Source: an uncultured Nitrospiraceae bacterium (GTDB lineage: Bacteria; Nitrospirota; Thermodesulfovibrionia; Thermodesulfovibrionales; SM23-35). Taken from it: a stretch of DNA of 64,000 bases. Location of the stretch: NCBI GenBank assembly GCA_963727775.1, contig CAVSHB010000004.1, positions 312,589 through 376,588 on the forward strand, written 5' to 3'. The notes beneath the pieces were generated by a model. The model was not told the DNA's origin. It was given only the letters and a program-made list of their open reading frames with translations, and made no database searches. A program made the translations under genes and the position numbers. How positions within the stretch are numbered: position 1 is the stretch's first letter; each line of letters starts with the position of its first letter. Positions 1-64,000 of the stretch are shown one piece after another.

Positions 1-2
1 CC

Positions 3-392
3 GTAAGAAAATTGAAGAATGTCGCAAAAATCCGTTTTGTGGATGTACCGATCCATGCCGGTTCTCTCGAATATTCCGAAGTATTTCTCTATACATGGTT
101 TGAATCCGGGAACAACCTTGAAACGGCAATTAAGGTCAGGGAAATCTTATTTCAGGCCGCCGCCGCAAAAACCGACCAGAACGGTACCCTGAATATACTG
201 AAATCAAAAGGAGTTCCGTTCAAAGTTGACAAGGAAGGCGCAATAGAAATTTTCCGCAATTATTATAATCCGTTAATGAAAGGGGACAAGATCAACTCCA
301 CCCCTTCTGTGGTTATTGTAAAGGACAAGAACAGGAAAACCTATACCGGCGGGACAGATATTTTAAAAGCCCTGAATGAAATTTCATCGTAA
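3..392 (+). CDS. Thioredoxin-fold/DsbA-like protein, 5' partial
   Basis: Frame is open from the window start. The C-terminal INSTPSVVI...YTGG resembles the cis-Pro loop of DsbA/thioredoxin folds. No CxxC within the window. Confidence 0.5.
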   Translation, partial: VRKLKNVAKIRFVDVPIHAGSLEYSEVFLYTWFESGNNLETAIKVREILFQAAAAKTDQNGTLNILKSKGVPFKVDKEGAIEIFRNYYNPLMKGDKINSTPSVVIVKDKNRKTYTGGTDILKALNEISS

Positions 393-2453
393 CTCTCCGC
401 CCGTCTTATGAATGATATGACTCACGAGAGAGGCGTGAAGCTCTTCAACTTCATCGTCTCTGAGAGTCCTTTCCTTTGATCTGAATATGATATTAAACGC
501 AAGGCTCTTCTTACCGGAAGGGATGGCGCCTCCCTTGTAAGAATCAAAAACTGAAACATCCCCGATGAGTTCTGTCGGAAACTCCCTGATTATCTCCATA
601 ATCCTTGCAGAAGGGATAGTCTCATCAACCACAATAGCGACATCTCGCTCGACCGAAGGATATTTGGTAATCTGCGTGTACTGTAGCGAAGATGGGATAT
701 GACTAAAAAGCAAATCGAGATTCAGCTCGAAAAGAACAACTTCCGGCTTCTGCTTTTTCAAGTCAAGTTTTTCGATGATATCCGGGCCCATGACCCCGAG
801 ATACCCAGCGTAGATGTTTTCAATATAAATATCAGACGCCTTTCCCATATGCAGAAACGGTTCTGAAGACTGCGAGAACGAATAGTCACGGATCTTAAGC
901 TCATCGAACATTGATTCCAGAGTTCCTTTAGCCATGAAAAACCCCTCCGCATCTTCTTTCCAGAGAGAAGGATATTTGTCTTTATAATATATTCCTCCAA
1001 GTCTAAGTTCTTCCAGCGGCAGAGTCTCGCCGGCGACCTGGAATATCTTCGATATCTCAAAAAAACGTATGTCCTTACCTCCTCTGTCCATATTGAATTG
1101 CAGGTTAGCGATCAACGAAGGAATCAGTGTCGTTCTCAATAAAGACCCCTCCTGACTGAGGGGGTTATTTATTGTAATTACTCTCCTCCGTCTGTCGTTC
1201 TCCGGAATTGAAATCAGATCGAGATTTGATTTACCGATGAAGCTGTAATTAATTACTTCTGTAAAACCGGCCTTCCGCATAGCATCACGAATCCTGCTGA
1301 TAAGTGCGTTTTTATTATTCAAGCGGCCCGAAGCAAGTGGACTTCTCGGAATCGTTACAGGGATGCCGTTGTATCCGTAAATCCTTGCTATCTCTTCAGC
1401 TACATCACTTTCCCTCATGATGTCACGCCTGTGGGCCGGTGGGAATACAATAAAAACATCTCCCTTTGCTTCCGCCCGGATACCGAGCCGCTCCAGGATA
1501 TCAAGCATATTCCCATTAGAAAGGTTTATCCCTAAAACTTTATTTATCTTTTCATATCTTACCCGGACAGGTTCGGGCATATACCGAACAGGATAGATGT
1601 CGATTATTTCATGGACTGTCCCTCCGGCAATTTCACTTATCAAGAGCGCAGCCCTATTGAGCGCATTTTCCAACAACTCTATATCAGTGCCCCTCTCAAA
1701 TCTGTATGACGATTCGCTCGTAAGATTCAATATCTTCGATGTCCTCCTGATTGAAGAAGGCTCGAAATAAGCGCTCTCAAGGAAAATATTCCTTGTCTTC
1801 TCGGAAACCTCCGTTTCCGCACCGCCCATCACACCTGCAACCGCTATAGGTTTTTTCGAATCCCATATCAAAAGCGAGTCCTCTGCCACCTCACGCTGTG
1901 CGCCGTCGAGGGTCCTCATTTTAGCAGGCTCTCCATTTCCTGTTATAGTTCTTGGCGTGCCGACTATTATTTTTTTACCGCTGATTGTGTCGGCGTCAAA
2001 AGCGTGCAGTGGATGGCCAAACTCTAAAAGGACATAGTTGGTAATATCAACGATATTGTTTATAGACCGAATACCGCATTTTTCAAGCCTCGCCTTTATC
2101 CACTCAGGTGAATCCCCGACCCTGACGCTTTTAATCAGCCTTCCGGCATATCTGCAGCAGAGATCAGGGTCCCGGATCTCAATGAAAAATTCGGAAATAT
2201 GTTGTTCTTCTGTGATGTGGTGCGGCGGAATTTTCATCGGTGCTTTAAAGGCCGCAGACAATTCCCTTGCAATTCCGATCATGCTGAGGCAATCAGGCCT
2301 GTTCGGGGTCACGTTCACTTCGAAAACAATATCGTCTTTAATTTCCTCTGCGCCCTCCACTTCGAGCCCTATCATAGTTAGCTTTTCAGCCATTGCTGCA
2401 GGTGCAGCATGGATGTTTAACAGTTCTTTTATCCATTCGTACGGTACGCGCAT
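384..2453 (-). CDS. pheT: Phenylalanine--tRNA ligase beta subunit (short form lacking the B2 OB domain)
   Basis: MRVPYEWIKE start, TPNRPDCLS, DITNYVLLEFGHPLHAFD, RFERG and FDX-ACB C-terminus. ATG at 2453 preferred over the track's 2480. Confidence 0.96.
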   Translation of the reverse strand: MRVPYEWIKELLNIHAAPAAMAEKLTMIGLEVEGAEEIKDDIVFEVNVTPNRPDCLSMIGIARELSAAFKAPMKIPPHHITEEQHISEFFIEIRDPDLCCRYAGRLIKSVRVGDSPEWIKARLEKCGIRSINNIVDITNYVLLEFGHPLHAFDADTISGKKIIVGTPRTITGNGEPAKMRTLDGAQREVAEDSLLIWDSKKPIAVAGVMGGAETEVSEKTRNIFLESAYFEPSSIRRTSKILNLTSESSYRFERGTDIELLENALNRAALLISEIAGGTVHEIIDIYPVRYMPEPVRVRYEKINKVLGINLSNGNMLDILERLGIRAEAKGDVFIVFPPAHRRDIMRESDVAEEIARIYGYNGIPVTIPRSPLASGRLNNKNALISRIRDAMRKAGFTEVINYSFIGKSNLDLISIPENDRRRRVITINNPLSQEGSLLRTTLIPSLIANLQFNMDRGGKDIRFFEISKIFQVAGETLPLEELRLGGIYYKDKYPSLWKEDAEGFFMAKGTLESMFDELKIRDYSFSQSSEPFLHMGKASDIYIENIYAGYLGVMGPDIIEKLDLKKQKPEVVLFELNLDLLFSHIPSSLQYTQITKYPSVERDVAIVVDETIPSARIMEIIREFPTELIGDVSVFDSYKGGAIPSGKKSLAFNIIFRSKERTLRDDEVEELHASLVSHIIHKTGGELR

Positions 2454-2460
2454 GGTGTGT

Positions 2461-2490
2461 ATTATAGCCCCGCCGGACAAGGAATGACAA
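2461..2490 (-). promoter_or_regulatory. Sigma70 promoter of pheT (probably leaderless)
   Basis: Minus strand TTGTCA-18-TATAAT, then 7 nt to ATG. No Shine-Dalgarno (SD). Confidence 0.6.
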
Positions 2491-2565
2491 GCTTGATTTC
2501 CGCTCGTTCCTGCAGAAGAATATTTGTTATAATTTAATTAATGGTTGTGTCGCAAATTGCATAGA

Positions 2566-4557
2566 ATGAATGACCTCAAGAAAACAAAAGAGCAGCTTTT
2601 GCTCGAATTGGCTGAATTGCGTAAAAGGATTTCCGGGCTGGTAATATCGGAAGTTGAATACGGACACGCACGGGAAGCATTGCGGCAATCCGAGAAAAGA
2701 TTCAAAACCCTTTTTGATAACGTTGGCGCTGCCGTATTTATACATGATATTGAAGGGCGCTTTCTTGAGTGTAACCGGTTTTTTTGTGAGCGTTTCGGTT
2801 ACAGCCTGGAAGAATTATTGAAGATGACGCTTAAGGATATAAACACGCCCAGGAATATTGCTCTTATGCCTGAAAGATTAAAGATGCTGCTTCAGCAGAG
2901 GCATATCGTTTTCGAGTCTGCATATGTAAGGAAAGACGGCGCAACCATTCCGGTTGAGGTGAATAACCGTCTTGTCGATTTTTCCGGTAACCACGTTGTG
3001 CTGAGCAGCGCGCGTGACATAACCAGACGCAAGCGCGCCGAGCAGATAATGAAAGAAAGTGAAGCACGCTACAGGAACCTCTTCGAAAATGCTCACGATA
3101 TGATCCAGAGTATTTCGCCGGACGGTCATTTCATATACGTGAACCCGGCATGGTTAAAAACGATGGGGTATATATGGGAAGAACTTCAGGAACTCACTAT
3201 CTTTGACGTCCTTCACCCCGGCTTCAGCTCCCACTGCACTGAACTTTTTCAAAAGGCGATGTCGGGAGAATCTTTAGATAATATAGAAGTTGTATTCCTG
3301 TCAAAAGACGGCAGGCAGATCAATATCGAAGGGAATGTGAGCACAAGGATAATAGACGGGAAACCCGTCGCCTGTTATGGTATATTCCGCGATATGACGG
3401 AGCACAAGCGCCTTGAAGAACAACTCTTCCAAGCACAGAAGATGGAGGCGGTCGGCCAGCTTGCCGGCGGTATAGCGCACGACTTCAACAATCTGCTGAC
3501 TGCAATCATAGGCTATGGAAGTCTTCTGAAAACCGAGGTGAGTAAAGACACACTTTTGAATTCATACATCACTCAGATATTGAATGCGGGAGAAAGGGCC
3601 GCGCTTCTTACCAATGACCTGCTCACTTTCAGCAGAAAACAGATCATCAACCCCAAGCCCGTTAATCTGAATGAGATCATTAGGGAGGTAAGGACCCTGA
3701 TATCCAGGATTATCGGTGAAGATATAGAAATTTCGACTGCTCTCACCGATAAGGACTTAATGATTATGGCAGACTCGCCGCAGATAGAACAGGTCTTAAT
3801 GAACCTTGTTGCAAACGCAAGGGACGCTATGCCCGACGGCGGAAATGTAGTCATCGGCACCGATGTTATAGAATTGGACAGTGAGTTCATAAAAGCACAT
3901 GGATACGGCAGGCCTGGTTCGTATGCCGTTCTTTCGTTTGAGGATTCAGGAACGGGAATGGATGAAAAAACCAGGGAAAGGATATTCGAACCTTTCTTCA
4001 CCACCAAGGCGGTCGGCAAAGGCACAGGTCTCGGGCTTTCAATGGTATACGGCATAGTCAAGCAGCACGGCGGTTATATCAATGTATACAGCGAGTCCGG
4101 CAGGGGCACCACATTCAGGGTCTATCTGCCCGTAATCGCAAAAAAAGCGGAAGAAGCAAAGCACGGGGACTTCTCCAGCATGCCCACCGGCCATGAGACC
4201 ATCTTGTTAGGCGAGGACGATACACAGGCAAGAAACCTCATGAAAGACGTGCTGCTGAAAGCCGGATATGAGATTATGGAGGCAGTCGATGGAGATGATT
4301 CACTCAGGGTCTATCATGAGCACAAGGACAGGATACAGCTTCTGATTCTCGACGTCATCATGCCTAAGAAAAACGGCAAGGAAGTATATGACGAGATATG
4401 CATGAATACACCCGGGATCAAGACCATATTTGTCAGCGGGTACAGTGCGGATATAATCCACAAGAAAAGGATACTGGAAGAAGGCTTGCACTTTATCTCC
4501 AAACCCGTTTCGCCGGGAGAGCTTTTGACAAAAATAAGAGAAGTGCTTGATCAATAA
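2566..4557 (+). CDS. PAS-PAS hybrid sensor histidine kinase/receiver (CckA-like architecture)
   Basis: Two PAS domains, H-box [30 protein letters not shown], and a receiver domain (LILDVIMP). Confidence 0.92.
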
Positions 4558-4576
4558 AAATATCTATTGAATAGCG

Positions 4577-5590
4577 TCAGAATTGTCTCAGAAAACGCAT
4601 ATCATTTTCGAAGAACAGCCTTATATCATCTATCGAATATTTAAGCATGGTTATTCGCTCAACTCCCATCCCGAATGCGAATCCCGAATAGATCTCGGGA
4701 TCATATCCAACCATTTCAAATACCCGGGGATTTATCATTCCGGCGCCCAATATTTCAAGCCATCCGGTGTTCTTGCATACCCGGCATCCCTTGCCGGAAC
4801 AGAATATGCAGCCTATATCAACCTCGGCGCTCGGTTCAGTGAAAGGGAAAAAACTCGGCCTGAATCTTACGGGAGTTTCGGAGCTGAAAATGCTGTGGAT
4901 AAATAACTCCAGCACTCCTTTCAGGTCGCTGAAGCATATATCCGTATCGACCATGAACCCTTCTACCTGATGAAACATGGGGGTGTGGGACACATCAGCA
5001 TCGCACCGGTAAACCTTTCCCGGCGCGATGATCTTCAAAGGGGGCCTTCTTTGTTCCATAACTCTTATCTGGACGGGCGAGGTATGGGTCCTCATCACAA
5101 CATCTTCCGAGATATAGAATGTATCCTGCATGTCTCTTGCAGGATGGTTTTTAGGCATGTTTAACGCTTCAAAATTATAATAGTCGAGCTCCACCTCGGG
5201 GCCCTCTTCAATCTCAAATCCCATGGAGATAAAGATACGCGTAATTTCTGAAAGTGCTTTATTAATAGGATGTTCCCTGCCGAAAGGTGTAAATTTTCCG
5301 GGCAGGGTTATATCTATGGCCTCCGCCAGGACGCGTTTCTTATGTTCTTCCCTCGTCAGCAACGCTTCCGTATGGTCGATCATTTCTTCGATATGCCTTT
5401 TGACTTCGTTTATTTCCTTACCGTAGGCAGGTCTCAGATCAGGAGGGATTGAGGAAAGGGCCTTGAGCTTTGAAGTGACAAGACCCTTTTTTCCTAAGTA
5501 TTTTACTTTCAGTTGTTGAAGTTCAGGCGGGGAGTTTGCTTCTCGTAATTCATTCTTAAATGAATCTTTTAGAGAAAGGATGTCCTCCAC
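4577..5590 (-). CDS. pheS: Phenylalanine--tRNA ligase alpha subunit
   Basis: [35 protein letters not shown] motifs. Confidence 0.98.
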
Positions 5591-5597
5591 TTCTTGC

Positions 5598-5945
5598 TTA
5601 GCTTCTTACTTTTTCCACAAGCTGGTTGAACGCGGACGGGTCATTGTAAGCCATGTCGGCCAAAGACTTCCTGTTCAATGCAATGTTCGCTTTCTTCAAT
5701 CCCGATATGAATTGGCTGTAAGTCAGTCCGAAAGAGCGAACAGCAGCGTTAATCCTTATGTTCCACAGTGCCCTGAACTCGCGCTTTTTGTTTTTCCGGT
5801 CCCTGTATGCGTATTGCATAGCTTTATCGACCGCTTCAGTTGCAATCCTGTAAAGACGGCTTTTGGCGCCATAATAGCCTTTAGCCTTATCTAATATCTT
5901 TTTTCTTCTTCTTCTTGTTTTAAATCCACCCTTTGCCCTTGGCAT
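5598..5945 (-). CDS. rplT: 50S ribosomal protein L20
   Basis: [25 protein letters not shown]; operon position. Confidence 0.98.
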
Positions 5946-5987
5946 CTATTCCTCCTAACTCTCACAACTTTTTAGCTCTCAGCTTTT

Positions 5988-6185
5988 TTATAAATACGGT
6001 AAAAGCCTTTTTATATTAGCATATTCGCTATCGGAAACTAAAGAAGCTTTTCTCAGGCTTCTCGTTCTTTTGGCCGGCTTACCCGTGAGAAGATGGCTCT
6101 TATAACCGCTCCACCTTTTTATCTTCCCGGTACCGGTAATCTTAAATCTCTTCGCAGCCCCTCTATGGGTTTTAAGCTTCGGCAT
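5988..6185 (-). CDS. rpmI: 50S ribosomal protein L35
   Basis: [22 protein letters not shown] before the ATG at 6185. Confidence 0.97.
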
Positions 6186-6323
6186 CTTGTCCTCCTTAAC
6201 CTTAGTAATCAAAATTGCGGCATCTAATATCAGACTAACTACGAAATCAAGCTTTGTATTATAACCGATTATAAAAAAAATTACCCGGAATTTATTTGGA
6301 AATTTATATTCGAATTTAGATTT

Positions 6324-6821
6324 TTATGCTTTCGGAGCAATAACCATCGTCACATGATTACCTTCCAACTTCGGTGACTGTTCTACATTAAACTTTCCGG
6401 TAAGTGATTGTGTCAGCTTAGTGAATACCTTAAGCCCGAGTTCCGGCCGTACGACTTCCCTGCCCCTGAAAAACATTGTCACTTTGGCCTTATTGCCGTC
6501 ATCAAGAAAACGTCTTATGTTCTTTACCTTAAGACCGAGGTCGTGCTCTGTTATTTGAGGCCTGATCTTAATCTCCTTAACGCTCATCGTCTTTTTCTGT
6601 GCCTGTTTCTTGGTTAACTGATACCTGTATTTGCCGAAATCAAGTATCTTGCAGACCGGCGGAACGACATTCGGAGCAACTTCTACAAGGTCGAGTTCCC
6701 TTTGATCAGCTATCTTCAGCGCCTCACTGGTAGGCAGGACCCCCAGCTGATCTCCATTCGCATCTACCACTCTTACTTCCCTGGCCCTTATCTGTTCGTT
6801 GACTCTGATATCTTTTGTTAT
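6324..6821 (-). CDS. infC: Translation initiation factor IF-3, AUA start
   Basis: SD AGGAGGTGA, then ATA ACA AAA GAT ATC AGA GTC AAC (RVNEQIRA motif), in frame with the ORF-track protein (DLVEVAP, FRGRE). Confidence 0.95.
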   Translation of the reverse strand: MTKDIRVNEQIRAREVRVVDANGDQLGVLPTSEALKIADQRELDLVEVAPNVVPPVCKILDFGKYRYQLTKKQAQKKTMSVKEIKIRPQITEHDLGLKVKNIRRFLDDGNKAKVTMFFRGREVVRPELGLKVFTKLTQSLTGKFNVEQSPKLEGNHVTMVIAPKA

Positions 6822-6838
6822 ACTCTCACCTCCTGATA

Positions 6839-8590
6839 TTAGAACTCAAGACTCTTGTCGTTTATCTTGTTTCTGATTATCCCAATAAATTCATCTACTG
6901 TAAAGGGTCCCATGTTTTCTCCTGAGCGCTTCCTCACGGTAATCCCGTTTTCCGATATTTCTTTGTCGCCTATTATAACCAAATAAGGCACCTTCATAAC
7001 AGTTGCGTTTCTAATCTTATATCCGATCTTTTCATTTTCAATATTTATCTCGGCCCTTATTCCTTCAGACTTTAACTTCTCCGATATGGACAGCGCATAA
7101 TCCTGGTGCCTCTCGGCAATTGTGAGGACCTCGACCTGCACGGGCGCCAGCCACAAAGGGAAAATCCCGGAATAATGCTCTATCAGTACCCCGAAAAATC
7201 TCTCCAGCGAACCCATCAACGCCCTGTGTATCATTATCGGTCTGTGCTCTTTCCCGTCGCTCCCCCGATATTGCATATCAAACCTTTCGGGATTATTGAA
7301 ATCGACCTGTATGGTGCTGCATTGCCATGCCCTGTTCAGGGAATCTTTGACCTTAATATCAATTTTAGGGCCATAGAAAACTCCTTCTCCGGGATCTATT
7401 TCATATGAAAGCTTTTTCATTTCGAGTGCCCTTTTAAGGGCATTAGTAGACCTCTCCCAATTTTCAGGGGTCCCGACATATTTCTCAGGCTGCGTCGAAA
7501 GGTAGATATCATAATTATCGAAACCAAAGGTCTTCAGGACAAGGATCGTAAAATCGAGGACACTCAGTATTTCGTCTTCTATCTGTTCTTCCCTGCAGAA
7601 TATATGTGCGTCATCCTGCGTAAAACCTCTTACCCGCAACAGGCCGTGCAATACGCCCGACCTTTCATATCTGTATACAGTCCCCAGTTCTGCATATCGT
7701 ATCGGCAGTTCCTTGTAACTCCTCAAAGAATTCTTAAATACCTGGATATGGAAGGGACAATTCATCGGCTTAAGCTCATAATCCACCCCTTCTATCTCCA
7801 TCGGCGAATACATATTCTCTCTGTAAAAATCGAGGTGGCCGCTCCTCTGCCAAAGATTAAGCTTGGCTATATGAGGAGAATACAGAATTTTGTATCCTGA
7901 CTTATAGTGCTCTTTCAGCCAGAAATCTTCTATCGTCCTCCTTATTAAGGCGCCGTTCGGATGCCAGATGATAAGTCCCGCCCCTATTTCATCATTGACA
8001 CTGAAGAGATCGAGTTCTTTGCCGAGCTTCCTGTGGTCCCTCTTTTTCACTTCTTCGAGGAAATCAAGGTATTGTTTCAGGTCCTTCTTTTCAGTGAAGG
8101 ACGTGCCGTATATCCTCTGGAGCATCTTATTCTTTTCATTGCCCCGCCAGTATGCGCCTGCTATACTCAAAAGCTTGAATGCGGAGACCTGTCCCGTAGA
8201 GCCGAGGTGCGGGCCTCTGCAAAGGTCTGTAAAATCGCCTTCTTCATATAAAGAAACTTTATCGTCGGTTATCTCTTCCAGAAGTTCTACCTTATAAATC
8301 TCGCCCATTTTTCTGAACATCTCGACGGCTTCTTTTCGCGGAACAATCTTGCGCACAAAATTATTATTCCGCGCTATTATTTCCGACATTTTTTTCTCGA
8401 TTATAATAAGATCTTCAGGCGTGAAGGGTTGGCCTATTTCAAAATCATAATAGAACCCTTCTTCTATCGCGGGGCCGATGGCAAGCTTCGCTTCGGGAAA
8501 GAGCATCTTCACAGCATGGGCCATTATGTGGGATGTGCTGTGACGGTAAGTCTCTCTGTCTTCCTTGGAATGAAAACTGATACCCTTAAT
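6839..8590 (-). CDS. thrS: Threonine--tRNA ligase (no N-terminal TGS domain; probable AUU start)
   Basis: RHSTSHIMAHAV, DLCRGPH, KPMNCP, LRVRGFTQDDAH, MIHRAL. The conserved RHSTSH lies upstream of the first ATG (8524). GGAGG-7nt-ATT at 8590 directly follows an in-frame TGA. Confidence 0.93.
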   Translation of the reverse strand: MKGISFHSKEDRETYRHSTSHIMAHAVKMLFPEAKLAIGPAIEEGFYYDFEIGQPFTPEDLIIIEKKMSEIIARNNNFVRKIVPRKEAVEMFRKMGEIYKVELLEEITDDKVSLYEEGDFTDLCRGPHLGSTGQVSAFKLLSIAGAYWRGNEKNKMLQRIYGTSFTEKKDLKQYLDFLEEVKKRDHRKLGKELDLFSVNDEIGAGLIIWHPNGALIRRTIEDFWLKEHYKSGYKILYSPHIAKLNLWQRSGHLDFYRENMYSPMEIEGVDYELKPMNCPFHIQVFKNSLRSYKELPIRYAELGTVYRYERSGVLHGLLRVRGFTQDDAHIFCREEQIEDEILSVLDFTILVLKTFGFDNYDIYLSTQPEKYVGTPENWERSTNALKRALEMKKLSYEIDPGEGVFYGPKIDIKVKDSLNRAWQCSTIQVDFNNPERFDMQYRGSDGKEHRPIMIHRALMGSLERFFGVLIEHYSGIFPLWLAPVQVEVLTIAERHQDYALSISEKLKSEGIRAEINIENEKIGYKIRNATVMKVPYLVIIGDKEISENGITVRKRSGENMGPFTVDEFIGIIRNKINDKSLEF

Positions 8591-8810
8591 TCAAAAACCT
8601 CCGGGGAAAAATTACGTGGGATATTCTCACCACTTGACCACTTATATTACACATTTCATTTCTATATTTCAAAATCCTTTTGCCTTATACCTTTTATACG
8701 ACCTGCAAAAAGGTAACAAGAGCATAAAATTTTACATCGTCACTATCCAGCCAGTCAAGAAAATTCGGCCTTCTTCGGTATATATTTATGTAAATGTTTT
8801 ATAATAAAAC

Positions 8811-9332
8811 ATGGCTTTGCTTGAGATTAAGAAATATCCGGAAAAAGTCTTAAAGGCAAAAACTGAGGATATCGTCGATATTAATTCGCCGGTCCAGCAG
8901 TTGATAGATGATATGATTGAGACCATGAAATTTGCGTGTGGAGTAGGGCTCGCCGCAAACCAGGTCGGTGTCTCAAAAAAGTTATGCGTGATCGATCTCG
9001 GCGCCAGAGAAGACAAAGTCCCGTTGATAGTATTGATCAACCCCGTTATTGCTGAAAAAGAAGGATTGGTTGAAGCCGATGAAGGATGCCTGAGTATACC
9101 AGGTTATCTGACATCCATTAAGAGGCCGGAGAAGGTTTTGGTAAAGGGTATCAATAGAGAGGGCAAGGACATCGAAATAGAAGGCACTGGTCTGCTTGCC
9201 AGGGCACTGCAGCATGAAATAGACCACCTTAACGGGCTTCTTTTTATCGACAGGATGAGTCCGATAAGAAGAGAGTTTTTCAAAAGGCGATACAAAAAGT
9301 TTCTGCAGGAAAAAAAGTCTCAAAATAGTTAA
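8811..9332 (+). CDS. def: Peptide deformylase
   Basis: GVGLAANQVG, EGCLS, QHEIDHLNG. Confidence 0.97.
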   Translation: MALLEIKKYPEKVLKAKTEDIVDINSPVQQLIDDMIETMKFACGVGLAANQVGVSKKLCVIDLGAREDKVPLIVLINPVIAEKEGLVEADEGCLSIPGYLTSIKRPEKVLVKGINREGKDIEIEGTGLLARALQHEIDHLNGLLFIDRMSPIRREFFKRRYKKFLQEKKSQNS

Positions 9333-9394
9333 CAATATAACGATGAATCAAAAAATAAAATTTCCTTACAATACAATTATCATAATTTAATAAA

Positions 9395-10318
9395 ATGCGT
9401 ATAGTATTTTTCGGCACGCCTCTATTTGCTGTTCCGACCTTTAGTGCACTCCTCCAATCAGATGAAAAGGTCATCGCAGTTGTCACACAGCCTGATAAAC
9501 GGAAAGGAAGAGACCGCATGCCGTCCCCTTCTCCCGTCAAAGGACTCGCTATGTTAAAAGGCATTAAGGTCCTCCAGCCGGCTAATATGAAAGACCCTGC
9601 ATTCATCCAGGAACTTTCCTTAATAGGGCCGGAAATGATCATCGTTGTGGCATATGGAAAGATACTGCCTCCGCAAATACTGAAACTTCCTCCGCGCGGA
9701 TGCGTAAATGTCCATGCATCTCTCTTGCCGAAATATAGAGGGGCGGCCCCGATACAGTGGGCGCTTATTCACGGAGAAAAAACGACAGGCATAACCACAA
9801 TGCTCATGGATGAAGGCCTTGACACCGGCGATATCCTGCTGCAGGCGATGACGGACATATTCGATGACGATAACGCGGACACCCTGAGTAAAAGAGTCTC
9901 GGAGATAGGCGCTTCCCTGCTTATTAAGACGATAGAAAAAATTGAAGACGGATCTCTGAACCCGGCGCCTCAGACCGGGGTCCCGAGCTACGCCCCTCCC
10001 CTTAAGACAAAGGACGGAAGAATCGACTGGACACATACTGCCGAAGATATTATTAATTTTGTGCGGGGGATGTATCCCTGGCCCTGCGCACATTGTTATT
10101 TAAATGGAGAAAGGATTAAAATTATCAGGGTTAAAATGCTTGAAGGTACTGGCAAAGCCGGCAGGATTGAGGAAGCCGGAGAGGAACTTATCGTGGGTAC
10201 CGGCGAAAAATTAATCTCTGTGCTTGAGCTTCAGCCTGAAGGTAAAAAGCTGATGTCCGCCAGAGACTTCCTCCGTGGAAAAAGATTGCAAAAGGGCATT
10301 TTTTTCGATGGGCCGTAA
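9395..10318 (+). CDS. fmt: Methionyl-tRNA formyltransferase
   Basis: VFFGTP, NVHASLLPKYRGAAPI, GLDTGD; follows def. Confidence 0.97.
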   Translation: MRIVFFGTPLFAVPTFSALLQSDEKVIAVVTQPDKRKGRDRMPSPSPVKGLAMLKGIKVLQPANMKDPAFIQELSLIGPEMIIVVAYGKILPPQILKLPPRGCVNVHASLLPKYRGAAPIQWALIHGEKTTGITTMLMDEGLDTGDILLQAMTDIFDDDNADTLSKRVSEIGASLLIKTIEKIEDGSLNPAPQTGVPSYAPPLKTKDGRIDWTHTAEDIINFVRGMYPWPCAHCYLNGERIKIIRVKMLEGTGKAGRIEEAGEELIVGTGEKLISVLELQPEGKKLMSARDFLRGKRLQKGIFFDGP

Positions 10319-10847
10319 GTGGATCAGGGGTATTACCCTTAAAATACTATATCCCTTTCTAATGTCTGTAGGATCTTTACGGAAAAACAAGAAAGAGACT
10401 TACCAGAGGTTTATCATTGACCTCAATAATAAGCTGGTCAAAAGAGAGAAGCCTGATGTAAAAAAGATACTCCTTCTCCTGCCGCACTGCATTCAGATAA
10501 ATGACTGCGATATCAGGCTTACTTATAACATAAATAATTGTAAAAGATGCGGGAAATGCGGGATCAGGGACTTAATCCAGATTACGGAAGAAAACCATAT
10601 AACCCTTTTTGTCGCAACAGGAGGTTCTCTTGCACGGAGGATCATCAGTGATGTAAAGCCGGAGGCAGTGGTCGCGGTGGCCTGCGAAAATGACCTGAGC
10701 GGCGGGATCGTCGATACATATCCTTTACCGATACTGGGGATAATAAACGACCGACCCTTCGGGCCATGCGTTAACACCAGAGTTGACTTATCCAAAGTAA
10801 GAAAAGCAATAGAATTTTTTGGTAAGATTGATAAATCTCAAGTATGA
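10308..10847 (+). CDS. DUF116-family Cys-rich protein
   Basis: LLLPHC...CKRCGKC, VATGGS, AVACENDL, GPCVNT; typical neighbour of fmt. Confidence 0.8.
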   Translation: MGRKWIRGITLKILYPFLMSVGSLRKNKKETYQRFIIDLNNKLVKREKPDVKKILLLLPHCIQINDCDIRLTYNINNCKRCGKCGIRDLIQITEENHITLFVATGGSLARRIISDVKPEAVVAVACENDLSGGIVDTYPLPILGIINDRPFGPCVNTRVDLSKVRKAIEFFGKIDKSQV

Positions 10848-10871
10848 TTTTGAAGAACCCTTAATAAAAAA

Positions 10872-11585
10872 ATGATCAACCAACGTGGAAATGTGCATAA
10901 AGAATTGAGCGGCTTCATAAAGTTCCCGCTCTATATATTTGCGTTTTTGCTGTTGGGGTTGATCTTCGGGTATCTAACGTTCATGGGCCTGAGTTTCACA
11001 CGAACAGTTGAGGTGCCGGACCTCCACGGAAAAAGTCTTCTTGAGTCGAACAAACTCCTTGCAAATAACAGTCTGTATCTTAAGATTGAAGGAGAAGATT
11101 ATGATCCTGCTGTTCCGCCCGGCATAATACTCAGACAGGACATCCCTGCCGGAAATAAAGTCAAGGAGCACAGGGGCATAAAAGTCGTAATCAGCAAAGG
11201 TCCAAGGGTAAAATCGGTCCCCATGCTTGTCAATGAAACACTTACAAACGCGGAATCCTTATTGCTACAGCAAGGACTGAAAATGACAAAAGTCATAACA
11301 GTGCATTCAGACGCGGTTGAAAAGGACAAAATTATCGCCCAAAAACCCGGACCCGACGAACAGGTGAGCGACACTATCACGGTGCTCGTCAGCAGAGGAC
11401 CTTATGATAAAGTCTATTTCTGTCCTGACTTCAAGGGAATGCCTTTGGATGAGGCGACCGTTCTCATCAAGAAAATGGGAATGGAACTCGAAATGGAGGG
11501 CTCAGGAGAAAAAGTAGAAAGTCAAAAACCGGACCCGGGAAAACAGATAAAGACCGGAGACAAAATCCACTTGAAGCTTTCCTGA
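10872..11585 (+). CDS. Membrane-anchored PASTA-domain protein
   Basis: N-terminal TM helix, then three PASTA-like repeats (VPDL..Q..PAG..V..SKG). Confidence 0.85.
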   Translation: MINQRGNVHKELSGFIKFPLYIFAFLLLGLIFGYLTFMGLSFTRTVEVPDLHGKSLLESNKLLANNSLYLKIEGEDYDPAVPPGIILRQDIPAGNKVKEHRGIKVVISKGPRVKSVPMLVNETLTNAESLLLQQGLKMTKVITVHSDAVEKDKIIAQKPGPDEQVSDTITVLVSRGPYDKVYFCPDFKGMPLDEATVLIKKMGMELEMEGSGEKVESQKPDPGKQIKTGDKIHLKLS

Positions 11586-11628
11586 ATTTATTTTTATTAT
11601 ATGTATTCTGTACAATAATACTTACACC

Positions 11629-12288
11629 ATGGTAAAAATAGCACCTTCAATACTTTCTGCAAATTTTTTAAAGCTCGGTGAGGAAATAAAAGCAGCCGAG
11701 GCTGCAGGGGCCGATATGCTCCATATCGATATTATGGATGGGCATTTCGTGCCCAATCTGACCATCGGCCCCTTCATAGTGGAGTCCATCCGCAAGGCGA
11801 CCTCTTTACCTCTGGATGTTCATCTTATGATCGAGGACCCGGATAAATATCTCGCAGACTTTATAAGCGCGGGGGCCGACTACCTTACAGTGCATTATGA
11901 GGCAACAGTCCATCTGCACAGGACTGTACAGTGTATAAAGGAAAACGGCGCAAAGGCCGGTGTTTCTCTGAATCCTGCGACCCCTTTATGGAGTCTCGAA
12001 GATATTTTGCAGGACACCGACACAGTTCTTCTGATGTCTGTAAACCCGGGATTTGGAGGGCAGCAATTTATCACTCAGTCTTTGGAGAAAATAAAGATTT
12101 TGAAAAAACTCATCGGAGAGAAAGGATTTTCAACCGTCATTGAGGTTGACGGCGGAGTAAAACTCAATAATGCAGCGGACATTATTTCCGCCGGGGCGGA
12201 GATACTTGTGATGGGGTCCGCCTTCTTTAATTCTAAAAATTATGCAACACTCGTTAAAGACTTCAGAAAAATTGCCGGAAATAGATAG
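11629..12288 (+). CDS. rpe: Ribulose-phosphate 3-epimerase
   Basis: IAPSILSA, HIDIMDGHFVPN, MSVNPGFGGQ, VDGG. Confidence 0.97.
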   Translation: MVKIAPSILSANFLKLGEEIKAAEAAGADMLHIDIMDGHFVPNLTIGPFIVESIRKATSLPLDVHLMIEDPDKYLADFISAGADYLTVHYEATVHLHRTVQCIKENGAKAGVSLNPATPLWSLEDILQDTDTVLLMSVNPGFGGQQFITQSLEKIKILKKLIGEKGFSTVIEVDGGVKLNNAADIISAGAEILVMGSAFFNSKNYATLVKDFRKIAGNR

Positions 12289-13351
12289 CGCCTTTCACCG
12301 CGCTGAAAAGCTTAGAGAAAAGTCATTTTATCTACAGGCCCTCAGACTTTTCAGAAAGGCTCTGCAGGGATATGCCTCAATCCATAATCATGAAGGCGTA
12401 TACAACTGCCTGCTTTCACTTGGAGACACTTACCGGATGGTGGGCAGTTTTGATCTTGCCGTGCAAAGCTATACGGAAGCTATAGACATTGCAGGCGCAT
12501 TCAAGTCTGCAGTTAAGGCTGCCGACGCCAAAGTCGGGTTGGGACTTTCACTCAGGGCGCAGGGCAAATGGAAAGAAGCTTTAAAGCTTATCCGGCAGTC
12601 AAAAAATATTTACAGGAAAAAACAGGACATGCAGGGCGTTGCTTTCACTCTATGGGCTGAAGCAGGGGCGCTGAGAATAAAAGGAGACATTCCAGGAGCA
12701 ATCACTACATACAAACAATCCTATGAGATATTTAAAAACTTGAAAGACAATCAGGGGGTCGGTTATTGTCTCTGCGGTCTCGGCGGAGCATCCCGCATCG
12801 CAGGCCTTTTTAAAGATTCCCTTAAATATTATCTCTCCGCGAACAGGCTCTTCTCTAAAACGGGGGACACTTTCGGGACGGCCTACTCATATTGCGGGAT
12901 CGGAAATGCTTACAGGATGCTCCGGGATTTCAGGAATGCCTTTGACCACTTCGCAAAGGCTATCAGGATATATAAGAAAATTGGAGATAAAGTAAGTTTC
13001 GCATATACTCTATGGGGCCTGAGTACGGCATATAAAATGGTAGGCAAATTAGAAGTTTCTCATGATCACCTTCTGAAGGCAATGGCACTCTTTAAAATGA
13101 CAAAAGATCCGAGGGGCGTGATTTATTGCAGACTCGGGCTCGGAGAAATTGCCCTGATCAAAGGCAGGAAGGCCGTTGCGCAGAGGCATCTTTCCACCGC
13201 ACAAACAGGGTTGAACGAATATAATTTCGCAGTGGAGAAATGCTTTGCAAAAACACTCATATCTTCTATCAGCGGAGAATTTGATAATACATGTTATAAT
13301 CGGCTTGGGCTAAAACTCTCTTTTCAGGAATTGCCCTTGAATATCCCGTAA
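12272..13351 (+). CDS. Tetratricopeptide-repeat protein
   Basis: Repeated ~40-aa helical units (A..L..LG..YR..G....A...Y..A). Start uncertain (TTG 12272 or ATG 12242). Confidence 0.8.
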   Translation: MPEIDSAFHRAEKLREKSFYLQALRLFRKALQGYASIHNHEGVYNCLLSLGDTYRMVGSFDLAVQSYTEAIDIAGAFKSAVKAADAKVGLGLSLRAQGKWKEALKLIRQSKNIYRKKQDMQGVAFTLWAEAGALRIKGDIPGAITTYKQSYEIFKNLKDNQGVGYCLCGLGGASRIAGLFKDSLKYYLSANRLFSKTGDTFGTAYSYCGIGNAYRMLRDFRNAFDHFAKAIRIYKKIGDKVSFAYTLWGLSTAYKMVGKLEVSHDHLLKAMALFKMTKDPRGVIYCRLGLGEIALIKGRKAVAQRHLSTAQTGLNEYNFAVEKCFAKTLISSISGEFDNTCYNRLGLKLSFQELPLNIP

Positions 13352-13475
13352 TACTTTTTGGATAATTTGCAGTGAAGATAAATTTCTCAATACTGAATTC
13401 TAAACAACTCACTGATAAGCGTTTTGGATTTGGATATTGCGGTCTGAGTTCTATTAAAAATTGGGGGGATTAACT

Positions 13476-14012
13476 GTGGGGGTATTGAATATACCCAACA
13501 CACTCACGCTAACAAGGATAGTCATCATTCCCGTATTCGTTACTTCGATACTCTACAGACGCTATGACTATTCGCTATATCTGTTCATAACCGCCGCGTT
13601 AACGGATATGTTCGACGGTCTTTTTGCGCGCCTCAAAAATCAGAAGACTGCACTGGGAACATTTCTCGACCCTTTGGCGGATAAATTCCTGCTTGTTACG
13701 GGATTTATTATATTGTCCATTAACGGTTGGATACCCAAATGGCTCACCATAATGGTTATAAGCAGGGATATCATCGTCATCATTGGCTGGTTTCTCCTTT
13801 ATCTCATTTACGGCAGGTCCAAGGTCGAACCGTCAGCTCTCGGCAAGATTGCCATCTTAATGCAGAGCTTACTCATCGCCTATGTCCTTTTAAATATAAA
13901 TAACTTTTTGCCCGTTATCCCGCGTATTTTTCTATCGGCAACAGCGGGAATTACTATATTGTCCGGGCTTCATTACATATACAAGGGGTTGAACCTAACG
14001 CATGCAGACTGA
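13476..14012 (+). CDS. pgsA: CDP-alcohol phosphatidyltransferase (PgsA-like)
   Basis: NIPNTLT, TDMFDGLFAR, LGTFLDPLADK. Confidence 0.85.
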   Translation: MGVLNIPNTLTLTRIVIIPVFVTSILYRRYDYSLYLFITAALTDMFDGLFARLKNQKTALGTFLDPLADKFLLVTGFIILSINGWIPKWLTIMVISRDIIVIIGWFLLYLIYGRSKVEPSALGKIAILMQSLLIAYVLLNINNFLPVIPRIFLSATAGITILSGLHYIYKGLNLTHAD

Positions 14013-15294
14013 ACACGGGTTAAAGATAGACATTATTCATCAGGGAAGTCCCGCTGAAAAATCCGGCCTTATCCCCGGGGATATACTCCTCTCCATAAAC
14101 GCTCATAAACTGCGTGACGTTCTTGACTTCTTTTTTTACAGCGCCGATGATGAGCTTTCTTTGAAGGTAAAGCGCGCTGAAAACATTTTTACTGTCCAGA
14201 TACCGGGGACAAACAGGAAAAAATTGGGAATTGAATTTAAACCGGTTAAGGTTATGACCTGTAAAAACAATTGCATATTCTGTTTTGTAAAGCAGCTTCC
14301 GAAAGGGTTAAGAAAAACGCTGTATGTAAAAGACGAGGACTACAGATTGTCCTTCCTGTACGGAAACTACATTACATTGTCGAACCTGAGCAGGGAAGAC
14401 AAGAAACGTATCGTCGAACAGAGGTTAAGCCCGCTCTATATTTCGGTCCATTCGACAAACAGGACATTAAGGAACAAGCTCCTTGGAAATGCAAAAGGAC
14501 CTGACATCCTGAAGGAACTTAAGTTCCTGACGGATAATAAGGTAAGGTTTAATGCCCAGGTCGTCCTTTGTCCCGGTTACAACGACGGGAAGGAATTACA
14601 ACAGACCATCAGCAATCTTTACAGGTTTCATCCCTATGTTTTGTCCATCGCGGTCGTGCCTGTCGGCCTTACAATATACAGGAAAAATACCGTCCGGTCC
14701 GTTGAGAAAGCGGACGCTGAAAGCGCAATTCGCATTATAGAATCATTCCAGAAAAGATTCATAAAGAAGCACGGGAATCCGATTGTATATGGGGCGGATG
14801 AACTCTATCTGAAGGCAGAGCTTCCCTTGCCTCCTTTGAAGGCATATGGAGAACTCCACCAGATAGAAAATGGAGTCGGCATGGTCCCGCTTTTCATGAG
14901 CCAGGCAAAAAAAATAAAGTCTTTAAAGATGTCCTCGGGGAAAATGAGAGCTCTCACCTTTACCGGCTTATCGTTTTATCCATTTCTGATAAAATTTATT
15001 GAAAGGCTTTCCGACAAAGAAACCCCTGCTGTCGATTTGGTACCTGTCGAGAACAAATTTTTCGGGTCCCCCATTACTGTCGCGGGTCTTCTCACGGGAA
15101 GAGACGTAATAAAAACCGTACTGGACAGGACAGAAGGACATGAAACGATACTTGTTCCTGATGTCGTCCTTAATGAGGAAGACAGGTTCCTGGATGATAT
15201 CAGTTTAAGCGATGTGGGAGATGCGCTCGGCATTCGCGCCATGAAAATCGCATCAACTCCGGAGGGACTGATAAAAGGCCTTGCAGGGGCATGA
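14002..15294 (+). CDS. PDZ + radical-SAM-like DUF512 protein
   Basis: N-terminal PDZ (GSPAEKSGL.PGD), CKNNCIFC, KDEDYRLSFLYGNY, ENGVG, VAGLLTG. Confidence 0.85.
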   Translation: MQTEHGLKIDIIHQGSPAEKSGLIPGDILLSINAHKLRDVLDFFFYSADDELSLKVKRAENIFTVQIPGTNRKKLGIEFKPVKVMTCKNNCIFCFVKQLPKGLRKTLYVKDEDYRLSFLYGNYITLSNLSREDKKRIVEQRLSPLYISVHSTNRTLRNKLLGNAKGPDILKELKFLTDNKVRFNAQVVLCPGYNDGKELQQTISNLYRFHPYVLSIAVVPVGLTIYRKNTVRSVEKADAESAIRIIESFQKRFIKKHGNPIVYGADELYLKAELPLPPLKAYGELHQIENGVGMVPLFMSQAKKIKSLKMSSGKMRALTFTGLSFYPFLIKFIERLSDKETPAVDLVPVENKFFGSPITVAGLLTGRDVIKTVLDRTEGHETILVPDVVLNEEDRFLDDISLSDVGDALGIRAMKIASTPEGLIKGLAGA

Positions 15295-15391
15295 TAAGAC
15301 ATGAAATACATTAAACTGTGTTAGCAATTTTTTAAAAGTGAACTCTTTAAGAATTAAAAGTGAACCCTTGTTAAAGGACGGAATAGGAAGG

Positions 15392-15436
15392 AAATGAACG
15401 AAGTGAAAGAGTGCGTTTTTCACTTCGTTCATTTTT
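15392..15436. terminator. Hairpin downstream of the transposase, inside the IS end
   Basis: AAATGAACGAAGTGAAA / TTTCACTTCGTTCATTT inverted repeat. Confidence 0.55.
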
Positions 15437-15439
15437 GCT

Positions 15440-16696
15440 TTACCATATCGGCAAATTCAAATCCTTATTTTTAGCTCGTTGGACGTCAACGAGGTGGCCG
15501 TTGCACCAGAATCTGACTTCAGAGAGAATCTTGTTCATGGGATAAATGCGGATATTCACCTTTTCACCTGGGGTAACATGATTAATTTTCAGGACCAGGT
15601 TATTGATGGATATTCTACGGTGAGAATCAACAGTTCTGTTAAGCCTTAGACAAAATATATCTTTGGGGGATTGATAGGGAGGGATAACTTTGAACCGTCT
15701 AAAAAGGGACGTACCTTCTTTTAATGCTTTTTGGAATCTGAAATATGGGACTTCCTGAATTGTGGAATGTACCTGACGGTAATTATATCTGTGGATTTCC
15801 TGATTGAGTATAGTTTGCGCTCGACTTATATCAGCCACATCTTCTCTGACACATGTTCTGACAAGTCTATCTTGGAGCCATTGATAAGGCCGTTCAATCT
15901 TCCCTTTTGCTTGGAGAGATAATGCATAGATGATTTTTACGTTGCAGTCATATAGAACCTGCTTCCATTGAGGGTCTGCTTCATCAGTTATCTTATGATG
16001 CTTGCGCCAGAAAGAGTCTCTGCCCTGCACAAACCGGAAGATAGAGTGTGAATCAACATAATAGGAGAAGGGTAAGCCGTGTGTAAGGATCAGGCTTTCC
16101 AGAGCGAGGATATGTGCCCACGAGGTTTCCTTCTTCAGCAATTTTGCGTAGAGGATATAACGGCTGTAATCATCCAGAGAAGTGATCAAATACCATTTCT
16201 CTTGCGCGTTCGGTGCCCAAAGGTGATAGGAGGAATCATGCTGGATCAATTCCCCGGCATAGTTGGTCAATACTTCCCGGTCATGAACGGTTCTTTTTGG
16301 CTTCCTCAGATAAAAGTCGTTCTTCTTGGCTCTGTCAATGATCGTAGATAGAGCCACCGTCTGCTTATATTGCCTTTCCAGACGATCTTTGATATAGCTG
16401 TAGTTGTAAGAGCGGACGGGTACATCTTTGTCCTCTATCAACTTCTTCTCAATTACTAATTCTTTTAAAATATTGAATTCTACCGCTTCGGGTATCGCTC
16501 GGGTTTTGCCTTTCCGTACATACTGTATCGTGAATGCGGAAGGATTATAACGATATGCTTTTACTAAAGCAAAGAACCTTGTTTTGTTAATCCCAAGAAT
16601 CTCTTGGAGATATTTTCTCCCTACCTCTTCCCTTAGATATTTCTCGATCAGTTCCTTGACTTGTTCATCGGTGAACTTCCTGTGTAACTGTGTCAA
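15440..16696 (-). CDS. DDE transposase (rve-type)
   Basis: QHDSS, YVDSHSIF, AKGKIER motifs; TTG start with SD AGGAGG. Confidence 0.9.
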   Translation of the reverse strand: MTQLHRKFTDEQVKELIEKYLREEVGRKYLQEILGINKTRFFALVKAYRYNPSAFTIQYVRKGKTRAIPEAVEFNILKELVIEKKLIEDKDVPVRSYNYSYIKDRLERQYKQTVALSTIIDRAKKNDFYLRKPKRTVHDREVLTNYAGELIQHDSSYHLWAPNAQEKWYLITSLDDYSRYILYAKLLKKETSWAHILALESLILTHGLPFSYYVDSHSIFRFVQGRDSFWRKHHKITDEADPQWKQVLYDCNVKIIYALSLQAKGKIERPYQWLQDRLVRTCVREDVADISRAQTILNQEIHRYNYRQVHSTIQEVPYFRFQKALKEGTSLFRRFKVIPPYQSPKDIFCLRLNRTVDSHRRISINNLVLKINHVTPGEKVNIRIYPMNKILSEVRFWCNGHLVDVQRAKNKDLNLPIW

Positions 16697-16850
16697 AATA
16701 CGAGCCTCCTTTTTTGATGCTCATATTACACTTTCTCAGGTGTTCACTTTTAATTCATAAATTCGATTATAACGGTTCACTTTTAATTCGTAACTGACAG
16801 AAATACATTAAACTGTTGACAGTCTTCATATTACATGATAAGATTTTTAT

Positions 16851-17567
16851 ATGAGATGTATAGCTGTTTTATTTTTGAGCATCCTGTTTATCTCTACCAC
16901 TGCATTTGCGGACATCTATAAATACGTTGATGAAAACGGTGTGGTTTGCTATACCGATGCCCCATTGAATAAAAAGGCCCATAAGATACACAAAGAAAAT
17001 TCTAATTCTCCGGCCATACAACAGAAACATTCCAGAGCGGAAACCAAAAAAAATACGGATTATCATGATATCGTATTTGAAAAGGCTGCGACCTATGATG
17101 TAGACCCCTCACTTATTAAGGCCGTAATAAAGACTGAATCCAACTGGAACGACAGGGCCGTATCAAGGAAAGGCGCTATGGGGCTGATGCAACTCATGCC
17201 TTCTACAGCGAATGATATGAACGTCAGAAACCCGTTCGATCCGGAAGAAAACATTGAAGGTGGAACAAAGTACCTGAAATACCTTCTCGGCAAGTTCAAC
17301 GGCGATCTTACTTTGGCGCTTGCTGCATATAATGCAGGTCCGAAAACCGTTGAAAAGTTCGGTTATGTCCCGCCGATCACAGAGACGATCCAATATGTTA
17401 AAAAAGTCCTTTCTCATTATGATGGAAGGTCGATATACGTTCCTTCGGTAAGTGACCCATCAACGAATGCGAACAAAAGAGAGCCGATTTATAAAATAGT
17501 TTTGGATGACGGCTCTGTGATGTTCACTAATTCTTCCCTTTTCTCGAAAAATACCGCCAGGTTCTAA
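16851..17567 (+). CDS. Lytic transglycosylase (DUF4124 + SLT domain), secreted
   Basis: Signal peptide, IYKYVDENG, ESNW, GAMGLMQLMP, AAYNAG. Promoter TTGACA(16816)-17-TAAGAT lies 6 nt before the ATG. Confidence 0.9.
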   Translation: MRCIAVLFLSILFISTTAFADIYKYVDENGVVCYTDAPLNKKAHKIHKENSNSPAIQQKHSRAETKKNTDYHDIVFEKAATYDVDPSLIKAVIKTESNWNDRAVSRKGAMGLMQLMPSTANDMNVRNPFDPEENIEGGTKYLKYLLGKFNGDLTLALAAYNAGPKTVEKFGYVPPITETIQYVKKVLSHYDGRSIYVPSVSDPSTNANKREPIYKIVLDDGSVMFTNSSLFSKNTARF

Positions 17568-18554
17568 ATGCAGTCTGATAAGACCCTCCTCCGGGCAAAG
17601 ATTCTTGAGCTGAAAGAGAAAAGGCATGCCATAATCATTGCTCATAATTACCAGCGGGACGAGGTCCAGGAAATCGCCGATTTTACGGGCGATTCACTCG
17701 AACTTTCCAGGACTGCTTCCACAATAGATTGTGAAGTCATCGTTTTTGCCGGAGTCAATTTCATGGCGGAAAGCGCTTCAATTTTGTGCCCGGACAAGAC
17801 CGTCCTCCTTACAGAAATCGATGCAGGGTGTCCTATGGCGGACATGATACACGTCGATGCCCCGAGATGGGAAAGAAAAAGCTTTCCAGGTTTTAAGAAC
17901 CCTCCGCCATATATATACCCGAAAGAATTCACTTTAAAAGATATAAAGGAGCAGTATCCCGGCGTCCCTGTCGTCGCCTATGTGAATACCACCGCTGATG
18001 TTAAGGCTGAAAGCGATATATGTTGCACATCTGCAAACATAGTGAAAGTCCTCGAGTCATTGCCAGAGGATACTGTTATTTCAATACCGGACAAAAACCT
18101 GTCTCTGTGGGCGCAAAAGAACACGAAGAAAAAGGTCATTGCCTGGGACGGATTTTGCCATGTGCATGAAAGAGTACAACCTGAAGATGTGGAAAAGGCG
18201 AGGAAAGAACATCCCGGCGCATTGGTCATGGCCCATCCGGAATGCAGGCTTGAGGTGCTCGAGATGGCGGATCATGTAACGAGCACTTCCGGTATGCTCA
18301 GATTCGCAAAGGCATCCCCTGAGACAAAGTTTATTGTAGGGACAGAGACAGGGCTACTGTACCGGTTAAGAAAAGAAAACCCTGATAAACTTTTCTATCC
18401 GCTGAGGAAAGACATGATATGTCCGAACATGAAAAAGACTACACTCGAAAGCGTACTCAGGTCCCTGGAGGAAAAAACTTATGTTATTAAAGTGCCCGAG
18501 GAAATAAGAATTCCTGCAAAGAAGGCATTGGACAGAATGCTCGAGATAAAGTAA
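17568..18554 (+). CDS. nadA: Quinolinate synthase
   Basis: AHNYQ, GDSLELS, AGCPMA, YVNT, CHVH, HPEC, CPNMK. Confidence 0.96.
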   Translation: MQSDKTLLRAKILELKEKRHAIIIAHNYQRDEVQEIADFTGDSLELSRTASTIDCEVIVFAGVNFMAESASILCPDKTVLLTEIDAGCPMADMIHVDAPRWERKSFPGFKNPPPYIYPKEFTLKDIKEQYPGVPVVAYVNTTADVKAESDICCTSANIVKVLESLPEDTVISIPDKNLSLWAQKNTKKKVIAWDGFCHVHERVQPEDVEKARKEHPGALVMAHPECRLEVLEMADHVTSTSGMLRFAKASPETKFIVGTETGLLYRLRKENPDKLFYPLRKDMICPNMKKTTLESVLRSLEEKTYVIKVPEEIRIPAKKALDRMLEIK

Positions 18555-18568
18555 GGGACCAAGAAATC

Positions 18569-18946
18569 GTGGATTTTTTCTACAGGATCGCGGAAAGAAG
18601 GATTGCGGAAGCCATACAAAACGGCGAGTTCGATGACCTTGAAGGAAAGGGAAAGCCTCTGGTGCTGGACGATGAGACCTGGATACCGGAAGATCTGAGA
18701 ATTGCTTACAAGTTCTTAAAGAATGCGGGCTGTATTCCTCCCGAGCTTGAGGAGAGGAATGAAGTGATAAATATGTTCTCATTGATGAATACCATCGATG
18801 ATGACAAGGAGCGGCTCAAGAAAATCAGGCAACTGAATTTCATGCTCTTAAAACTAAATCTGAACCGGAAAAAACCTCTTACCTTCGAAGATTTCCCTGA
18901 ATACGAAAATAAACTGGCCGACAGACTGACAGGGGACAGGACATAA
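18569..18946 (+). CDS. DUF1992 (DnaJ C28-like) protein
   Basis: IAERRIAEAIQNGEFDDLEGKGKPL, LKNAG..PPE. Confidence 0.85.
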   Translation: MDFFYRIAERRIAEAIQNGEFDDLEGKGKPLVLDDETWIPEDLRIAYKFLKNAGCIPPELEERNEVINMFSLMNTIDDDKERLKKIRQLNFMLLKLNLNRKKPLTFEDFPEYENKLADRLTGDRT

Positions 18947-19207
18947 TAGTCCGGTCCCACCTCGGAGCTCCGTTCACTATTTACAGAGTCACCCACAGGC
19001 TACGACGGATTGTCAAATTACCGACAACTTGGCTGACATTTTTGTTCAGAAAATAATTTTCTATTAACTATGCCCGCCGTGCATATCCCGGTGAAACATG
19101 CCACTCATTCCGCTGGTAAATGGGAAACAACGCCATTGCATTACAAAGACAACTTCGTTAAGTACACCTTATGATATACTGGATAAAATTGTATTTTCCA
19201 ATGAGCA

Positions 19208-19810
19208 ATGAACCTCCCCGCCGCAGAGACGGCGGGGTATCTCGGAAAACTCTCACCAGCGATGGCATCTTTAAATTTTGAACAGTTTTAGCTGACCTGT
19301 GCGCCGCTCTATTTCAGACTTATCCAAAGTCTGATTCCTTATGTATCGCTTAATCACTTCTTCATTTGTTGCATCCCCGACCGTTCCTATGTCCTTGCCG
19401 TCACTCCAGAATTCTCCACCCCACAATTCTACTTTCTTCATCTTCGGAAATTCTTCGAATACTCGTTTCGCCGTTATCGACTTAATTACGTTCAGCACCT
19501 GACTCGGGCTATATTGCGGTTGAGCACCGCAGAAGATATGTATATGATCCTCATCAAATCCAATTTCATCGATTACAATATTGTACCGTTCAGTAATTCC
19601 CCTCATTGTCTCTCTGATACATTTCTCAACTTCCTCATTCAACAAAACCTTACGGTACTTTACAGCAGTCACCAAATGGTATCGAATCTTATAGACCGCA
19701 TGAGGCCTCTTTCCCAGTTCCATTGTAACAGCATTATAATCCCCCAAACCCCCTTTTCAAAAGGGGGTTCACGGTTTCCCCCCCGCAGAGACAGCGGGGT
19801 TTATAATTTA
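19208..19810 (-). mobile_element. IS200/IS605-family tnpA-only element, copy 1 (603 bp)
   Basis: Subterminal hairpins at both ends. Near-identical to 52808-53410, and the boundaries are set by where the two copies stop matching. Target TTAAT lies 5' of the left end; the right end is TTCAT. Confidence 0.9.
19271..19723 (-). CDS. tnpA: Y1 HUH transposase TnpA
   Basis: YHLV..VKYR, DHIH (HUH), KS.TA, FWS.G, YIRNQ catalytic Tyr. Confidence 0.92.
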   Translation of the reverse strand: MELGKRPHAVYKIRYHLVTAVKYRKVLLNEEVEKCIRETMRGITERYNIVIDEIGFDEDHIHIFCGAQPQYSPSQVLNVIKSITAKRVFEEFPKMKKVELWGGEFWSDGKDIGTVGDATNEEVIKRYIRNQTLDKSEIERRTGQLKLFKI

Positions 19811-19820
19811 ATTAATACTA

Positions 19821-20960
19821 ATGATTAAAATAATGATAGTCATCCATAGCCTGAAGGGAGGCGGTGCAGAAAGGGTGGTCGTAAACTTGCTGAAGGGCTT
19901 AAGTAGAAGAGACTTCTCCATGTCACTCTTATTATATGAGGGTACATTTGATTATCTTCTTCCAGAAGACGTTGAGGTTATCACATTAGATATACCGTCA
20001 AGCAGAAATATTTTAAAGACAACAAGAGGCTTTATTTTGAAAATTATCTCGTTTTCCCGTTTAATAAAAAAGAACAAACCTGATATTATTTTTAGTCTTT
20101 TGAGTGGTACGAATGTCGTCGCAATTTTAGCAAGATCACTATCGGGGGTGCATAGTAAAGTAATAGTAAGCGAGAGAAACCATCCCTCCCTAAGTCTCAA
20201 GAACGAACTGTATGGTGGAACCACAAAACTTCTTATGAAAAGATTTTATCCAAAGGCAGAAAAGATAATAGCAATATCTCAGGGGATTAAAGAGGATTTA
20301 ATTAAAAACTTTAATCTTTCCGCAGAAAAAATAGAGGTTATTTACAACCCCGTGGACATAAAGGAGATTGAAACACTTTCAGCAGAAGAGCTAAGTCATC
20401 CGTGGTTTAACGATGGTCTGCCAATAATTATTTCAGTTGGACGACTCACATATCAAAAGGGCCATTCCCATTTAATAAAGGTTTTTTCTATAGTAAGGCA
20501 GTCTCTTCCATGTAGGTTGTTCATCGTTGGCACGGGAGAAGAAGAAGAAGAAAATCTCATGAACATGGTAAATGCACTGGGCCTGAAAAATGACGTGGAA
20601 TTTTTAGGCTTTCAAAGAAACCCTTTCAAATATATGGCAAGGTCATCGCTTTTTGTTTTGTCATCTCTCTATGAAGGTTTTGGCAACGTCATAGTGGAAG
20701 GTATGGCGTTGGGATTACCAGTTATCGCCACAGACTGTCCCTCAGGCCCTTCTGAAATAATAGAGCATGGAAAGAATGGACTCTTGGTTCCGCTAAAAGA
20801 CGAAAGAGCGTTAGCGCAGGCAATTTTATATGTACTAACGAATGATGAGCTGAGGAAAAAATTATCCAATGAAGCCAAGACGAGAGCGCAGTTTTTTGCT
20901 TTGAACAAAAGAGTAGAACAATATAGCGACGTTTTTCTCCGAACTTCTCAGGATCAATGA
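19821..20960 (+). CDS. Glycosyltransferase family 4
   Basis: GGGAER, VGRL..QKG, SSLYEGFGNVIVEGMALG, DCPSGP; AT-rich relative to neighbours. Confidence 0.92.
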   Translation: MIKIMIVIHSLKGGGAERVVVNLLKGLSRRDFSMSLLLYEGTFDYLLPEDVEVITLDIPSSRNILKTTRGFILKIISFSRLIKKNKPDIIFSLLSGTNVVAILARSLSGVHSKVIVSERNHPSLSLKNELYGGTTKLLMKRFYPKAEKIIAISQGIKEDLIKNFNLSAEKIEVIYNPVDIKEIETLSAEELSHPWFNDGLPIIISVGRLTYQKGHSHLIKVFSIVRQSLPCRLFIVGTGEEEEENLMNMVNALGLKNDVEFLGFQRNPFKYMARSSLFVLSSLYEGFGNVIVEGMALGLPVIATDCPSGPSEIIEHGKNGLLVPLKDERALAQAILYVLTNDELRKKLSNEAKTRAQFFALNKRVEQYSDVFLRTSQDQ

Positions 20961-21334
20961 AAAGAGATGAATTAACCCCGATGCCGAGTCTACCCGTAGG
21001 TGACGGAAACAGGTAGATGAGGATAGATAGAGAACAAAATGAGAATCAGATAAACGGCTAAGCCAATAGTGGCACCGGGGAGTCTGCTAAACCTTGATCC
21101 CCTGTCGCTCATGTCAAATCGAGTTTGCCTCGCTTAAGCTGCTGATTAGCGGTTCGGATATCGCCGTGCATGTTTCGGATAGAAGTCGAGACTTCCTCTG
21201 CCAGAGTTGCAGGTTTGCTCCGGAACAGGTGGCAGGATTGGCTCGGAATCTGCCTGCCAAGTCTTTCGGAAGACATCATTGAAAATATCAAATGAAATAT
21301 GATATAAAATGGATATTTTTAAGAAAGGAGGTTT

Positions 21335-21540
21335 TAGTTTAAGGTTCAGTTTTCAGTTTCGCTGGCTGGAAGCCAGGGAAGAGGAGTGAGCCCCTTAGGC
21401 GATTCTCCCGCTGCCCCGCAGCCGTGAAGGGAACGAAAGCCTGAAATAAGCCACTGTCCCGAAACATATCGGGATGGGAAGGCAGGCAAGTAGGTTACAA
21501 CTTAATGTAAGAGCCCTAAGCCGGAAGACCTGTCCAGACC
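21335..21540 (+). promoter_or_regulatory. Cobalamin riboswitch
   Basis: AGGGAA..., CTGCCCCGCAGCCGTGA, GCCACTG...TGGGAAGGC, and B12-box AGCCGGAAGACCTG, upstream of a TonB-dependent receptor. Confidence 0.88.
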
Positions 21541-21583
21541 AAAATAATATATTCCAAAACAATGTTTCCCGAGGGAGGAAGAA

Positions 21584-23473
21584 ATGACGAAGATTCTTTT
21601 ATTTTCAGCTTGTCGTATCCATTGTTTAAGGTCCGCCTTTTGTCTCTTATTATTAACCGCCCGTTTTTTTTCAGCGGCTTCTTTGGTATCGGCAGCAAGC
21701 TTGCCTGTTATGCCTTTGGAAGGGATAGTTGTCACCGCCGACAAGATAGATGAATCTGTTGAAGAAACCACGAGCAGCGTCACTGTCATCAAAGGCGAAG
21801 ATATAAAAAAGATGAACGTACAGTTTGTGACGGATGTTCTCAGGACAATACCTGACCTTAATCTTGCCCAGAATGGCGGCGCCGGAAAAGTCGCCACGGT
21901 CCTCCTGCGCGGCGGTGACTCGACTCATACCCTTGTTATGATTGACGGCGTGCGGGTCAACAGCCCTACTACAGGGTCCTATGATTTTTCAGGCCTTACT
22001 GTTGACGATATAGAAAGAATAGAGATAGTTAAAGGTCCTCAGAGCACAATATATGGTTCCGAGGCAATGGCCGGTGTTATAAACATCATAACAAAAAAGG
22101 GTGAAGGCGGGCCGAGAGCTGATTTGTCCTTTGAGGGAGGGTCATTCGGAACCTACAACCCTTCGATTTCGGTCTCCGGAAAATATAAAACCGCAGATTA
22201 CAGGATCAACGGTTCCTATTTTGGGACGGACGGCATATCCGCGGCACGGAGCGGAACCGAGAGAGACGGATACCGGAACTCTGCCGTATCAGGTAAATTC
22301 GGAGTAAAACCTTCGCAAAATCTTGAATTTGAAGTAACAGGAAAATACTATTACGACAGAACAGACCTGGACGGTTTTGATTTTGCTAAACTCCAGGCAG
22401 TCGACGATAATGATTTTGTCCAGCGAGGCACTCACTATTTGGTTTCAGGCAAAGGTAAAGTCTATCTTTTCAATATCTGGGAACAGATAATAACGCTTTC
22501 ATCAACGGGAGACTTCCTGCAGTTTAGAGATCCGAGCATCATATACAACAACTATCAACTGAGTACCCGCATGGAAACCGTCGATTGGCAGAACAACCTG
22601 TATCTCTCGGACCATTACATAATGACTGCCGGAGCTGAATACAGAACAGAAAAGGCAGAAAACATCGGGAACTTCGACAAGTCTTTGTATAACAAGGCGC
22701 TCTATCTCAATAACAAGCTAAAGCTCCTGCAGGATGACCTTGTATTCAATGCAGGTCTGCGATATGATGATCATGAGACGTTCGGAGATAAAGTTACATG
22801 CAGAGCCGGCGCGATGTATAACATCAAAGCAATCGACTTAAGGATCAGGGGCAGCTACGGCACCGGCTTCAGGGCGCCTACTTTCAATGAGCTTTTTTTT
22901 CCTTTTTTCGGGAATACCAATTTAAAGCCTGAAGAAAGCACATCATGGGAAATCGGCCTTGAAAAGGGCCTCATTCGTAATAAGGTTTCCTTGTCTCTGA
23001 CATACTTCGACCAGGATTACAAAAACCTTATACAGACCGACCCGTTGACATTTACCGCAGCCAACATATCAAAGGCGGAAATAAAAGGCGTTGAGACAGC
23101 CGCTGTTTTAAAGATGACGGACAACCTAAACATAAAGGCGGGATACACCTACCTTAATACAAAGGACGAGTCCACGGGGCAGCAGCTGACCCGGAGACCT
23201 AAAGACAAGCTCGGTATGTCGGCGGATTTTTCAGTAAAGGATTTCTCTTTTGTAGCCAATTATATTTTTGTCGGAAAAAGATTCGATTCTTCAGTGCAAA
23301 GGGACCTTTCATCCTATTCGCTCGTCAATTTAAGCGGCAGTTACAAGGTAAGCAAATGGATGACCCTCTTCGCGCGAATCGACAACCTTTTTGACGCGCG
23401 GTATGAAGAGATCGGGAGTTACGGTACTCCGGGTTTTTCAGTGTTCGGAGGAGTTAGAATTTCGACTTTGTAG
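21584..23473 (+). CDS. btuB: TonB-dependent receptor, BtuB-like
   Basis: IVVTA TonB box, plug (LVMIDGV, IERIEIVKGPQSTIYGS), barrel (FRAPTFNEL, NLFD..Y); riboswitch upstream. Confidence 0.8.
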   Translation: MTKILLFSACRIHCLRSAFCLLLLTARFFSAASLVSAASLPVMPLEGIVVTADKIDESVEETTSSVTVIKGEDIKKMNVQFVTDVLRTIPDLNLAQNGGAGKVATVLLRGGDSTHTLVMIDGVRVNSPTTGSYDFSGLTVDDIERIEIVKGPQSTIYGSEAMAGVINIITKKGEGGPRADLSFEGGSFGTYNPSISVSGKYKTADYRINGSYFGTDGISAARSGTERDGYRNSAVSGKFGVKPSQNLEFEVTGKYYYDRTDLDGFDFAKLQAVDDNDFVQRGTHYLVSGKGKVYLFNIWEQIITLSSTGDFLQFRDPSIIYNNYQLSTRMETVDWQNNLYLSDHYIMTAGAEYRTEKAENIGNFDKSLYNKALYLNNKLKLLQDDLVFNAGLRYDDHETFGDKVTCRAGAMYNIKAIDLRIRGSYGTGFRAPTFNELFFPFFGNTNLKPEESTSWEIGLEKGLIRNKVSLSLTYFDQDYKNLIQTDPLTFTAANISKAEIKGVETAAVLKMTDNLNIKAGYTYLNTKDESTGQQLTRRPKDKLGMSADFSVKDFSFVANYIFVGKRFDSSVQRDLSSYSLVNLSGSYKVSKWMTLFARIDNLFDARYEEIGSYGTPGFSVFGGVRISTL

Positions 23474-23505
23474 AAATTCCTTAGTCTGCACTATTCATAT
23501 AATAG

Positions 23506-23614
23506 CCGACAGATACAGTATTTGCGCTCATTCTCGGCCCGTTACGGATTGGGCCTCCGAGGTAAATTCTTTCTTCGAAAGAATTTAAAGCCGCTTAAAT
23601 ACTGTATCTGTCGG
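23506..23614. repeat. 18-bp perfect inverted repeat enclosing a smaller hairpin
   Basis: CCGACAGATACAGTATTT (23506-23523) / AAATACTGTATCTGTCGG (23597-23614). Confidence 0.7.
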
Positions 23615-23625
23615 TCACAAATTAG

Positions 23626-24408
23626 TTGCGAAGGAGAGAAATAATACAAACCCGAAACAATTCTATGGGACTGAATCGCACAATTCTTTTTTCCGCTATT
23701 CTCCACTCAATGGTCATACTTGCGCTTTCCGCAGGCTTTTGCAGAAGCGTTGAAAGACATGCACCGTCCGATCTGATGATCGTCTCTCTGCTTTCAGCGA
23801 TGACGGAAATGGTTTCAACTGGACCACCCGTCCGCAGATCCATTCATCCGGAGAAAGAAGCTGCGCATGGAAAAGAGACTGTGTCACTTAAACCTGTTCT
23901 TTCAAATAACGCGGAATCCGCTGCCGATGATATTAAAGACAACAGAGAAAAATATATATCAACGGATACTCAAAGCAAGGCCGAAACAGCCCTTGCTCCC
24001 GGTCACCGCGAAGCCACAACTTCATCTCCAATGACAGGACATATAGTGCCTCATGAAGGACAGGCATCAGGGAACACACAAGTCACTATCGAATCTGCCG
24101 GCAAAGTCTCCGACGGTCAAACTTCGGACATTTATGCATTGATCAGGGCCGCCATTGAAAAAGCAAAGATTTATCCTCTGTTGGCAAGAAAAAAGAGGAT
24201 TGAAGGCACTGTTGTGACAGAATTCACAATCAATAGCAGAGGATATCCTGAGAATATTAAAATCAAAAAAAGTTCGGGACATGAGATCCTTGATTCAGCG
24301 ACTATTTCAATATTGAAAAGATCGGCCCCGTTGCCTTCAATGAACGGTGAAATTTTAATACCGATAAACTTCAGGCTTACAGATTCCGCCTCTTACTCCC
24401 GACGATAA
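23626..24408 (+). CDS. Energy transducer TonB-family protein
   Basis: TM helix with S..LH; C-terminal YPLLARKKRIEGTV...SSGHEILD. Start uncertain. Confidence 0.85.
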   Translation: MRRREIIQTRNNSMGLNRTILFSAILHSMVILALSAGFCRSVERHAPSDLMIVSLLSAMTEMVSTGPPVRRSIHPEKEAAHGKETVSLKPVLSNNAESAADDIKDNREKYISTDTQSKAETALAPGHREATTSSPMTGHIVPHEGQASGNTQVTIESAGKVSDGQTSDIYALIRAAIEKAKIYPLLARKKRIEGTVVTEFTINSRGYPENIKIKKSSGHEILDSATISILKRSAPLPSMNGEILIPINFRLTDSASYSRR

Positions 24409-24425
24409 CCAGTGGACTGAGTTAA

Positions 24426-25319
24426 TCAGGAAATCCTTTCTATCATCTTAACCAGAGCTTCTCTCACATCTTCATCAAACAGTATCTCGGCGTGGTTGCA
24501 CGCATAATTGTGGTGCTCGTGGCCCCAATCCAGTTTTGAGCTCTCTGCTGATACAAGACCGTCGCCCCTGCCCTGCTTCAGCTCATCAGGGAAAAGATCT
24601 CGGGGCATAATCCTCCCAAAAAAGTCCGGGAAAGAAAAGTTATTGATACTGAAAAGCGTAGGATCAATACCCCCAACTGATGCATAATAAATGCCTTCCA
24701 GAGGACCGCCTTTAAGATGCCTGAAAAAGTTCGATTCGGGCAATAACTCTCTAATCGCCCGGCTCCTGAGAAACTCCAAAACCTTTTTAATCGCGAAGGA
24801 CATTGTCCCCTTATCTCCGCCTGAAAAAAGCGGGCTCAGTAGTGACGCCAATGGAGACACATATTTGGCAAGCCGGGCCACGGAACTGCCCTTATGCGGA
24901 GTTGAAATTGTGATAAGTGCTTTCACAGCTTCGCTGTTCATCGAGAGATACTTTCTTCCTGCAAGACCGCCCCTGCTGTGACCGACAATTATGATACCCG
25001 CCTGTGTAATATCTTTTGCAGCGGCGACAATCTCCTGCAACTCTTTGACAACAGAATCAATCGGACCCGCGGGTCTTCTCTGGCTCCATGTGATTACACT
25101 GTAGTCCTTTAGCTTAAGATCCTCAAACAGTGTCTGAAACGTTCCGGCTTTTTGTTCGGATATTTTCCGGGCCAGAAGGGTCCTTAAAGGAAACATGCCG
25201 CCGAGGATGCGGGAATTGTATGGGTTTACCCAAATGTCCTTATCCATGCCGAGGCCGTGGATAAAGACGACAGCCGGTTTATTAAGATCTCCCGGATTCG
25301 ATACTAAATCTAATTTCAT
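24426..25319 (-). CDS. Alpha/beta hydrolase (lipase/esterase-like)
   Basis: VFIHGLG, GHSRGG nucleophile elbow, TPHKGS, GDGLVS, C-terminal His. Confidence 0.85.
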   Translation of the reverse strand: MKLDLVSNPGDLNKPAVVFIHGLGMDKDIWVNPYNSRILGGMFPLRTLLARKISEQKAGTFQTLFEDLKLKDYSVITWSQRRPAGPIDSVVKELQEIVAAAKDITQAGIIIVGHSRGGLAGRKYLSMNSEAVKALITISTPHKGSSVARLAKYVSPLASLLSPLFSGGDKGTMSFAIKKVLEFLRSRAIRELLPESNFFRHLKGGPLEGIYYASVGGIDPTLFSINNFSFPDFFGRIMPRDLFPDELKQGRGDGLVSAESSKLDWGHEHHNYACNHAEILFDEDVREALVKMIERIS

Positions 25320-25349
25320 ACATTTTACTGCCCAACGATTTTTCCCGGA

Positions 25350-26858
25350 TTACCAATTTATTCTCACAGGCAACCGCCCTTTAAAAATCAATTGTCCCTC
25401 CAAACACTTCAGGACGGCATTCTGTGCCTGCTCAGTCGGTTCGTAAGCCGCTATGAGAATATCGGCACCCTGAAAATGTCTCAATACATAGGGACTGCCG
25501 AAGGATACGACAATCGAATGGCCGGCTTTTCTTATCAGTTCCTGAATCCGGGCTTTGTCATTCTCATCGATTCCCGAGCTGCCCTTCCATGCGGCGACTT
25601 TCGTAAACAAAGCGAACAGAGACGTTTTATCTTTCATTTCTATACTGTCGCTGATCAATGAACAATTATTGAAATGGTCCCTTAAAGGAGAAGTTCGAAA
25701 AAACTCACTGTCTCCCGCAAGTATCAACTCGATATTCTTTTTATCTGAAACCGGTAATATACCCGGTGTATTTTTTAGTAGAGTTATGGACATTTCGATA
25801 ATTTGCAATGAGAGTACTTGGTGCTTCTGATGGTTTATCCATGGCCTTTCAATGTGCTGAAGTTTTTTCTTTGCCTTCAGGATACGGTCCAGTGCTTCAT
25901 CTATCCTTTTTTCACTAATCTTTTTTGATTCAACTGCCGACATGAGTTCTTGCGCCGATGAAACAGGATCAAGCGGGTGCAGCAATACGTCGGCCCCGGC
26001 GTTTATGCACTGTGCAGGTACATTTTCAATATCTTTCAGGGCGTGCATATTCAGGGCATCAGTAAGAACAAGACCATTAAAACCAAGCTCTTCCTTTAAG
26101 AGGCGGCTGATGATATTTTTTGACAGACTCGCAGGTTTATCATCAATGGAGGGAATACTTAAATGCCCGATCATAATGGAACTTATTCCGATATCAATGG
26201 CCTTTATAAACGGCGCCACTTCAACGTCCATCAGTCCTGCATACGATTTATTAATAACCGGCAGCAGTATATGCGAGTCTGTGGATGTGTCGCCATGTCC
26301 CGGAAAGTGTTTGGCGCAGCTTATGAGTCCTGTTCCTTCCAATGCCTTTATGTATTCTGAGCCGAACCATGCAACTTCGTCCGGCTCATCAGAGAATGCC
26401 CTTGTGCAGATAATCGGGTTATCGGGGTTACTGTTAATATCAAGCACAGGCATAAGGGGCATGTTTATTCCGGTCTCAATCGCTTCTGCAGCGATGGCCT
26501 TTATCGCACTTCTAAGGATTGAGACCTCCATAGGTTTATTCTTATCGATGGCTGCTGCCATAGCCATCTGGCATGGAAACAGGGTATACCCCAGTATTTG
26601 CTGACCGACTCCGCGTTCAATGTCCGATGCAATAAAGAGCGGTATCTCCGCGTTCGACTGCAGTATGCCGATAAATTTCCTTACCTCATCTTTTCCACCG
26701 CCAAAAATAATAAATCCGCATATGCCCCTTTTTACGAGAGAAAGGATTTTTTCGCGATAAGACGGCAGTTGTATATCCTTACCGTCAATCCTGCCGATAA
26801 TCAGCTGGTACAACTTTCTTTCTAAAGGAAGCCTGCCTGTAATGTCATCGTTTGCCAT
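25350..26858 (-). CDS. nagZ: Glycoside hydrolase family 3 (beta-N-acetylhexosaminidase)
   Basis: DIERG, KHFPGHGDTSTDSH, IMIGH, TDALNM. Confidence 0.85.
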   Translation of the reverse strand: MANDDITGRLPLERKLYQLIIGRIDGKDIQLPSYREKILSLVKRGICGFIIFGGGKDEVRKFIGILQSNAEIPLFIASDIERGVGQQILGYTLFPCQMAMAAAIDKNKPMEVSILRSAIKAIAAEAIETGINMPLMPVLDINSNPDNPIICTRAFSDEPDEVAWFGSEYIKALEGTGLISCAKHFPGHGDTSTDSHILLPVINKSYAGLMDVEVAPFIKAIDIGISSIMIGHLSIPSIDDKPASLSKNIISRLLKEELGFNGLVLTDALNMHALKDIENVPAQCINAGADVLLHPLDPVSSAQELMSAVESKKISEKRIDEALDRILKAKKKLQHIERPWINHQKHQVLSLQIIEMSITLLKNTPGILPVSDKKNIELILAGDSEFFRTSPLRDHFNNCSLISDSIEMKDKTSLFALFTKVAAWKGSSGIDENDKARIQELIRKAGHSIVVSFGSPYVLRHFQGADILIAAYEPTEQAQNAVLKCLEGQLIFKGRLPVRINW

Positions 26859-26963
26859 AGAGAAGTTTATCAAATAGTCGCATATAGACACAACAAAATG
26901 ATTAGGTATATAAATCCCGATAAAAATTTGATAAAATACCCGAAATTTGAATTCGGAGAAAAA

Positions 26964-27893
26964 ATGACCCAGGCAAGAATCCTTGTTGTCGAAGACGACA
27001 AACTCCAGGCAAAGATCACAAGAGATTATTTAGAGTCATCCGGTTATGAGGTTGTTCTGGCTGAAGACGGAAAATCCGCAATCAAAACGGTAAAGACACA
27101 AAAGGTAGACATAATCGTACTTGACCTTGTTCTCCCGGATATTAGCGGCAATGAGGTCTGCAGGTGGCTGAAAATGAACGATGATACAAAGAGCATACCG
27201 ATAATCATGCTGACTGTCAAGAGTTCCACGATGGAGAAGGTCGAAGGCCTGAAGGCAGGAGCTGATGACTATCTACCCAAGCCGTACAATGAGATCGAAC
27301 TCAACGCAAGGATTTATGCCAGCTTGAGAACAAAGGCATTACAGGACAAATTGAGAGAGAAAAACCGTGAGTTGGAGGATGCTCTGTCAAAGCTTGAACT
27401 CCTCTCGGTAACCGATCACTTAACGAAGCTCTTTAACAGGAGATATTTTGAGACCGTCATTGATCAGGAGTTCAGCAGGACCCAAAGATTCAAGTCCGCT
27501 GCAGCCTGCATAATGGTAGACGTCGACCATTTTAAGGATATTAACGATGAATACGGACACCGCACAGGTGACCTTGTTCTGAAAGAGATAGCAGGCATAA
27601 TAAAAAGTTGCATGAGAAAAATAGATACTGTAGCGAGATGGGGAGGGGAAGAGTTTATTGTTTTGCTTCCCGGAACATCAAAAGAAAATGCCTTGCATGC
27701 TGCTTCGAGAATATTAACATCGGTTGCCGACCATGAATTTCAAGATATCGGCAGACGCATCACCGTCAGCATAGGGGTAGCCAGCATCCCCGAGCCTTCT
27801 ATAGACACAATTGAAAAATTTATTCACGCCTCTGACCTTGCTCTTTATGAAGCAAAATCAAAGGGACGCAACAGGATTGAAACAACCGCTTAA
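26964..27893 (+). CDS. Response regulator diguanylate cyclase (REC-GGDEF)
   Basis: Receiver (VVEDD, LDLVLPD, KPY) plus DVDHFK and RWGGEEF. Confidence 0.93.
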   Translation: MTQARILVVEDDKLQAKITRDYLESSGYEVVLAEDGKSAIKTVKTQKVDIIVLDLVLPDISGNEVCRWLKMNDDTKSIPIIMLTVKSSTMEKVEGLKAGADDYLPKPYNEIELNARIYASLRTKALQDKLREKNRELEDALSKLELLSVTDHLTKLFNRRYFETVIDQEFSRTQRFKSAAACIMVDVDHFKDINDEYGHRTGDLVLKEIAGIIKSCMRKIDTVARWGGEEFIVLLPGTSKENALHAASRILTSVADHEFQDIGRRITVSIGVASIPEPSIDTIEKFIHASDLALYEAKSKGRNRIETTA

Positions 27894-27983
27894 TCCATGT
27901 AATAAAATCTCCGGATATTACTTTAATTATACTTTTTATTAAAATTTATTTACAAAAAGTGCAAATTATGTTATTTTGTTAAC

Positions 27984-28631
27984 ATGTGGGCACCGCTTAA
28001 CGAAAACCCGTCGAGGGAAAAGATACTGTTACTCCTGAAGAAGAGCGGACCTCTCTCCATCGATGCGCTAAGCAAAGAATTGAATATAACCTCAATGGGT
28101 ATACGACAACACCTCCTTTCCCTGGAAAGGAAAGGCCTCATCGATTATATGATAAAAAGACAGGGTATCGGCAGACCGGCTTTTCTCTATAAACTGACTG
28201 AAAAAGCGGACTGTCTCTTTCCGAAAACATATGACAAGTTTATCCTGCATTTATTAAAAGACATTGAAAAACATGACGGCCCGAACAAGATAGAAGAAAT
28301 TTTCAAGTGGCGCAAAACCAGACTTTCCAAGGATGCCAGGGAAGCCCTTTCCGACAAAAAGACGCTGCAGGATAGGGTTTATGGATTAAAGGATTTCCTC
28401 GAATCAGAGGGATATCTTGCGGAAATATCTACTGCAACCGATTCCTATAATTTGAGACTGTTCAACTGCCCCATTTGCAAAATAGCTATAGACTACAAAG
28501 ATGCATGTCAATACGACCTGCAGATATTCAGGGAGCTCCTCGGGAAAGAAGTGAACCGTGAGCAGTGCATAATCGACGGCAACCCATCCTGCACATACAG
28601 CATACCCAAAAACAGTTCCAGACAAAACTAA
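27984..28631 (+). CDS. Winged-HTH transcriptional regulator, SufR-like, with C-terminal Cys ligands
   Basis: IRQHLLSLE..GL, GRP..LY.LT, NCPI, and further Cys residues (ACQ, QCI, SCTY). Confidence 0.75.
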   Translation: MWAPLNENPSREKILLLLKKSGPLSIDALSKELNITSMGIRQHLLSLERKGLIDYMIKRQGIGRPAFLYKLTEKADCLFPKTYDKFILHLLKDIEKHDGPNKIEEIFKWRKTRLSKDAREALSDKKTLQDRVYGLKDFLESEGYLAEISTATDSYNLRLFNCPICKIAIDYKDACQYDLQIFRELLGKEVNREQCIIDGNPSCTYSIPKNSSRQN

Positions 28632-28860
28632 AAGATTTACTTTACATTAACCTCATATTACCAAGGAATAATTAAATTATTACAAAAAGTAAATTTCTGT
28701 TATTTTCCTTATCTTTGTCTTAATTTTTTATAAACCTCACACATTAATTAATTAAATTTGAAAATTTTTAGCTTGCTATAAGATACATTTTTATTTTATC
28801 TTAGGATATGGAAAAAATATATAAAACTAAGGAGGTTATTGCCACGATTATCGTGCAATC

Positions 28861-29034
28861 GCCTACCCTGTTCGTGATAGGGTGAACTTGTTGATCCGGC
28901 AAGTTAGATCTTTTGGGAGTTCGGGTAAAGAGTTGGTGTGCATGTCTCCCTCGAGGAGAAAGCCTAAAGACTCTTTCAGAGCACCCACCTATAAAACAGG
29001 CGGATCTAATTTCGCTTTACACGGCAGGGTGGGT
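28861..29034 (+). ncRNA. ssrS: 6S RNA
   Basis: Long rod: closing stem CCTACCCTG..CGTG / CACGGCAGGGTGGG, inner stems TTAGATC/GATCTAA and AAAGAGT/ACTCTTT, CACCCACCT on the 3' side. Located upstream of rny. Confidence 0.75.
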
Positions 29035-29168
29035 TTATTTTTATAGGCTGGTTCTTATGACGATATTTTTTTGGAGGATTATACATAAAAATTATATGAT
29101 AGAGAGCAGATGGAAATTTGTTTTCAAAATTAAGGAATTCCCGCCTCCAAAAATCTTGTCGGCGTCAT

Positions 29169-29304
29169 AACCCCAGCCTTAACTCAACGCGGTTCTGCAT
29201 GAAATGCAGAGTGTCTATAGGTCTATTCTTTTAGATACATTATGATGTTCCCCGAATCAAGTACGGGGTAACCCTTTGACAAAGGGAGATTGAGGAAGGG
29301 GGTT
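29169..29304 (+). promoter_or_regulatory. Putative structured 5' leader of rny
   Basis: Four hairpins enclosed by a closing helix that includes the SD region. Confidence 0.5.
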
Positions 29305-29312
29305 TACCATAA

Positions 29313-30869
29313 ATGACCATATATATATTGGCAGGTGTCTTTGCAGGTCTTATCGCCGGCTTAGTCTTAGTTCTTATATCCCAGGCAAAACTTAAAAGCA
29401 AGAAGGAGGCCATTGAACAGGAAAGGACAAAGGTCATTGACGAGGCCAGGAGAGAATCCGATAGCATAAAAAAAGAGGCGCATGTAGAAGCCAAGGATAT
29501 TGTGTATCAGTCCAAGGCCGAAGTGGAAAAAGATATCCGCGAGCGGCGTTCCGAGTTGAACCATCTTGATAAAAGACTCAGGCAAAAAGAAGAAAACATC
29601 GATAGAAAATTCGAGCAGATTGAAAAAAAGGAACAGGAACTTTCCAAAAAAGAGAAAGAGTATTCTTCCAGGGACAAGGGCATACTTGAAAAGGAAAATC
29701 ATTACAACAAGCTTATAAAAGACCAGACGGAGCTGCTTGAAAAGATATCCGAGCTGAGTTCAGAAGAAGCAAGAAGCGAACTCTTAAAGAAAATTGAAGA
29801 AGAATCAAGGTTTGAAGCTGCTAAGCTCGCAAAAAAGATTGAGGATGAGTCAAGAGAAATCGCAGAGAAAAAGGCAAAAGAAATCATCGGCTTTTCCATA
29901 CAACGATACGCGAGCGATTATGTCGCCGACAGTACCGTAACTTCTGTAAGCCTGCCTAATGACGAAATGAAAGGCAGGATTATCGGCAGGGAAGGCAGGA
30001 ACATAAGGGCACTGGAGGCCGCAACAGGCGTAGACCTTATTGTGGATGATACGCCTGAAACCGTAACACTCTCTGCGTTTGACCCCGTCAGGCGTGAAAT
30101 TGCAAGACTCTCCCTTGAAAGACTGATAACAGACGGCAGAATTCATCCGACGAGGATTGAGGAGATAGTTGAGAAGGTAAAAAAGGAAGTTGAAACATAT
30201 ATCAGGGAAGAAGGTGAAAAAGCAGTATTTGACTTCGGACTTTCCGGCATACATCCCGAACTGGTAAAGCTTATAGGAAGATTAAAGTACAGGACATCTT
30301 ACGGTCAGAACGTTCTTCAGCATTCGAGAGAGGTGGCATACCTTGCGGGCATGATGGCCGGAGAACTGAGAGTTGACATAAAACTTGCAAAGAGGGCCGG
30401 CATGCTTCACGATATCGGGAAAGCCGTGGACCATGAAATTGAAGGTTCACACCAGGAGATAGGCGCAAACATCGCAAAGAAGTTCGGGGAAAACTTCAAA
30501 GTTGTAAATGCCGTTATGGTACATCACGGAGAAGGAGATCCCGTAACCGTTGAGGCCGCCCTTATAGGCGCCGCTGATGCCCTTTCGGCCGCGCGCCCGG
30601 GCGTCAGGAAAGAAAGCATAGAGAACTATCTGAAACGGCTGGAGAAGCTTGAACAGATGGCATTGTCTTACAAGGGCGTCGAAAAATGCTATGCAATCCA
30701 AGCCGGCAGGGAAATAAGAATAATCGTAAAGCCCGAGGATGTGAGTGATGAAATATCATCTATGATTTCAAGGGAACTCGCTAGGAAAATTGAGGCGGAG
30801 ATGTCATACCCCGGACAGATAAAAGTCACTGTTATAAGGGAATCAAGATACGTCGAGTATGCAAAGTAA
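29313..30869 (+). CDS. rny: Ribonuclease Y
   Basis: TM + coiled coil, [13 protein letters not shown] (KH), LHDIGKA (HD), [10 protein letters not shown]. Confidence 0.98.
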
Positions 30870-30874
30870 TATCC

Positions 30875-31654
30875 ATGAAAGTTCTTTTCATCGGTGACAT
30901 AGTCGGGAAGCTCGGCAGGACCGCTACAAAAGCGTTACTGCCGGCTGTTGCAAACAGGTACAAGATCGATCTCGTCATAGCAAACGGTGAAAATGCAGCC
31001 GGCGGCTTTGGGATAACCGAGAAAATAGTCACGGAAATCTTCGGCTACGGGGTGCACATCATCACTACAGGGAACCACGTATGGGACAAGAAAGAGTTTA
31101 TACCCCAGATATCAAAGGAAGACAGGGTCCTCAGGCCGTTAAACTATCCGCCGGGGGTGCCGGGATATGGAAGCCTGCTTTACCCTATGCACAATACTAA
31201 AGCGGCAGTCATCAATCTTTCCGGGCGGGTGTTTATGTCGAACAGCGACTGCCCTTTCAGAATCGGCAAAGATGAAGTTGAAAGACTGCTCAAAGAGACT
31301 AAAATAATCATCATTGATTTTCACGCAGAGGCTACGTCTGAGAAGATTGCTTTCGGGTATTTTATTGACGGTAAGGCAAGCGCCGTTATTGGGACCCACA
31401 CCCATGTTCAGACAGCCGATGAAAAGATATTGCCCGGGGGAACCGCATATATAACCGATGTTGGGATGACAGGCCCGAGCGATTCGGTAATAGGTATCGA
31501 TAAAGAACAGATCATCCAGAGATTTCTGACAAATATACCGACGCGATTCGAAACAGCAAGTGGAGAGGCATGTCTTTCTGCCGTTGTTATCGAGATAGAT
31601 GAAAAGTCAGGGAAGTCTACCGCTATCCAAAGGCTCCAACTCAAATATCCGTAG
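30875..31654 (+). CDS. ymdB: YmdB-family metallophosphoesterase
   Basis: IGDIVG, NGENAAGG, GNHVWD, DFHAEATSEK, GTHTHVQTAD; follows rny. Confidence 0.92.
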   Translation: MKVLFIGDIVGKLGRTATKALLPAVANRYKIDLVIANGENAAGGFGITEKIVTEIFGYGVHIITTGNHVWDKKEFIPQISKEDRVLRPLNYPPGVPGYGSLLYPMHNTKAAVINLSGRVFMSNSDCPFRIGKDEVERLLKETKIIIIDFHAEATSEKIAFGYFIDGKASAVIGTHTHVQTADEKILPGGTAYITDVGMTGPSDSVIGIDKEQIIQRFLTNIPTRFETASGEACLSAVVIEIDEKSGKSTAIQRLQLKYP

Positions 31655-31734
31655 AAAGTTTTTTTTCATTCCCAAAATATTAGCCCCTTTCCAATAAACC
31701 CGCGAAAAATTATGGGGTTCTATTTTGCAGGAGT

Positions 31735-32136
31735 CTATTGCGGTATCTGTGGCGCTTGCTGCGTTTGCGGCGCTTGCTGTAATGGTTTTTGAGGCGCCTG
31801 CTGTTTAGTAGGCTGCAGCGGCTGCGAGCCTGTTCCCTGAACAGGACCGGACGGTATCGGCATTGCTTTCTGTCCCTGCGTTACAGGGACCCTTCTAACA
31901 ACGGAACCGCCTTTTGTAGTAACGACCGCCAGCAAGAGAGAGGTCAACATAAATCCGATTGCCGCGAACGTCGTCATTTTGCTGAGAAAAGTTGCGGCCC
32001 CACGGCTCCCAAAAAGTGTCTGGCTCGAACCTCCGAAGGCAGCGCCCATTTCCGCGCCCTTCCCGCTCTGCAGGAGCACTACAGCAATTAGAAAAAGTGA
32101 TACAATGATATGAACGATTGTTATAAGTATTGTCAT
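31735..32136 (-). CDS. secG: Preprotein translocase subunit SecG
   Basis: VLLQSGKGAEMGAAFGG...FGSRGA; Gln/Pro-rich tail; downstream of tpiA. Confidence 0.95.
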   Translation of the reverse strand: MTILITIVHIIVSLFLIAVVLLQSGKGAEMGAAFGGSSQTLFGSRGAATFLSKMTTFAAIGFMLTSLLLAVVTTKGGSVVRRVPVTQGQKAMPIPSGPVQGTGSQPLQPTKQQAPQKPLQQAPQTQQAPQIPQ

Positions 32137-32882
32137 TTACCCGTCCTGAATTTAACTATTTTTGTAAAACTATCAACCTTCAGGCTTGCGCCTCCGACCA
32201 ATGCGCCGTCTACATCCTTGCAAGCCATAAGTGAATCAACATTCTCCGGCGTCACACTGCCGCCATATAGTATACACAATTCATCAGCCCTATTTCCATA
32301 TAAAACTCTCAGTTTCTCTCTGATATATGCATGCGCTTCCTGTGCCTGTTCGGTAGTAGCGGTCTTTCCTGTACCTATAGCCCATATCGGCTCATATGCG
32401 ATTACCAGGTCCCGGCAGTCGAGCCCTTCAAGCCCTTTTTCAATCTCCCTCTGCAATATCTCAAAAGCCTTGCCCGCCTCCCTCTCAGATGACGATTCAC
32501 CGATGCAGAAGATGACCCCGAGACCGGCCTTTTGGGCGGCACTGATTTTCCTGTTCATAAGATCGTCTGTTTCATCGAAATATTGCCTTCTCTCGGAATG
32601 ACCTATAATGACAAATTTACATCCGATGTCTACGAGCATCAGAGGAGAAATCTCTCCTGTATACGCGCCTTTCTCTTCATAGAACATATTCTGCGCGGAA
32701 AGAATGATATTGGTGCCCTTAAGCTCCGTTGCCGCGGATGCCAATGAAGTGAAAGGCGGCGCGATAACGATCGTAACATCAGACTTGTCTTTTACTTCAG
32801 GAATAAACGCCGACAAAAACTCCCGAGTTTCACGTATCGTCTTGTTCATCTTCCAGTTCGCTGCTATAAAAGGTTTTCTCAT
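32133..32882 (-). CDS. tpiA: Triosephosphate isomerase
   Basis: ANWKM, GHSERR, AYEPIWAIGTG, YGGSV, LVGGAS. Confidence 0.98.
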   Translation of the reverse strand: MRKPFIAANWKMNKTIRETREFLSAFIPEVKDKSDVTIVIAPPFTSLASAATELKGTNIILSAQNMFYEEKGAYTGEISPLMLVDIGCKFVIIGHSERRQYFDETDDLMNRKISAAQKAGLGVIFCIGESSSEREAGKAFEILQREIEKGLEGLDCRDLVIAYEPIWAIGTGKTATTEQAQEAHAYIREKLRVLYGNRADELCILYGGSVTPENVDSLMACKDVDGALVGGASLKVDSFTKIVKFRTGK

Positions 32883-33020
32883 GGTCATACTTTAATTGCT
32901 GGTTCATCTCTTGTCAAGCATGTCTTTGGTCAGAACATATCCGGGCACTTTAAAAAATTTTGCGTTACAAGTAAAATACCAACTGTTTTATAATCCTGAT
33001 AAAAAACATAAGGAGGGAAT

Positions 33021-34379
33021 GTGAACAGACAGATCATATTAAATGAAAAGGATATACCAAAGCAGTGGTACAATATCCAGGCCGATCTGCCGAATCCTGT
33101 ACCGCCGCCTCTCAACCCGGCGACAGGGCAGCCTATAACGCCTGATATGCTCGCACCGGTTTTTCCCATGAACCTGATCGAGCAAGAAGTGAGTACGGAA
33201 AGGTGGATCGACATCCCCGATAAGGTACTGGAGAAATATCTTATATGGAGACCTACCCCTCTGTGCAGGGCGCATTTCCTGGAGAAATTTCTCGATACAC
33301 CGGCCCACATATATTTCAAAAACGAAGGGGTGAGCCCTCCGGGAAGCCATAAGCCGAATACGGCGATAGCCCAGGCATATTACAATAAAGCTTTCGGCAT
33401 AAAGAGGCTCGCAACTGAAACAGGCGCGGGCCAATGGGGGAGCGCTCTCTCTTTTGCATGCCAACAATTCGGTCTGGAACTGAAGGTATATATGGTCAGG
33501 ATAAGTTACAACCAAAAACCTTACAGGAGACTCATGATGGAGACCTGGGGTTCAAAATGCGTACCGAGCCCGAGTCCTGATACCAATGCCGGCAGAAAAT
33601 TTCTTGAACAGGACCCCGAGCATCCGGGAAGTTTAGGCATAGCCATCAGCGAGGCCATAGAAGACGCCGTAACAACAAAGGACTCAAGATACTCTCTAGG
33701 AAGCGTTTTAAATCATGTGCTCCTCCATCAGACAATACTCGGCCTTGAAGCGCACAAACAGCTTGAGTCTGTTGGAGAATATCCTGACATCGTAATAGGA
33801 TGCGCGGGCGGCGGCAGCAACTTTGGAGGACTCGCCCTTCCCTTTGTGAGGGACAAGATTCACGGGAAACAGATCAAGATCATTGCCGCTGAACCGTCAT
33901 CCTGCCCTTCTTTGACAAAGGGGTCCTATATATATGATTTCGGTGATACAGCCGAGACCACGCCGTTGCTGGCCATGTGCACCCTCGGACACAAGTTCAT
34001 CCCCGCGCCGATTCATGCCGGCGGTCTCAGATATCATGGAATGTCGCCAATCGTATCAAGACTACTGATGGACAAACTGATAGAGGCAAAGGCTTATACA
34101 CAGCTTGAAACCTTTTCCGCTGGAGTGACCTTTGCGAGAACGGAAGGTTTCATCCCGGCCCCTGAAACAAACCATGCTATTGCGTGTGTTATTGAAGAGG
34201 CAAAAAAAGCAAAAGAAGAAGGCAAGGAAAAAGTAATTCTCATGAACTGGAGCGGACACGGTATCATAGACCTTGCGGCCTATGACGCATATTTCTCCGG
34301 CAAGCTTGAAGATTATGTCCTGCCGGATGATGAAATACAGAAGCTTTTAAAAGACCTGGATAAATACCCAAGACCGTAA
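33021..34379 (+). CDS. trpB2: TrpB-like PLP enzyme (TrpB2)
   Basis: [30 protein letters not shown]; stand-alone gene. Confidence 0.92.
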
Positions 34380-34386
34380 AGTCTCA

Positions 34387-34413
34387 ATAAGGGGGGATTT
34401 ATTCCCCCCTTAT
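34387..34413 (+). terminator. Intrinsic terminator hairpin
   Basis: ATAAGGGGGG...TCCCCCTTAT immediately after the trpB2 stop. Confidence 0.65.
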
Positions 34414-34514
34414 CTCACCCTTCTCTCTTGCGAAAACATTGTTTGCGAATTCATGAGCGGCCTCATTTCCTCATTCCCTTGCGAAAAAAAAGGGTCCGAA
34501 GGATGGAGATATTA

Positions 34515-34595
34515 TTACCTTTTAGTCAATATCCTGATGATGATATAAACTGAAAACATAATTGCCACCGCAATTATAAAAGTCTTGATTTCCAT
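34515..34595 (-). CDS. Small 26-aa single-TM peptide (MEIKTFIIAVAIMFSVYIIIRILTKR)
   Basis: SD GAGGT 4 nt before ATG; hydrophobic core and basic C-terminus. Too short for the ORF track. Confidence 0.45.
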   Translation of the reverse strand: MEIKTFIIAVAIMFSVYIIIRILTKR

Positions 34596-34663
34596 TTCTA
34601 CCTCTGGAGCTGCCGATAATTTGCTGAACTCTCTTATTTTATCATATGTGCTATTCTATAAAC

Positions 34664-34891
34664 ATGGACATCTACTGCCCCCAGTTGGGGATGCTAATCG
34701 AATTTTCTTATTGTACTTCGATGAATGAAGGGCTGCCTTGCAGGAATATTATCGGCTGCTGGAAAGAGAGGACTGACATCACCGTGTTTCTGAAAGCTAA
34801 TTATTCAGACGAGGAATTAAAGAAGGTCTTCTGCAGGCCCGCAAAATCAAGGTTAGACCGCATCGTCGAATCCATAAAAGAAACTGACTGA
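34664..34891 (+). CDS. Small Cys-containing hypothetical protein
   Basis: YCPQLG..F.YC...LPC....CW pattern; extended -10 box 6 nt upstream of the ATG. Confidence 0.6.
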   Translation: MDIYCPQLGMLIEFSYCTSMNEGLPCRNIIGCWKERTDITVFLKANYSDEELKKVFCRPAKSRLDRIVESIKETD

Positions 34892-35040
34892 GCATCCTTT
34901 TCATAAACACCTTCTTCCTTTCCTGCATATCTTTTGTTATCCGGACGGCTCTATGAACAGGCGCATTTCGCTGCTTTGTCCGGTTGACTTCTGTAAAAGA
35001 AAACGGTACTCTCAAATAATGCAGAGCTGGAGGGATTGAC

Positions 35041-36348
35041 ATGAATCTGATAAATAAAATCAAACATCGCAGTGCTTCGGTGGGCGTTATCGGCCTCGGT
35101 TATGTCGGGTTGCCATTGGTTATCGCGTTCGGAAACGCGGGGTTTCGTGTAACCGGGTTTGACCTCGATGAGGAGAAGGTCAAGGTGCTCAATAACGGCG
35201 GATCGTATTTAAAGCATATTTCTTCCGAACGGATAAAGACACTGAAAGAAAATGATAATTTTCATGCGACTACCGACTTTTCCTTGCTGGAAGATATGGA
35301 CTGTATCATTATTTGCGTTCCGACTCCTCTGACAAAACATAGAGAACCCGATCTTTCCTTTATATTGAAAACTTCCGATACCGTCGCAAAACATCTGAGG
35401 AAAGGCCAGCTCATCGTTCTTGAATCTACAACATATCCAGGGACCACCGATGAAAATGTGAAAGCGATCCTTGAAACAAAAGAGATGAAGGCGGGAAGGG
35501 ATTTCTTTCTCGCATATTCTCCAGAGAGAGAAGATCCCAATAACAAACATTTTTCCGTAACAAATATACCCAAGATAGTCGGAGGTTATACTAAAAAATG
35601 CCTGGAACTCGCAGAGACTCTCTATGGGGGCATAGTTGAAAAAACCGTGCCTGTATCGTCTACAAAAACAGCAGAGGCGGCGAAACTTCTCGAGAACATA
35701 TACAGGGCTGTAAACATCGCATTGGTAAATGAGCTGAAGATCCTTTTTGACAGGATGGATATAGATGTGTGGGAGGTAATTGAGGCGGCAAAGACAAAGC
35801 CTTTCGGATTCCAGGCGTTCTATCCCGGGCCCGGTCTGGGCGGGCACTGCATACCAATAGACCCTTTCTACCTCGCATGGAAGGCGCATGAGTACGATTT
35901 TCATACAAAATTCATCGAACTGGCCGGGGACATCAATACCTCAATGCCCTATTATGTGGTAGACAAGATCGCCGAAGCTCTTAACAAAAAAGGAAAGGCG
36001 ATAAACTTTTCCAGGATTCTTGTTTTGGGACTTGCCTATAAAAAGGACGTCGATGACATAAGAGAGTCTCCGTCTTTGAAGCTCATAGAACTCCTTACGG
36101 GAAAAGGCGCTCACGTTGACTATAATGATCCTTATATACCGAAAACACGTAAAATGCGCATGTATGATTTAAAGAAAAGCTCTGTTCCCTTAACTGAGAA
36201 AACCCTCGGGGATTATGATTGTGTTCTTATTGCAACTGATCATTCCTGCTACGACTATGAGTTCATTGTAAAAAATTCATTATTGGTCGTAGATACCCGC
36301 AACGCAACCAAGGGGATCAAAGGTAATGGAAAAGTGCTGAAGGCATAA
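35041..36348 (+). CDS. Nucleotide-sugar dehydrogenase (UDP-GlcNAc 6-dehydrogenase, WbpA-like)
   Basis: GLGYVGLP, CVPTP, ESTTYPGTT, SPEREDP, GGHCIPIDP. Confidence 0.92.
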   Translation: MNLINKIKHRSASVGVIGLGYVGLPLVIAFGNAGFRVTGFDLDEEKVKVLNNGGSYLKHISSERIKTLKENDNFHATTDFSLLEDMDCIIICVPTPLTKHREPDLSFILKTSDTVAKHLRKGQLIVLESTTYPGTTDENVKAILETKEMKAGRDFFLAYSPEREDPNNKHFSVTNIPKIVGGYTKKCLELAETLYGGIVEKTVPVSSTKTAEAAKLLENIYRAVNIALVNELKILFDRMDIDVWEVIEAAKTKPFGFQAFYPGPGLGGHCIPIDPFYLAWKAHEYDFHTKFIELAGDINTSMPYYVVDKIAEALNKKGKAINFSRILVLGLAYKKDVDDIRESPSLKLIELLTGKGAHVDYNDPYIPKTRKMRMYDLKKSSVPLTEKTLGDYDCVLIATDHSCYDYEFIVKNSLLVVDTRNATKGIKGNGKVLKA

Positions 36349-36388
36349 ATTAATTTTCCTCTTTCATATTCATGTTGTAATTCTTTTT

Positions 36389-36599
36389 TTATTGCCGCCG
36401 TTCAGAATATTCCTTGGCTTTTCTATAGATATCTTCGACAGTCATTCCGGCAAAAAGTTCGTCTTGTAATTTCACATAATCTCTCTTTTCATAGGCGACC
36501 TGAGAAAGAAAGCGGATAGCGTCCACCTCTCCAAGGGTCTTAAAGAGAGCTGCCAGTCCCTTTTTTTTTGATTTCCATATCACTTGCCATCTCAGCCAT
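36389..36599 (-). pseudogene. Putative antitoxin partner of the PIN protein, frameshifted in an A9 tract
   Basis: SD GGAGG plus ATG at 36599 is one base out of frame with GLAALFKTLGEVDAIRF..DY; deleting one A at 36561-36569 restores it. Confidence 0.55.
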
Positions 36600-36604
36600 A
36601 TTAT

Positions 36605-37010
36605 CTATACCTCCATTTCCTCGACAAACATAACAGGGTTAATCACCTTGATATTTATATTTCTCGCTCTCTTTATTAGTTTATCATCACAAGTCAAAAA
36701 ATAGTCAGCGCCACCTTTTAGAGCGCAGACAAGATGCAATGCATCACGTGGTTTAACGCCCTGTTTTTCAAAAGCCTGCGCGGAAGCAAGAATGGTCTCA
36801 TCAGGTCTTATTGTATAATGGGCAAGGACAGCTACTTGTTTAATTTCCTGCCGGATGTCGGTATTAGGATTGAGACTGTTTTCATAATCGAGCATAAATG
36901 ACCAAAGAAGCTGAAGACCACCTTCTTTAACTCTCTGCAATATCGAAAAAGCAGCTATCGTTTCAAGCCGTATCCTGACTTGTGCCTGGTCGTCGAACGG
37001 CCTGTTTCTG
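36605..37010 (-). pseudogene. PIN-domain protein lacking its N-terminus
   Basis: NRPFDDQ.Q.RIRLE, DALHL.CA, FLTCDD. The expected N-terminal YLD segment is replaced by restriction-modification (R-M) gene sequence. Confidence 0.65.
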
Positions 37011-37820
37011 TTTGAACAGTTTTTCATTGTGAACTTCCTTGAAGGCAAATTCATTGTTTGTATAGAACTTGAGCGCCTTCAGCATGGCTGTCATCTTGTC
37101 TTTGGCTATTGCCTTCTTGTGATATCTGAAGGCCTTTTCTACATAGTCGTTTTCGAAATAAATGATCTCCTCTTTGAGGTATTCCCTCATGCCGACTTGA
37201 TAGAGTTTTTGCAGGCGGTCCTGTAGGTCTTCGTAATTGTCTATCCCCTCTTTCCACTGGAAATCCACAACATCGTTTGATTCCTTGCTCTCATCTACAA
37301 CCTTGCAAATGGCGTTCTCATATTTAATGCTGTTGTTCAGAACTGCAGAGGAATAAAGACAAAGATATTTAGTATTACGATCTTGCTGCAGATAGCTAAA
37401 AAGCTGTCCTCCGTTAGCCTGCATTCTGGTTTTGCCCTTTTCGTATTCCTGTCCCCACGTCTTGCATTCAATAATTAAAATGGTGTTGCCGTCACTGCCT
37501 TTGATTGTAATGTCAGCTTTGCCACCCTTTTGAGTACGGCCAAGTGCCCATTTCTTTTCAAGGTGCAGATCTTCTGGTCGATAGCCTTTTTTTAGGAGGC
37601 GATCAACACATTCAAGAACGACAAAATTCTCAGGATGGGAAAAATGAGTTGAAGTTTCATCACCTATTTGAATTGACTGAGGATAAAGAATTTTCTTTTT
37701 TTGAAAATCGACACTGATAGCACAACCGTGCTCTTTATATTCCCTGACAAAAATGTCCCTTGAGCTTTCCTGTTGAAAACCGAGCAATTGAATCAGGTTG
37801 AGAATTTCTTGTTCTCGCAT
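36963..37820 (-). pseudogene. Truncated restriction-modification gene (HsdR N-terminal/type IIG-like nuclease domain)
   Basis: ENFVVLECVDRLL.KGY.P, ADI...IIECKTWG (PD-(D/E)xK), GGQLFSY. Ends before any methylase motif. Confidence 0.65.
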
Positions 37821-37919
37821 GGAACTAAGGGAATTATAAAGAAAATGAGAACGAATAATCCAGTCTCCGAAGACCTCGGAATGGGTCAATCAAAGAACCT
37901 TCCAGGTTTTCCAAAACCC

Positions 37920-38609
37920 TTAAGAGATCCCGCCGTCGACCATCCTGAGGCTTCTGTGACAACGGTTCGACAAAGATTCGTTGTGGGTAACAATGATAAA
38001 TGTGATTTGTTTATCTCTATTCAGATCAACAAAGATATTAAAAAGTTCTTCTCCGGTTTTTGTATCCAGGTTGCCTGTAGGTTCGTCCGCAAGGACTACT
38101 TTCGGTTCGAGTATCAGCGCCCTTGCAACCGCAACGCGCTGCTGTTCCCCGCCGGAAAGCTCGCCGGGCCTGTGTTTCTTCCTTTCGGACAGCCCCATCC
38201 CGTTGAGAAGATATTCCGCTTTATTCTTAATTTCCCCATAACTCAGCCCTTTGGACCCCTGCCCCTTTGTACCCATTCCGATGAGTCCCGGCATCATAAC
38301 ATTCTCCAAAGCGGAAAATTCGGGGAGAAGATGATGAAACTGAAACACAAAACCTATAGTTGTATTTCTGAAAGAAGCAAGTGAATTTCTGTCAAGTGAA
38401 AAAACGTCTGTGCCGCCGTAGAAAACATTGCCGGACGTTGGTTTGTCCAGCGCCCCGAGTATATGCAGCAGCGTGCTTTTCCCAACCCCCGACGCGCCTA
38501 TTATTCCGACCATTTCGCCTGCTTTTATCGATAGGTCTATACCCCTTAATACATGGATATCACCTGCGTCGGTACGAAATAATTTCTTAAGGTCTTTTAT
38601 TTCAATCAT
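37920..38609 (-). CDS. lolD: Lipoprotein-releasing ABC ATPase
   Basis: GASGVGKST, FVFQFHHLLPEF, LSGGEQQR, ADEPTGNLD; near lolE. Confidence 0.9.
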   Translation of the reverse strand: MIEIKDLKKLFRTDAGDIHVLRGIDLSIKAGEMVGIIGASGVGKSTLLHILGALDKPTSGNVFYGGTDVFSLDRNSLASFRNTTIGFVFQFHHLLPEFSALENVMMPGLIGMGTKGQGSKGLSYGEIKNKAEYLLNGMGLSERKKHRPGELSGGEQQRVAVARALILEPKVVLADEPTGNLDTKTGEELFNIFVDLNRDKQITFIIVTHNESLSNRCHRSLRMVDGGIS

Positions 38610-38672
38610 ATCCCTTAACCTAAAAAATACATTCGAAATAATGCAGGTATTGTGACGGCTGTGTTATTTGTA

Positions 38673-38969
38673 TCAATGGGATTTCTCTTCCTTTTCTTTT
38701 GATCCGGTAATATCCTTTATTTTTTCACCGGTCTTCCTGATGCCTTCGCTCACTTTCGTTGTCGTATCTTTTATGTCTTCTGTCTTCTCTTTTATCCTGT
38801 CCGCCTCTTTACCTAATTCTTCGCTCTTCTTTTTGGCGACTTCTCCCGCCTGTTCCGATTTCTTTCCCAGCCATCTGAAGGGCTTTCCTCCCTGCCAGAA
38901 TGAAAGGACGAGAAAAATAATTGCCGCAATGACGGCAAGGCCGATTAATTTTCTAATAAGCCTGAACAT
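38673..38969 (-). CDS. Small membrane-anchored charged helical protein
   Basis: N-terminal TM helix, Lys/Glu-rich amphipathic tail; co-oriented between lolE and lolD. Confidence 0.65.
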   Translation of the reverse strand: MFRLIRKLIGLAVIAAIIFLVLSFWQGGKPFRWLGKKSEQAGEVAKKKSEELGKEADRIKEKTEDIKDTTTKVSEGIRKTGEKIKDITGSKEKEEKSH

Positions 38970-38992
38970 TGTTTGTTAATTCTTCCACTACC

Positions 38993-40222
38993 CTACTCAT
39001 AACGCAGCGGCTCCACCGGATTGAGTTTTGCCGCCTGCCATGAGGGGTAAATAGTAGCAAGGAAACTAATTGTGATAGCAGAAAAAGACACAGTCAGGAA
39101 ATCAGAGAACTTTGTCTTAACCGGCAAGTGGCTCAGATAATAAACATCGGCGGGAAGTTTAATGATCTCATAAGTATTAAGGATATAGCATAACAGGTAG
39201 CCGCCGGTCACTCCGATTATAGTGCCTAAGACCCCGATCAGTAAACCCTGCATCATGAAAATCGCCATTATGCCCTTGTCGGTTGCGCCCATCGCCTTTA
39301 AGATTGCGATCTCTCTTTTTTTCTCAATGACGTTCATTATCAACGTGCTCACTATATTGAATGACGCAACAAGGATTATAAGAATTAATATAATAAACAT
39401 GGCAAACTTTTCTAATTTCAGCGCGGAAAACAGGTTGCGGTTCATCTGCATCCAGTCCTTTGCATATAGAGGGAACCCTAATTTCTTCTGTATCCTCTCC
39501 CTGATTTCCGGCGCTTTATATATGTCCGCAAGCCGGAGTTGAATACCGGTGACATCCGCCTTCATGTCGAAAAATTCCTGCGCGGCACGGATGTCTGTGA
39601 TGACCAGGTTCGAGTCATACTCGAACATCCCGACTTCAAATATTCCGACCACTTTGAACTGTCTGATTTTCGGAAGCATTCCCAAAGGGCCTATCTTTCC
39701 GACAGGAGACAAAATACTGATGATATCCCCCTTGAAAGCTCCTATACTGCCCGCAAGTTCCTTCCCTATGATGATGCCAGGCATTTTATCTTCCGCTGAA
39801 AGCTGATCAAGCCTGCCTTCTTTGACGTACTTTCCCAAATCCGTCGTCTTCGTCTCCAAGCCGGCGTCTATGCCCCTTAAAAAAACGCCGTGCGCCCTTT
39901 TGCCGAAAGACACCATTACCTGCCCCATTACAAAAGGCGCGGTCGATAATACATCCTTGTCCTCCTTCAAACTCCCGATCACATCTTTGTAATCCGACAT
40001 TGTGCCCCTGTAACTGAGGACAACCATATGGGCATTGACCCCGAGTATCTTCCTCTGGAGGTCCTCATGAAATCCGCTCATCACGGACAGGACAACCAAC
40101 AGCGCCATGACTCCGACTGCAACGCCACCGGTTGATATTAGGGTATTTACTGAAATTCCCTTATGCTTTTTTTTGGTCTTAAGGTATCTGAGGGCTATGA
40201 ACAACTGATAGGGAAGGTTCAT
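38993..40222 (-). CDS. lolE: Lipoprotein-releasing ABC permease LolC/E
   Basis: GVAVGV.AL.VVLSVMSGF, EIAILKAMGA, ATIYP..AA...PVE.LRYE. Confidence 0.9.
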   Translation of the reverse strand: MNLPYQLFIALRYLKTKKKHKGISVNTLISTGGVAVGVMALLVVLSVMSGFHEDLQRKILGVNAHMVVLSYRGTMSDYKDVIGSLKEDKDVLSTAPFVMGQVMVSFGKRAHGVFLRGIDAGLETKTTDLGKYVKEGRLDQLSAEDKMPGIIIGKELAGSIGAFKGDIISILSPVGKIGPLGMLPKIRQFKVVGIFEVGMFEYDSNLVITDIRAAQEFFDMKADVTGIQLRLADIYKAPEIRERIQKKLGFPLYAKDWMQMNRNLFSALKLEKFAMFIILILIILVASFNIVSTLIMNVIEKKREIAILKAMGATDKGIMAIFMMQGLLIGVLGTIIGVTGGYLLCYILNTYEIIKLPADVYYLSHLPVKTKFSDFLTVSFSAITISFLATIYPSWQAAKLNPVEPLRYE

Positions 40223-40276
40223 TCTATTTGAAGATTGAATATTGGATTTTCAAACAATGTCTGCAATATTCAATAC

Positions 40277-41752
40277 CTATTGTTCCGGCTTTAATTGCGG
40301 GAACAGTATTACATCTCTGATAGATTGGGAGTTGGTCAGCAGCATCACGAGTCTATCTATGCCGATACCTTCACCTGCAGCAGGCGGCATGCCGTATTCC
40401 AGCGCCCTGACAAAATCCTCATCCATATTATGCGCTTCCTCATCGCCCATCTCTTTTGCCTCAACCTGTTTCAGAAACCTCTGCCTTTGGTCCATAGGGT
40501 CATTGAGTTCCGAGAACGCGTTTGCAATCTCCCTTGCTGATATAAACAATTCAAACCTTTCCACCAACGACGGGTTATCGGGCTTCCTCTTGGCCAGGGG
40601 TGAAAGTTCAACGGGATGGTCGATAATGAAAGTAGGCTGAATAAGTCCAGGCTCAACCTTCTCTTTAAATATCTCATCAATAATCTTTCCAAGGGTTGCA
40701 CCTGCTTCAATATGAATATCATTCGCTTCCGCCCATGCTCCAGCCTTTTCGCTGTTATCTAATATTTCCCCCGGGACTCCCTTCTGCTTTAGCGCATCGA
40801 GCATAGGCAGCCTCGGCCATGGAGGGGTAAGGTCTATCGTCAAGTCGCTATACGGCACCTTTAATGTCCCGAGTGTTCTTTCCGCGACATATGCAAAAAA
40901 TTCTTCGGTAAAAGACATGAGAAAATTATAGTCTCTGTAGGCAATATAAAATTCGAGCATCGAAAATTCAGGATTGTGCTTTGTCGATATGCCTTCATTC
41001 CTGAAATTCCTGTTGAGTTCATATATCCGCTCGTATCCGCCGACCAACAACCTTTTTAAATAAAGCTCCGGCGCAATCCTGAGATACAAATCAACATCAA
41101 GCGCATTGTGATAGGTCTTGAAAGGCCGCGCCGTTGCGCCTCCGGGAATCGGCTGCATCATGGGGGTCTCAACTTCTATGAAATCTTTCGATTCGAGAAA
41201 ATCCCTCATCGATTTAATGATAACGCTTCTTTGCACAAAGGTATGTCTGACCTCGGGATTGACGATCAGGTCCACGTATCTCTGTCTGTATCTTGTCTCG
41301 ATGTCCTTTAAGCCGTGCCATTTCTCGGGCAGCGGTCTAATGGACTTCGTAAGGATAACAAACTCTGTCACTTCTACGGTAAGTTCGTTTGTTTTGGTCC
41401 TGAAAACTCTGCCTTTCAAACCGACAATATCACCTATATCAAGTTTCTTCATGAGGAGATATTTCTCGCCGAGCACATCTTTCTTAAGATAGATCTGCAT
41501 CTTGCCGGTGCTGTCCTGAACATGAGCAAAAGCGGCCTTGCCGAAATTCCTCATGGCGACGATCCTGCCTGCTAAAGAGCACAGGACAGGTTCCGCCTCA
41601 AGCGTCTCTTTCGAAACAGGACCCAATTTTTCATGGAGTTCCAACGCATGGTCTTCCGCGTAAAACGCTCCGCCGAAAGGTTCGAACCCCGATTCGCGCA
41701 ACTCCTCAAGTTTTTTTATTCTCTGTTCAATTAATTCGTTTATTTCTTCCAT
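40277..41752 (-). CDS. lysS: Lysine--tRNA ligase (class II)
   Basis: PLPEKWHGL, RYRQRYVDL, YLRIAPELYLKRL, FRNEG, GIGIDRL. Confidence 0.98.
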   Translation of the reverse strand: MEEINELIEQRIKKLEELRESGFEPFGGAFYAEDHALELHEKLGPVSKETLEAEPVLCSLAGRIVAMRNFGKAAFAHVQDSTGKMQIYLKKDVLGEKYLLMKKLDIGDIVGLKGRVFRTKTNELTVEVTEFVILTKSIRPLPEKWHGLKDIETRYRQRYVDLIVNPEVRHTFVQRSVIIKSMRDFLESKDFIEVETPMMQPIPGGATARPFKTYHNALDVDLYLRIAPELYLKRLLVGGYERIYELNRNFRNEGISTKHNPEFSMLEFYIAYRDYNFLMSFTEEFFAYVAERTLGTLKVPYSDLTIDLTPPWPRLPMLDALKQKGVPGEILDNSEKAGAWAEANDIHIEAGATLGKIIDEIFKEKVEPGLIQPTFIIDHPVELSPLAKRKPDNPSLVERFELFISAREIANAFSELNDPMDQRQRFLKQVEAKEMGDEEAHNMDEDFVRALEYGMPPAAGEGIGIDRLVMLLTNSQSIRDVILFPQLKPEQ

Positions 41753-42264
41753 GAGCGCCGTACAAAAAGTTCAATCGATAATTCATCAAGTAATTTTGCA
41801 GTTTAAGAATTATAATGACTAACTTCCGGGTAAGTCAATTCAACCGTGATGTATCGAGATGGTAAAATCGGCATGGCAGAGCATGATCAACTGGATAATC
41901 TCATCTATGCGCACAAAAAAAATTTATGCGCGCGGAAGGCCGGATTACTATTCGGCTGGCTTAATCTTTACACCCATCCTAAGTTCATCTATCCATTTTT
42001 CTTAATTTTTTATTCAAACATTTGATCCAGTCCATTCGAACACCTTTTTTCGTATAGCAAAGCTGGACGTTTAAATCATACGTTTACTGTCCGGATTGAG
42101 TCAAGTTTGACTTGGGCTTTCTCATCGATTCTCCCTTCAAAGATATCCTATGTGCATTATGGACGATCCTGTCGCGGGGGAAAAAATAATCTGACAGCAC
42201 GACATTCTGTCGCTTCACAATATCCCTCCAGAATCTAAAATGCTCTGTGGTATCAATACAATAT

Positions 42265-43512
42265 TTAGCCGGTCATTGCATCGGCTTTTCTGCTGTCTTC
42301 TTCAATAAATCTTGTACAAATAAATGACAATAACGCAGCTAAAAGAATGGCCAGAGGCGTAATTAAGAGAGAAAATCTCAGTCCCCACATATCTGAGAGC
42401 CTGCCCAGGATGGTAGGCGAAACCGCATCTCCCAGTGCATGAATAAAAAAGATGTTAACTGCAAAAGCCATGGCGCGCACTGCGGGATTAGTCACATTGA
42501 TAACTATCGTATTTAAAGGACCGGTGTTGAAAAAAAGGAAGAATTCCGCAAAAAAGATTGCAGTCATGCAGCCCGGAAGTGAATTGGTAATGAGTGAATA
42601 CGCTGCGATAGGCGCTCCCAGCAGAAAACCCCATCCTGAAACCAGTAAATATCCTTTACTATTTTTTCGCTGCAACATATCGCCCAGCCATCCGCCGGTT
42701 AAGGTGCCAGTGATCCCTGCAACCACCGTGATTGCCCCAAATAACGTGTTCCCCGCCGCAACACTTTGTCCGTGCAGCCGATGGAGGAAGGTCGGCATCC
42801 ACTGTGCCAATCCGCCCAATGCAAAGGTCATGGAAGACATGGCCAATGTGTTTATGACAAAAGAACGGTTTTTAAACAGTGAGACGTAATCTCTAAACCG
42901 AGTTCCCTCATGTCCCGCAGCCGTTTTTTCGATGCATCCGCATCGGGGTTCGCGAAGGTAAAGCAGAGGCAATAGCAGAATCAGTCCAGGCAGAGCAGCA
43001 ACGAAGAAGACAACATGCCATCCAAAGGTCTGTCCCAGGATACCGCCAAGGACATATCCGAAAGCACTGCCGACAGGGATCGCAAGATAAAAAAAAGAAA
43101 GGGACCTCCCGCGCTGGCTTTTCGGGAAATAGTCTGAAACGATCCCGGGGGACACCGTTCCGAAGCTTGCCTCACCTATCCCGACTGTTGCCCGGCTCAT
43201 TGCGAGCGTAGCATATTTTTCCGCCAACCCTGTAGTAGCGGTGGCAATGCTCCAGAGTGATAGTCCCCAACAGGCAAGTTTCACTCGGCTCCGGCGGTCT
43301 CCTAACCAACCGAGCAGCGGGGCGGAAATCATATAGGACAACATGAATGCGCTGCCGAGAAACCCAAGAGTGGTATCGGACAGGCGCAGGTCTTCTTTAA
43401 TCAACGGGAACACAGCAAAAAGCACCTGGCGATCGATGTAATTCAGGAGGTTAATCGTGAAAAGAAGGACTAAGGCATAATGATTGTAAGCCAATTTTAA
43501 ACTTTTGCTCAA
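42265..43512 (-). CDS. MFS transporter (Spinster-like)
   Basis: NLLNYIDRQ, GWLGDRRSR, GIGEASF; ~12 TM helices. Confidence 0.88.
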   Translation of the reverse strand: MSKSLKLAYNHYALVLLFTINLLNYIDRQVLFAVFPLIKEDLRLSDTTLGFLGSAFMLSYMISAPLLGWLGDRRSRVKLACWGLSLWSIATATTGLAEKYATLAMSRATVGIGEASFGTVSPGIVSDYFPKSQRGRSLSFFYLAIPVGSAFGYVLGGILGQTFGWHVVFFVAALPGLILLLPLLYLREPRCGCIEKTAAGHEGTRFRDYVSLFKNRSFVINTLAMSSMTFALGGLAQWMPTFLHRLHGQSVAAGNTLFGAITVVAGITGTLTGGWLGDMLQRKNSKGYLLVSGWGFLLGAPIAAYSLITNSLPGCMTAIFFAEFFLFFNTGPLNTIVINVTNPAVRAMAFAVNIFFIHALGDAVSPTILGRLSDMWGLRFSLLITPLAILLAALLSFICTRFIEEDSRKADAMTG

Positions 43513-43557
43513 AGCATTATTCTTTATACGAGCTTTATGCGGGCTCCTAAGATTTCC

Positions 43558-44559
43558 TTACTTCCTGCTTGCCGCCATACGCTCGAGCATTTCAAGTTTT
43601 GATGTTTCACCGACGGCTATCAATGTATCCCCTGCTTCCAGGGCAGTGCGGAATGTCGGATTGAATTTCATTTCGCCGTTCTGCTGTTTTATAGCTACAA
43701 TAATAATTCCAAGTTCCCTTCCGATACCGCATTGGTCTAACGTCTGCCCCACAAGATCGGAGCCTTCCTGAATAATTATCTCCTCGATCTGCAAATCTAT
43801 GTTGCCGCTTTTTGTGGCAAACTCAATGAAGTCGACTACCGCAGGTTTTAATACGGAATGGGCCATCCTTAACCCGCCGATATGATATGGCGAAACAACC
43901 CTGTCTGCGCCTGCCCTCAGCAGTTTCTTATCCGACCCTTCTTCACCGGCCCTCGCAACAATTACAAGATCGGGGTTGAGCCCGCGCGCGCTCAGAACAA
44001 CGTAAAGGTTTTCCGCATCTGTAGGCAGAACCGATATCAGACATCTTGCCCTCTTTATCCCGGCCTTCTTTAAAAGCTCATCCTTTGTTGCGTCTCCCTG
44101 AATAATGATGTTTTCCTCTTTGTCGTCGAGGACCGCGCCGTTCTTTTCAATAACAACAAAGTCTAATTTCTCATGCCCGAGCTCCCTGGCAATAATCTTG
44201 CCCATCCTGCCGTACCCGCAGATGATATAATGCTTTTTTAATTCCTTCAGCCTCTTTTCCAATCTCTTCCTCCCGAACATTTCCTGTAATTCGCCTTCTA
44301 TTACAAATTTTGCGCCCGTACTGAATGCATACAGTACAGTCCCCACCCCGCCTATAATAAGGATAATCGTAAATAATTTGCCGCCGGACGATAGGTCATG
44401 CACCTCCCTAAACCCGACTGTCGTAAGGGTGATAATTGTCATATAAAGGGAATCCAGGAAATTCCATCCCTCTATCCCCATATATCCGGAGGTCCCAAAG
44501 GAAATAACGAGTATTATTAATCCTGCAGAAAGTGCAATTCGCCTTTTGAGTTCTTTCAC
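43558..44559 (-). CDS. Potassium channel with RCK (TrkA-N/C) domains
   Basis: TLTTVGF filter, ICGYGRMG, GDAT, TrkA-C tail. Confidence 0.9.
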   Translation of the reverse strand: MKELKRRIALSAGLIILVISFGTSGYMGIEGWNFLDSLYMTIITLTTVGFREVHDLSSGGKLFTIILIIGGVGTVLYAFSTGAKFVIEGELQEMFGRKRLEKRLKELKKHYIICGYGRMGKIIARELGHEKLDFVVIEKNGAVLDDKEENIIIQGDATKDELLKKAGIKRARCLISVLPTDAENLYVVLSARGLNPDLVIVARAGEEGSDKKLLRAGADRVVSPYHIGGLRMAHSVLKPAVVDFIEFATKSGNIDLQIEEIIIQEGSDLVGQTLDQCGIGRELGIIIVAIKQQNGEMKFNPTFRTALEAGDTLIAVGETSKLEMLERMAASRK

Positions 44560-44637
44560 TTATCTCCGACGCCAATAAATTTATTACGGGAACGCATAAA
44601 ATCTCGAACTTATTATGTCAAAAAATATTTAAAAGTC

Positions 44638-45231
44638 TCAATTCTTCCCTACCTTTTTCCTGAGGGTATCGAGTAGCGCCTCAGGTGATTTATTTGCAAG
44701 TATCTCTCTAAATTGCGATCGATAGTTATTGATCAGGCTTACCCCTTCGATGACAACATCATACACCTTCCACTCGCTGCCTTTTTGGATCACCCTGTAA
44801 TTAATCGGGATATCCGCCTTTTTTGTCACTATGGTAGTCCGGACTTCAACCGTTTTTTCCGATAAAGAGTTTTCTTTACCGTAGAGCACCTGTTCATTCG
44901 TATACGACATAATTTTGTCTGCATAAGTTTCTTCAAGCAATGATGCATAGAGATCAGTAAATTCTTTTTGTTGTCCTGCATTCAGCTTGTTCCAATCCGG
45001 GCCGAGTGTCCTCCGCGAAAGCTCGGCAAAATCGAACATTTTGCTTGCGAGGGAGCGTATCTTGGTCTTCTTGGTATTCTTCCCTGATTCTCCCTTGAGA
45101 GTCGGGTCGCGCAAAACATCAAGCACTTTGTTAATTTCCGCTCTAATTGTTTCGAGAGGCACACCGGCATAGGAAGACAACGGCATACCCAACAAAACAA
45201 TCAATGCAAATCCGATCACCTGCTTTTTCAT
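44638..45231 (-). CDS. mlaC: MlaC/Ttg2D-family periplasmic protein
   Basis: FDF.ELSRRTLG..W, WKVYDVVIEGVSLINNYRSQF. Confidence 0.85.
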   Translation of the reverse strand: MKKQVIGFALIVLLGMPLSSYAGVPLETIRAEINKVLDVLRDPTLKGESGKNTKKTKIRSLASKMFDFAELSRRTLGPDWNKLNAGQQKEFTDLYASLLEETYADKIMSYTNEQVLYGKENSLSEKTVEVRTTIVTKKADIPINYRVIQKGSEWKVYDVVIEGVSLINNYRSQFREILANKSPEALLDTLRKKVGKN

Positions 45232-45273
45232 GGTTCCCCCTTTCCACTCATGTCTTCGTTATCAGTTCTTGTA

Positions 45274-45633
45274 TTACTTCCCTTTCCCTTCAATAGATTC
45301 CTCCATAAAGACCGTCAATTTCCGATCGCCGATAGGGAATGCCTCATCTATCCTGCCCTTCACAACGACGGTCGATCTTGCTTCAGGCAAGGTTTTTTTG
45401 GTAACTACAATTATTTCGCCTGTCTTGTCTCTGACCTTAAAGAATTTAACAACAACGAAAAAAGCTGTCCGGTCCGTGACCTCTCCTTCAATAGTGACTT
45501 CTTTCCCTTCATATGCCTTCGGATTGCTGAGTATCTTCTCAATCGTGGCATGCTGGACCCGGCTGAAGTAATACCACGCGCCGCCGCCTATTGCTATGAC
45601 TATCAAAACCGCGACTATTATTTTCCTTATCAT
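45274..45633 (-). CDS. Membrane-anchored OB-fold protein
   Basis: TM helix, then I..ILSNP..YEGKEVTIEGEV...D.TG.I.V. Confidence 0.65.
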   Translation of the reverse strand: MIRKIIVAVLIVIAIGGGAWYYFSRVQHATIEKILSNPKAYEGKEVTIEGEVTDRTAFFVVVKFFKVRDKTGEIIVVTKKTLPEARSTVVVKGRIDEAFPIGDRKLTVFMEESIEGKGK

Positions 45634-45651
45634 AATAGTTCCCGATAATTC

Positions 45652-46359
45652 TTATTTTGAAGCCTTCTTAAGAGTTTCCCGAAGCTCGGCAGAACCTTCA
45701 TTGACGACGTCTTTTTTCACAACGATGTCCACAGGTCTTACATCCTTGCCGTAGTATGCTTTATTGATACTGTTACGGATATCAACCATAGAACCTTCAA
45801 GATTAAGCCCCGCATAAAGACCTTTGGACTTTGCAAAGGAAATGAAATCGGCTGTTACGTTTCCTTTAGCGCCTATCCCCACAGGGCCGAGCGCAATTGA
45901 TGTATCTCCACCGAGCTTGAATGACGAGGCAAAGAGTGAGTCAATGGCCTTCCGGCTCATCGCCATCATGATCACCTCCGCGGCTTCGCCTCCGATCTGC
46001 AGACCGAAAGTGACTGAGCCGATTGTATAGAAGGCTGGCTGGCTCCAGTCTCCGGTCTTTTCATCTTTCACAACGAGAACGCCGGTCCCGCCTGAGCCTC
46101 CCAGAAAAAAGCCCGCCTTGAGTACCTGGGGAAAGATCAATAAGCCTTTTACTTCCTTGAGGTGCTCGTGAAGCCAGGTATAATTCTGATCGCGCATGAG
46201 ATTATTAAAAGTGACGCGTGCCCTGTCCACAATACCTTGCGCCTCATCGGAATCTGCTGCGCTTGCAGGTGCCGCTATGCAGGCGAGCAAAACAACAACG
46301 ACCACAGATGATACGAATAAAGCCTTAAGGTCTGATACTGTTTGCTGCTTCTTTTTCAT
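45652..46359 (-). CDS. Ysc84/SYLF lipid-binding domain protein, exported
   Basis: KAGFFLGGSGGTGV, WSQPAF, GLQIGG, SKGLYAGLNLEG. Confidence 0.88.
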   Translation of the reverse strand: MKKKQQTVSDLKALFVSSVVVVVLLACIAAPASAADSDEAQGIVDRARVTFNNLMRDQNYTWLHEHLKEVKGLLIFPQVLKAGFFLGGSGGTGVLVVKDEKTGDWSQPAFYTIGSVTFGLQIGGEAAEVIMMAMSRKAIDSLFASSFKLGGDTSIALGPVGIGAKGNVTADFISFAKSKGLYAGLNLEGSMVDIRNSINKAYYGKDVRPVDIVVKKDVVNEGSAELRETLKKASK

Positions 46360-46656
46360 CTTTGCCTCCCTGGTTGAATTTTGTTCACCTCTGCTCAAGC
46401 CCTGAAACTTCATTTTTCAAATACGTCTTTAACACAGGCGACGGAAAATTAATCCCTTCCGCCAGATAACGATGCTGAAGCAGTTTAATAAACTCATATG
46501 TGATTATATATTGACCGGAGGGATGATGTCGATAAACAAGTTCAGCCCGATACCGAGCAGGAACAAGATAAAAAGCTTCATGCTAAAAGGCAGGTCCCAA
46601 TTCTACATATAGACCTGCCTTCAGTAAAATATATCACGACTTAAAATTTATTAAAC

Positions 46657-47064
46657 TTATTTCCTCTGTTCTAATTCGAACGCCTTCCCTGCTTTGCCTG
46701 CCGCGTTCTCGGCCCTGCTTGCTGCTTCCTCTGCCCTTTTTGCTGCCGCTTCCGCCTTATTCGCCGCTGCTTCGGCCCTTCTTACCGCGGCTTCTGCCTT
46801 CTCGCAACAGTCCTTCGCGATTTTCATCGCCTCCTGGGCCAGAGATTTCGCTTCACGCGCGTCTTTTTTGGCCTCGTCAATCTCAGCAATCTTGCCCTCA
46901 AGCGCGCTTACTCTCGATTCTATAGAAGAGACTCTCGATTCAAGCTTGCTGATTCTTTCAACCAATGGTTCTATCTGCTGACGCACATAATCCTTTGAGG
47001 CGCACCCCAAAAAAAATATCGATAACAAAGGAACCATCAATAAAATCGAAACTGTTTTTTTCAT
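46657..47064 (-). CDS. Alanine-zipper lipoprotein (long paralog)
   Basis: Lipobox FLGC, heptad coiled coil, AEAAA repeats, C-terminal Lys. Confidence 0.75.
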   Translation of the reverse strand: MKKTVSILLMVPLLSIFFLGCASKDYVRQQIEPLVERISKLESRVSSIESRVSALEGKIAEIDEAKKDAREAKSLAQEAMKIAKDCCEKAEAAVRRAEAAANKAEAAAKRAEEAASRAENAAGKAGKAFELEQRK

Positions 47065-47134
47065 TATTTACACCTCCTTTATCACCAAAAAATGCTTTTC
47101 TAAAAAGTTTTAAAATAACCGGTCAAAATTTAGC

Positions 47135-47353
47135 TTATTTTTCCTGCTGCAATTCAAAAGATTTTTCACACTTCTTCGCTGCGTTTTCAGCTCTCCTTGC
47201 AGCCGACTCAGCCCTATCACAGCATTCCTTAGCCTCAAGTTTGCTGATCCGCTCTACGAGAGGCTCCACCTGCTGACGAACATAATCCCTTGAAGCACAT
47301 CCCAAAAGCAAAAGCAATGAGAGAGACATAATTATTAAAGCCGCTTTTTTCAT
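47135..47353 (-). CDS. Alanine-zipper lipoprotein (short paralog)
   Basis: SD AGGAGG, lipobox LLGC; shares CASxDYVRQQxEPLVERISKLE and FELxQxK with its neighbour. Confidence 0.75.
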   Translation of the reverse strand: MKKAALIIMSLSLLLLLGCASRDYVRQQVEPLVERISKLEAKECCDRAESAARRAENAAKKCEKSFELQQEK

Positions 47354-47463
47354 TTCCACCTCCTTTTTTAATGAAAAGCTACCTTTTATCTTTGCCGCTT
47401 GCCTTTTCAAGCGACTCTCCTGCGCTCTCGATGTCTATTCACATTATTTTTCGTTTGAATAAA

Positions 47464-47480
47464 CGCAAAAAGGATGCCAA
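47464..47480 (-). promoter_or_regulatory. Sigma54 (-24/-12) promoter of the lipoprotein genes
   Basis: Minus strand TTGGCATCCTTTTTGCG (GG-N10-GC). IHF-like site at 47484-47497 and paired palindromes at 47532-47565 upstream. Confidence 0.7.
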
Positions 47481-47668
47481 TTATAACTTGTTGTTTTTTA
47501 TATACTTTGACAAAACTCGAACCTAATACACAGGGCATTTTTACCCATTAACGGCTTTTTGCCCTATAATATAACCAACAAAATCACAATTGGAAAAATG
47601 CGGATTTTATGAAAATATTATTTTTCGTACAGGTTCGCAAAGTCACTCCCTTGATAGCCGCATCTTTT

Positions 47669-48987
47669 TCAATTACCGTGTAACAGTCTTTTGATATTTT
47701 TCATTTCATCGCGGAAAGACTTTGCTTTTTCAAACTGAAAATTCCTGAATGTCTTGATTTCAAGACCGCTGAATGATTCTTTCATCTTGACGGCCCCATC
47801 AATATCTGTCCTGAATATGCGCAGATCCCGCAGCATGTTCAATGTTTCTTCATGCGGATGGCCGAATGAATTATCACGGCCGACGCTGATAACCGCGGCC
47901 TCAGGAGGGACCTCTTTAAGAAAGGATTCACAGGCAGATGTCCTCCCGCCATGATGAGGGACCTTTATGACATCGCATTTAAGCCATCCCCGCAGATGGA
48001 TGATGTCTTCTTGCGCCTCTTTCTCTATGTCCCCGGTAAAGAGAAAAGATGTATGGTTTCCCGCGATCTTCAGTACCAGCGAATCGTTATTTTCCGAAAC
48101 ACATTCGTTCTTGTTCATTGTATAGAATTCAGGGTATGGGTGCAGGACATGCATTTTATATCCGAATCCCTCGATTACGTCTCCTCTACCCAATGAGCGG
48201 TGTTTGATATCAATCAGGAAGTCAGGCAATATAATCCGGCCGTTGTCCCAGAGTTCTTCCACCTTGAATTTTTTTGTAAGGTAATCCGATCCGCCGGTAT
48301 GGTCGGGGTGAATATGGGAGAGGATCAGAGCATCAATAGTCTTCTTCCCCCTATATTTAATGAATGAAGCCGTTTCCCTGCCTGTTTTTCCTGTATCTAT
48401 TACTATGGTTTTTCCGTCAGGAAGTTCAACAACCGATGAATCTCCCTGCCCGACGTCGAGGAAAGTGGGAGTGAGGCTTTTTTTATCGGAGATCGACAAT
48501 AAAAAACAGACTGCTAAAGGGATAAAAGGAATTAACAGTAATTGTTTTCTTTTGTCGAACAGGAAATAGAATAGAAATCCGGCATAAAAAAACACGATTA
48601 TTATCGGCGGGAAAGCCGGTATCTTTATGTCGGCGAACGGTATCCCGGAAAACAATCTCACGAGAAAAATACTTGCATCGGAAACCACGGACACTACGGG
48701 AGTAGTTATGAAGTGGCCTGTAATTAGGAACATAAAAGATGAGATCACGGACAGAGGTATAAGTATGAAGCCTATCAATGGGGCTATGAGGAGATTCGAT
48801 ACGGGAGAGATTATCGAGAAATAGTGGAAATAATACGCCACCAAAGGCGCGGTGCCGATTGACGCCGAAAAGGTCATCAATGAAGCGTCTTTTATGTATC
48901 CGACGATTTTCCTTTCTTCTTTTTTATCGTCTTCGCCGGACCGAACCGAAAAACCGATGAATAACACCGCAAGGAAAGAAAGCTGGA
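47669..48987 (-). pseudogene. comEC: comEC fragment 3 (end of Competence domain + metallo-beta-lactamase domain)
   Basis: QLSFLAV, FLDVGQGDS, LSHIHPDHTGG, NNDSLVL, VPHHGG, FGHPH, RTDIDGA. Confidence 0.92.
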
Positions 48988-50260
48988 GTAAACTACCCTG
49001 CGGCAGAGACCGCAGGGCGTTCAAAAGAACGGATGCGGGCGGCAGAGTTTGCAGTTCCAAGATAAGGAGTAATAGCAGTAGGAGCATGGACTGCGATAGG
49101 TTTGTTTACCGAACCCTTTAAGGCAATATTAATGCTGGCGTTAAGATCAGCGTTTACGGTAAAACCACAGGAAAGACAGGAAAAAACGGATTGAGACTTC
49201 CGGTTGGACTTAGAGATAAAGCCGCATGCGGAACAGGTCCGGGATGTACTGCGGGGATCAACCGTGATAACCGGAATACCCGCTATCTTGGCTTTGTATC
49301 CGATAAAACTGTCCAACTGGAGGAAAGACCAACTGCCAAGCCGTTGCCTATCTGCCTTACGAAACCGTGTCCGAAAGCTTATGCCCTTCAAATCTTCAAG
49401 GGCGATGGCTCTCTCCGTGTCTTTGGCCATAGCAACGATCTTCTTACTGATGCAGTGATTCACATGTTTTCTGAATCGCGCTTCTTTCTTGGCAATCTTT
49501 TTAAGATGTCTCTTAGCGGACTTAGAACCACACTTCTGGAGGTCCCTTCTAATCTTGGACATGCGTTCTCTGACAGCATCGACCTGTTTACCGGAAAATG
49601 TCTCGTTATCCGAAGTGTGGGCTATGCTAACGATGCCCTTATCGACACCAAGTATCCCTATTGGAGTGAACGGGGTGCCGTCAGGCATTTCTATAACTAC
49701 GTTCAAGAAGAACTTGCCGTTCTCAAGGGTAAGGTCGGCCTGTCCTCTCATCCTGTTTTTATCGAGGGAAGCATAAGGTCCCCAAAAGACAATAGGGACT
49801 TTCAGTCTACCATCCACGGAAAGCATGGAGGCAACCTCAAGATTCTTGAAAGACAGAAGCCGTTGGTCATAAACAACTGCAGAGTATTTCTTGAACTTAT
49901 GCAGCACTTTCTTATCAGTGCGATAGGACTGAGATACTTTATCGATCGCGCGCACACAGAGCTGAGAAGAAAGAGGAAATTTGTCACGAACCTCTCTATA
50001 GACAAGATGGTGGAGCGGAACTTGGCTGAACTTGTTATTTTCAAAAGCGACCTTCGATATATAGTTGCAGGCATCATTAAAAGTTGCCATGGTCTTTTTG
50101 AGCGATTGATACTGGTTCGCATTTGGAAGAAGCTTAACCTTAATCGTAAGTTTCATGTGTTTAGTATAGGATATTTTTTATCCATGAGCAAGTCTAAAAC
50201 AAATAGGAGGATGGCTCCTCCCTGTAGCAGAGACTACAGGGTGTCCGCCACACAATTTTA
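48988..50260 (-). mobile_element. IS1341-type (TnpB-only) IS200/IS605 element, 1273 bp
   Basis: Left-end hairpin CCCTGTAG-TCTCTG-CTACAGGG and right-end hairpin CCCTGCGG-TCTCTG-CCGCAGGG. Inserted 3' of TTCAT, ends TTTAC, no target duplication. Removal gives in-frame SPS-F-QLSF. Confidence 0.92.
48993..50156 (-). CDS. tnpB: RNA-guided endonuclease TnpB
   Basis: RuvC D (GVDKG), E (IALEDL), D (NADLNAS); Zn finger CSAC/CLSC; TSRTC. Own promoter TTGCTC-17-TATACT. Confidence 0.93.
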   Translation of the reverse strand: MKLTIKVKLLPNANQYQSLKKTMATFNDACNYISKVAFENNKFSQVPLHHLVYREVRDKFPLSSQLCVRAIDKVSQSYRTDKKVLHKFKKYSAVVYDQRLLSFKNLEVASMLSVDGRLKVPIVFWGPYASLDKNRMRGQADLTLENGKFFLNVVIEMPDGTPFTPIGILGVDKGIVSIAHTSDNETFSGKQVDAVRERMSKIRRDLQKCGSKSAKRHLKKIAKKEARFRKHVNHCISKKIVAMAKDTERAIALEDLKGISFRTRFRKADRQRLGSWSFLQLDSFIGYKAKIAGIPVITVDPRSTSRTCSACGFISKSNRKSQSVFSCLSCGFTVNADLNASINIALKGSVNKPIAVHAPTAITPYLGTANSAARIRSFERPAVSAAG

Positions 50261-51129
50261 ATGAAGGGCTGAACAAGGATTCCGGGTCCCATACAACTAT
50301 TACAAATGCGGCAAAAACCAGTGAATTAAGCCAGAAGCCTTTCCTGCCTATAAGAAGTCCCAGGAGGACTATGCTTATCATAATAAATGACCTGACCGCC
50401 GGAATGCTCGCGCCTGAAAGTCCGAGATATGCAAGCATAAACGGTAGGCAGAACACGGCGGCGATCTGAGAAGGAGTTAGAAAAACTGTTATCCTCTGAA
50501 GGACCCTGTACGGCATTGCGTTAATGAAAAATCTGAACACCCCGAACAACAGCACCGAGAAGATACCGAAATGGCTGCCTGAAATGCTGAGGATATGCGT
50601 CAACCCCGTTATACTAAAAGCATCTTTCGGTTCTTCGCTGATATTTGCCGTCTCGCCTGTTGTTATCGATTCAACAAATGCTCCCGAATCCTTCCCTAAA
50701 TTCTCTTCGATGAATGAATTGACTCTGTATCTGTTTTTTTCGATCATCGAATGCAAAGACAACCTTTGATTTCCTGAATTACGCACCTCTAAAAGGTTCG
50801 CATAAATATCGTCCCTTACCTGCTGCCCCGGATTAAGTCTTTGCCTGCTTCTTAATAATTTGACAATAAAATCATACTCAGTCCCCGCATCCAGCTTTTT
50901 ATCCGAAAACAACATGATTTCTTTTCCGTCCAGCGCATCGATCTTCTCGCCTGCCACGGAATTCACTGCCGACTCTACGGAAAAGGGTTGCCTGACAGTA
51001 CCTGCTTCGGTCTTTACCGGATATGAACTGCAAATACCCTTTACCTCGACATTATCTTTGATATGTGGGACATCGTGCGAAGGTTCATAACGCAAAAGGG
51101 CGTATAGTACCCCCGAAAGGATGAAAATA
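50261..51129 (-). pseudogene. comEC: comEC fragment 2 (DUF4131/OB region + start of Competence domain)
   Basis: TGLTHILSISGSH, GASIPAVRSFIM, WDPESLFSPS. Confidence 0.9.
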
Positions 51130-52807
51130 ATCTGGGAGGAGGTGGTCATAGTGGCCACCCCCTCCCAACAGAACGGCTCGTACCGGCCAGGTAAGCCGCT
51201 CTTCGATCGGTGTTGAACATTTGTTCCAGAGTTTCCTCCGTGACTTCTCGCTTCGTTAAAGATTGCCGGGTTGTGGGTGGCTTTCCGCCGAGAACCGGAC
51301 CTCTGCTGACCTCTTGGATTTATCCAGTCGGTATCTTCGAAAGATTCGAGTATCCCCACTTGGTTTTCTGGTTCCTTCTTTACCTCAACACTAATTCGGC
51401 TCTTTACCGGTGTCACTAACACCTTTCGTCCACAGCTTCCCATATCCCAATCACAACTTCGGGATATCCAGGCATGATGCAGCTACCTGCAACTTCCTGA
51501 TCGTCAGGGTTTTATCCTCCACTCTGTTACCAGGCTTCATCGGCCCTGAGTTATAAGTACTACCTGTGGATCTGCCACCCTCTGCACCCTTCCCGCTTCG
51601 GGTTCTCCTATTCGGTACGGTTTTATAGCGTTAATGACAGCTTCTAACGCCAGCGCAGTAGGGCTTCCCCGGGTAAGACGCACCACCTCACCATATCCCG
51701 TCCGGCTTCACGTCGGTTCGATTCTTCCGGATATCAGGCCTCGCCTATTCACGCCAGCTCGACCTTCTCCCCAACGCCATATAGCCGGATCGCTGTTCGC
51801 TACGGTCGGGTAGGACACAGGTGCAGTAGGTTTAGGCCAAGGACTTTCTGTTTCCCGCCCTTTCGTCTGCGGGTGCCAAAGAACCTCAGACCATGCTCCC
51901 GTTTCCTACATCCCCCACTATAATCCCGGACAGCGGGTTTTCCCCGATCCGGTTTGAAACGGACACTATCCCACCAGCCTTCCCTCATACACCTGCAAGC
52001 TTAAGTGATGGCACACATACACTTGCCATGTACGGGTTTGCTGTATGGCTCACCCTATATTAGGCAGTACAGTTCACGGACGCTCTGTGTCGTCCATTGC
52101 TACCTTGAACATAAGGCGCATCCGCCCAGGGCTCCTTTGCTCTGCAGACATTATATCCGCTTCATCGCTACTACAAGCCCATGCGCCAATCCTGTTGGCT
52201 CTCACTCCTACTTCGGTTTTATCCTTATAAGGAGTGCCCTTTCCGCTTGCTGCCATCCACGGCTGCCAATCAGCACCTTCTCGACTTTATGCTGTTTCTC
52301 TTTCCCGAAGTGCCATGCCCCCTATGTCGGCGGGTCACCAGGTGCTCATAACCAGTTCTTCCCTGATGACTACGGCCTTCACCTCCATGTACAGGCTCGG
52401 CTTCCCGCAACAACCTCACAAAACGGTTTCATGTGAGGGCAGATTTCGCCACGGCAGGCATTCCTTTATGTTACAGCCCTCCGGTTTGCTCGCCTCCCTG
52501 ACCGTTCGGCACCGCTATACGCAGCACCTGGAGACTTCTACACCTGAGCTTCCTGCCAATTCGTTACCTCCTTGGCAGTCAGGTATGCTATCCGGCTGAC
52601 TGGTCAATTGCCGGAACTGGTCTTCCACCAGTAAGAGATACATCTTTGTCGACTGCACTACATGGTTTCTGCCTCATGCTTCCTCCGGACATCCCGTTTC
52701 TGGCAATGCCCTTGCCTTGTTGGCGTTGTCCTTCCGTCCGGTAACGGTGAACTTTTACTTCCGGCATTCCTGCCAGAAGGACGGCGCGTGCGTCATGCCG
52801 GGCGCAC
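51130..52807 (-). mobile_element. ORF-less group IIC intron (outer), about 824 nt excluding the nested intron
   Basis: 5' GTGCGCCCGGCATG; IIC-like DI elements (GGCAAGGG..GGAAGC..GGCAGAA, CTTACCCGGGGAAG); short DV at 51170-51204; DVI hairpin; 3' end ...AT; inserted directly after a hairpin. Confidence 0.85.
51805..52658 (-). mobile_element. ORF-less group II intron (inner, IIB-like), 854 nt, nested in DI of the outer intron
   Basis: 5' GTGCAG; DV AAACCGGATCGGGGAAAACCCGCTGTCCGGGATT (51922-51955); extended DVI ending CCTACCCGAC; EBS1 TACATGG complementary to the upstream CCATGTA. Confidence 0.82.
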
Positions 52808-53410
52808 ATAAACCTCCCGGCCGCAGAGACGGCGGGGTATCTCGGAAAACTCTCACCAGCGATGGCATCTTTAAATTTTGAACAGTTTTAGCTGACCTGT
52901 GCGCCGCTCTATTTCAGACTTATCCAAAGTCTGATTCCTTATGTATCGCTTAATCACTTCTTCATTTGTTGCATCCCCGACCGTTCCTATGTCCTTGCCG
53001 TCACTCCAGAATTCTCCACCCCACAATTCTACTTTCTTCATCTTCGGAAATTCTTCGAATACTCGTTTCGCCGTTATCGACTTAATTACGTTCAGCACCT
53101 GACTCGGGCTATATTGCGGTTGAGCACCGCAGAAGATATGTATATGATCCTCATCAAATCCAATTTCATCGATTACAATATTGTACCGTTCAGTAATTCC
53201 CCTCATTGTCTCTCTGATACATTTCTCAACTTCCTCATTCAACAAAACCTTACGGTACTTTACAGCAGTCACCAAATGGTATCGAATCTTATAGACCGCA
53301 TGAGGCCTCTTTCCCAGTTCCATTGTAACAGCATTATAATCCCCCAAACCCCCTTTTCAAAAGGGGCTTCACGGTTTCCCCCCCGCAGAGACAGCGGGGT
53401 ATATAATTTA
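52808..53410 (-). mobile_element. IS200/IS605-family tnpA-only element, copy 2
   Basis: Near-identical to 19208-19810; inserted 3' of TTGAT within comEC codon 44. Confidence 0.92.
52871..53323 (-). CDS. tnpA: Y1 HUH transposase TnpA
   Basis: Protein identical to copy 1 in the ORF track. Confidence 0.92.
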   Translation of the reverse strand: MELGKRPHAVYKIRYHLVTAVKYRKVLLNEEVEKCIRETMRGITERYNIVIDEIGFDEDHIHIFCGAQPQYSPSQVLNVIKSITAKRVFEEFPKMKKVELWGGEFWSDGKDIGTVGDATNEEVIKRYIRNQTLDKSEIERRTGQLKLFKI

Positions 53411-53541
53411 ATCAATAGAAATCTTCTTTGCATACAGAGATAGATAGAGGCAAGCAAAAAAACAATAACAGCTGTAAAAGGAAAATAGTTGAACGAATAA
53501 AAAAGGACAACTCCTGCAAGGAAAGGAATGAAGAAAAGCAT
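53411..53541 (-). pseudogene. comEC: comEC fragment 1 (N-terminal TM helices)
   Basis: MLFFIPFLAGVVL... hydrophobic start; joins fragment 2 in frame (TTG AT|T ATT TTC). Confidence 0.85.
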
Positions 53542-53596
53542 TAACTTAAAAGTACAATTAGAAAAATACGTTTAAACAATATCTTCATTATGCCGT

Positions 53597-54943
53597 TCAA
53601 ATCATTTTTTCTTTGATAACCTGTGCAATGTCATTCCCGATTTTTGTGATAAGCTTCAGGCTTTCGCCCTCGATCATCACCCTGACCTTCGGCTCCGTCC
53701 CAGAAGCCCTGACCAAAACTCTCCCCTTTCCGGCAAGTCTTTTTTCTGCGGCCTTTATTGCATCCACGATCTCGGGAATTGCATTAATATCCTGCCTATG
53801 TTCTACCTTAACGTTTGTCAGGATTTGGGGATAAAGTTTAATATCCTGAGCAAGTTTCGATAAAGAAACATCTCTTCTTTTCATTAGATACAATATCTGG
53901 ATTGCCGTGAGAGGACCGTCCCCGGTTGTATTGTTATCGAGAAAAATAATATGCCCTGACTGCTCGCCTCCGAGGTTGTAACCACCATCGAGCATTCTTT
54001 CCACAACAAATCTGTCTCCCACCTTCGTCCTCACAAGTTTTATATCATTCATTTCAAGATACTTTTCAAGACCGAGGTTGCTCATTACCGTTGATACTAC
54101 GGTATTCTTTCTGAGCATTCCCGTCCTTTTCATCTCTGCAGCCCACATACCCATGACCTTATCGCCGTCGACAATCCTGCCCTTTTCATCACAGCATATT
54201 GTCCTGTCGGCGTCCCCATCGTGCGCAATGCCGATATCCGCTTTATGGAGCTTTACGGTATTCTGCAGTTCTTCGACATATAAAGAACCGGATTTTTCAT
54301 TGATATTTATTCCGTCGGGGTTGTCATTGATCGAGATCACATCCGCGCCCAGTTCACGCAAAAGCAAGGGGGTGGTCCTGTATGCAGCTCCGTTCGCGCA
54401 ATCAACGACGATCCGCAGGCCTTCAAACGTCACTCCCTTCGGTATCGTTGATTTTATATATTCAATGTACCGCCCGGTCGCATCATCAAGGCGAAAGGCC
54501 TTACCGATATCCGAACCCTGCGGCCTGTTTTCCAAAAGCCTTTCATCAAGAACAAGCGCTTCAATCCTTCTTTCGATTTCATCGGGCAGCTTAAATCCCT
54601 CGGAAGAAAAGAACTTGATACCGTTATCTTCAAACGGGTTGTGTGAAGCGGATATTGCGATACCTGCATCCAGCCGCAATGTCCGGGTAAGGAATGCGAT
54701 CCCGGGGGTAGGGAGAGGTCCTACAAGTGTGACATTCATGCCCATTGAACATATCCCGGAGGTGAGCGCGCTCTCAATCAAATAGCCGGACAGCCTCGTG
54801 TCCTTTCCGATTAAGATCATATTCCTGCCGTGTTTTTCCCTTAATAAGAATGCAATGGCCATCCCTACTTTTAAAACGGTCTCTGGCGTCATGGGATGCC
54901 TGTTCACAGTGCCCCTTATCCCGTCTGTGCCGAAAAGTCTCAT
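53597..54943 (-). CDS. glmM: Phosphoglucosamine mutase
   Basis: FGTDGIRG, ISASHNP, DGDADR, GGEQSGH, RASGTEP. Confidence 0.97.
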   Translation of the reverse strand: MRLFGTDGIRGTVNRHPMTPETVLKVGMAIAFLLREKHGRNMILIGKDTRLSGYLIESALTSGICSMGMNVTLVGPLPTPGIAFLTRTLRLDAGIAISASHNPFEDNGIKFFSSEGFKLPDEIERRIEALVLDERLLENRPQGSDIGKAFRLDDATGRYIEYIKSTIPKGVTFEGLRIVVDCANGAAYRTTPLLLRELGADVISINDNPDGININEKSGSLYVEELQNTVKLHKADIGIAHDGDADRTICCDEKGRIVDGDKVMGMWAAEMKRTGMLRKNTVVSTVMSNLGLEKYLEMNDIKLVRTKVGDRFVVERMLDGGYNLGGEQSGHIIFLDNNTTGDGPLTAIQILYLMKRRDVSLSKLAQDIKLYPQILTNVKVEHRQDINAIPEIVDAIKAAEKRLAGKGRVLVRASGTEPKVRVMIEGESLKLITKIGNDIAQVIKEKMI

Positions 54944-55587
54944 CTTTTCCTCGCTCCGATTATAACTTTAACAGTAACTTCATTTACCTTCGATCTTATA
55001 TTCTTTCCTGTTAAGTCTATTTTCATGTCCTGAGACAACGACTCATTATATCCTGTTATGTCGAGCTGCTCTGTTTTTATCGTATTTATTTTGAATACCT
55101 CAGACCTCGTGCCTTCGATCACCACGTACTGGGGCACGGGCTCGACAGATTTCAAATAAAATCCTTTTTCAGGTTCACCGGTAATGACAGGCAATACCCT
55201 GACGGTTTTCGTTACAGTTTCTTCGGTTACGACTTTTACACTGGCAGGATCAACATTTGTAATAGTAATCGCATGAGGGAGCTTTATGTCTTCCCGGTTT
55301 ATGTAATAAATCCCCTCCCCTCTTTTTGCTTTACTGAGATCGACAAGTACCCTGACATCGGACGGCTTGATATTCTTAATAAGCCTTTCCTGTCCTTTTA
55401 TACTGAGGGCAACTGTATTGGCGCTGTGATTGACCATCTCGAATCCGGAGGGAATATTCTTAAACTCCAAAGGGACGTCAATCGACATTTCCGACTGTCC
55501 GCGGGAAGTTACGAATATCCATAACACCATAGACAACAAAACAGCCGCTATCTTAAGCCCGAGGTTATCAAAAAAGAATTTTCTCAT
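54940..55587 (-). CDS. cdaR: CdaR/YbbR-family protein
   Basis: N.GLKI.AV.LS..LW.FV TM helix followed by YbbR repeats; lies between cdaA and glmM. Confidence 0.85.
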   Translation of the reverse strand: MRKFFFDNLGLKIAAVLLSMVLWIFVTSRGQSEMSIDVPLEFKNIPSGFEMVNHSANTVALSIKGQERLIKNIKPSDVRVLVDLSKAKRGEGIYYINREDIKLPHAITITNVDPASVKVVTEETVTKTVRVLPVITGEPEKGFYLKSVEPVPQYVVIEGTRSEVFKINTIKTEQLDITGYNESLSQDMKIDLTGKNIRSKVNEVTVKVIIGARKR

Positions 55588-56345
55588 TTCTTCGCCTTTG
55601 CAGTAAACAAATCCGTAAGAATATCCCTGAGCGTCCCCATATCGAGATGCGTATCGAGCTTTCCGTTGATGGCCATAGATATGGTACCTGTCTCCTCTGA
55701 AACGATAATGATTACGGCGTCCGTTTCTTCCGAGAGCCCCAGCCCTGCGCGATGCCTTGTCCCCAGCGCCTTATTAACATCAGGACTCATCGTTATCGGC
55801 AGGAAGCAACCCGCGGCCACAATCCTGTTACCTTTTATAACGACAGCCCCGTCATGTATCGGCGATGTCGGATGAAATATGCTGAGGAGGACTTCTTTAG
55901 AAACCTTTGCGTCCAGGGGTGTTCCGATCTCAACAAAATCTTTCAGGCTTGTATCTCTTTCAATAGCAATCAATCCGCCTATCTTCCTGTTCGCAAGGGC
56001 AACGGTGGCCCTGACAATCTCTTCAAGCGACTTGAGTTCTTCCGCGGAGGTGAGTGTCCGAAGAAACTGCGTCTCTCCCATCTGGGCCAATGCCCTTCTT
56101 ATCTCAGGCTGGAAAAGGATAATTACCGCGATGACTATCTGCGCCCAAAAGCTCTGTATCAGCCAGTCTACAGTATACAGCTCGAAATACCTTGAAAGCA
56201 GTGACGCCAGGAGCAGCACTCCAAGACCCATAAGCATATGCGCTGCTTTTGTACCCTTTATAATAAGAAGAAGACGGTAGAGTATAATCGACATTAAGAT
56301 AATGTCTACGATATCCTGCCATCTTATCTGTTTCAGTAGTTCCAT
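55584..56345 (-). CDS. cdaA: Diadenylate cyclase CdaA/DacA
   Basis: Three TM helices, FQPEIRRAL, HDGA, GTRHRA, VSEETG. Confidence 0.95.
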   Translation of the reverse strand: MELLKQIRWQDIVDIILMSIILYRLLLIIKGTKAAHMLMGLGVLLLASLLSRYFELYTVDWLIQSFWAQIVIAVIILFQPEIRRALAQMGETQFLRTLTSAEELKSLEEIVRATVALANRKIGGLIAIERDTSLKDFVEIGTPLDAKVSKEVLLSIFHPTSPIHDGAVVIKGNRIVAAGCFLPITMSPDVNKALGTRHRAGLGLSEETDAVIIIVSEETGTISMAINGKLDTHLDMGTLRDILTDLFTAKAKK

Positions 56346-56484
56346 TAAGCGCTGTGCTTAATATCATAACATACAGGAGCTTCAAACAATAGGCGGCTTT
56401 GGAATTAACAACAGTGATGTCGTCTCAATGATAAAGATAATTTGACAAATAAAATATTGATCAGGTATTGTTAATGATACCTAT

Positions 56485-56561
<77 letters not shown>

Positions 56562-56569
56562 ATGATATC

Positions 56570-56603
56570 AAGGGTTTGCAGAGATGCAAGCCCTTTTTTA
56601 TTT
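56570..56603 (+). terminator. Intrinsic terminator after the tRNA
   Basis: AAGGGTTTGCA-GAGA-TGCAAGCCCTT followed by a T-run. Confidence 0.75.
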
Positions 56604-56697
56604 GATTTTAAGCCATTCTACAGAGATCATAGCTCGCAAATCGTTATTAGACAAGCGATTGACAGTACCATTGAAATATTATTTTTCTAACCCCTTT

Positions 56698-56735
56698 AGG
56701 CCAATTGGCCCACAACCGGCCCATTACCGGCCCAA
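56698..56735 (+). repeat. Short tandem GGCCCA-type repeats (possible integrase arm sites)
   Basis: GGCCAATT GGCCCACAACC GGCCCATTACC GGCCCAA, ~11-bp period, ~140 bp after the tRNA. Confidence 0.45.
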
Positions 56736-56800
56736 GATTTCTGCTGAAGGGTTGATATTGCTTGCTTTGCGGTGTATAGTAGTGAAAATCTCATAAAAAT

Positions 56801-57175
56801 ATGGGGAGGGATTCAAACTTGCAGGACGGTAGTGAAAAAGTGGGGTTAAACCTCCCACCGCCTTCGAAGAATTATGGCAAAAAAAAAGATAAAAAAGACC
56901 AGCCTATTATCTCGATGAATAAAGAGGAGAGAGAAGAAGTCTGGGATGATGTGTATCTTAAGGAAGAAGGCATCGTCCTCGAATTCGATTCAGAATCCAA
57001 GACCGGCAAAATCAAATCCCTGCGGGATAATGCTGTTTACAACATCGACTCCCGTGAATTGGTCAGAACACTACTTGAATTGCAGTCCGGCGACAAGGTT
57101 CTCTTTGCGCCATTTGAAGATCCTGATGGAAATGACTATGCAAGGATCGTTAGAATAATTGAGCTGAATACGTAA
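56801..57175 (+). CDS. Hypothetical protein with cold-shock/OB-like C-terminus
   Basis: EEGIVLEFD..SKTGKI...L..GDKVLF pattern. Start uncertain. Confidence 0.55.
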   Translation: MGRDSNLQDGSEKVGLNLPPPSKNYGKKKDKKDQPIISMNKEEREEVWDDVYLKEEGIVLEFDSESKTGKIKSLRDNAVYNIDSRELVRTLLELQSGDKVLFAPFEDPDGNDYARIVRIIELNT

Positions 57176-57475
57176 GAGTGAGTTAATCCCTCGCTTTTCT
57201 TACGGTCAATGTGCCTATCACCATCGGTAACCCCAGCAAGCACAACTACAGCATCATAAATTGTATTAGGGGTAAAGGTGTCATCTATTTCCCAAAGCTT
57301 CGAGAAAATATATCCTGCAAAAGTAATACTTTATTAGATAAAAAAATATCATGAGGAACAGGGTTAGTTGTTGAGCTTCGTTTTTTTATAAAGATGAGTA
57401 AAACAAGTCCCAAGAAAACCAGAGCAGAGGGTTTATTCTTACGTCCGGAACTTGGCAATATCCTGTATTTCCATT

Positions 57476-57799
57476 CTACTTTTTAAGTGTTTTCAAATCA
57501 GAAGGCAAATCCTTCTCGCAAGACGATAAAGCATCCATACATTGATTTTCACAAGAACTGTCTCCACATTTTGCCAAACATGAATTGAATTTTTCAGAAC
57601 ACGCATCTGCAATAGCTATTTGTCTCTCCCTATGGGCTTCATCATCTCCACTATATTTTTTTGATTTGCCATATTTTTCTTTATCTTTAAGAACTTTTTC
57701 ATATAATTTATTTGGTTCTTGCTTTTTCGAACACCCAATATGAAGAGAAAATATGAATAAAGCACATACAAATATCACAAAAATATTATTAAAACGCAT
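57476..57799 (-). CDS. Cys-rich lipoprotein
   Basis: SD AGGAGGAG, lipobox-like IGC, six Cys in the C-terminal half. Confidence 0.65.
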   Translation of the reverse strand: MRFNNIFVIFVCALFIFSLHIGCSKKQEPNKLYEKVLKDKEKYGKSKKYSGDDEAHRERQIAIADACSEKFNSCLAKCGDSSCENQCMDALSSCEKDLPSDLKTLKK

Positions 57800-57839
57800 A
57801 ATCTCCTCCTGTGCGACATTTTTTAAAAGCAGTCTAAAT

Positions 57840-58183
57840 AGAGTCTGTTTATAAAGTCAACCGCTTATACTACAATAGGTTACATCGTTTAACGATAAAA
57901 ATCAAAATAAGGCGAAAGGGAAGAGATGAAGAAGATACTGAACGACCTGAAGCTGAAACTTGAAAAGACGAACTGGACATTAGACCCGGAGTTGGCATTG
58001 ATAGACACAGTGTTAGAGCAGCACCCGGAGCTATTGGAGATAGTGAAGGGATATAATCGGGATAGGGAAGGACAGCGAGATAGGACGGCAAGATAGCCTG
58101 ACAGCAGAGCAGATAGTGAGAGCGGCTCTTTACAAAGAAATAAAGAAACTGGACTATCGTGAACTTGAATATGCCCAACACTA
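57840..58183 (+). pseudogene. Degraded transposase N-terminal fragment (ISNCY/IS5-like)
   Basis: Broken frame encoding TAEQIVRAALYKEIKKLDYRELEYAQH; IS-end-like AGAGTCTGTTTATAAA at ~57840. Confidence 0.45.
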
Positions 58184-58229
58184 AAGAACATCGTCACGAG
58201 CGGCCACATGGAGAGCCGACTTAAGAAAT

Positions 58230-58732
58230 GGAGGAGCTGTCATGGACTGGTGCAGTCGGAAGGTCCTGAGTTGGAGACTCAGCAACACCCTTGATGTTGA
58301 TTTCTGCGTAGAAGCCCTCAAGGAAGCTCTGGCAAAATACGGTAACCCAGCAATCTTCAACACGGCTAGGGTAGCCAGTTCACGAGCCTTGAGTTTACTC
58401 AGATACTCAATGACGCCAATGTGAATCTCTATGGACGGCAAAGGACGGTGGCGGGACAACATTATGGTCGAGCGGCTATGGTGCTCACTGAAGTACGAGT
58501 GTATCTATTTGCATGCATTTAAGACAGGCGGCGAGACAAGGAAAGGCATCGATAAGTGGATCAGGCGTTACAACGAAGAGCGTCCTCATTCTTCTCTTGA
58601 CGATAAAACGCCGCATGAGACATACTGGAACCTGCCAAAAGCAGGTTATCCGATAAAACTGGTGGCATGATGGATGGTGGGTTCCACCTTAAGTCAGCCC
58701 CAACACTGTCCAACCAATGGGGTCCACTTCTA
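58230..58732 (+). pseudogene. IS3-family OrfB C-terminal fragment with right end
   Basis: MDWCSRKVLSWRLSNTLD, frameshift at IFNT, MDGKGRWRDNIMVERLW.SLKYE, YNEERPHSSL; terminal CTGTCCAACCAATGGGGTCCACTT. Confidence 0.85.
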
Positions 58733-59138
58733 TTCTCTATTATTTTCCAAAGACTGCTTTAATAATTTCAATTAAATCATCTCTGAACATCCTTTTACAA
58801 AAAGAAGATAAGGATGATCATGAAAATGGGAATGGCGTATCAACAGACTATAGATAATGTGGTATCGTGACATATCAGGGGTTAACTATTCCCTTTATTC
58901 TGGGATAGTGTAGCTTTAACATTAAAACTCTTCATGAAGGAAATCTCTTTATTATTTGAGTGGTATAAATTATAATCGAAAAAGCTGAAAAATGACATCA
59001 ATGGAGAATATGTTGTATTTTAAACAACGATACTGAACCAAAGCCTCAATGGTTAGAAAGTCTTATTATGATAGCTTTTTGAAGAATATTAGAAGTGAGC
59101 TGTTAATCTTTTTAACTGCTTAAGGACTGAATTTACGC

Positions 59139-60842
59139 ATGGAACTGTTAAATGATCAAAAAAAAATAAATCGTTTCTACGAGGATTTTAGTTTGCGAAA
59201 TGGACTTTGGCATCCACAGGGGGAGGCGAACCTAATCCATTATACCGACGGCGACGACACAGAGACTTATCTTTCCCAAGTTTTGCATGATGCCAAGGAT
59301 TTGAGTAGTTGTTCACCAGAATTAGTTCTTGCTATCAGGGATTGGCCATCCTTGTATCATCTTTCGTCGGAAAGAGCTAATCTACTGAGAGGTCTGCAGA
59401 TTGTCAAAGAAGCTAACATTCTGGAATTAGGCAGCGGTTGCGGTGCTTTAACTCGGTATCTTGCTGAAAACTATGCCCATGTGACCGCAATTGAAGGAAG
59501 TCCGATACGCGCCAAATTGACACAATTACGTTGCAAAGATTTGCATAATGTAGATGTGATTGTATCCAATATTGATGCTGTGTCATTTGCAAATACCTTT
59601 GATGTTGTGACACTAGTAGGTGTTTTGGAATATGCAACTCTATTTTGGCGTGGTAATGGTAACCCATATGAACAACTTTTGCTAAAGTCGTTTGACATGC
59701 TATCAGAAAATGGAGTCTTGATACTTTCTATAGAAAATAAATTTGGTATCAAATATTTTTCAGGTTGCAGAGAAGATCATCTAAATCATTTGTTTGTTGG
59801 AATTGAAGGCTATCCAGATAACAATACAGTGATGACGTTTAGTAAATATGAGCTTGAAGCCATGATTCGTAAAGCTGGGTTCAGACATTCCCAATTTTTG
59901 CTCCCTTTCCCCGATTATAAAATTGTTTCTACCGTAATAAACAGTGAATATACTTCACATAGTAGTTTCCTAAAGTATAATCTGATCGATTGGTGCCGGC
60001 AAACGTCTCAAGATTACAGCAAAGAGCGTTACTACCTTTTTAATGAGCATCTCGCGCTTGCCAATTTTGCCACCAGCAACCTATTCACAAACTTTGCCAA
60101 TTCATTCCTCGTTATAGCCTGGAAGAATTATACCCCGATGAAAAGCTCTGTCGCGAAAGTAAGGTGGATAGCCCAAAAATTTAATACTATGCGACGTGCA
60201 GAGTACCAGACAAGCACTGTTTTAGAAAAAAATAATAGTAAAGTGATAATACGGAAAAGACGCTTAAATGATAATCAACTGTCGGACTTATCTTTGCTCA
60301 AACATTTAATTACGCCAGAGAGTAAATATTTATTAGGTAGAATCTCCTTGTCATATCTAATGTTGAGAGCTCTTAGGCAAGTTTCTGATGCCGAGGACTC
60401 TTTTTTGAAAGTTATTGAGCTATGGATCAATTTTTTGAAGAAAAAAACCAAAAGATGCGACAATAGACTTCCAGCAGATTATCTCGATTGCATACCAGAC
60501 AACCTACTGATGGACGAGAAGGGTAGACTTAAATATATAGATGTTGAATGGCGTTGGAGTGAACCTGTTCCTTTAGATTGGGTTATTTTAAGGGGCTTGT
60601 TAGGATTTTGGTTGAATTATAAATATTGGATCGATCAAACACTAATGAAAGGCAATTACAAATTCTACGAATTTATTAACCGGTGTTTGGGGCATGTGGA
60701 TATGAATATTGAACAAGAAAGATTATTGGAATTAATTATGCTGGAGAAGCGGCTGCAAGAGATGGTTGTTCTAAGTCATCCGCTTGACTTCAATTTTCTT
60801 CTTGAAACTACTTTTTCATCTAATGAAACTTGCTTGAGATGA
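59139..60842 (+). CDS. Class I SAM-dependent methyltransferase-domain protein (polysaccharide locus type)
   Basis: ILELGSGCGALTR, FDVVTLVGVLEY, IENKFGIKYFSGCREDH, FPDYK; AT-rich. Confidence 0.8.
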   Translation: MELLNDQKKINRFYEDFSLRNGLWHPQGEANLIHYTDGDDTETYLSQVLHDAKDLSSCSPELVLAIRDWPSLYHLSSERANLLRGLQIVKEANILELGSGCGALTRYLAENYAHVTAIEGSPIRAKLTQLRCKDLHNVDVIVSNIDAVSFANTFDVVTLVGVLEYATLFWRGNGNPYEQLLLKSFDMLSENGVLILSIENKFGIKYFSGCREDHLNHLFVGIEGYPDNNTVMTFSKYELEAMIRKAGFRHSQFLLPFPDYKIVSTVINSEYTSHSSFLKYNLIDWCRQTSQDYSKERYYLFNEHLALANFATSNLFTNFANSFLVIAWKNYTPMKSSVAKVRWIAQKFNTMRRAEYQTSTVLEKNNSKVIIRKRRLNDNQLSDLSLLKHLITPESKYLLGRISLSYLMLRALRQVSDAEDSFLKVIELWINFLKKKTKRCDNRLPADYLDCIPDNLLMDEKGRLKYIDVEWRWSEPVPLDWVILRGLLGFWLNYKYWIDQTLMKGNYKFYEFINRCLGHVDMNIEQERLLELIMLEKRLQEMVVLSHPLDFNFLLETTFSSNETCLR

Positions 60843-61003
60843 AAAATATAAAAGCTATTAGTCTCTTCATAATTCTAATGGCTTGCTCGTGCGTATTCCC
60901 CAGCTAGAATGAATTTGGAACATTAATAATAGAAATAGAGCAAACTCTGTCATTGCTCATTGTGGCCCAGAAATAGGACCTAAGCAGCATAAAGGAGAAA
61001 ACA

Positions 61004-64000
61004 ATGAGATTAGAGAATAGAGCACCAGATAATAATTTTTCTGCTGGTCTTATTAGAGAGCGTGACCACTCTGAGAACGAACCATCGAGAAAGACCAATA
61101 ATACCTATGATATTTTAATTCCAATCCATAATGCCTATGAATATGTGAAACAATGCATAGAGAGTGTTCTAAAATATACGCCGCCAATTCATTCTGTTAT
61201 TCTTCTTGATGATGCGAGCACAGACCCACAAATCCGTCCCTTGTTATTATCATTTGAGAAAAGTTACGAGCATGTTAAGTTTTATGAAAGCAAAAAAAAT
61301 ATCGGTTTTGTGAAAAATATAAATCGAGGTCTTTTTTTGTCGCATAATAATGTTATTATTCTCAACTCAGATACCGTAGTAACGCCCCATTGGCTGGAGA
61401 GATTGGATCAGTGTCTGAGAAGTGATTCATCAATCGGTATAATCTCGCCTTTATCCAATAACGCTACAATTTTGTCCGTTCCGATAATGAATACTAATAA
61501 TAAACTGCCTGAAAGTGTCACGCCTGAGATTTTTGCGGAGATAATATCTAGTTGTTCCCAAAAAGAATATCCAGACATCCCTACAGCTGTAGGTTTTTGT
61601 ATGTTGATCGCTCGCAAGACATTAGATAAGATAGGTCCATTTGACATTTCTTATGGCTTGGGTTATGGGGAGGAAAATGACTATTGTTTGCGAGCGTTAC
61701 AATTAGGAATTAGAGTAGTTTGTTGTGACGATGCATATGTTCATCATTATGGAGAAGCATCTTTCGGGAAAATAGACGATATCCATCAAAGACGGCAAAA
61801 GAACTTTGAGCTGTTAGGACGGCGCTGGCCAAGTTATCAAGAGGAGGTTTTTGGCTTTTGTAGAAAAAATCCTCTTAGGATAATTCAAGAAAGGATTGCT
61901 GCTGCGCTTCATAGACATTTGAATCCTTCAGAAAAGCGCCCTCATATATTACACGTGATACACGATTTCAAATTCAATGTTCCAGGTGGAACCGATCTAC
62001 ATACCGGCAATATTATAGATGGCCTAGCATCTCGATACCGCTCAACGGTAATTTCCCCACTTCGCCAGCCAGAGCTTTGGAGTGACATGTCTGAAGAGCG
62101 TACAAAAAATAATATTCGAATTTTACAATTGCTCAGGAAAATGCAGAAATCAATGAGTTCTTTAATTGTTTCCCCGCTGAGCTGAGGAACGAGATCATAG
62201 AAGAAAATTTTAGGCGTCTACTTGCCGGAAGTGATTATGATATTATTCATTTTCAGCATTTAGGCAGATGGGCTACGCTATATTTACCTTTCATCGCGAA
62301 ATCCCTGGATAAGAAAGTCGTTATTTCCATTCACGATTATTTCTTTTTATGTCCTGAACATAATCTTGTTCTTCCTCAAATTATTCGCTGCGGAAAAATA
62401 CGAGCAAATTGGCAAGATGAAACATGTCTTCTCTGTCTTTCGCAGAAAAGGCATGTCTTAAATTACAATAATGTTAAGAATTTGAAAGATTATCTGTCTG
62501 ATCGCTTTGAAATAATTAAAGATATAATGCAAATTGCTGATGTAATAGTTGCTCCCTCCGTAACGGTGACTGAACATTTCATTAAAGCCTTTGGAGAATC
62601 AGTAAGAGAAAAAATGCAAGTGATTCCTCATGGTGTCAATGTGACAGGCCATTGCAGAAGACCTCAAAGATCAAATGTTTTCAAGGTGGGATTTTCGCGG
62701 AAATATAACGATAGAAAAGGAGCAGTGGTACTTCTTGAAACTATTCATAGACTTCGGGATAGGCCATTCCACTTCGAAAATGTTCGAACGATCGAAGAAC
62801 GTTTCAGGTCTTATGCGGAATCATTAAACCTCAAAATTCGCGGCACTTACTCAGCAAAAAATCTTCTTCCCTTTTAGAGCAGGTAGACTTAGTTTTGATT
62901 ATTTCTGTCTGGGCGGAGACATTTTGCCTGACGTTAAGTGAGGCACAGGCTCTTGGTGTCCCCCTGATAGTATCAGATATTGGTGCATTAAGAGAACGAA
63001 TTATTGATGGTAAAACAGGCTTTCTTATTCCTCCAGGTGATTCTAATGCTCTTGAAATGAGGCTTCGTGAATTAGCGAATGATCCAAATTCATTACAACC
63101 AATAATAGAAGGGCTGAAGAATATAAAAATAAAAACCTTGAATGAAAATGTCGTGGATTATCATAGATTGTACTCCGAGTTATTGGGAAACGAAGGCGAT
63201 ATTCAACCGTTTTCCACTCCCGATACATCGGAGTCAGGGGAAACAGAAGTCCCATCATTTCGTTCGTTGCTTCAAAAAGGGCTTACCTCCATCGTCATCC
63301 TTACCTACAATGAACTCAGTTACACAAAGAAATGTATAAGGAGCATACAAAAACACACTCCCATCGCTCACGAGATCATCTTTGTGGATAATGGCTCCAG
63401 GGACGGTACGGTGAGATGGCTGAGAAATCTTGTCCAGGAGAACTCAAATTACAAGCTAATCGAAAACGAGAGAAATCTCGGTTTTGCAAAAGGCTGCAAT
63501 CAAGGCATTTTGGAATCTTCAGGCGAATATATCCTGCTCCTTAATAATGACGTGGTCGTTACAGATGGATGGCTTTCAGGTATGCTTGAATGCCTGAACA
63601 GCTCTACTGAGACCGGCATTGTGGGACCGATGACAAACAATGTGACCGGGCTACAAAAGATCGAAAACAGCGGCTATGTTTCTGTAGACCATTTTGATGA
63701 TTACGCTAAATCATTCAGGGAGAGATATAGATATCGCCGCATTCCTTCGGCAAGGTTGGTTGGTTTTTGTATGATGTTCAGACGCAAACTAGTGGAAAGT
63801 ATCGATCTTATAGATGAACGTTTTGGTACAGGCGGTTATGAGGATCAGGATTACTGCTTGAGGGCAGAATTAGAAGGATACAGGAACCTTATTGCCGGTG
63901 ATGTATTCATTTAAGAATCATCCGGAAGCAGGAGCTTTATAGGAAGCAGGATAAATTATGCAAAGGATAAAAACTGGAAGATTTTTTCACATAAATGGTC
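61004..64000 (+). pseudogene. Multidomain glycosyltransferase (GT2-GT4-GT2) with frameshifts and a nonsense codon
   Basis: GT2 (LLDDAS, LNSDT, GEEND) at 61004-62130. Shift to GT4 (DIIHFQHL, SIHDYF). Shift near 62870 to ETFCLTLSEA. Second GT2 (VDNGS, LNND, EDQD), then TAA at 63912 followed by in-frame GSRSFIG. Confidence 0.75.

Follow-up and report, generated by a model that had tools for sequence, protein, structure and literature searches.

We analysed a window of 64,000 nucleotides from an uncultured Nitrospiraceae bacterium, in which the competence gene comEC is broken into three pieces by four mobile elements. We consider it probable that comEC was inactivated recently, as part of an ongoing loss of natural transformation in an IS-rich genome, and that the nest of elements inside it has grown by their ordinary targeting rules. 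The locus documents the loss of transformation unusually cleanly: its junctions allow the order of events to be read, and the gene itself is still undamaged. The features of the locus are collected in Table 1.

Table 1. Features of the interrupted comEC locus (positions in the window)
Feature	Position	Strand	Description
comEC piece 3	47669..48987	-	codons 334-772; Competence domain second half and metallo-beta-lactamase domain
IS2	48988..50260	-	1273 bp, tnpB-only IS200/IS605; perfect end hairpins
IS2 TnpB	48993..50156	-	387 aa; RuvC D172/E254/D337 and two CxxC pairs
comEC piece 2	50261..51129	-	codons 44-334; Competence domain first half; IS2 target motif TTCAT at its end
Outer intron, 3' part	51130..51804	-	RF02001 match; EBS1 GUGA at 51752-51749; ORF deleted from D4
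Inner intron	51805..52658	-	ORF-less group II, 854 nt; RF02003 domain I; single copy
Outer intron, 5' part	52659..52807	-	ORF-less; begins with GUGCG; covers the first 149 nt of domain I
IS1	52808..53410	-	603 bp, tnpA-only IS200; 7 genome copies
IS1 TnpA	52871..53347	-	intact Y1 HUH transposase of 158 aa; same protein in 4 full copies
comEC piece 1	53411..53541	-	codons 1-44; IS1 target motif TTGAT at its end
glmM	53597..54943	-	56 nt upstream of comEC, same strand

Results

The joined comEC frame and the genome around it

Joined end to end, the three pieces (131+869+1319 = 2319 nt) give a frame of 772 aa with a terminal stop only, and in-silico translation reads L-I-I and S-F-Q across the two junctions, as the original prediction had it. 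In BLASTP the alignments of the joined protein with intact relatives span residues 1-768/770, at identities of up to 63%. It aligns without any gap to three of 24 relatives (L016, L026 and L028), and neither junction is gapped. The SPSFQLSF motif at the second junction had been called canonical, which does not hold, as position 332 is P here and L in 23/24 relatives. The four elements themselves are confirmed, with boundaries that were fixed independently. Since the nearest relatives are only about 63% identical, selection was gauged by changes in conserved columns and not by dN/dS. Eight of 188 conserved columns differ, in a range of 1-23 among intact relatives (one truncated row has 59). All nine ComEC motifs tested are present, and the pieces contain neither a stop nor a frameshift. 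This undamaged state fits a recent death of the gene and would also fit a maintained function. The gene is collinear with its relatives, and one of the breaks lies within the Competence domain (Pfam match 123/125). A comEC match was found in 155/161 genomes of the order, and the listed rows are nearly always a single frame of about 750-890 aa. Read-through transcription into comEC is likely to come from the glmM side.

Other genes for transformation are broken as well. Both dprA and comF are 1 nt short with a changed frame, while open frames of 361-400 aa (dprA) and 231-297 aa (comF) are each found in 29/30 relatives. The background of such frameshifts is four calls in 445 ortholog pairs, one of which (rph) is clearly real. 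The base missing from comF belongs to a homopolymer, and the changes in comF, dprA, the intron branch point or the IS1 end could be consensus errors of the assembly. The frames of comM, pilB, pilC, pilT and pilM-Q look intact. The search for comEA was uninformative, its only match here being Tex.

The genome contains 201 repeat blocks that cover 10% of its length. Among 17 IS200/IS605 insertions examined, three are clearly intragenic and two of these three are in comEC, a higher share than would be expected if the gene were a random sink. A genome-wide screen for empty sites found an ORF across the site in 36/188 repeat blocks, and is too loose for counting disrupted genes. GC skew along the orientation of the element was positive in 12/17 elements, a weak signal. 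The promoter scan gave consensus matches only.

The two insertion sequences

The boundaries of IS1 were set by comparison with six other copies in the genome. Its sole ORF encodes TnpA (PF01797, E 1e-34; NF033573, 128.8 bits, cut-off 55). IS1 has subterminal hairpins, makes no target duplication and inserts 3' of TTAAT (5/7 copies) or TTGAT (2/7). The copy in comEC is a damaged one, yet still a member of the IS200 group. It carries right-end changes at 52819, in the hairpin, and at 52810, where the cleavage motif is TTTAT for TTCAT, and such changes are seen in this copy alone of the seven. For the guide at the foot of the hairpin we used the pairing register that we take to apply to IS200/IS605 ends. 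Judged by eye, the register agrees with IS1 and IS2 at both of their ends and with the two other families at their right ends; at left ends it fits 4/6 in one of these families and 0/2 in the second. Four bases at the hairpin foot are described as pairing with the cleavage site (PMC3201880). The cleavage motif of IS1 is complementary to the guide in 6/7 copies; the comEC copy sets TTAT against the guide GATA and has a hairpin mismatch in addition. At 2/7 IS1 left ends, a G-T wobble is tolerated at this position of the guide. The next TTCAT downstream of the mutated end is 1683 nt away. The base that follows IS1 is T in all six other copies. Here it is G, but it becomes T once the outer intron is removed, and therefore IS1 was probably inserted before the outer intron.

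The boundaries of IS2 were set by the one other copy in the genome. Its TnpB scores 177.5 bits against NF040570 (cut-off 100), and the catalytic residues and CxxC pairs align with solved Cas12f/TnpB chains. In the second copy the frame is shifted and a hairpin has a mismatch, whereas the copy in comEC has an intact tnpB and perfect hairpins. The right-end hairpin of IS2 is the same as at ten other ends in the genome, several of them on elements with a full-length tnpA, and intact TnpA genes for both IS1-type and IS2-type ends are present. By analogy with the ISGst elements, as far as they are described in PMC10055086, the first 20 nt or so of comEC piece 3 are the predicted TnpB guide, and the intact TnpB is predicted to cut a restored comEC allele and so to oppose the loss of IS2. 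The same source describes ISGst2 cleavage-motif mutants that excised at a wrong downstream boundary, and reports that TnpA excises without regulation and rarely, at 0.7% in an E. coli assay, and that TnpB works against this excision.

We compared four of nine sequencing runs with the locus at 85% likeness. The runs are from other samples, probably other strains or organisms; none of them carried more than 8% of the locus words and no RNA run was among them. One contig of run X2 (depth 2.1) omits 1273 nt at the IS2 site and other contigs omit the inner intron, among them one in run X4 that leaves out exactly its 854 nt. Because the runs are other samples, these contigs confirm the element boundaries and not excision.

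The two group II introns

The intron boundaries come from an uninterrupted homolog in genome G189, which joins query position 149 to 1004. The outer intron is thus 824 nt long, the 149 nt plus the 3' part, and has no ORF. It has GUGYG...AY ends, a domain I and a foldable catalytic D5 with an AGC triad and a 5-nt loop; it matches RF02001 at 32.4 bits (gathering 32) and is 80% identical to IEP-bearing homologs. D6 is fully paired, with a C at -7 (51136) where the branch A is expected. The A is kept in 14/14 other 3' ends and this C is the only departure in 53 conserved columns, although one further relative, outside the 14 ends counted, also has a C at this position (L080). Splicing by hydrolysis remains available to introns that lack a branch A. 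A cognate maturase for the outer intron was not found in the genome; against the cognate IEP, the best of seven reverse transcriptase matches reaches 39%, and the open frames that contain the seven are 207-246 aa long. The EBS1 loop of the outer intron pairs at -4.5 kcal/mol with the wild-type IS1 end, at -2.3 with the present end and at -0.7 with the comEC exon after loss of IS1, where neither a hairpin nor a matching IBS1 is left. An alternative EBS1, an 8-nt stretch that matches the comEC exon at 7/8 positions, was rejected, as pairing falls after -4 across 56 relatives.

The inner intron sits within the outer one and both are single-copy in the genome. The last 7 nt of the outer-intron 5' part are its IBS1, and its EBS1 at 52391-52385 is complementary to the outer intron at 7/7 positions. 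It matches RF02003 at 80.7 bits (gathering 49), starts with GUGCA, which departs from GUGYG at position 5, and has a 5-nt D5 loop and a long D6 (about 110 nt) in which the A at -7 is kept. A 5-nt D5 loop is a feature of subgroups IIE and IIF, and a long D6 of IIF (PMC3753933); the former is present in both introns and the latter in the inner one. No close relative of the inner intron was found in 401 genomes or in the fetched loci.

The original prediction had described the nest as scarlessly removable. This is true on paper, but the signals for removal are lesioned in two of the four elements, IS1 and the outer intron.

A lineage that probably homes at IS200 ends

The outer intron belongs to a lineage with the RT motif RWADD and a 4-nt EBS1, for which we examined 96 insertion sites. 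A hairpin lies 4-13 nt upstream at 89/96 sites, compared with 29/366 control positions. By a Watson-Crick rule for guide and cleavage motif, 44/96 sites are exactly at the IS200 cleavage position; the rule gives 4 and 3 sites when the position is shifted by 1 nt, and a mean of 11 and a maximum of 20 in 1000 permutations. At 36/96 sites a tnpA is directly upstream on the same strand, at none on the opposite strand, and Pfam independently calls Y1_Tnp in 23/69 ORFs upstream of lineage sites. EBS1 pairing is seen at positions -1 to -4 in 53, 51, 36 and 42 of 56 relatives, and at -5 in 17/56. The lineage has the subgroup IIC trait of a 3-4 nt EBS1 with a stem-loop upstream of IBS1. The D5 triad is AGC in the outer intron and the listed relatives, for which the search pattern required AGC, and CGC in L212 and L213. 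The IEPs of the lineage, at 38-43% identity, appear as a separate long branch in a comparison with only two class C-like references, which carries a long-branch warning and contains one mistranslated row.

We are rather confident that this lineage, with its RWADD RT, AGC triad and 4-nt EBS1, reads the hairpin and tetranucleotide that TnpA cuts and so parasitises IS200 right ends, which would be a third class of hairpin target beside terminators and attC sites. We found no published description of the IS200 right-end cleavage site as a target class of group II introns.

Discussion

The history that we favour would begin with independent insertions of IS1 and IS2, each 3' of its own motif and without target duplication. 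The right end of IS1 would have provided a hairpin followed by a TYAY motif, the target of the outer-intron lineage, and the outer intron would have reverse-spliced at the TnpA cleavage position, following the rule seen at the 96 sites. The inner intron would have homed into domain I of the outer one by EBS1 pairing, before or after the arrival of the latter at the locus. Both introns would need a reverse transcriptase in trans. Later mutations of the IS1 right end and of the branch point of the outer intron would have made the locus harder to reverse, and the TnpB of IS2, if it acts like that of ISGst, would cut an IS2-free allele and favour the re-copying of IS2. IS1 thus probably created the target of the outer intron, and the four elements are not four independent hits. 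A further reading, possible but doubtful to us, is that selfish elements have built a nest that tightens itself: an intron lineage that parasitises IS200 right ends arrived and might have pinned IS1, with error-prone joining at the 5' junction, and an IS2 TnpB aimed at wild-type comEC might drive the loss of uptake through the population.

Two explanations had been offered originally, a hotspot where elements gain by disabling DNA uptake and a multi-step reversible lock on competence. A gain for the elements is possible, but the hotspot shrinks to the two independent hits of IS1 and IS2 because both introns targeted other elements and not comEC. If the loss were driven by conflict, the first hit in comEC would have been positively selected, as a cell full of mobile elements could no longer be cured of them once its DNA uptake had failed, and TnpB, whose program is now comEC sequence, would act like a homing endonuclease in spreading and guarding the knockout. 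The share of intragenic insertions that fall in comEC (2/3), the intact tnpB and perfect hairpins of this IS2 copy, the breakage of three transformation-specific genes beside pilus genes that look intact, and the interruption of comM by mobile elements that is tied to such conflict in Acinetobacter all argue for this explanation. We nevertheless find it unlikely. It is seen in one genome only, no lineage-wide comEC hotspot was seen in the rows listed for the 155/161 matched genomes of the order (short-read MAGs hide insertions), the chance rate is raised by the 15 IS2 target motifs in the comEC sense strand compared with 4.4 expected, and the same pattern would be expected from neutral decay that followed a single hit.

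The reversible lock, in which two TnpA excisions and inner-then-outer splicing would restore ComEC in a subpopulation, is not supported and seems to us very improbable. It can point to the seamless join and undamaged protein, to the intact TnpA genes for both end types, to the branch A and 7/7 EBS1 pairing of the inner intron and to a bacterial protein-gene twintron in Trichodesmium that is described as splicing sequentially (PMC4649490). However, a seamless join is no sign of selection for reversibility, because IS200/IS605 elements and group II introns always leave one; the lesson from this locus is that a switch cannot be deduced from a seamless in-silico join. Both IS1 and the outer intron have damage in the signals for their removal. 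With its mutated cleavage motif IS1 resembles the ISGst2 mutants reported to mis-excise, and the next TTCAT is 1683 nt off; after loss of IS1 the outer intron would have neither hairpin nor matching IBS1, its branch A is lost, and no cognate IEP was found in the genome. TnpA excision, as described for ISGst, is unregulated, rare and TnpB-opposed, and here TnpB is predicted to retain IS2. A restored ComEC would also be without partners, given the dprA and comF frameshifts. Of the hallmarks of a regulated switch, we see no dedicated recombinase in the nest and no conserved site in relatives, where the arrangement is not conserved. There is equally little to recommend a split ComEC, with pieces translated without excision from in-frame starts that the elements supply. 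An ORF at 51443-50178 (421 aa) does start in D4 of the outer intron and run through piece 2 in the comEC frame, and another at 49087-47669 (472 aa) starts in IS2 and runs through piece 3, but the G189 homolog does not share the first ATG, both products have foreign ends with a break inside the Competence domain, and dprA and comF are broken. That the nest is a mis-join of repeats we find hardly credible: IS1 and IS2 are repeats, but all junctions follow the target rule of their element and restore the reading frame, both introns are single-copy and comEC is collinear with relatives.

An intron that lands on the base cut by TnpA is a direct test of how hairpin-homing introns measure the distance from a stem-loop, and a TnpB with a predicted comEC guide is a natural test of whether the retention of a transposon holds a host trait off.

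Comparison with known systems

That comEC can be killed by stacked elements is already known from Piscirickettsia salmonis, where several elements break the gene in all genomes according to PMC12955456. As described there, the genome is likewise IS-rich, distinct elements hit comEC at different positions, and the state is read as irreversible loss. In P. salmonis, by that account, comEC is eroded and comF and dprA are intact, whereas in the present genome it is dprA and comF that carry frameshifts, the pieces of comEC are pristine, and the nest includes group II introns. The ISGst/IS608 peel-and-paste elements, to the extent that PMC10055086 and PMC3201880 set them out, share the hairpin ends, guide-paired cleavage motifs, scarless excision and a TnpB aimed at the donor joint, with no mechanistic difference. 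The difference is that the donor joint here is wild-type comEC sequence. In prophage switches of the Listeria comK type, a competence gene is likewise interrupted by an element that could depart without damage to it, through one dedicated, regulated recombinase at a conserved site. At the comEC nest we see neither such a recombinase nor such a site.

The Trichodesmium twintron is also an intron within an intron in a coding gene, with the same inner-then-outer order, but it is reported to splice in vivo and to be conserved in metagenomes (PMC4649490), whereas the twintron here is single, branch-mutated and IS-flanked. The TeI3/TeI4 introns of Thermosynechococcus elongatus, as described in PMC2882425, are likewise ORF-less introns mobilised in trans that form twintrons, and insertions of their family F4 share one conserved position in the IS200-family element ISEL1. 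The TeI3/TeI4 introns are close relatives of one another whose retargeting depends on long EBS pairing, and the IEPs that drive them are present. The nest in comEC, in contrast, combines introns of two unrelated types; its outer-intron lineage uses a hairpin together with an EBS1 of 4 nt at many different IS ends, and no cognate IEP was found in the genome.

Subgroup IIC (class C) introns are described as homing behind terminators or attC hairpins (PMC7923331, PMC4748821, PMC8919778), and the outer lineage shares with them, as those accounts present it, a short EBS1, an upstream stem-loop, a preference for T at +1, tandem insertion and an En-minus IEP. In line with this, two plasmid IEPs inspected among the top matches to the lineage IEP (38% and 43%) belong to CGC-triad introns. 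The lineage differs in its AGC triad and 5-nt loop in D5, its RWADD motif, what appears to be its own long IEP branch and its commonest identifiable target, the IS200 right-end cleavage site. Miura et al. describe the types g6, U1 and U2, which lie near class C and have predicted terminators upstream of their insertion sites. The outer-intron lineage may be one of these types, and it may help to explain the 'terminator-adjacent' g6/U1/U2 introns of such surveys.

Reconstruction of comEC

The comEC gene lies on the minus strand downstream of glmM and is broken into three pieces. Joined by coordinates, the pieces give the 772-aa frame that the original prediction had claimed, with no internal stop. 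For the alignment to homologues 5 of 29 loci were excluded because they lack a full-length frame. Against the remaining 24 relatives the joined product aligns end to end (at most 63% identity), has no gap at either junction and no gap at all against 3 of the 24, and carries 9 of the 9 ComEC and metallo-beta-lactamase motifs sought. It departs at 8 of 188 conserved columns (identical in at least 90% of the relatives), where the relatives depart at 1-23 and one truncated row at 59. The stop-free join, the full-length alignment, the retained motifs and the few conserved-column changes indicate that comEC was broken recently and has not decayed. A search of 161 genomes of the order matched the gene in 155; among the matches listed it is nearly always a single long frame.

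Features of the comEC locus, the rest of the window and other stretches (G000, this genome; G031, a compared genome; L-numbers, fetched loci)
Feature	Location	Strand	Remarks
comEC piece 1	53541-53411	minus	
IS1	53410-52808	minus	tnpA-only IS200 element, 603 bp
Twintron	between IS1 and piece 2	minus	inner intron nested in outer
Outer intron	52807-52659, 51804-51130	minus	
Inner intron	52658-51805	minus	
comEC piece 2	51129-50261	minus	
IS2	50260-48988	minus	tnpB only, 1273 bp
comEC piece 3	48987-47669	minus	
421-aa frame	51443-50178	minus	ATG within outer intron, continues in frame into piece 2
472-aa frame	49087-47669	minus	ATG within IS2, continues in frame into piece 3
Two small lipoprotein-like genes	46657-47410	minus	downstream of comEC, in tandem; alanine-rich coiled tails
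Further IS1 copy	19205-19824		immediately upstream of glycosyltransferase-like frame
Another repeat element	15319-16800		
IS3-like integrase remnant	58181-58670		fragmented
6S RNA	28857-29039		Rfam
Cobalamin riboswitch	21324-21551		Rfam
tRNA	56485-56558		Rfam
dprA (L214)	G000:C3:162708-163789		
comF (L215)	G000:C3:378590-379317		
Tex	G000:C2:295733-298010		frameshifted; not within the 445-pair sample
rph (RNase PH)	G000:C3:99851-100562		frameshifted
Tandem pilB paralogs	G000:C1:429750-433395		both intact; compared without gaps, they differ at 343 of 1815 nt
Interrupted IS1 copy	G000:C3:336918-334691		cut at TTAA by 1.6-kb element
Four group II RT genes	G000:C1:37099-41903, C1:477579-482407, C1:318061-319346, C4:64-762		all cut at same PQG motif; two with 3.5-kb three-recombinase (RIT-like) element, one chimeric (two RT halves), one reaching contig end
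ORF-less group II intron (L008)	G000:C4:120304-120970		above RF00029 cut-off; kin to two RT-bearing introns of G000
comEC of G031 (L331)	G031:C1:752000-762000		single-contig genome; seen only as C-terminal metallo-beta-lactamase part in stretch

Order of insertion

A homolog of the outer intron in the compared genome G189, which has an RT ORF, matches query positions 1-149 joined directly to 1004-1311 (80% identity). Because it is uninterrupted across 149/1004, the outer intron measures 824 nt and the inner 854 nt. Neither contains an ORF or has a second copy in the genome. An inner-intron loop (52391-52385) is complementary at 7/7 bases to the outer-intron bases preceding the insertion point, so the outer intron was the inner intron's target.

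IS1 has seven genome copies, inserted 3' of TTAAT (5) or TTGAT (2). IS2 has two, inserted 3' of TTCAT, and its right-end hairpin recurs at 10 further ends across the genome. Most likely IS1 arrived first and created the outer intron's target, since the base after IS1, T in 6/6 other copies, is the intron's G in comEC and T once the intron is removed, since EBS1 loop pairing is best with the wild-type IS1 end (-4.5 kcal/mol, against -2.3 for the present end and -0.7 for the comEC exon), and since the exon forms no hairpin. The suggested element hotspot in comEC is thus reduced to two independent hits, IS1 and IS2; the outer intron most likely targeted the IS1 end, and the inner one the outer intron.

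Target rule of the outer-intron lineage

Both G189 intron copies are preceded by a hairpin, one directly after tnpA. A 20-letter 5'-end pattern found at least 124 metagenome stretches and one viral stretch; with the genome loci these made 139 matches, with 112 distinct flanks among the matches listed. Nine flanks without intron similarity and four of insufficient length were discarded; of the 99 that remained, three are tandem insertions and were treated separately, which left 96 sites, including this window's own. Among the matches listed, a stem of 7 bp or more ends 4-13 nt upstream at 89/96 sites against 29/366 controls, and tnpA, searched with a profile made from 13 such upstream proteins, lies upstream on the same strand at 36 and on the opposite strand at none. 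Pfam places Y1_Tnp in 23 of 69 upstream ORFs. The Watson-Crick guide rule of IS200/IS605 right ends (four nucleotides at the hairpin foot pairing with the cleavage motif), the register of which has exceptions in this genome, holds at the exact base at 44 of the 96 sites among the matches listed. With the site shifted one base, 4 and 3 conform, and with shifts of two or three bases 4-14; when the final four bases are permuted, the mean is 11 and the maximum 20. Once the sites are clustered into 69 flank families, the hairpin is found in 63, the guide rule in 24 and tnpA in 23.

The lineage is hairpin-homing. IS200 ends are its main identifiable target and not its sole one, since the remaining sites include plain hairpins and ends of other introns. 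EBS1 has four bases, usually GUGA; of its variants, two covary with the target and two show no such covariation. Tandem arrays, with an intron directly behind another's D6, occur in L089, L097, L125, L162 and L182, and short versions (815-1030 nt) in L096, L097, L103, L140, L156 and L064. The ORF-less form exists elsewhere, since L097 is 82% identical along the entire outer intron.

Fate of transformation

The comEC nest is real and well resolved, and we consider it likely to record a recent and probably irreversible loss of transformation. Both dprA and comF are frameshifted by the loss of 1 nt, and each gene has a full frame in 29/30 genomes of relatives. The comF deletion is possibly a consensus error, since it lies in a homopolymer and is read from the assembled sequence. 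As background, 445 ortholog pairs (1.2 Mb of the compared genome G023) gave four frameshift calls, of which one is clearly real. The inspected pilus genes and comM appear whole.

The multi-step reversible lock on competence that had been proposed is highly improbable. IS2 has perfect ends and could excise, but its TnpB retains the RuvC triad and would be guided by the first bases of piece 3, which makes the restored, IS2-free allele a predicted TnpB substrate (after PMC10055086). The comEC copy of IS1 equals the sibling consensus save two private changes within its last 12 nt (52819 and 52810, also within 12 nt of the intron 5' end); one disrupts the hairpin and the other changes the cleavage motif from TCAT to TTAT. 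Cleavage-motif mutants of ISGst2 used an incorrect downstream boundary for excision (PMC10055086), and a mutated motif of IS608 blocked the synaptic complex (PMC3201880). Clustering of these changes is only suggestive, since IS ends are generally more variable than the ORF (6/7 variable sites); they possibly stem from error-prone joining, or from co-conversion as the intron inserted. At the branch position 14/14 counted relatives have A, whereas the outer intron carries C, its sole departure among 53 conserved 3' columns; the locus L080 likewise has C. Its 5' part, with 5/273 departures, is unremarkable beside relatives with 0-18. Loss of the branch A lowers rather than excludes splicing, since branchless introns can splice via hydrolysis (PMC4748821). 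No RT match in the genome exceeds 39% identity to the cognate IEP, and the matching frames, 207-246 aa long, are interrupted by other elements; the dprA and comF deletions further oppose reversibility. That selection drove the loss also seems unlikely. Of 17 IS200/IS605 copies, three are clearly intragenic and two of these lie in comEC, which counts against pure drift but is tempered by an excess of TTCAT in the gene (15 observed, 4.4 expected).

Comparison with known systems

Beyond the probable loss of transformation, the notable part of the locus is the intron lineage homing to IS200 ends. It is IIC-like in operation but lacks the CGC triad (AGC in this window and in the relatives listed, for which the search pattern required AGC), and its IEPs (RT motif RWADD) branch separately from the CGC-triad references, of which there were only two. 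Hairpin homing is the defining trait of IIC introns (PMC7923331, PMC12584367), and g6/U1/U2 introns are also found behind predicted terminators (PMC8919778). The IIE/IIF features used here come from the accessible part of PMC3753933; the corresponding parts of PMC3552965 offer no usable label, and those of PMC7306698 mention neither IS200 nor IS605. In a search mostly outside subscription journals we found no description of introns that use the cleavage site of IS200 right ends as their homing target, nor, in agreement with the original prediction, of the four-layer comEC arrangement. Individual features have parallels in other reports: in Acinetobacter comM is interrupted by an MGE (PMC11472951), T. 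elongatus has ORF-less introns, twintrons and introns within an IS200 element (PMC2882425), a Trichodesmium twintron splices (PMC4649490), and P. salmonis likewise has stacked elements in comEC (PMC12955456).

Follow-up and report, generated by a model that had tools for sequence, protein, structure and literature searches.

Does the RNA-guided nuclease encoded by a transposon inside the competence gene comEC keep competence switched off, or does it merely keep the transposon in place? An earlier note on this DNA held that an intact TnpB, with a predicted guide against the repaired comEC allele, would cut excision revertants and incoming wild-type comEC and so enforce a competence-off state. 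We favour ordinary selfish retention of the tnpB element in a decaying competence gene, with an incidental effect on competence, and give this reading a probability of about 0.75. The window analysed is the whole 64-kb stretch C4:312589-376588 of a 3.43-Mb genome (4 contigs, 96.8% complete); unless a contig is named, all coordinates are positions in this window.

Anatomy of the interrupted comEC gene

The gene comEC is encoded on the minus strand, behind glmM; no other Competence-domain gene was detected in the genome. Its coding sequence is divided into three pieces (Table 1), which are interrupted, in order from the gene start, by an IS200, a group II twintron and, beyond the middle piece, the tnpB element; the gene thus holds two IS200/IS605-type elements plus an intron pair. 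The pieces, all free of internal stops, add up to 2319 nt, which is divisible by 3, and the flanks of the tnpB element are mutually in frame at a motif that reads SFQLSF in relatives, where comEC is a single open frame of about 750-890 codons. The splitting of comEC by the tnpB element had already been recognized, in an account that dealt with this last insertion only and left the upstream IS200 and twintron unmentioned. The long ORFs at 49087-47669 and 51443-50178 were rejected as separate genes, being comEC pieces that enter or start within mobile DNA. A 5.8S rRNA match at 47080-47226 (27.5 bits, gathering threshold 42) was taken as chance.

Table 1. Features of the comEC locus, from the gene start onwards (window coordinates)
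Feature	Coordinates	Strand	Details
comEC 5' piece	53541-53411	-	131 nt
IS200, tnpA only	53410-52808	-	603 nt, after TTGAT; right-end changes at 52819 and 52810
ORF-less group II twintron	52807-51130	-	1678 nt
Twintron outer intron	52807-52659 + 51804-51130	-	IIC-like short domain V
Twintron inner intron	52658-51805	-	854 nt
comEC middle piece	51129-50261	-	869 nt, without stops
Left-flank target motif TTCAT (core TCAT), predicted TAM	50265-50261	-	CTTCAT precedes both genomic copies; TCAT kept in homologues
tnpB-only IS200/IS605 element	50260-48988	-	1273 nt, without target duplication; ends from second copy and X2 empty-site joint
Left-end DNA guide GACA and 8-bp hairpin	50245-50242 (GACA); 50241-50220 (hairpin)	-	GACA fits TCAT by the IS608 pairing rule
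Candidate leaderless promoter	50191-50163	-	weak -35 TTGCTC (50191-50186, 3/6), 17-nt spacer, -10 TATACT (50168-50163, 5/6), ATG 6 nt on
tnpB ORF	50156-48993	-	387 aa; RuvC D172/E254/D337; zinc finger C308/C311/C327/C330
Predicted omegaRNA scaffold	49109-48988	-	closing helix, stem, terminal hairpin
Scaffold closing helix	49109-49104 with 48993-48988	-	
Scaffold stem	49097-49049	-	
Scaffold terminal hairpin	49017-48996	-	after DNA guide AACG
comEC 3' piece	48987-47669	-	1319 nt, without stops; rest of Competence domain and metallo-beta-lactamase domain
Predicted 16-nt guide (right flank)	48987-48972	-	comEC coding strand; guide length from PMC8612924

The comEC IS200 carries an 11/12 promoter at 53360-53333. 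Its two right-end changes, at 52819 in the hairpin and at 52810 in the cleavage motif, are absent in the five copies compared base by base and in a sixth, and may hinder its own excision. The outer intron of the twintron begins at the first base past the IS200 right end; related introns in genomes G088 and G181 likewise begin right after hairpins of the same type, that of G181 behind a tnpA-like tail. Rfam returns two group II domain-I matches in the twintron (RF02003 and RF02001). The bounds of the inner intron, which contains the complement of its own 5' junction, are defined by contigs of two sequencing runs, X3 (two contigs) and X4 (one), that skip exactly 51805-52658. The outer intron is IIC-like by its short domain V, in line with part of PMC7923331; it has lost the reverse transcriptase (RT) ORF, of which the relative in G088 keeps a 420-aa version. 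Splicing of the twintron would not rescue comEC, since it would take away nothing but the twintron and the IS200 would stay.

The tnpB element

The tnpB element is inserted in comEC directly after TTCAT. A second copy (C2:869072-870345) is 99.8% identical, has other flanks and is likewise preceded by CTTCAT; it differs from the comEC copy by one extra base, which lies in an A run and shifts the frame of tnpB, and by one change in the right hairpin. This copy is intergenic, outside comEC, and stands beside an ORF that we take to be PIN-domain-like. One contig of the public sequencing run X2 joins 48986 to 50260 and skips 1273 nt (a single contig at depth 2.1, with 72 nt on the short side and a likeness threshold of 85%). 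The different flanks of the second copy and this empty-site joint together fix the element ends at 50260 and 48988. The joint is an empty allele in related DNA, which fits excision or never having carried the element. In the search of sequencing runs none contained half of the window, and no RNA run was among those listed.

The element has the hallmarks of the IS200/IS605 family, namely subterminal hairpins (50241-50220 and 49017-48996) without terminal inverted repeats. Its single long ORF is tnpB and tnpA is absent, an arrangement that presumably corresponds to the IS1341 type. In the pairing rule of IS608, a DNA guide beside the hairpin is set against the cleavage motif. Here the right-end guide AACG matches TTAC, and most homologues have CAAG with TGAC instead; as judged from these ends, motif and DNA guide agree with each other and change together among homologues. 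The fit of GACA to TCAT and of AACG to TTAC removes a one-base ambiguity at the junction and bears out 48987 as the first base of the guide, the position proposed earlier.

Two resident tnpA-only families, of 7 and 6 copies, share their hairpin loop with the tnpB element, and its right-end hairpin is identical over 22 nt to that of the family with 6 full-length copies. The six-copy family is the likeliest mobiliser of the element, and the TnpA of both families is presumably compatible with it. An IStron, in which a group I intron would rescue the gene by splicing, was rejected, since no Rfam match falls within 48988-50260 at E up to 1 and the left end and the tnpB ATG are only about 100 nt apart.

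The TnpB protein, its predicted RNA and its candidate promoter

The tnpB ORF scores 177.5 bits against the NCBIfam model for RNA-guided TnpB (NF040570, cut-off 100). The catalytic residues D172, E254 and D337 and the zinc-finger residues C308, C311, C327 and C330 are invariant in 10/10 aligned sequences (10 of 13 rows kept; L035, which has a stop, L045 and L047 dropped), in agreement with the earlier report that three RuvC residues and a zinc finger are present, and they coincide in alignment with the catalytic motifs known from Cas12f structures. The sequence relation to PDB 8bf8, which we take to be ISDra2 TnpB, is distant (E 2e-8). The ORF falls below the NCBIfam cut-offs for Cas12f2 and for the IS200- and IS607-specific models. 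A Cas12f or type V CRISPR effector was rejected, with NF049972 at 161 bits against a cut-off of 450 and the protein lying between transposon ends; so was a nuclease-dead TnpB repressor (TldR) or host-domesticated protein, the triad being intact and the guide having no other genomic target. It was also correctly noted before that the ORF runs into the right-end hairpin: tnpB crosses 49017-48996, and its stop at 48993 leaves 5 nt to the end of the element.

As judged by folding and covariation, the right end is an omegaRNA-like scaffold that overlaps the 3' end of tnpB. Folding of the final 125 nt together with 16 nt of flank gives a z of -4.45, none of 200 shuffles being as good, and a longer 256-nt window gives -2.08. 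In an alignment of 12 sequences, including the 11 homologues whose right end could be located, the six-pair closing helix is paired in 71 of 72 cells, and in 5 cells both bases have changed; because the helix was picked from this alignment, the slid control favours it. The terminal hairpin differs from those of the homologues.

The element might be intact in sequence yet silent or nearly so, with a decayed promoter, little TnpB or omegaRNA and no cutting. We regard this as unlikely. In the candidate promoter the -35 box is TTGCTC, where TTGACA occupies this register in 14 of the 26 homologous loci read by eye; its -10 box and the spacing to the ATG are, against this, conserved, and the IS200 promoter upstream could read through. 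The earlier statement that the gene has its own promoter holds, accordingly, for the -10 box and ATG spacing and is weakened by the -35 box and by a promoter scan (8 sites found against 6.2 expected) in which the site was unlisted. The scaffold carries a 31-nt insertion that is absent in 11/11 aligned homologues, set against a conserved RNA helix and conserved catalytic residues, and although the second copy is frameshifted, the 99.8% identity of the two suggests recent activity.

Target motif and predicted guide

We fetched 49 homologous loci and read the left ends by eye in 26 of them. The motif before the left end is TCAT in 17/26, TCAC in 3/26 and unclear in 6/26; one homologous element found in 4 distinct flanks follows TCAT in all four, with C, T, C and A at position -5 (T in 1/4). 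As these flanks read, the insertion motif is TCAT, with T common before it. The core of the TAM is probably TCAT as well, if the TAM equals the insertion motif as in other systems; a whole-word search of the literature gave no match for TCAT as a TnpB TAM. TCAT occurs at 34 sites in comEC, counting both strands; an insertion there therefore calls for no special targeting.

The earlier note had pointed out that TTCAT plus guide matches the empty comEC site. The match is true, with a motif core of TCAT rather than TTCAT, and it carries no information, since in every IS200/IS605 element the left flank supplies the TAM and the right flank the guide. The guide matches comEC only because comEC is the flank, and the second copy likewise matches its own empty site. 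A search of the whole genome for a second target of the comEC guide next to TCAT (up to 3 of 16 nt mismatched, or a perfect run of 9 nt) gave 0 sites, and the guide of the second copy has 2 three-mismatch sites next to TCAT. The comEC guide is, by this search, one with no regulatory or second target. Among the comEC genes of relatives from other genera (n=19), the TAM with a perfect 12-nt match occurs in 0/19, TCAT in 6/19 and TCAT with one mismatch in 12 in 1/19; comEC from other genera would mostly escape the predicted cutting.

Probable retention of the element in a decaying competence gene

Selfish retention would proceed as follows. A non-autonomous, tnpB-only element would have landed at a TCAT site in a comEC gene that the lineage no longer maintained. 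A resident TnpA could excise the element in trans and close the gap behind it. TnpB, carrying an RNA that joins the right end to about 16 nt of comEC flank, would next cleave this repaired copy, whereupon the element would return through recombination with the sister chromosome. In this scheme the anatomy, boundaries, residues, RNA helix and other lesions are those observed here, and expression, TAM, cleavage and repair would be as in the literature. The mobilising TnpA and the neutrality of the site are read from the sequence.

Two near-identical copies with different flanks, one of them outside comEC, speak for retention, as do the 22-nt hairpin identity with a resident tnpA-only family, the covarying end motifs and scaffold helix, and the donor-joint cleavage shown for other TnpBs. 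So does the distribution of related elements: only 5 of 36 IS200/IS605-type insertions are flanked on either side by at least 60 open codons, compared with 296 of 500 positions taken at random (the 36 were found by end motifs, with a few variant elements outside the patterns, and the comEC IS200 is not among the 5), from which it follows that such elements survive mostly outside working genes. Other competence genes are also damaged. A frameshift ends dprA at 268 aa, where 20/20 relatives are open over 313-400 aa, and comF is frameshifted too; these shifts likewise favour retention when set against a background of 1/103 orthologues. Some of the frameshifts may be assembly errors, since tex, which is not a competence gene, is shifted as well and the shift in the second tnpB copy lies in an A run. 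Searches for comEA with two families did not find it, and the best match of both was tex, so that absence is not proven thereby.

Against retention stand the weak -35 box, the lack of stops in comEC, and intact comM, pilQ and four pilT-family genes. Since the comEC pieces are without stops, they may have been interrupted only recently, possibly by the tnpB element before the others. The crowding of comEC fits a dispensable gene and equally fits the published conflict model, this being a single genome, in which neutral accumulation and selection against competence yield the same anatomy.

The nuclease as a possible lock on competence or drive against transformation

The claim of the earlier note amounts to a competence-off lock; as a selected trait, such a lock would protect the many mobile elements of the genome against curing by transformation. 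The first half of the claim, cutting of the empty site, is to be expected by analogy with other TnpB systems; enforcement of a competence-off state is unsupported, and we consider the lock very unlikely. Because the IS200 and the twintron remain in comEC, loss of the tnpB element alone restores nothing, and with two further comEC insertions and the dprA and comF frameshifts a lock would be redundant. The effect of the element on competence is incidental because comEC is broken even without it. Nor does cutting of incoming wild-type comEC stand, since with the sole comEC broken such DNA has no transformation route.

The genome is rich in mobile elements, as the 36 IS200/IS605-type insertions attest, the empty allele occurs in related DNA (X2), and a TAM is not needed when TnpB cuts matching single-stranded DNA, according to parts of PMC10278001 and PMC8612924; these points favour a lock. 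A conflict model, too, has been published, and several elements lie in the comEC of Piscirickettsia salmonis (PMC12955456 and PMC11472951, in part). Recurrence at competence genes is what the survey data speak against. The second copy sits elsewhere, comEC sequence lies near 0/49 homologous tnpB loci (many flanks being short), and a close TnpB occurs in only 2/300 other genomes of the class. A Competence match was found in 141/150 other genomes of the order, none of them split by a kilobase insertion on one contig, in draft assemblies where contig-end and no-match cases could hide a split comEC. On these same counts (comEC in 1/2 genomic copies, 0/49 loci, nothing alike in 150 genomes) a competence-targeting element, as AbaR is in comM, was rejected.

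A one-way drive of the tnpB element against transformation, with the other lesions in comEC, dprA and comF as later decay, is likewise highly improbable. We give still less credence to its outbound form, in which released DNA would enter competent kin, the element would recombine into comEC, TnpB would cut the wild-type sister and the null allele would spread: it follows from homing (PMC8612924, in part), it has a parallel in TnpB-driven biased inheritance in plasmids (bioRxiv 2025.02.20.638934, in part), and run X2 contains empty, near-identical comEC pieces, but the case is a single genome, recurrence was not seen among the 150 genomes of the order, and the native host is not known to be transformable. 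If a drive were true, it would place an active RNA-guided weapon in the conflict between mobile elements and transformation; the element would enter by the uptake route that it destroys, the insertion would be copied onto the sister allele that TnpB cuts, and the converted lineage would no longer be curable of mobile elements.

Relation to known systems

Selfish retention by TnpB is a known mechanism, and the location in comEC alone adds none. Cutting of the donor joint by TnpB was proposed by Karvelis et al. 2021 (PMC8612924) and shown experimentally, with increased element retention, by Meers et al. (bioRxiv 2023.03.14.532601). ISDra2 TnpB as described in the former resembles the present one in an ORF overlapping the right end, a guide of about 16 nt from the flank, a TAM equal to the insertion motif and a donor-joint target, features that apart from the overlap are predicted here; ISDra2 carries tnpA and uses TTGAT, unlike the element here, which is without tnpA and uses TCAT/TTCAT (PMC8612924).

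The ISGst elements of Geobacillus stearothermophilus, in the sections on them in bioRxiv 2023.03.14.532601, are likewise tnpA-less and mobilised in trans by one TnpA, in a genome that, like this one, also holds short non-coding PATE elements. Cutting of the scarless donor joint by ISGst TnpB and the raised retention were measured there and are only predicted here, and the ISGst elements are, unlike the comEC element, not in a competence gene (bioRxiv 2023.03.14.532601).

Disruption of competence genes by mobile elements is itself known, for comEC in Piscirickettsia salmonis and streptococci (PMC12955456 section 15) and for comM in Acinetobacter baumannii (PMC11472951, in part), and inactivation of comEC is described in the latter source as lowering the signal below the transformable threshold. 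Piscirickettsia salmonis is the nearer likeness, with several distinct elements in one comEC and an element-rich genome (PMC12955456); its lesion is species-wide, against one genome here, and the relevant part of that text mentions neither TnpB nor IS200. Our search of the literature on TnpB with comEC or natural transformation turned up no account of comEC carrying a tnpB element, and this location may be unreported.

The locus offers a clean natural example of TnpB retaining its own element and of a competence gene serving as a mobile-element dump, and its protein is a candidate small nuclease with a probable TCAT motif. By motif alone, of the TCA type, it can be likened to AmaTnpB, whose TAM is TCAC in the part of Nety et al. 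2023 (PMC10278001) that deals with it, and that same TCAC precedes the left end in 3/26 of the homologous loci read here.

Element ends and their surroundings

The tnpB element within comEC seems to have taken over the ends of a local transposase: the loop of both its hairpins is that of the TnpA families of the source genome (G000), not that of its closest homologues, and a 31-nt insertion sits ahead of its right hairpin. In the candidate promoter of tnpB, the spacer is occupied by a 5-5-5 inverted repeat, which could be an operator or a product of chance. Other mobile-element genes lie near the second copy of the element on C2 (C1, C2, and C3 being the other contigs of this genome).

Coordinates of features in the window and on the other contigs
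Feature	Location	Strand	Remark
tnpB element hairpins	window 49017-48996, 50241-50220		
5-5-5 inverted repeat	window 50183-50169		
tnpA-only IS200 copies	window 53410-52808, 19208-19817 region; C1 and C3		in comEC; second window copy; other five
Group II twintron	window 52807-51130	minus	without ORF; starts exactly at IS200 right-end junction
Lipoprotein-like gene pair	window 46657-47410	minus	
Second TnpB, 399 aa	L021 (C2:860-876 kb locus):4703-5902		unrelated; <10 kb from C2 copy
IS607-type serine resolvase and another TnpB-like match	L021:18453-19079		<10 kb from C2 copy

IS200 copies, introns, and miniature elements

Seven near-identical copies of the 603-nt tnpA-only IS200 are present in the source genome. 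Two right-end changes are unique to the comEC copy; they lie directly before the intron and give a better match with a candidate exon-binding site. The copy at C3:336918 contains a 1.6-kb element, which carries an ORF of 461 aa. Introns homologous to the comEC twintron are found in genomes G088 (locus L094) and G181 (locus L098), likewise 3' of IS200/IS605-type right-end hairpins.

A PATE-like non-coding element of 141-148 nt, with a left hairpin of IS200 type and terminal TTAT, occupies 21 sites in the source genome (e.g. C1:439675), inserted 3' of T-N-A-T-like motifs; at C2:495561, it forms a 141-nt in-frame insertion within a glycosyltransferase-like membrane gene. At C2:781123, the right end of one miniature element is followed by sequence similar to the 5' end of a decayed group II intron.

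Competence-related and neighboring genes

No comEA gene was found in the source genome using two families, and dprA, comF, and tex (the last not a competence gene) are each frameshifted (L079:1282-2088 on C3, L084 at C3:378k, and L085 at C2:296k). The window also contains two small lipoprotein-like genes in tandem, which are related to each other (71% identity across a 105-nt stretch) and have coiled-coil repeats rich in alanine.

Follow-up and report, generated by a model that had tools for sequence, protein, structure and literature searches.

The window analysed here, a stretch of 64,000 nucleotides, contains a group II intron that is non-autonomous, probably no longer mobile and part of a divergent IIC-like lineage that lands mainly at the 3' junction of IS200 right ends; we assign this reading a probability of about 0.8. 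A preliminary description of the same DNA had called this intron specialised for the right-end hairpin plus the TnpA cleavage motif as its homing site. This combination is indeed the main landing site of the lineage, but the preference is strong rather than strict, because 29 of the 84 distinct site clusters among the matches listed are not IS200-like and because such ends precede only 2 of the 5 copies in one genome (G429). To this lineage the window adds an ORF-less, nested and decayed copy.

A nested intron between an IS200 element and comEC

All features of the locus lie on the minus strand. The 5' piece of comEC (53411..53541), identified by its ORF start, encodes 43 amino acids, has no Pfam match by itself and ends in the IS target TTGAT, after which a 603-nt IS200-type element with tnpA only (52808..53410) was inserted; no hairpin was found 5' of this target in comEC. 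A Y1 HUH TnpA (ORF 52871-53347, matching NF033573), subterminal hairpins, the lack of tnpB and a total of seven copies in the genome with TTRAT targets and the same ends assign the element to the IS200 group. Its right end (52808..52841) comprises a guide GATA (52841-52838), a hairpin (52837-52816), an 8-nt tail and the motif TTAT (52811-52808), which is at once the TnpA cleavage motif and the IBS1 of the intron. The IS end reads TTTAT and, exactly as first described, GGGAGGTTTAT (52818-52808) is directly adjoined by the intron's GTGCG at 52807. The contrasting intron-free end of copy 1 of the element (19208..19817, minus strand) was likewise confirmed as GGGAGGTTCAT at 19218-19208.

Alignment to relatives delimits an outer intron of 824 nt that consists of a 149-nt 5' part with the start of domain I (52659..52807) and a 675-nt 3' part with the rest of domain I, domains II and III, an ORF-deleted domain IV and domains V and VI (51130..51804). 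It ends in CCCAGAT at 51130, and comEC resumes directly behind it with a T at 51129 (middle piece, 50267..51129; Pfam Competence and translation). Since all six other IS copies of the genome are intron-free and end in TTCAT followed by T, the intron occupies the precise boundary where the IS stops and the flank starts. The carrier element differs from these six at the right end by two changes, one in the hairpin (G to C at 52819) and one in the cleavage motif (TCAT to TTAT). Downstream of the 43-aa piece, the Pfam Competence domain of comEC is found in two pieces, and a tnpB-only IS605-family element with an unoccupied right end (48987..50266) forms the second insertion in this gene. Altogether, comEC (47669-53541) has been struck twice by IS200/IS605-family elements plus the twintron; the organism has probably lost natural competence. 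Elsewhere in the genome, one IS200 copy is broken within tnpA by a 1.6-kb element (G000:C3:334837-336457), and the window also contains a cobalamin riboswitch (21324-21551), a 6S RNA (28857-29039) and a tRNA (56485-56558).

The two parts of the outer intron are separated by a second ORF-less group II intron of 854 nt that belongs to a different structural type (51805..52658, minus strand; Rfam RF02003). Its EBS1 UACAUGG (52391-52385) is complementary to 7 nt of the outer intron (52665-52659), and an EBS2-like UCUGCC (52443-52438) is complementary to another 6 nt (52673-52668). Exactly these 854 nt are absent from the contigs of three of four public sequencing runs. None of 125 junction rows from relatives among the matches listed has an inner intron at the same site, and among 400 genomes only short matches to the inner intron turned up, in 5 of them. 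The catalytic triad in its domain V (51954-51922) is apparently AAC, compared to AGC in the related intron L012, and the inner intron may be inactive. In run X4, a peat metagenome, an ORF-less outer intron without the inner one (51180-51804, 52659-52747) was seen at a depth of 213 versus 12 for the IS contig; this form may be amplified there, with the caveat that depth does not equal copy number. Bacterial and archaeal twintrons similarly feature a nested intron with EBS1 and EBS2 matching the outer one, but the present case differs from them and from trans-mobilised ORF-less introns in that both introns are ORF-less and the cognate reverse transcriptase (RT) of the outer one is absent from the assembly. 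ORF-less copies are usually accompanied by an RT-encoding relative (PMC4424553).

Several features indicate that the window copy is probably dead. The outer intron has no ORF, and in the fold of domain VI and the 3' end (51130..51168) the branch-site position 51136 is a C without any bulged A, while the branch-site A is kept in 31 of 32 complete relatives among the matches listed. According to PMC4748821, an intron that lacks the branch point comes out as a linear molecule and retrotransposes poorly. The outer intron is single-copy in its own genome by BLAST, and no RT of the lineage was found in this 96.8%-complete assembly. An RT-encoding IIC relative acting in trans had been envisaged previously; such relatives do exist in other genomes (e.g., G206), but none is present in that of the window. 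Seven RT fragments of this genome were considered as helpers and rejected, as they are of other types and only 31–39% identical to the lineage RT. Finally, a single one of the genome's 17 tnpA loci is occupied, the one in the window, and the other 16 are empty though 9 of them end in a perfectly matching TCAC. Judged from these sequences, the outer intron is most likely an immobile relic.

The 5' part of this intron is 96% identical to the RT-encoding copy L082, and its 3' part is 83% identical, over the full length including the deletion junction, to an ORF-less 815-nt copy (L055), which is located at another IS200 end and forms a tandem with a copy that encodes the RT (L055/L056). The same deletion junction recurs in a remnant in genome G423, and 5 of 32 complete copies among the matches listed are shorter than 1.1 kb. 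A junction common to the window, L055 and G423 suggests that an ORF-less sub-lineage moved after it had lost its ORF. The order of events would then have been insertion of IS200 into comEC, mobilisation of the ORF-less intron in trans by a relative with an RT, now missing from the assembly, homing of the second ORF-less intron into domain I of the outer one and, after this, decay.

A divergent IIC-like lineage with a four-base EBS1

Class C membership of the lineage is likely, and several of its features are the ones known from terminator-targeting class C introns such as B.h.I1, O.i.I1 and GsI-IIC: an RT/maturase without endonuclease, a domain I that matches RF02001, a short domain V, a short EBS1 and insertion behind a DNA hairpin. 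The RF02001 match in the window (51691-51809, 32.4 bits) is split by the inner intron, and the scores of relatives (59–69 bits) compare with 118–136 bits for class C controls. Genome G206 encodes an RT/maturase of 420 amino acids with TIGR04416 over residues 16–355 and no endonuclease domain, followed by domain V around 20 nt behind the stop codon. The best PDB match of the lineage RT is GsI-IIC (E 3e-83), so that its best solved relatives are of class C, but it is only 38–43% identical to plasmid class C RTs. In a quick RT tree built without a class F/g1 outgroup, the lineage, on a long branch (1.72), tentatively joined the 9 class C controls to the exclusion of 4 half RTs of other types (SH-aLRT 87). 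The window's domain V (51170..51202) folds into a short IIC-type helix with an AGC triad (51200-51198) and a five-base loop, and the pairing pattern of the short helix is the same as in 3 class C controls picked by motif among 8 loci.

A CGC catalytic triad is a hallmark of class C, and it was found in all 3 parsed class C controls. Unlike these, the window copy and 32 of 32 complete relatives have AGC, a count that is biased because the search pattern required AGC. All 36 lineage RTs, which form one clade (SH-aLRT 100), carry WADD where the 9 class C controls have YADD. We therefore label the lineage “IIC-like” instead of ordinary class C. It also differs from the terminator-targeting introns by its EBS1 GUGA, the five-base loop of domain V, an intron length of around 2.1 kb and, as detailed below, its targets, which for the most part are IS200 right ends with TNAY in the tail in place of a T-run.

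The EBS1 GUGA lies in the d3 loop (51749..51752, minus strand), at the position marked “aaaa” in the loop of RF02001, and a consensus fold computed from 7 sequences leaves it unpaired. The loop was recovered by this alignment fold and by Rfam, though not when the d3 region was folded as a single sequence. At the 72 sites with a readable loop among the matches listed, EBS1 positions 1 to 4 pair with the upstream exon in 71, 68, 49 and 57 cases, respectively, while positions 5 and 6 are at background level; these four pairs above background, together with the upstream hairpin, correspond to the short EBS1-IBS1 interaction of class C. The earlier proposal of GTGAA (51752-51748) as EBS1 thus had the loop right and the length wrong: a five-base EBS1 was rejected because the fifth loop base pairs at 25 of the 72 listed sites, compared to about 28 expected from background. 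Four rare loop variants have junctions that compensate for the change (UUGA/GTAA, AUGA/TTAT, AUGG/TAAT and CAGA/TCTG), with the exception of one CAGA variant (L067) that shows no pairing at -1/-2. Pairing of GUGA or GUGG to the end of the exon is strict at -1/-2 (AC or AT) and loose at -3/-4, and the sequence beyond -4 varies among site flanks. With G-U wobble at -1 and -3, GUGA reads TCAC, TTAC, TCAT and TTAT, all of which rank high in frequency among the cleavage motifs of the IS200 elements in the set. On the other side of the intron, the 3' exon begins with T in 23 and with G in 5 of 32 complete copies among the matches listed. An occupied site might therefore be reused, and the existence of tandem copies fits this idea.

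IS200 right ends as preferred targets

The intron had matches in 5 of 400 genomes of the phylum, including G206 with two RT-encoding copies, and the RT/maturase of G206 as a query on genome contigs gave 21 loci. A scan of metagenomes for the 5'-end pattern yielded at least 123 stretches. Pooling these relatives resulted in at least 125 distinct junction rows, in which kin are not independent. After adding the window and dropping 8 rows with less than 45 nt of upstream sequence, we obtained 118 sites among the matches listed: 5 are tandem sites at which the intron follows its own domain VI, and 113 are non-tandem sites that form the 84 distinct clusters. In 60 relatives searched with the intron, only short or remnant matches were found, in 2 of them; viral contigs contained neither the lineage 5' end nor the lineage RT, and no DNA match to the intron was found in plasmids and E. 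coli genomes.

At 48 of the 113 listed non-tandem sites, the end of a tnpA gene on the same strand lies no more than 300 nt away, compared to none on the opposite strand; for listed sites with at least 250 nt of upstream sequence, the numbers are 46 of 102 and again none, so that the association is not due to chance. The 84 listed clusters divide into 34 with tnpA, 21 that are IS200-end-like (with a similarity to the ends of tnpA clusters that exceeds the 99th percentile for 595 hairpins taken as background; one of them, L162, looks like a terminator), 7 terminator-like ones and 22 other hairpins, around 6 of which look REP-like by eye and one of which (L151) is probably a false match. The other copies are therefore not mainly located behind ordinary terminators, an outcome that would have spoken against the original proposal. 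Several of the targets without tnpA are solo hairpins or mini-elements that retain the hairpins of both ends, and two clusters use left-end hairpins. The solo IS200-type hairpins at L027, L074 and L115 are apparently left-end/right-end recombinants. At L084 (and L198) the intron has no GC hairpin upstream and is preceded by TTTAC or TGAC; it may have stayed in place when the IS was excised.

At these sites, introns start 7–9 nt behind a GC-rich DNA hairpin, which is present by strict definition at 92 of the 113 listed sites. IS200 right ends fit this need because their TnpA cleavage motif T-N-A-Y lies around 8 nt behind the hairpin, and an empty and an occupied IS copy in G206 end at the same base. 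Ordinary class C 5' ends, found with a motif derived from three plasmid introns, served as controls: in the same phylum, tnpA precedes 1 and a T-tail 21 of 29 such ends, and in viral contigs these numbers are 0 and 18 of 38. The lineage has a T-tail (T4) at only 11 of its 113 listed sites and is thus not terminator-targeting. By eye, IS605-like ends also occur under the ordinary class C controls (4 of 29 and 3 of 38, some ending in GGATGT). Seven ordinary-looking class C introns (L207, L230, L239, L256, L203, L199 and L220) sit at IS605/IS200-like hairpins, with L203 located one base past TCAC behind tnpA, and they probably represent a second lineage that uses such ends.

Mechanistically, an intron ribonucleoprotein (RNP) whose RT lacks an endonuclease would reverse-splice into single-stranded DNA at the replication fork, where hairpins can fold. 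A change of EBS1 from an A-run to GUGA may have shifted the lineage from the T-rich tails of terminators to IS200 ends, and since hairpin and IBS1 would survive the insertion, the site could be used again and give rise to tandem copies. As a test for lagging-strand bias, 12 of 17 IS copies were found on the G-rich strand, though the skew is too weak in this draft assembly.

What separates this reading from the most serious alternative is a matter of degree only. The lineage could be a general seeker of hairpins that merely needs AY at the junction, with IS200 ends prevailing as abundant, harmless targets of fitting geometry. We consider this possible yet clearly less probable. The intron also lands, with similar spacing, behind left-end hairpins (L087, L088/L119), REP-like hairpins, terminators and its own domain VI, and 24 of 30 listed non-IS sites end in AC or AT with variable -3/-4 positions. 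However, terminators and other intergenic hairpins should be equally harmless and far outnumber IS200 ends, yet they account for the smaller share of targets here and for most of those in the class C control. In the IS-rich genome of the window, only 10 of 297 sites that combine a hairpin with TNAY|T follow tnpA, so that an association with tnpA would be expected at 3% of sites, whereas it is seen at 45% among the matches listed. Part of this enrichment may reflect survival instead of targeting, because the background is a single genome and includes hairpins in coding regions where insertions would be purged.

It is less likely still that homing is assisted by TnpA itself, with a right end folded or nicked by the transposase fixing the insertion at the cleavage point. 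IS608 carries four guide bases beside the hairpin foot that pair with its cleavage motif (PMC3201880; the fourth-base pairing in our scheme was inferred from IS608 sequences), and pairing of this kind at the exact junction is found in 28 of the 34 tnpA clusters among the matches listed (permutation mean 4.3, maximum 13 in 10000). Shifting the register by 1 to 4 nt leaves 1, 1, 3 and 0 of 34, and the rule fails in 6 of 34 clusters including that of the window. This agreement also supports our main reading of IS200 right ends as the landing site. The insertion thus coincides with the TnpA cleavage register, and both elements act on single-stranded DNA at forks (PMC5027513 and PMC4424553), but the register is already predicted by the 7–9 nt spacing together with AY pairing. 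Moreover, sites that TnpA would not cut are also used (the interior of left ends, REP-like hairpins, terminators and domain VI), and tnpA is missing from many of the IS200-like targets.

The preliminary description had also expected that insertion into tnpB-bearing elements would replace the omegaRNA guide. This was not observed: neither a phmmer search with one TnpB query nor Pfam on 150 + 60 upstream ORFs (of 151 + 63 candidates) revealed a TnpB or IscB upstream of any of the 113 listed sites, though just 55 of them had at least 600 nt of upstream sequence so that some tnpB could be missed. Instead, the targets of the lineage are tnpA-only IS200 elements, like the one in the window, and their mini-derivatives, and both copies of the tnpB element in the window's genome are unoccupied. 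The expectation itself is logically sound, and it may be speculated that counter-selection explains the absence of tnpB. A stronger proposal would build on this and regard the lineage as a third IIC-like target class with an EBS1 adapted to the TnpA cleavage motif and an RNP that exploits the transposase-organised single-stranded right end. The tnpB elements would then be missing because the omegaRNA guide would become the conserved 5' end of the intron and turn TnpB against any intron junction that lies behind a TAM-like motif. We regard this as doubtful and favour the plain preference for IS200 right ends.

The reverse order of events, in which the intron came first and IS200 then inserted into its 5' junction, could appeal to the similarity of IS200 targets (TTRAT here) to NNAY junctions but is very improbable and largely refuted for the window, because the IS target in comEC lacks the preceding hairpin that is strictly present at 92 of the 113 listed intron sites, because the T following all six empty IS copies stands 3' of the intron, and because L087 lies within an IS left end whose sequence continues behind it.

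Relation to known systems

In reviews, the targets given for bacterial group II introns are homing sites, terminators and attC (PMC4424553), and for class C the articles that we consulted describe terminators and attC (PMC7923331, PMC4810608, PMC7306698, PMC4424553, PMC4748821, PMC5027513, PMC13565253 and PMC3552965). We found no description of class C introns targeting IS200 ends in the open-access literature that we searched, and one supplement of PMC4028801 had no match for Nitrococcus, NaphS2, IS200 or IS605. A widespread lineage at the IS200 cleavage point would therefore add a further target type. A parallel is found in IIC-attC introns of the S.ma.I2 type, a class C sub-lineage that shifted to the hairpin of another mobile system (PMC4424553). 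The lineage described here differs from them in that the hairpin is the end of a Y1-transposase element and the junction is the cleavage point of the transposase; no integron context was apparent in the site flanks that we read, and junction motifs among the matches listed were dominated by TNAY.

An association of group II introns with IS605 elements was reported by Kapitonov in 2016 (PMC4810608), but those introns encode RT-HNH and sit inside the transposon, whereas members of our lineage are located just outside the last IS base and would stay behind upon excision. Similarly, IStrons combine a group I intron with IS605 or IS607 in one mobile unit. They resemble our case by having an intron beside an IS200/IS605-family element, but here two separate elements are involved of which one parasitises the end of the other.

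If confirmed, the shift of this lineage would illustrate how a retroelement can be redirected to a different mobile element by a 4-nt change of EBS1. The lineage also makes several points accessible to experiments: what IIC particles recognise in hairpin targets, whether a transposase can help a retroelement, and how an intron behind the right end affects IS excision or, in tnpB elements, the content of the guide RNA.

As a separate observation, all four RT-encoding group II introns in the window's genome (G000) are cut at one and the same conserved PQG-G motif (C1:37764-41240, C1:478298-481774, C4:1-119 and C1:318650-318680). Two of them are interrupted by a 3.5-kb three-recombinase (RIT-like) element and one by the end of this element at a contig edge, while the fourth cut is a short scar joining halves of two different introns. 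This pattern hints at a recombinase element with a preference for the RT genes of introns.
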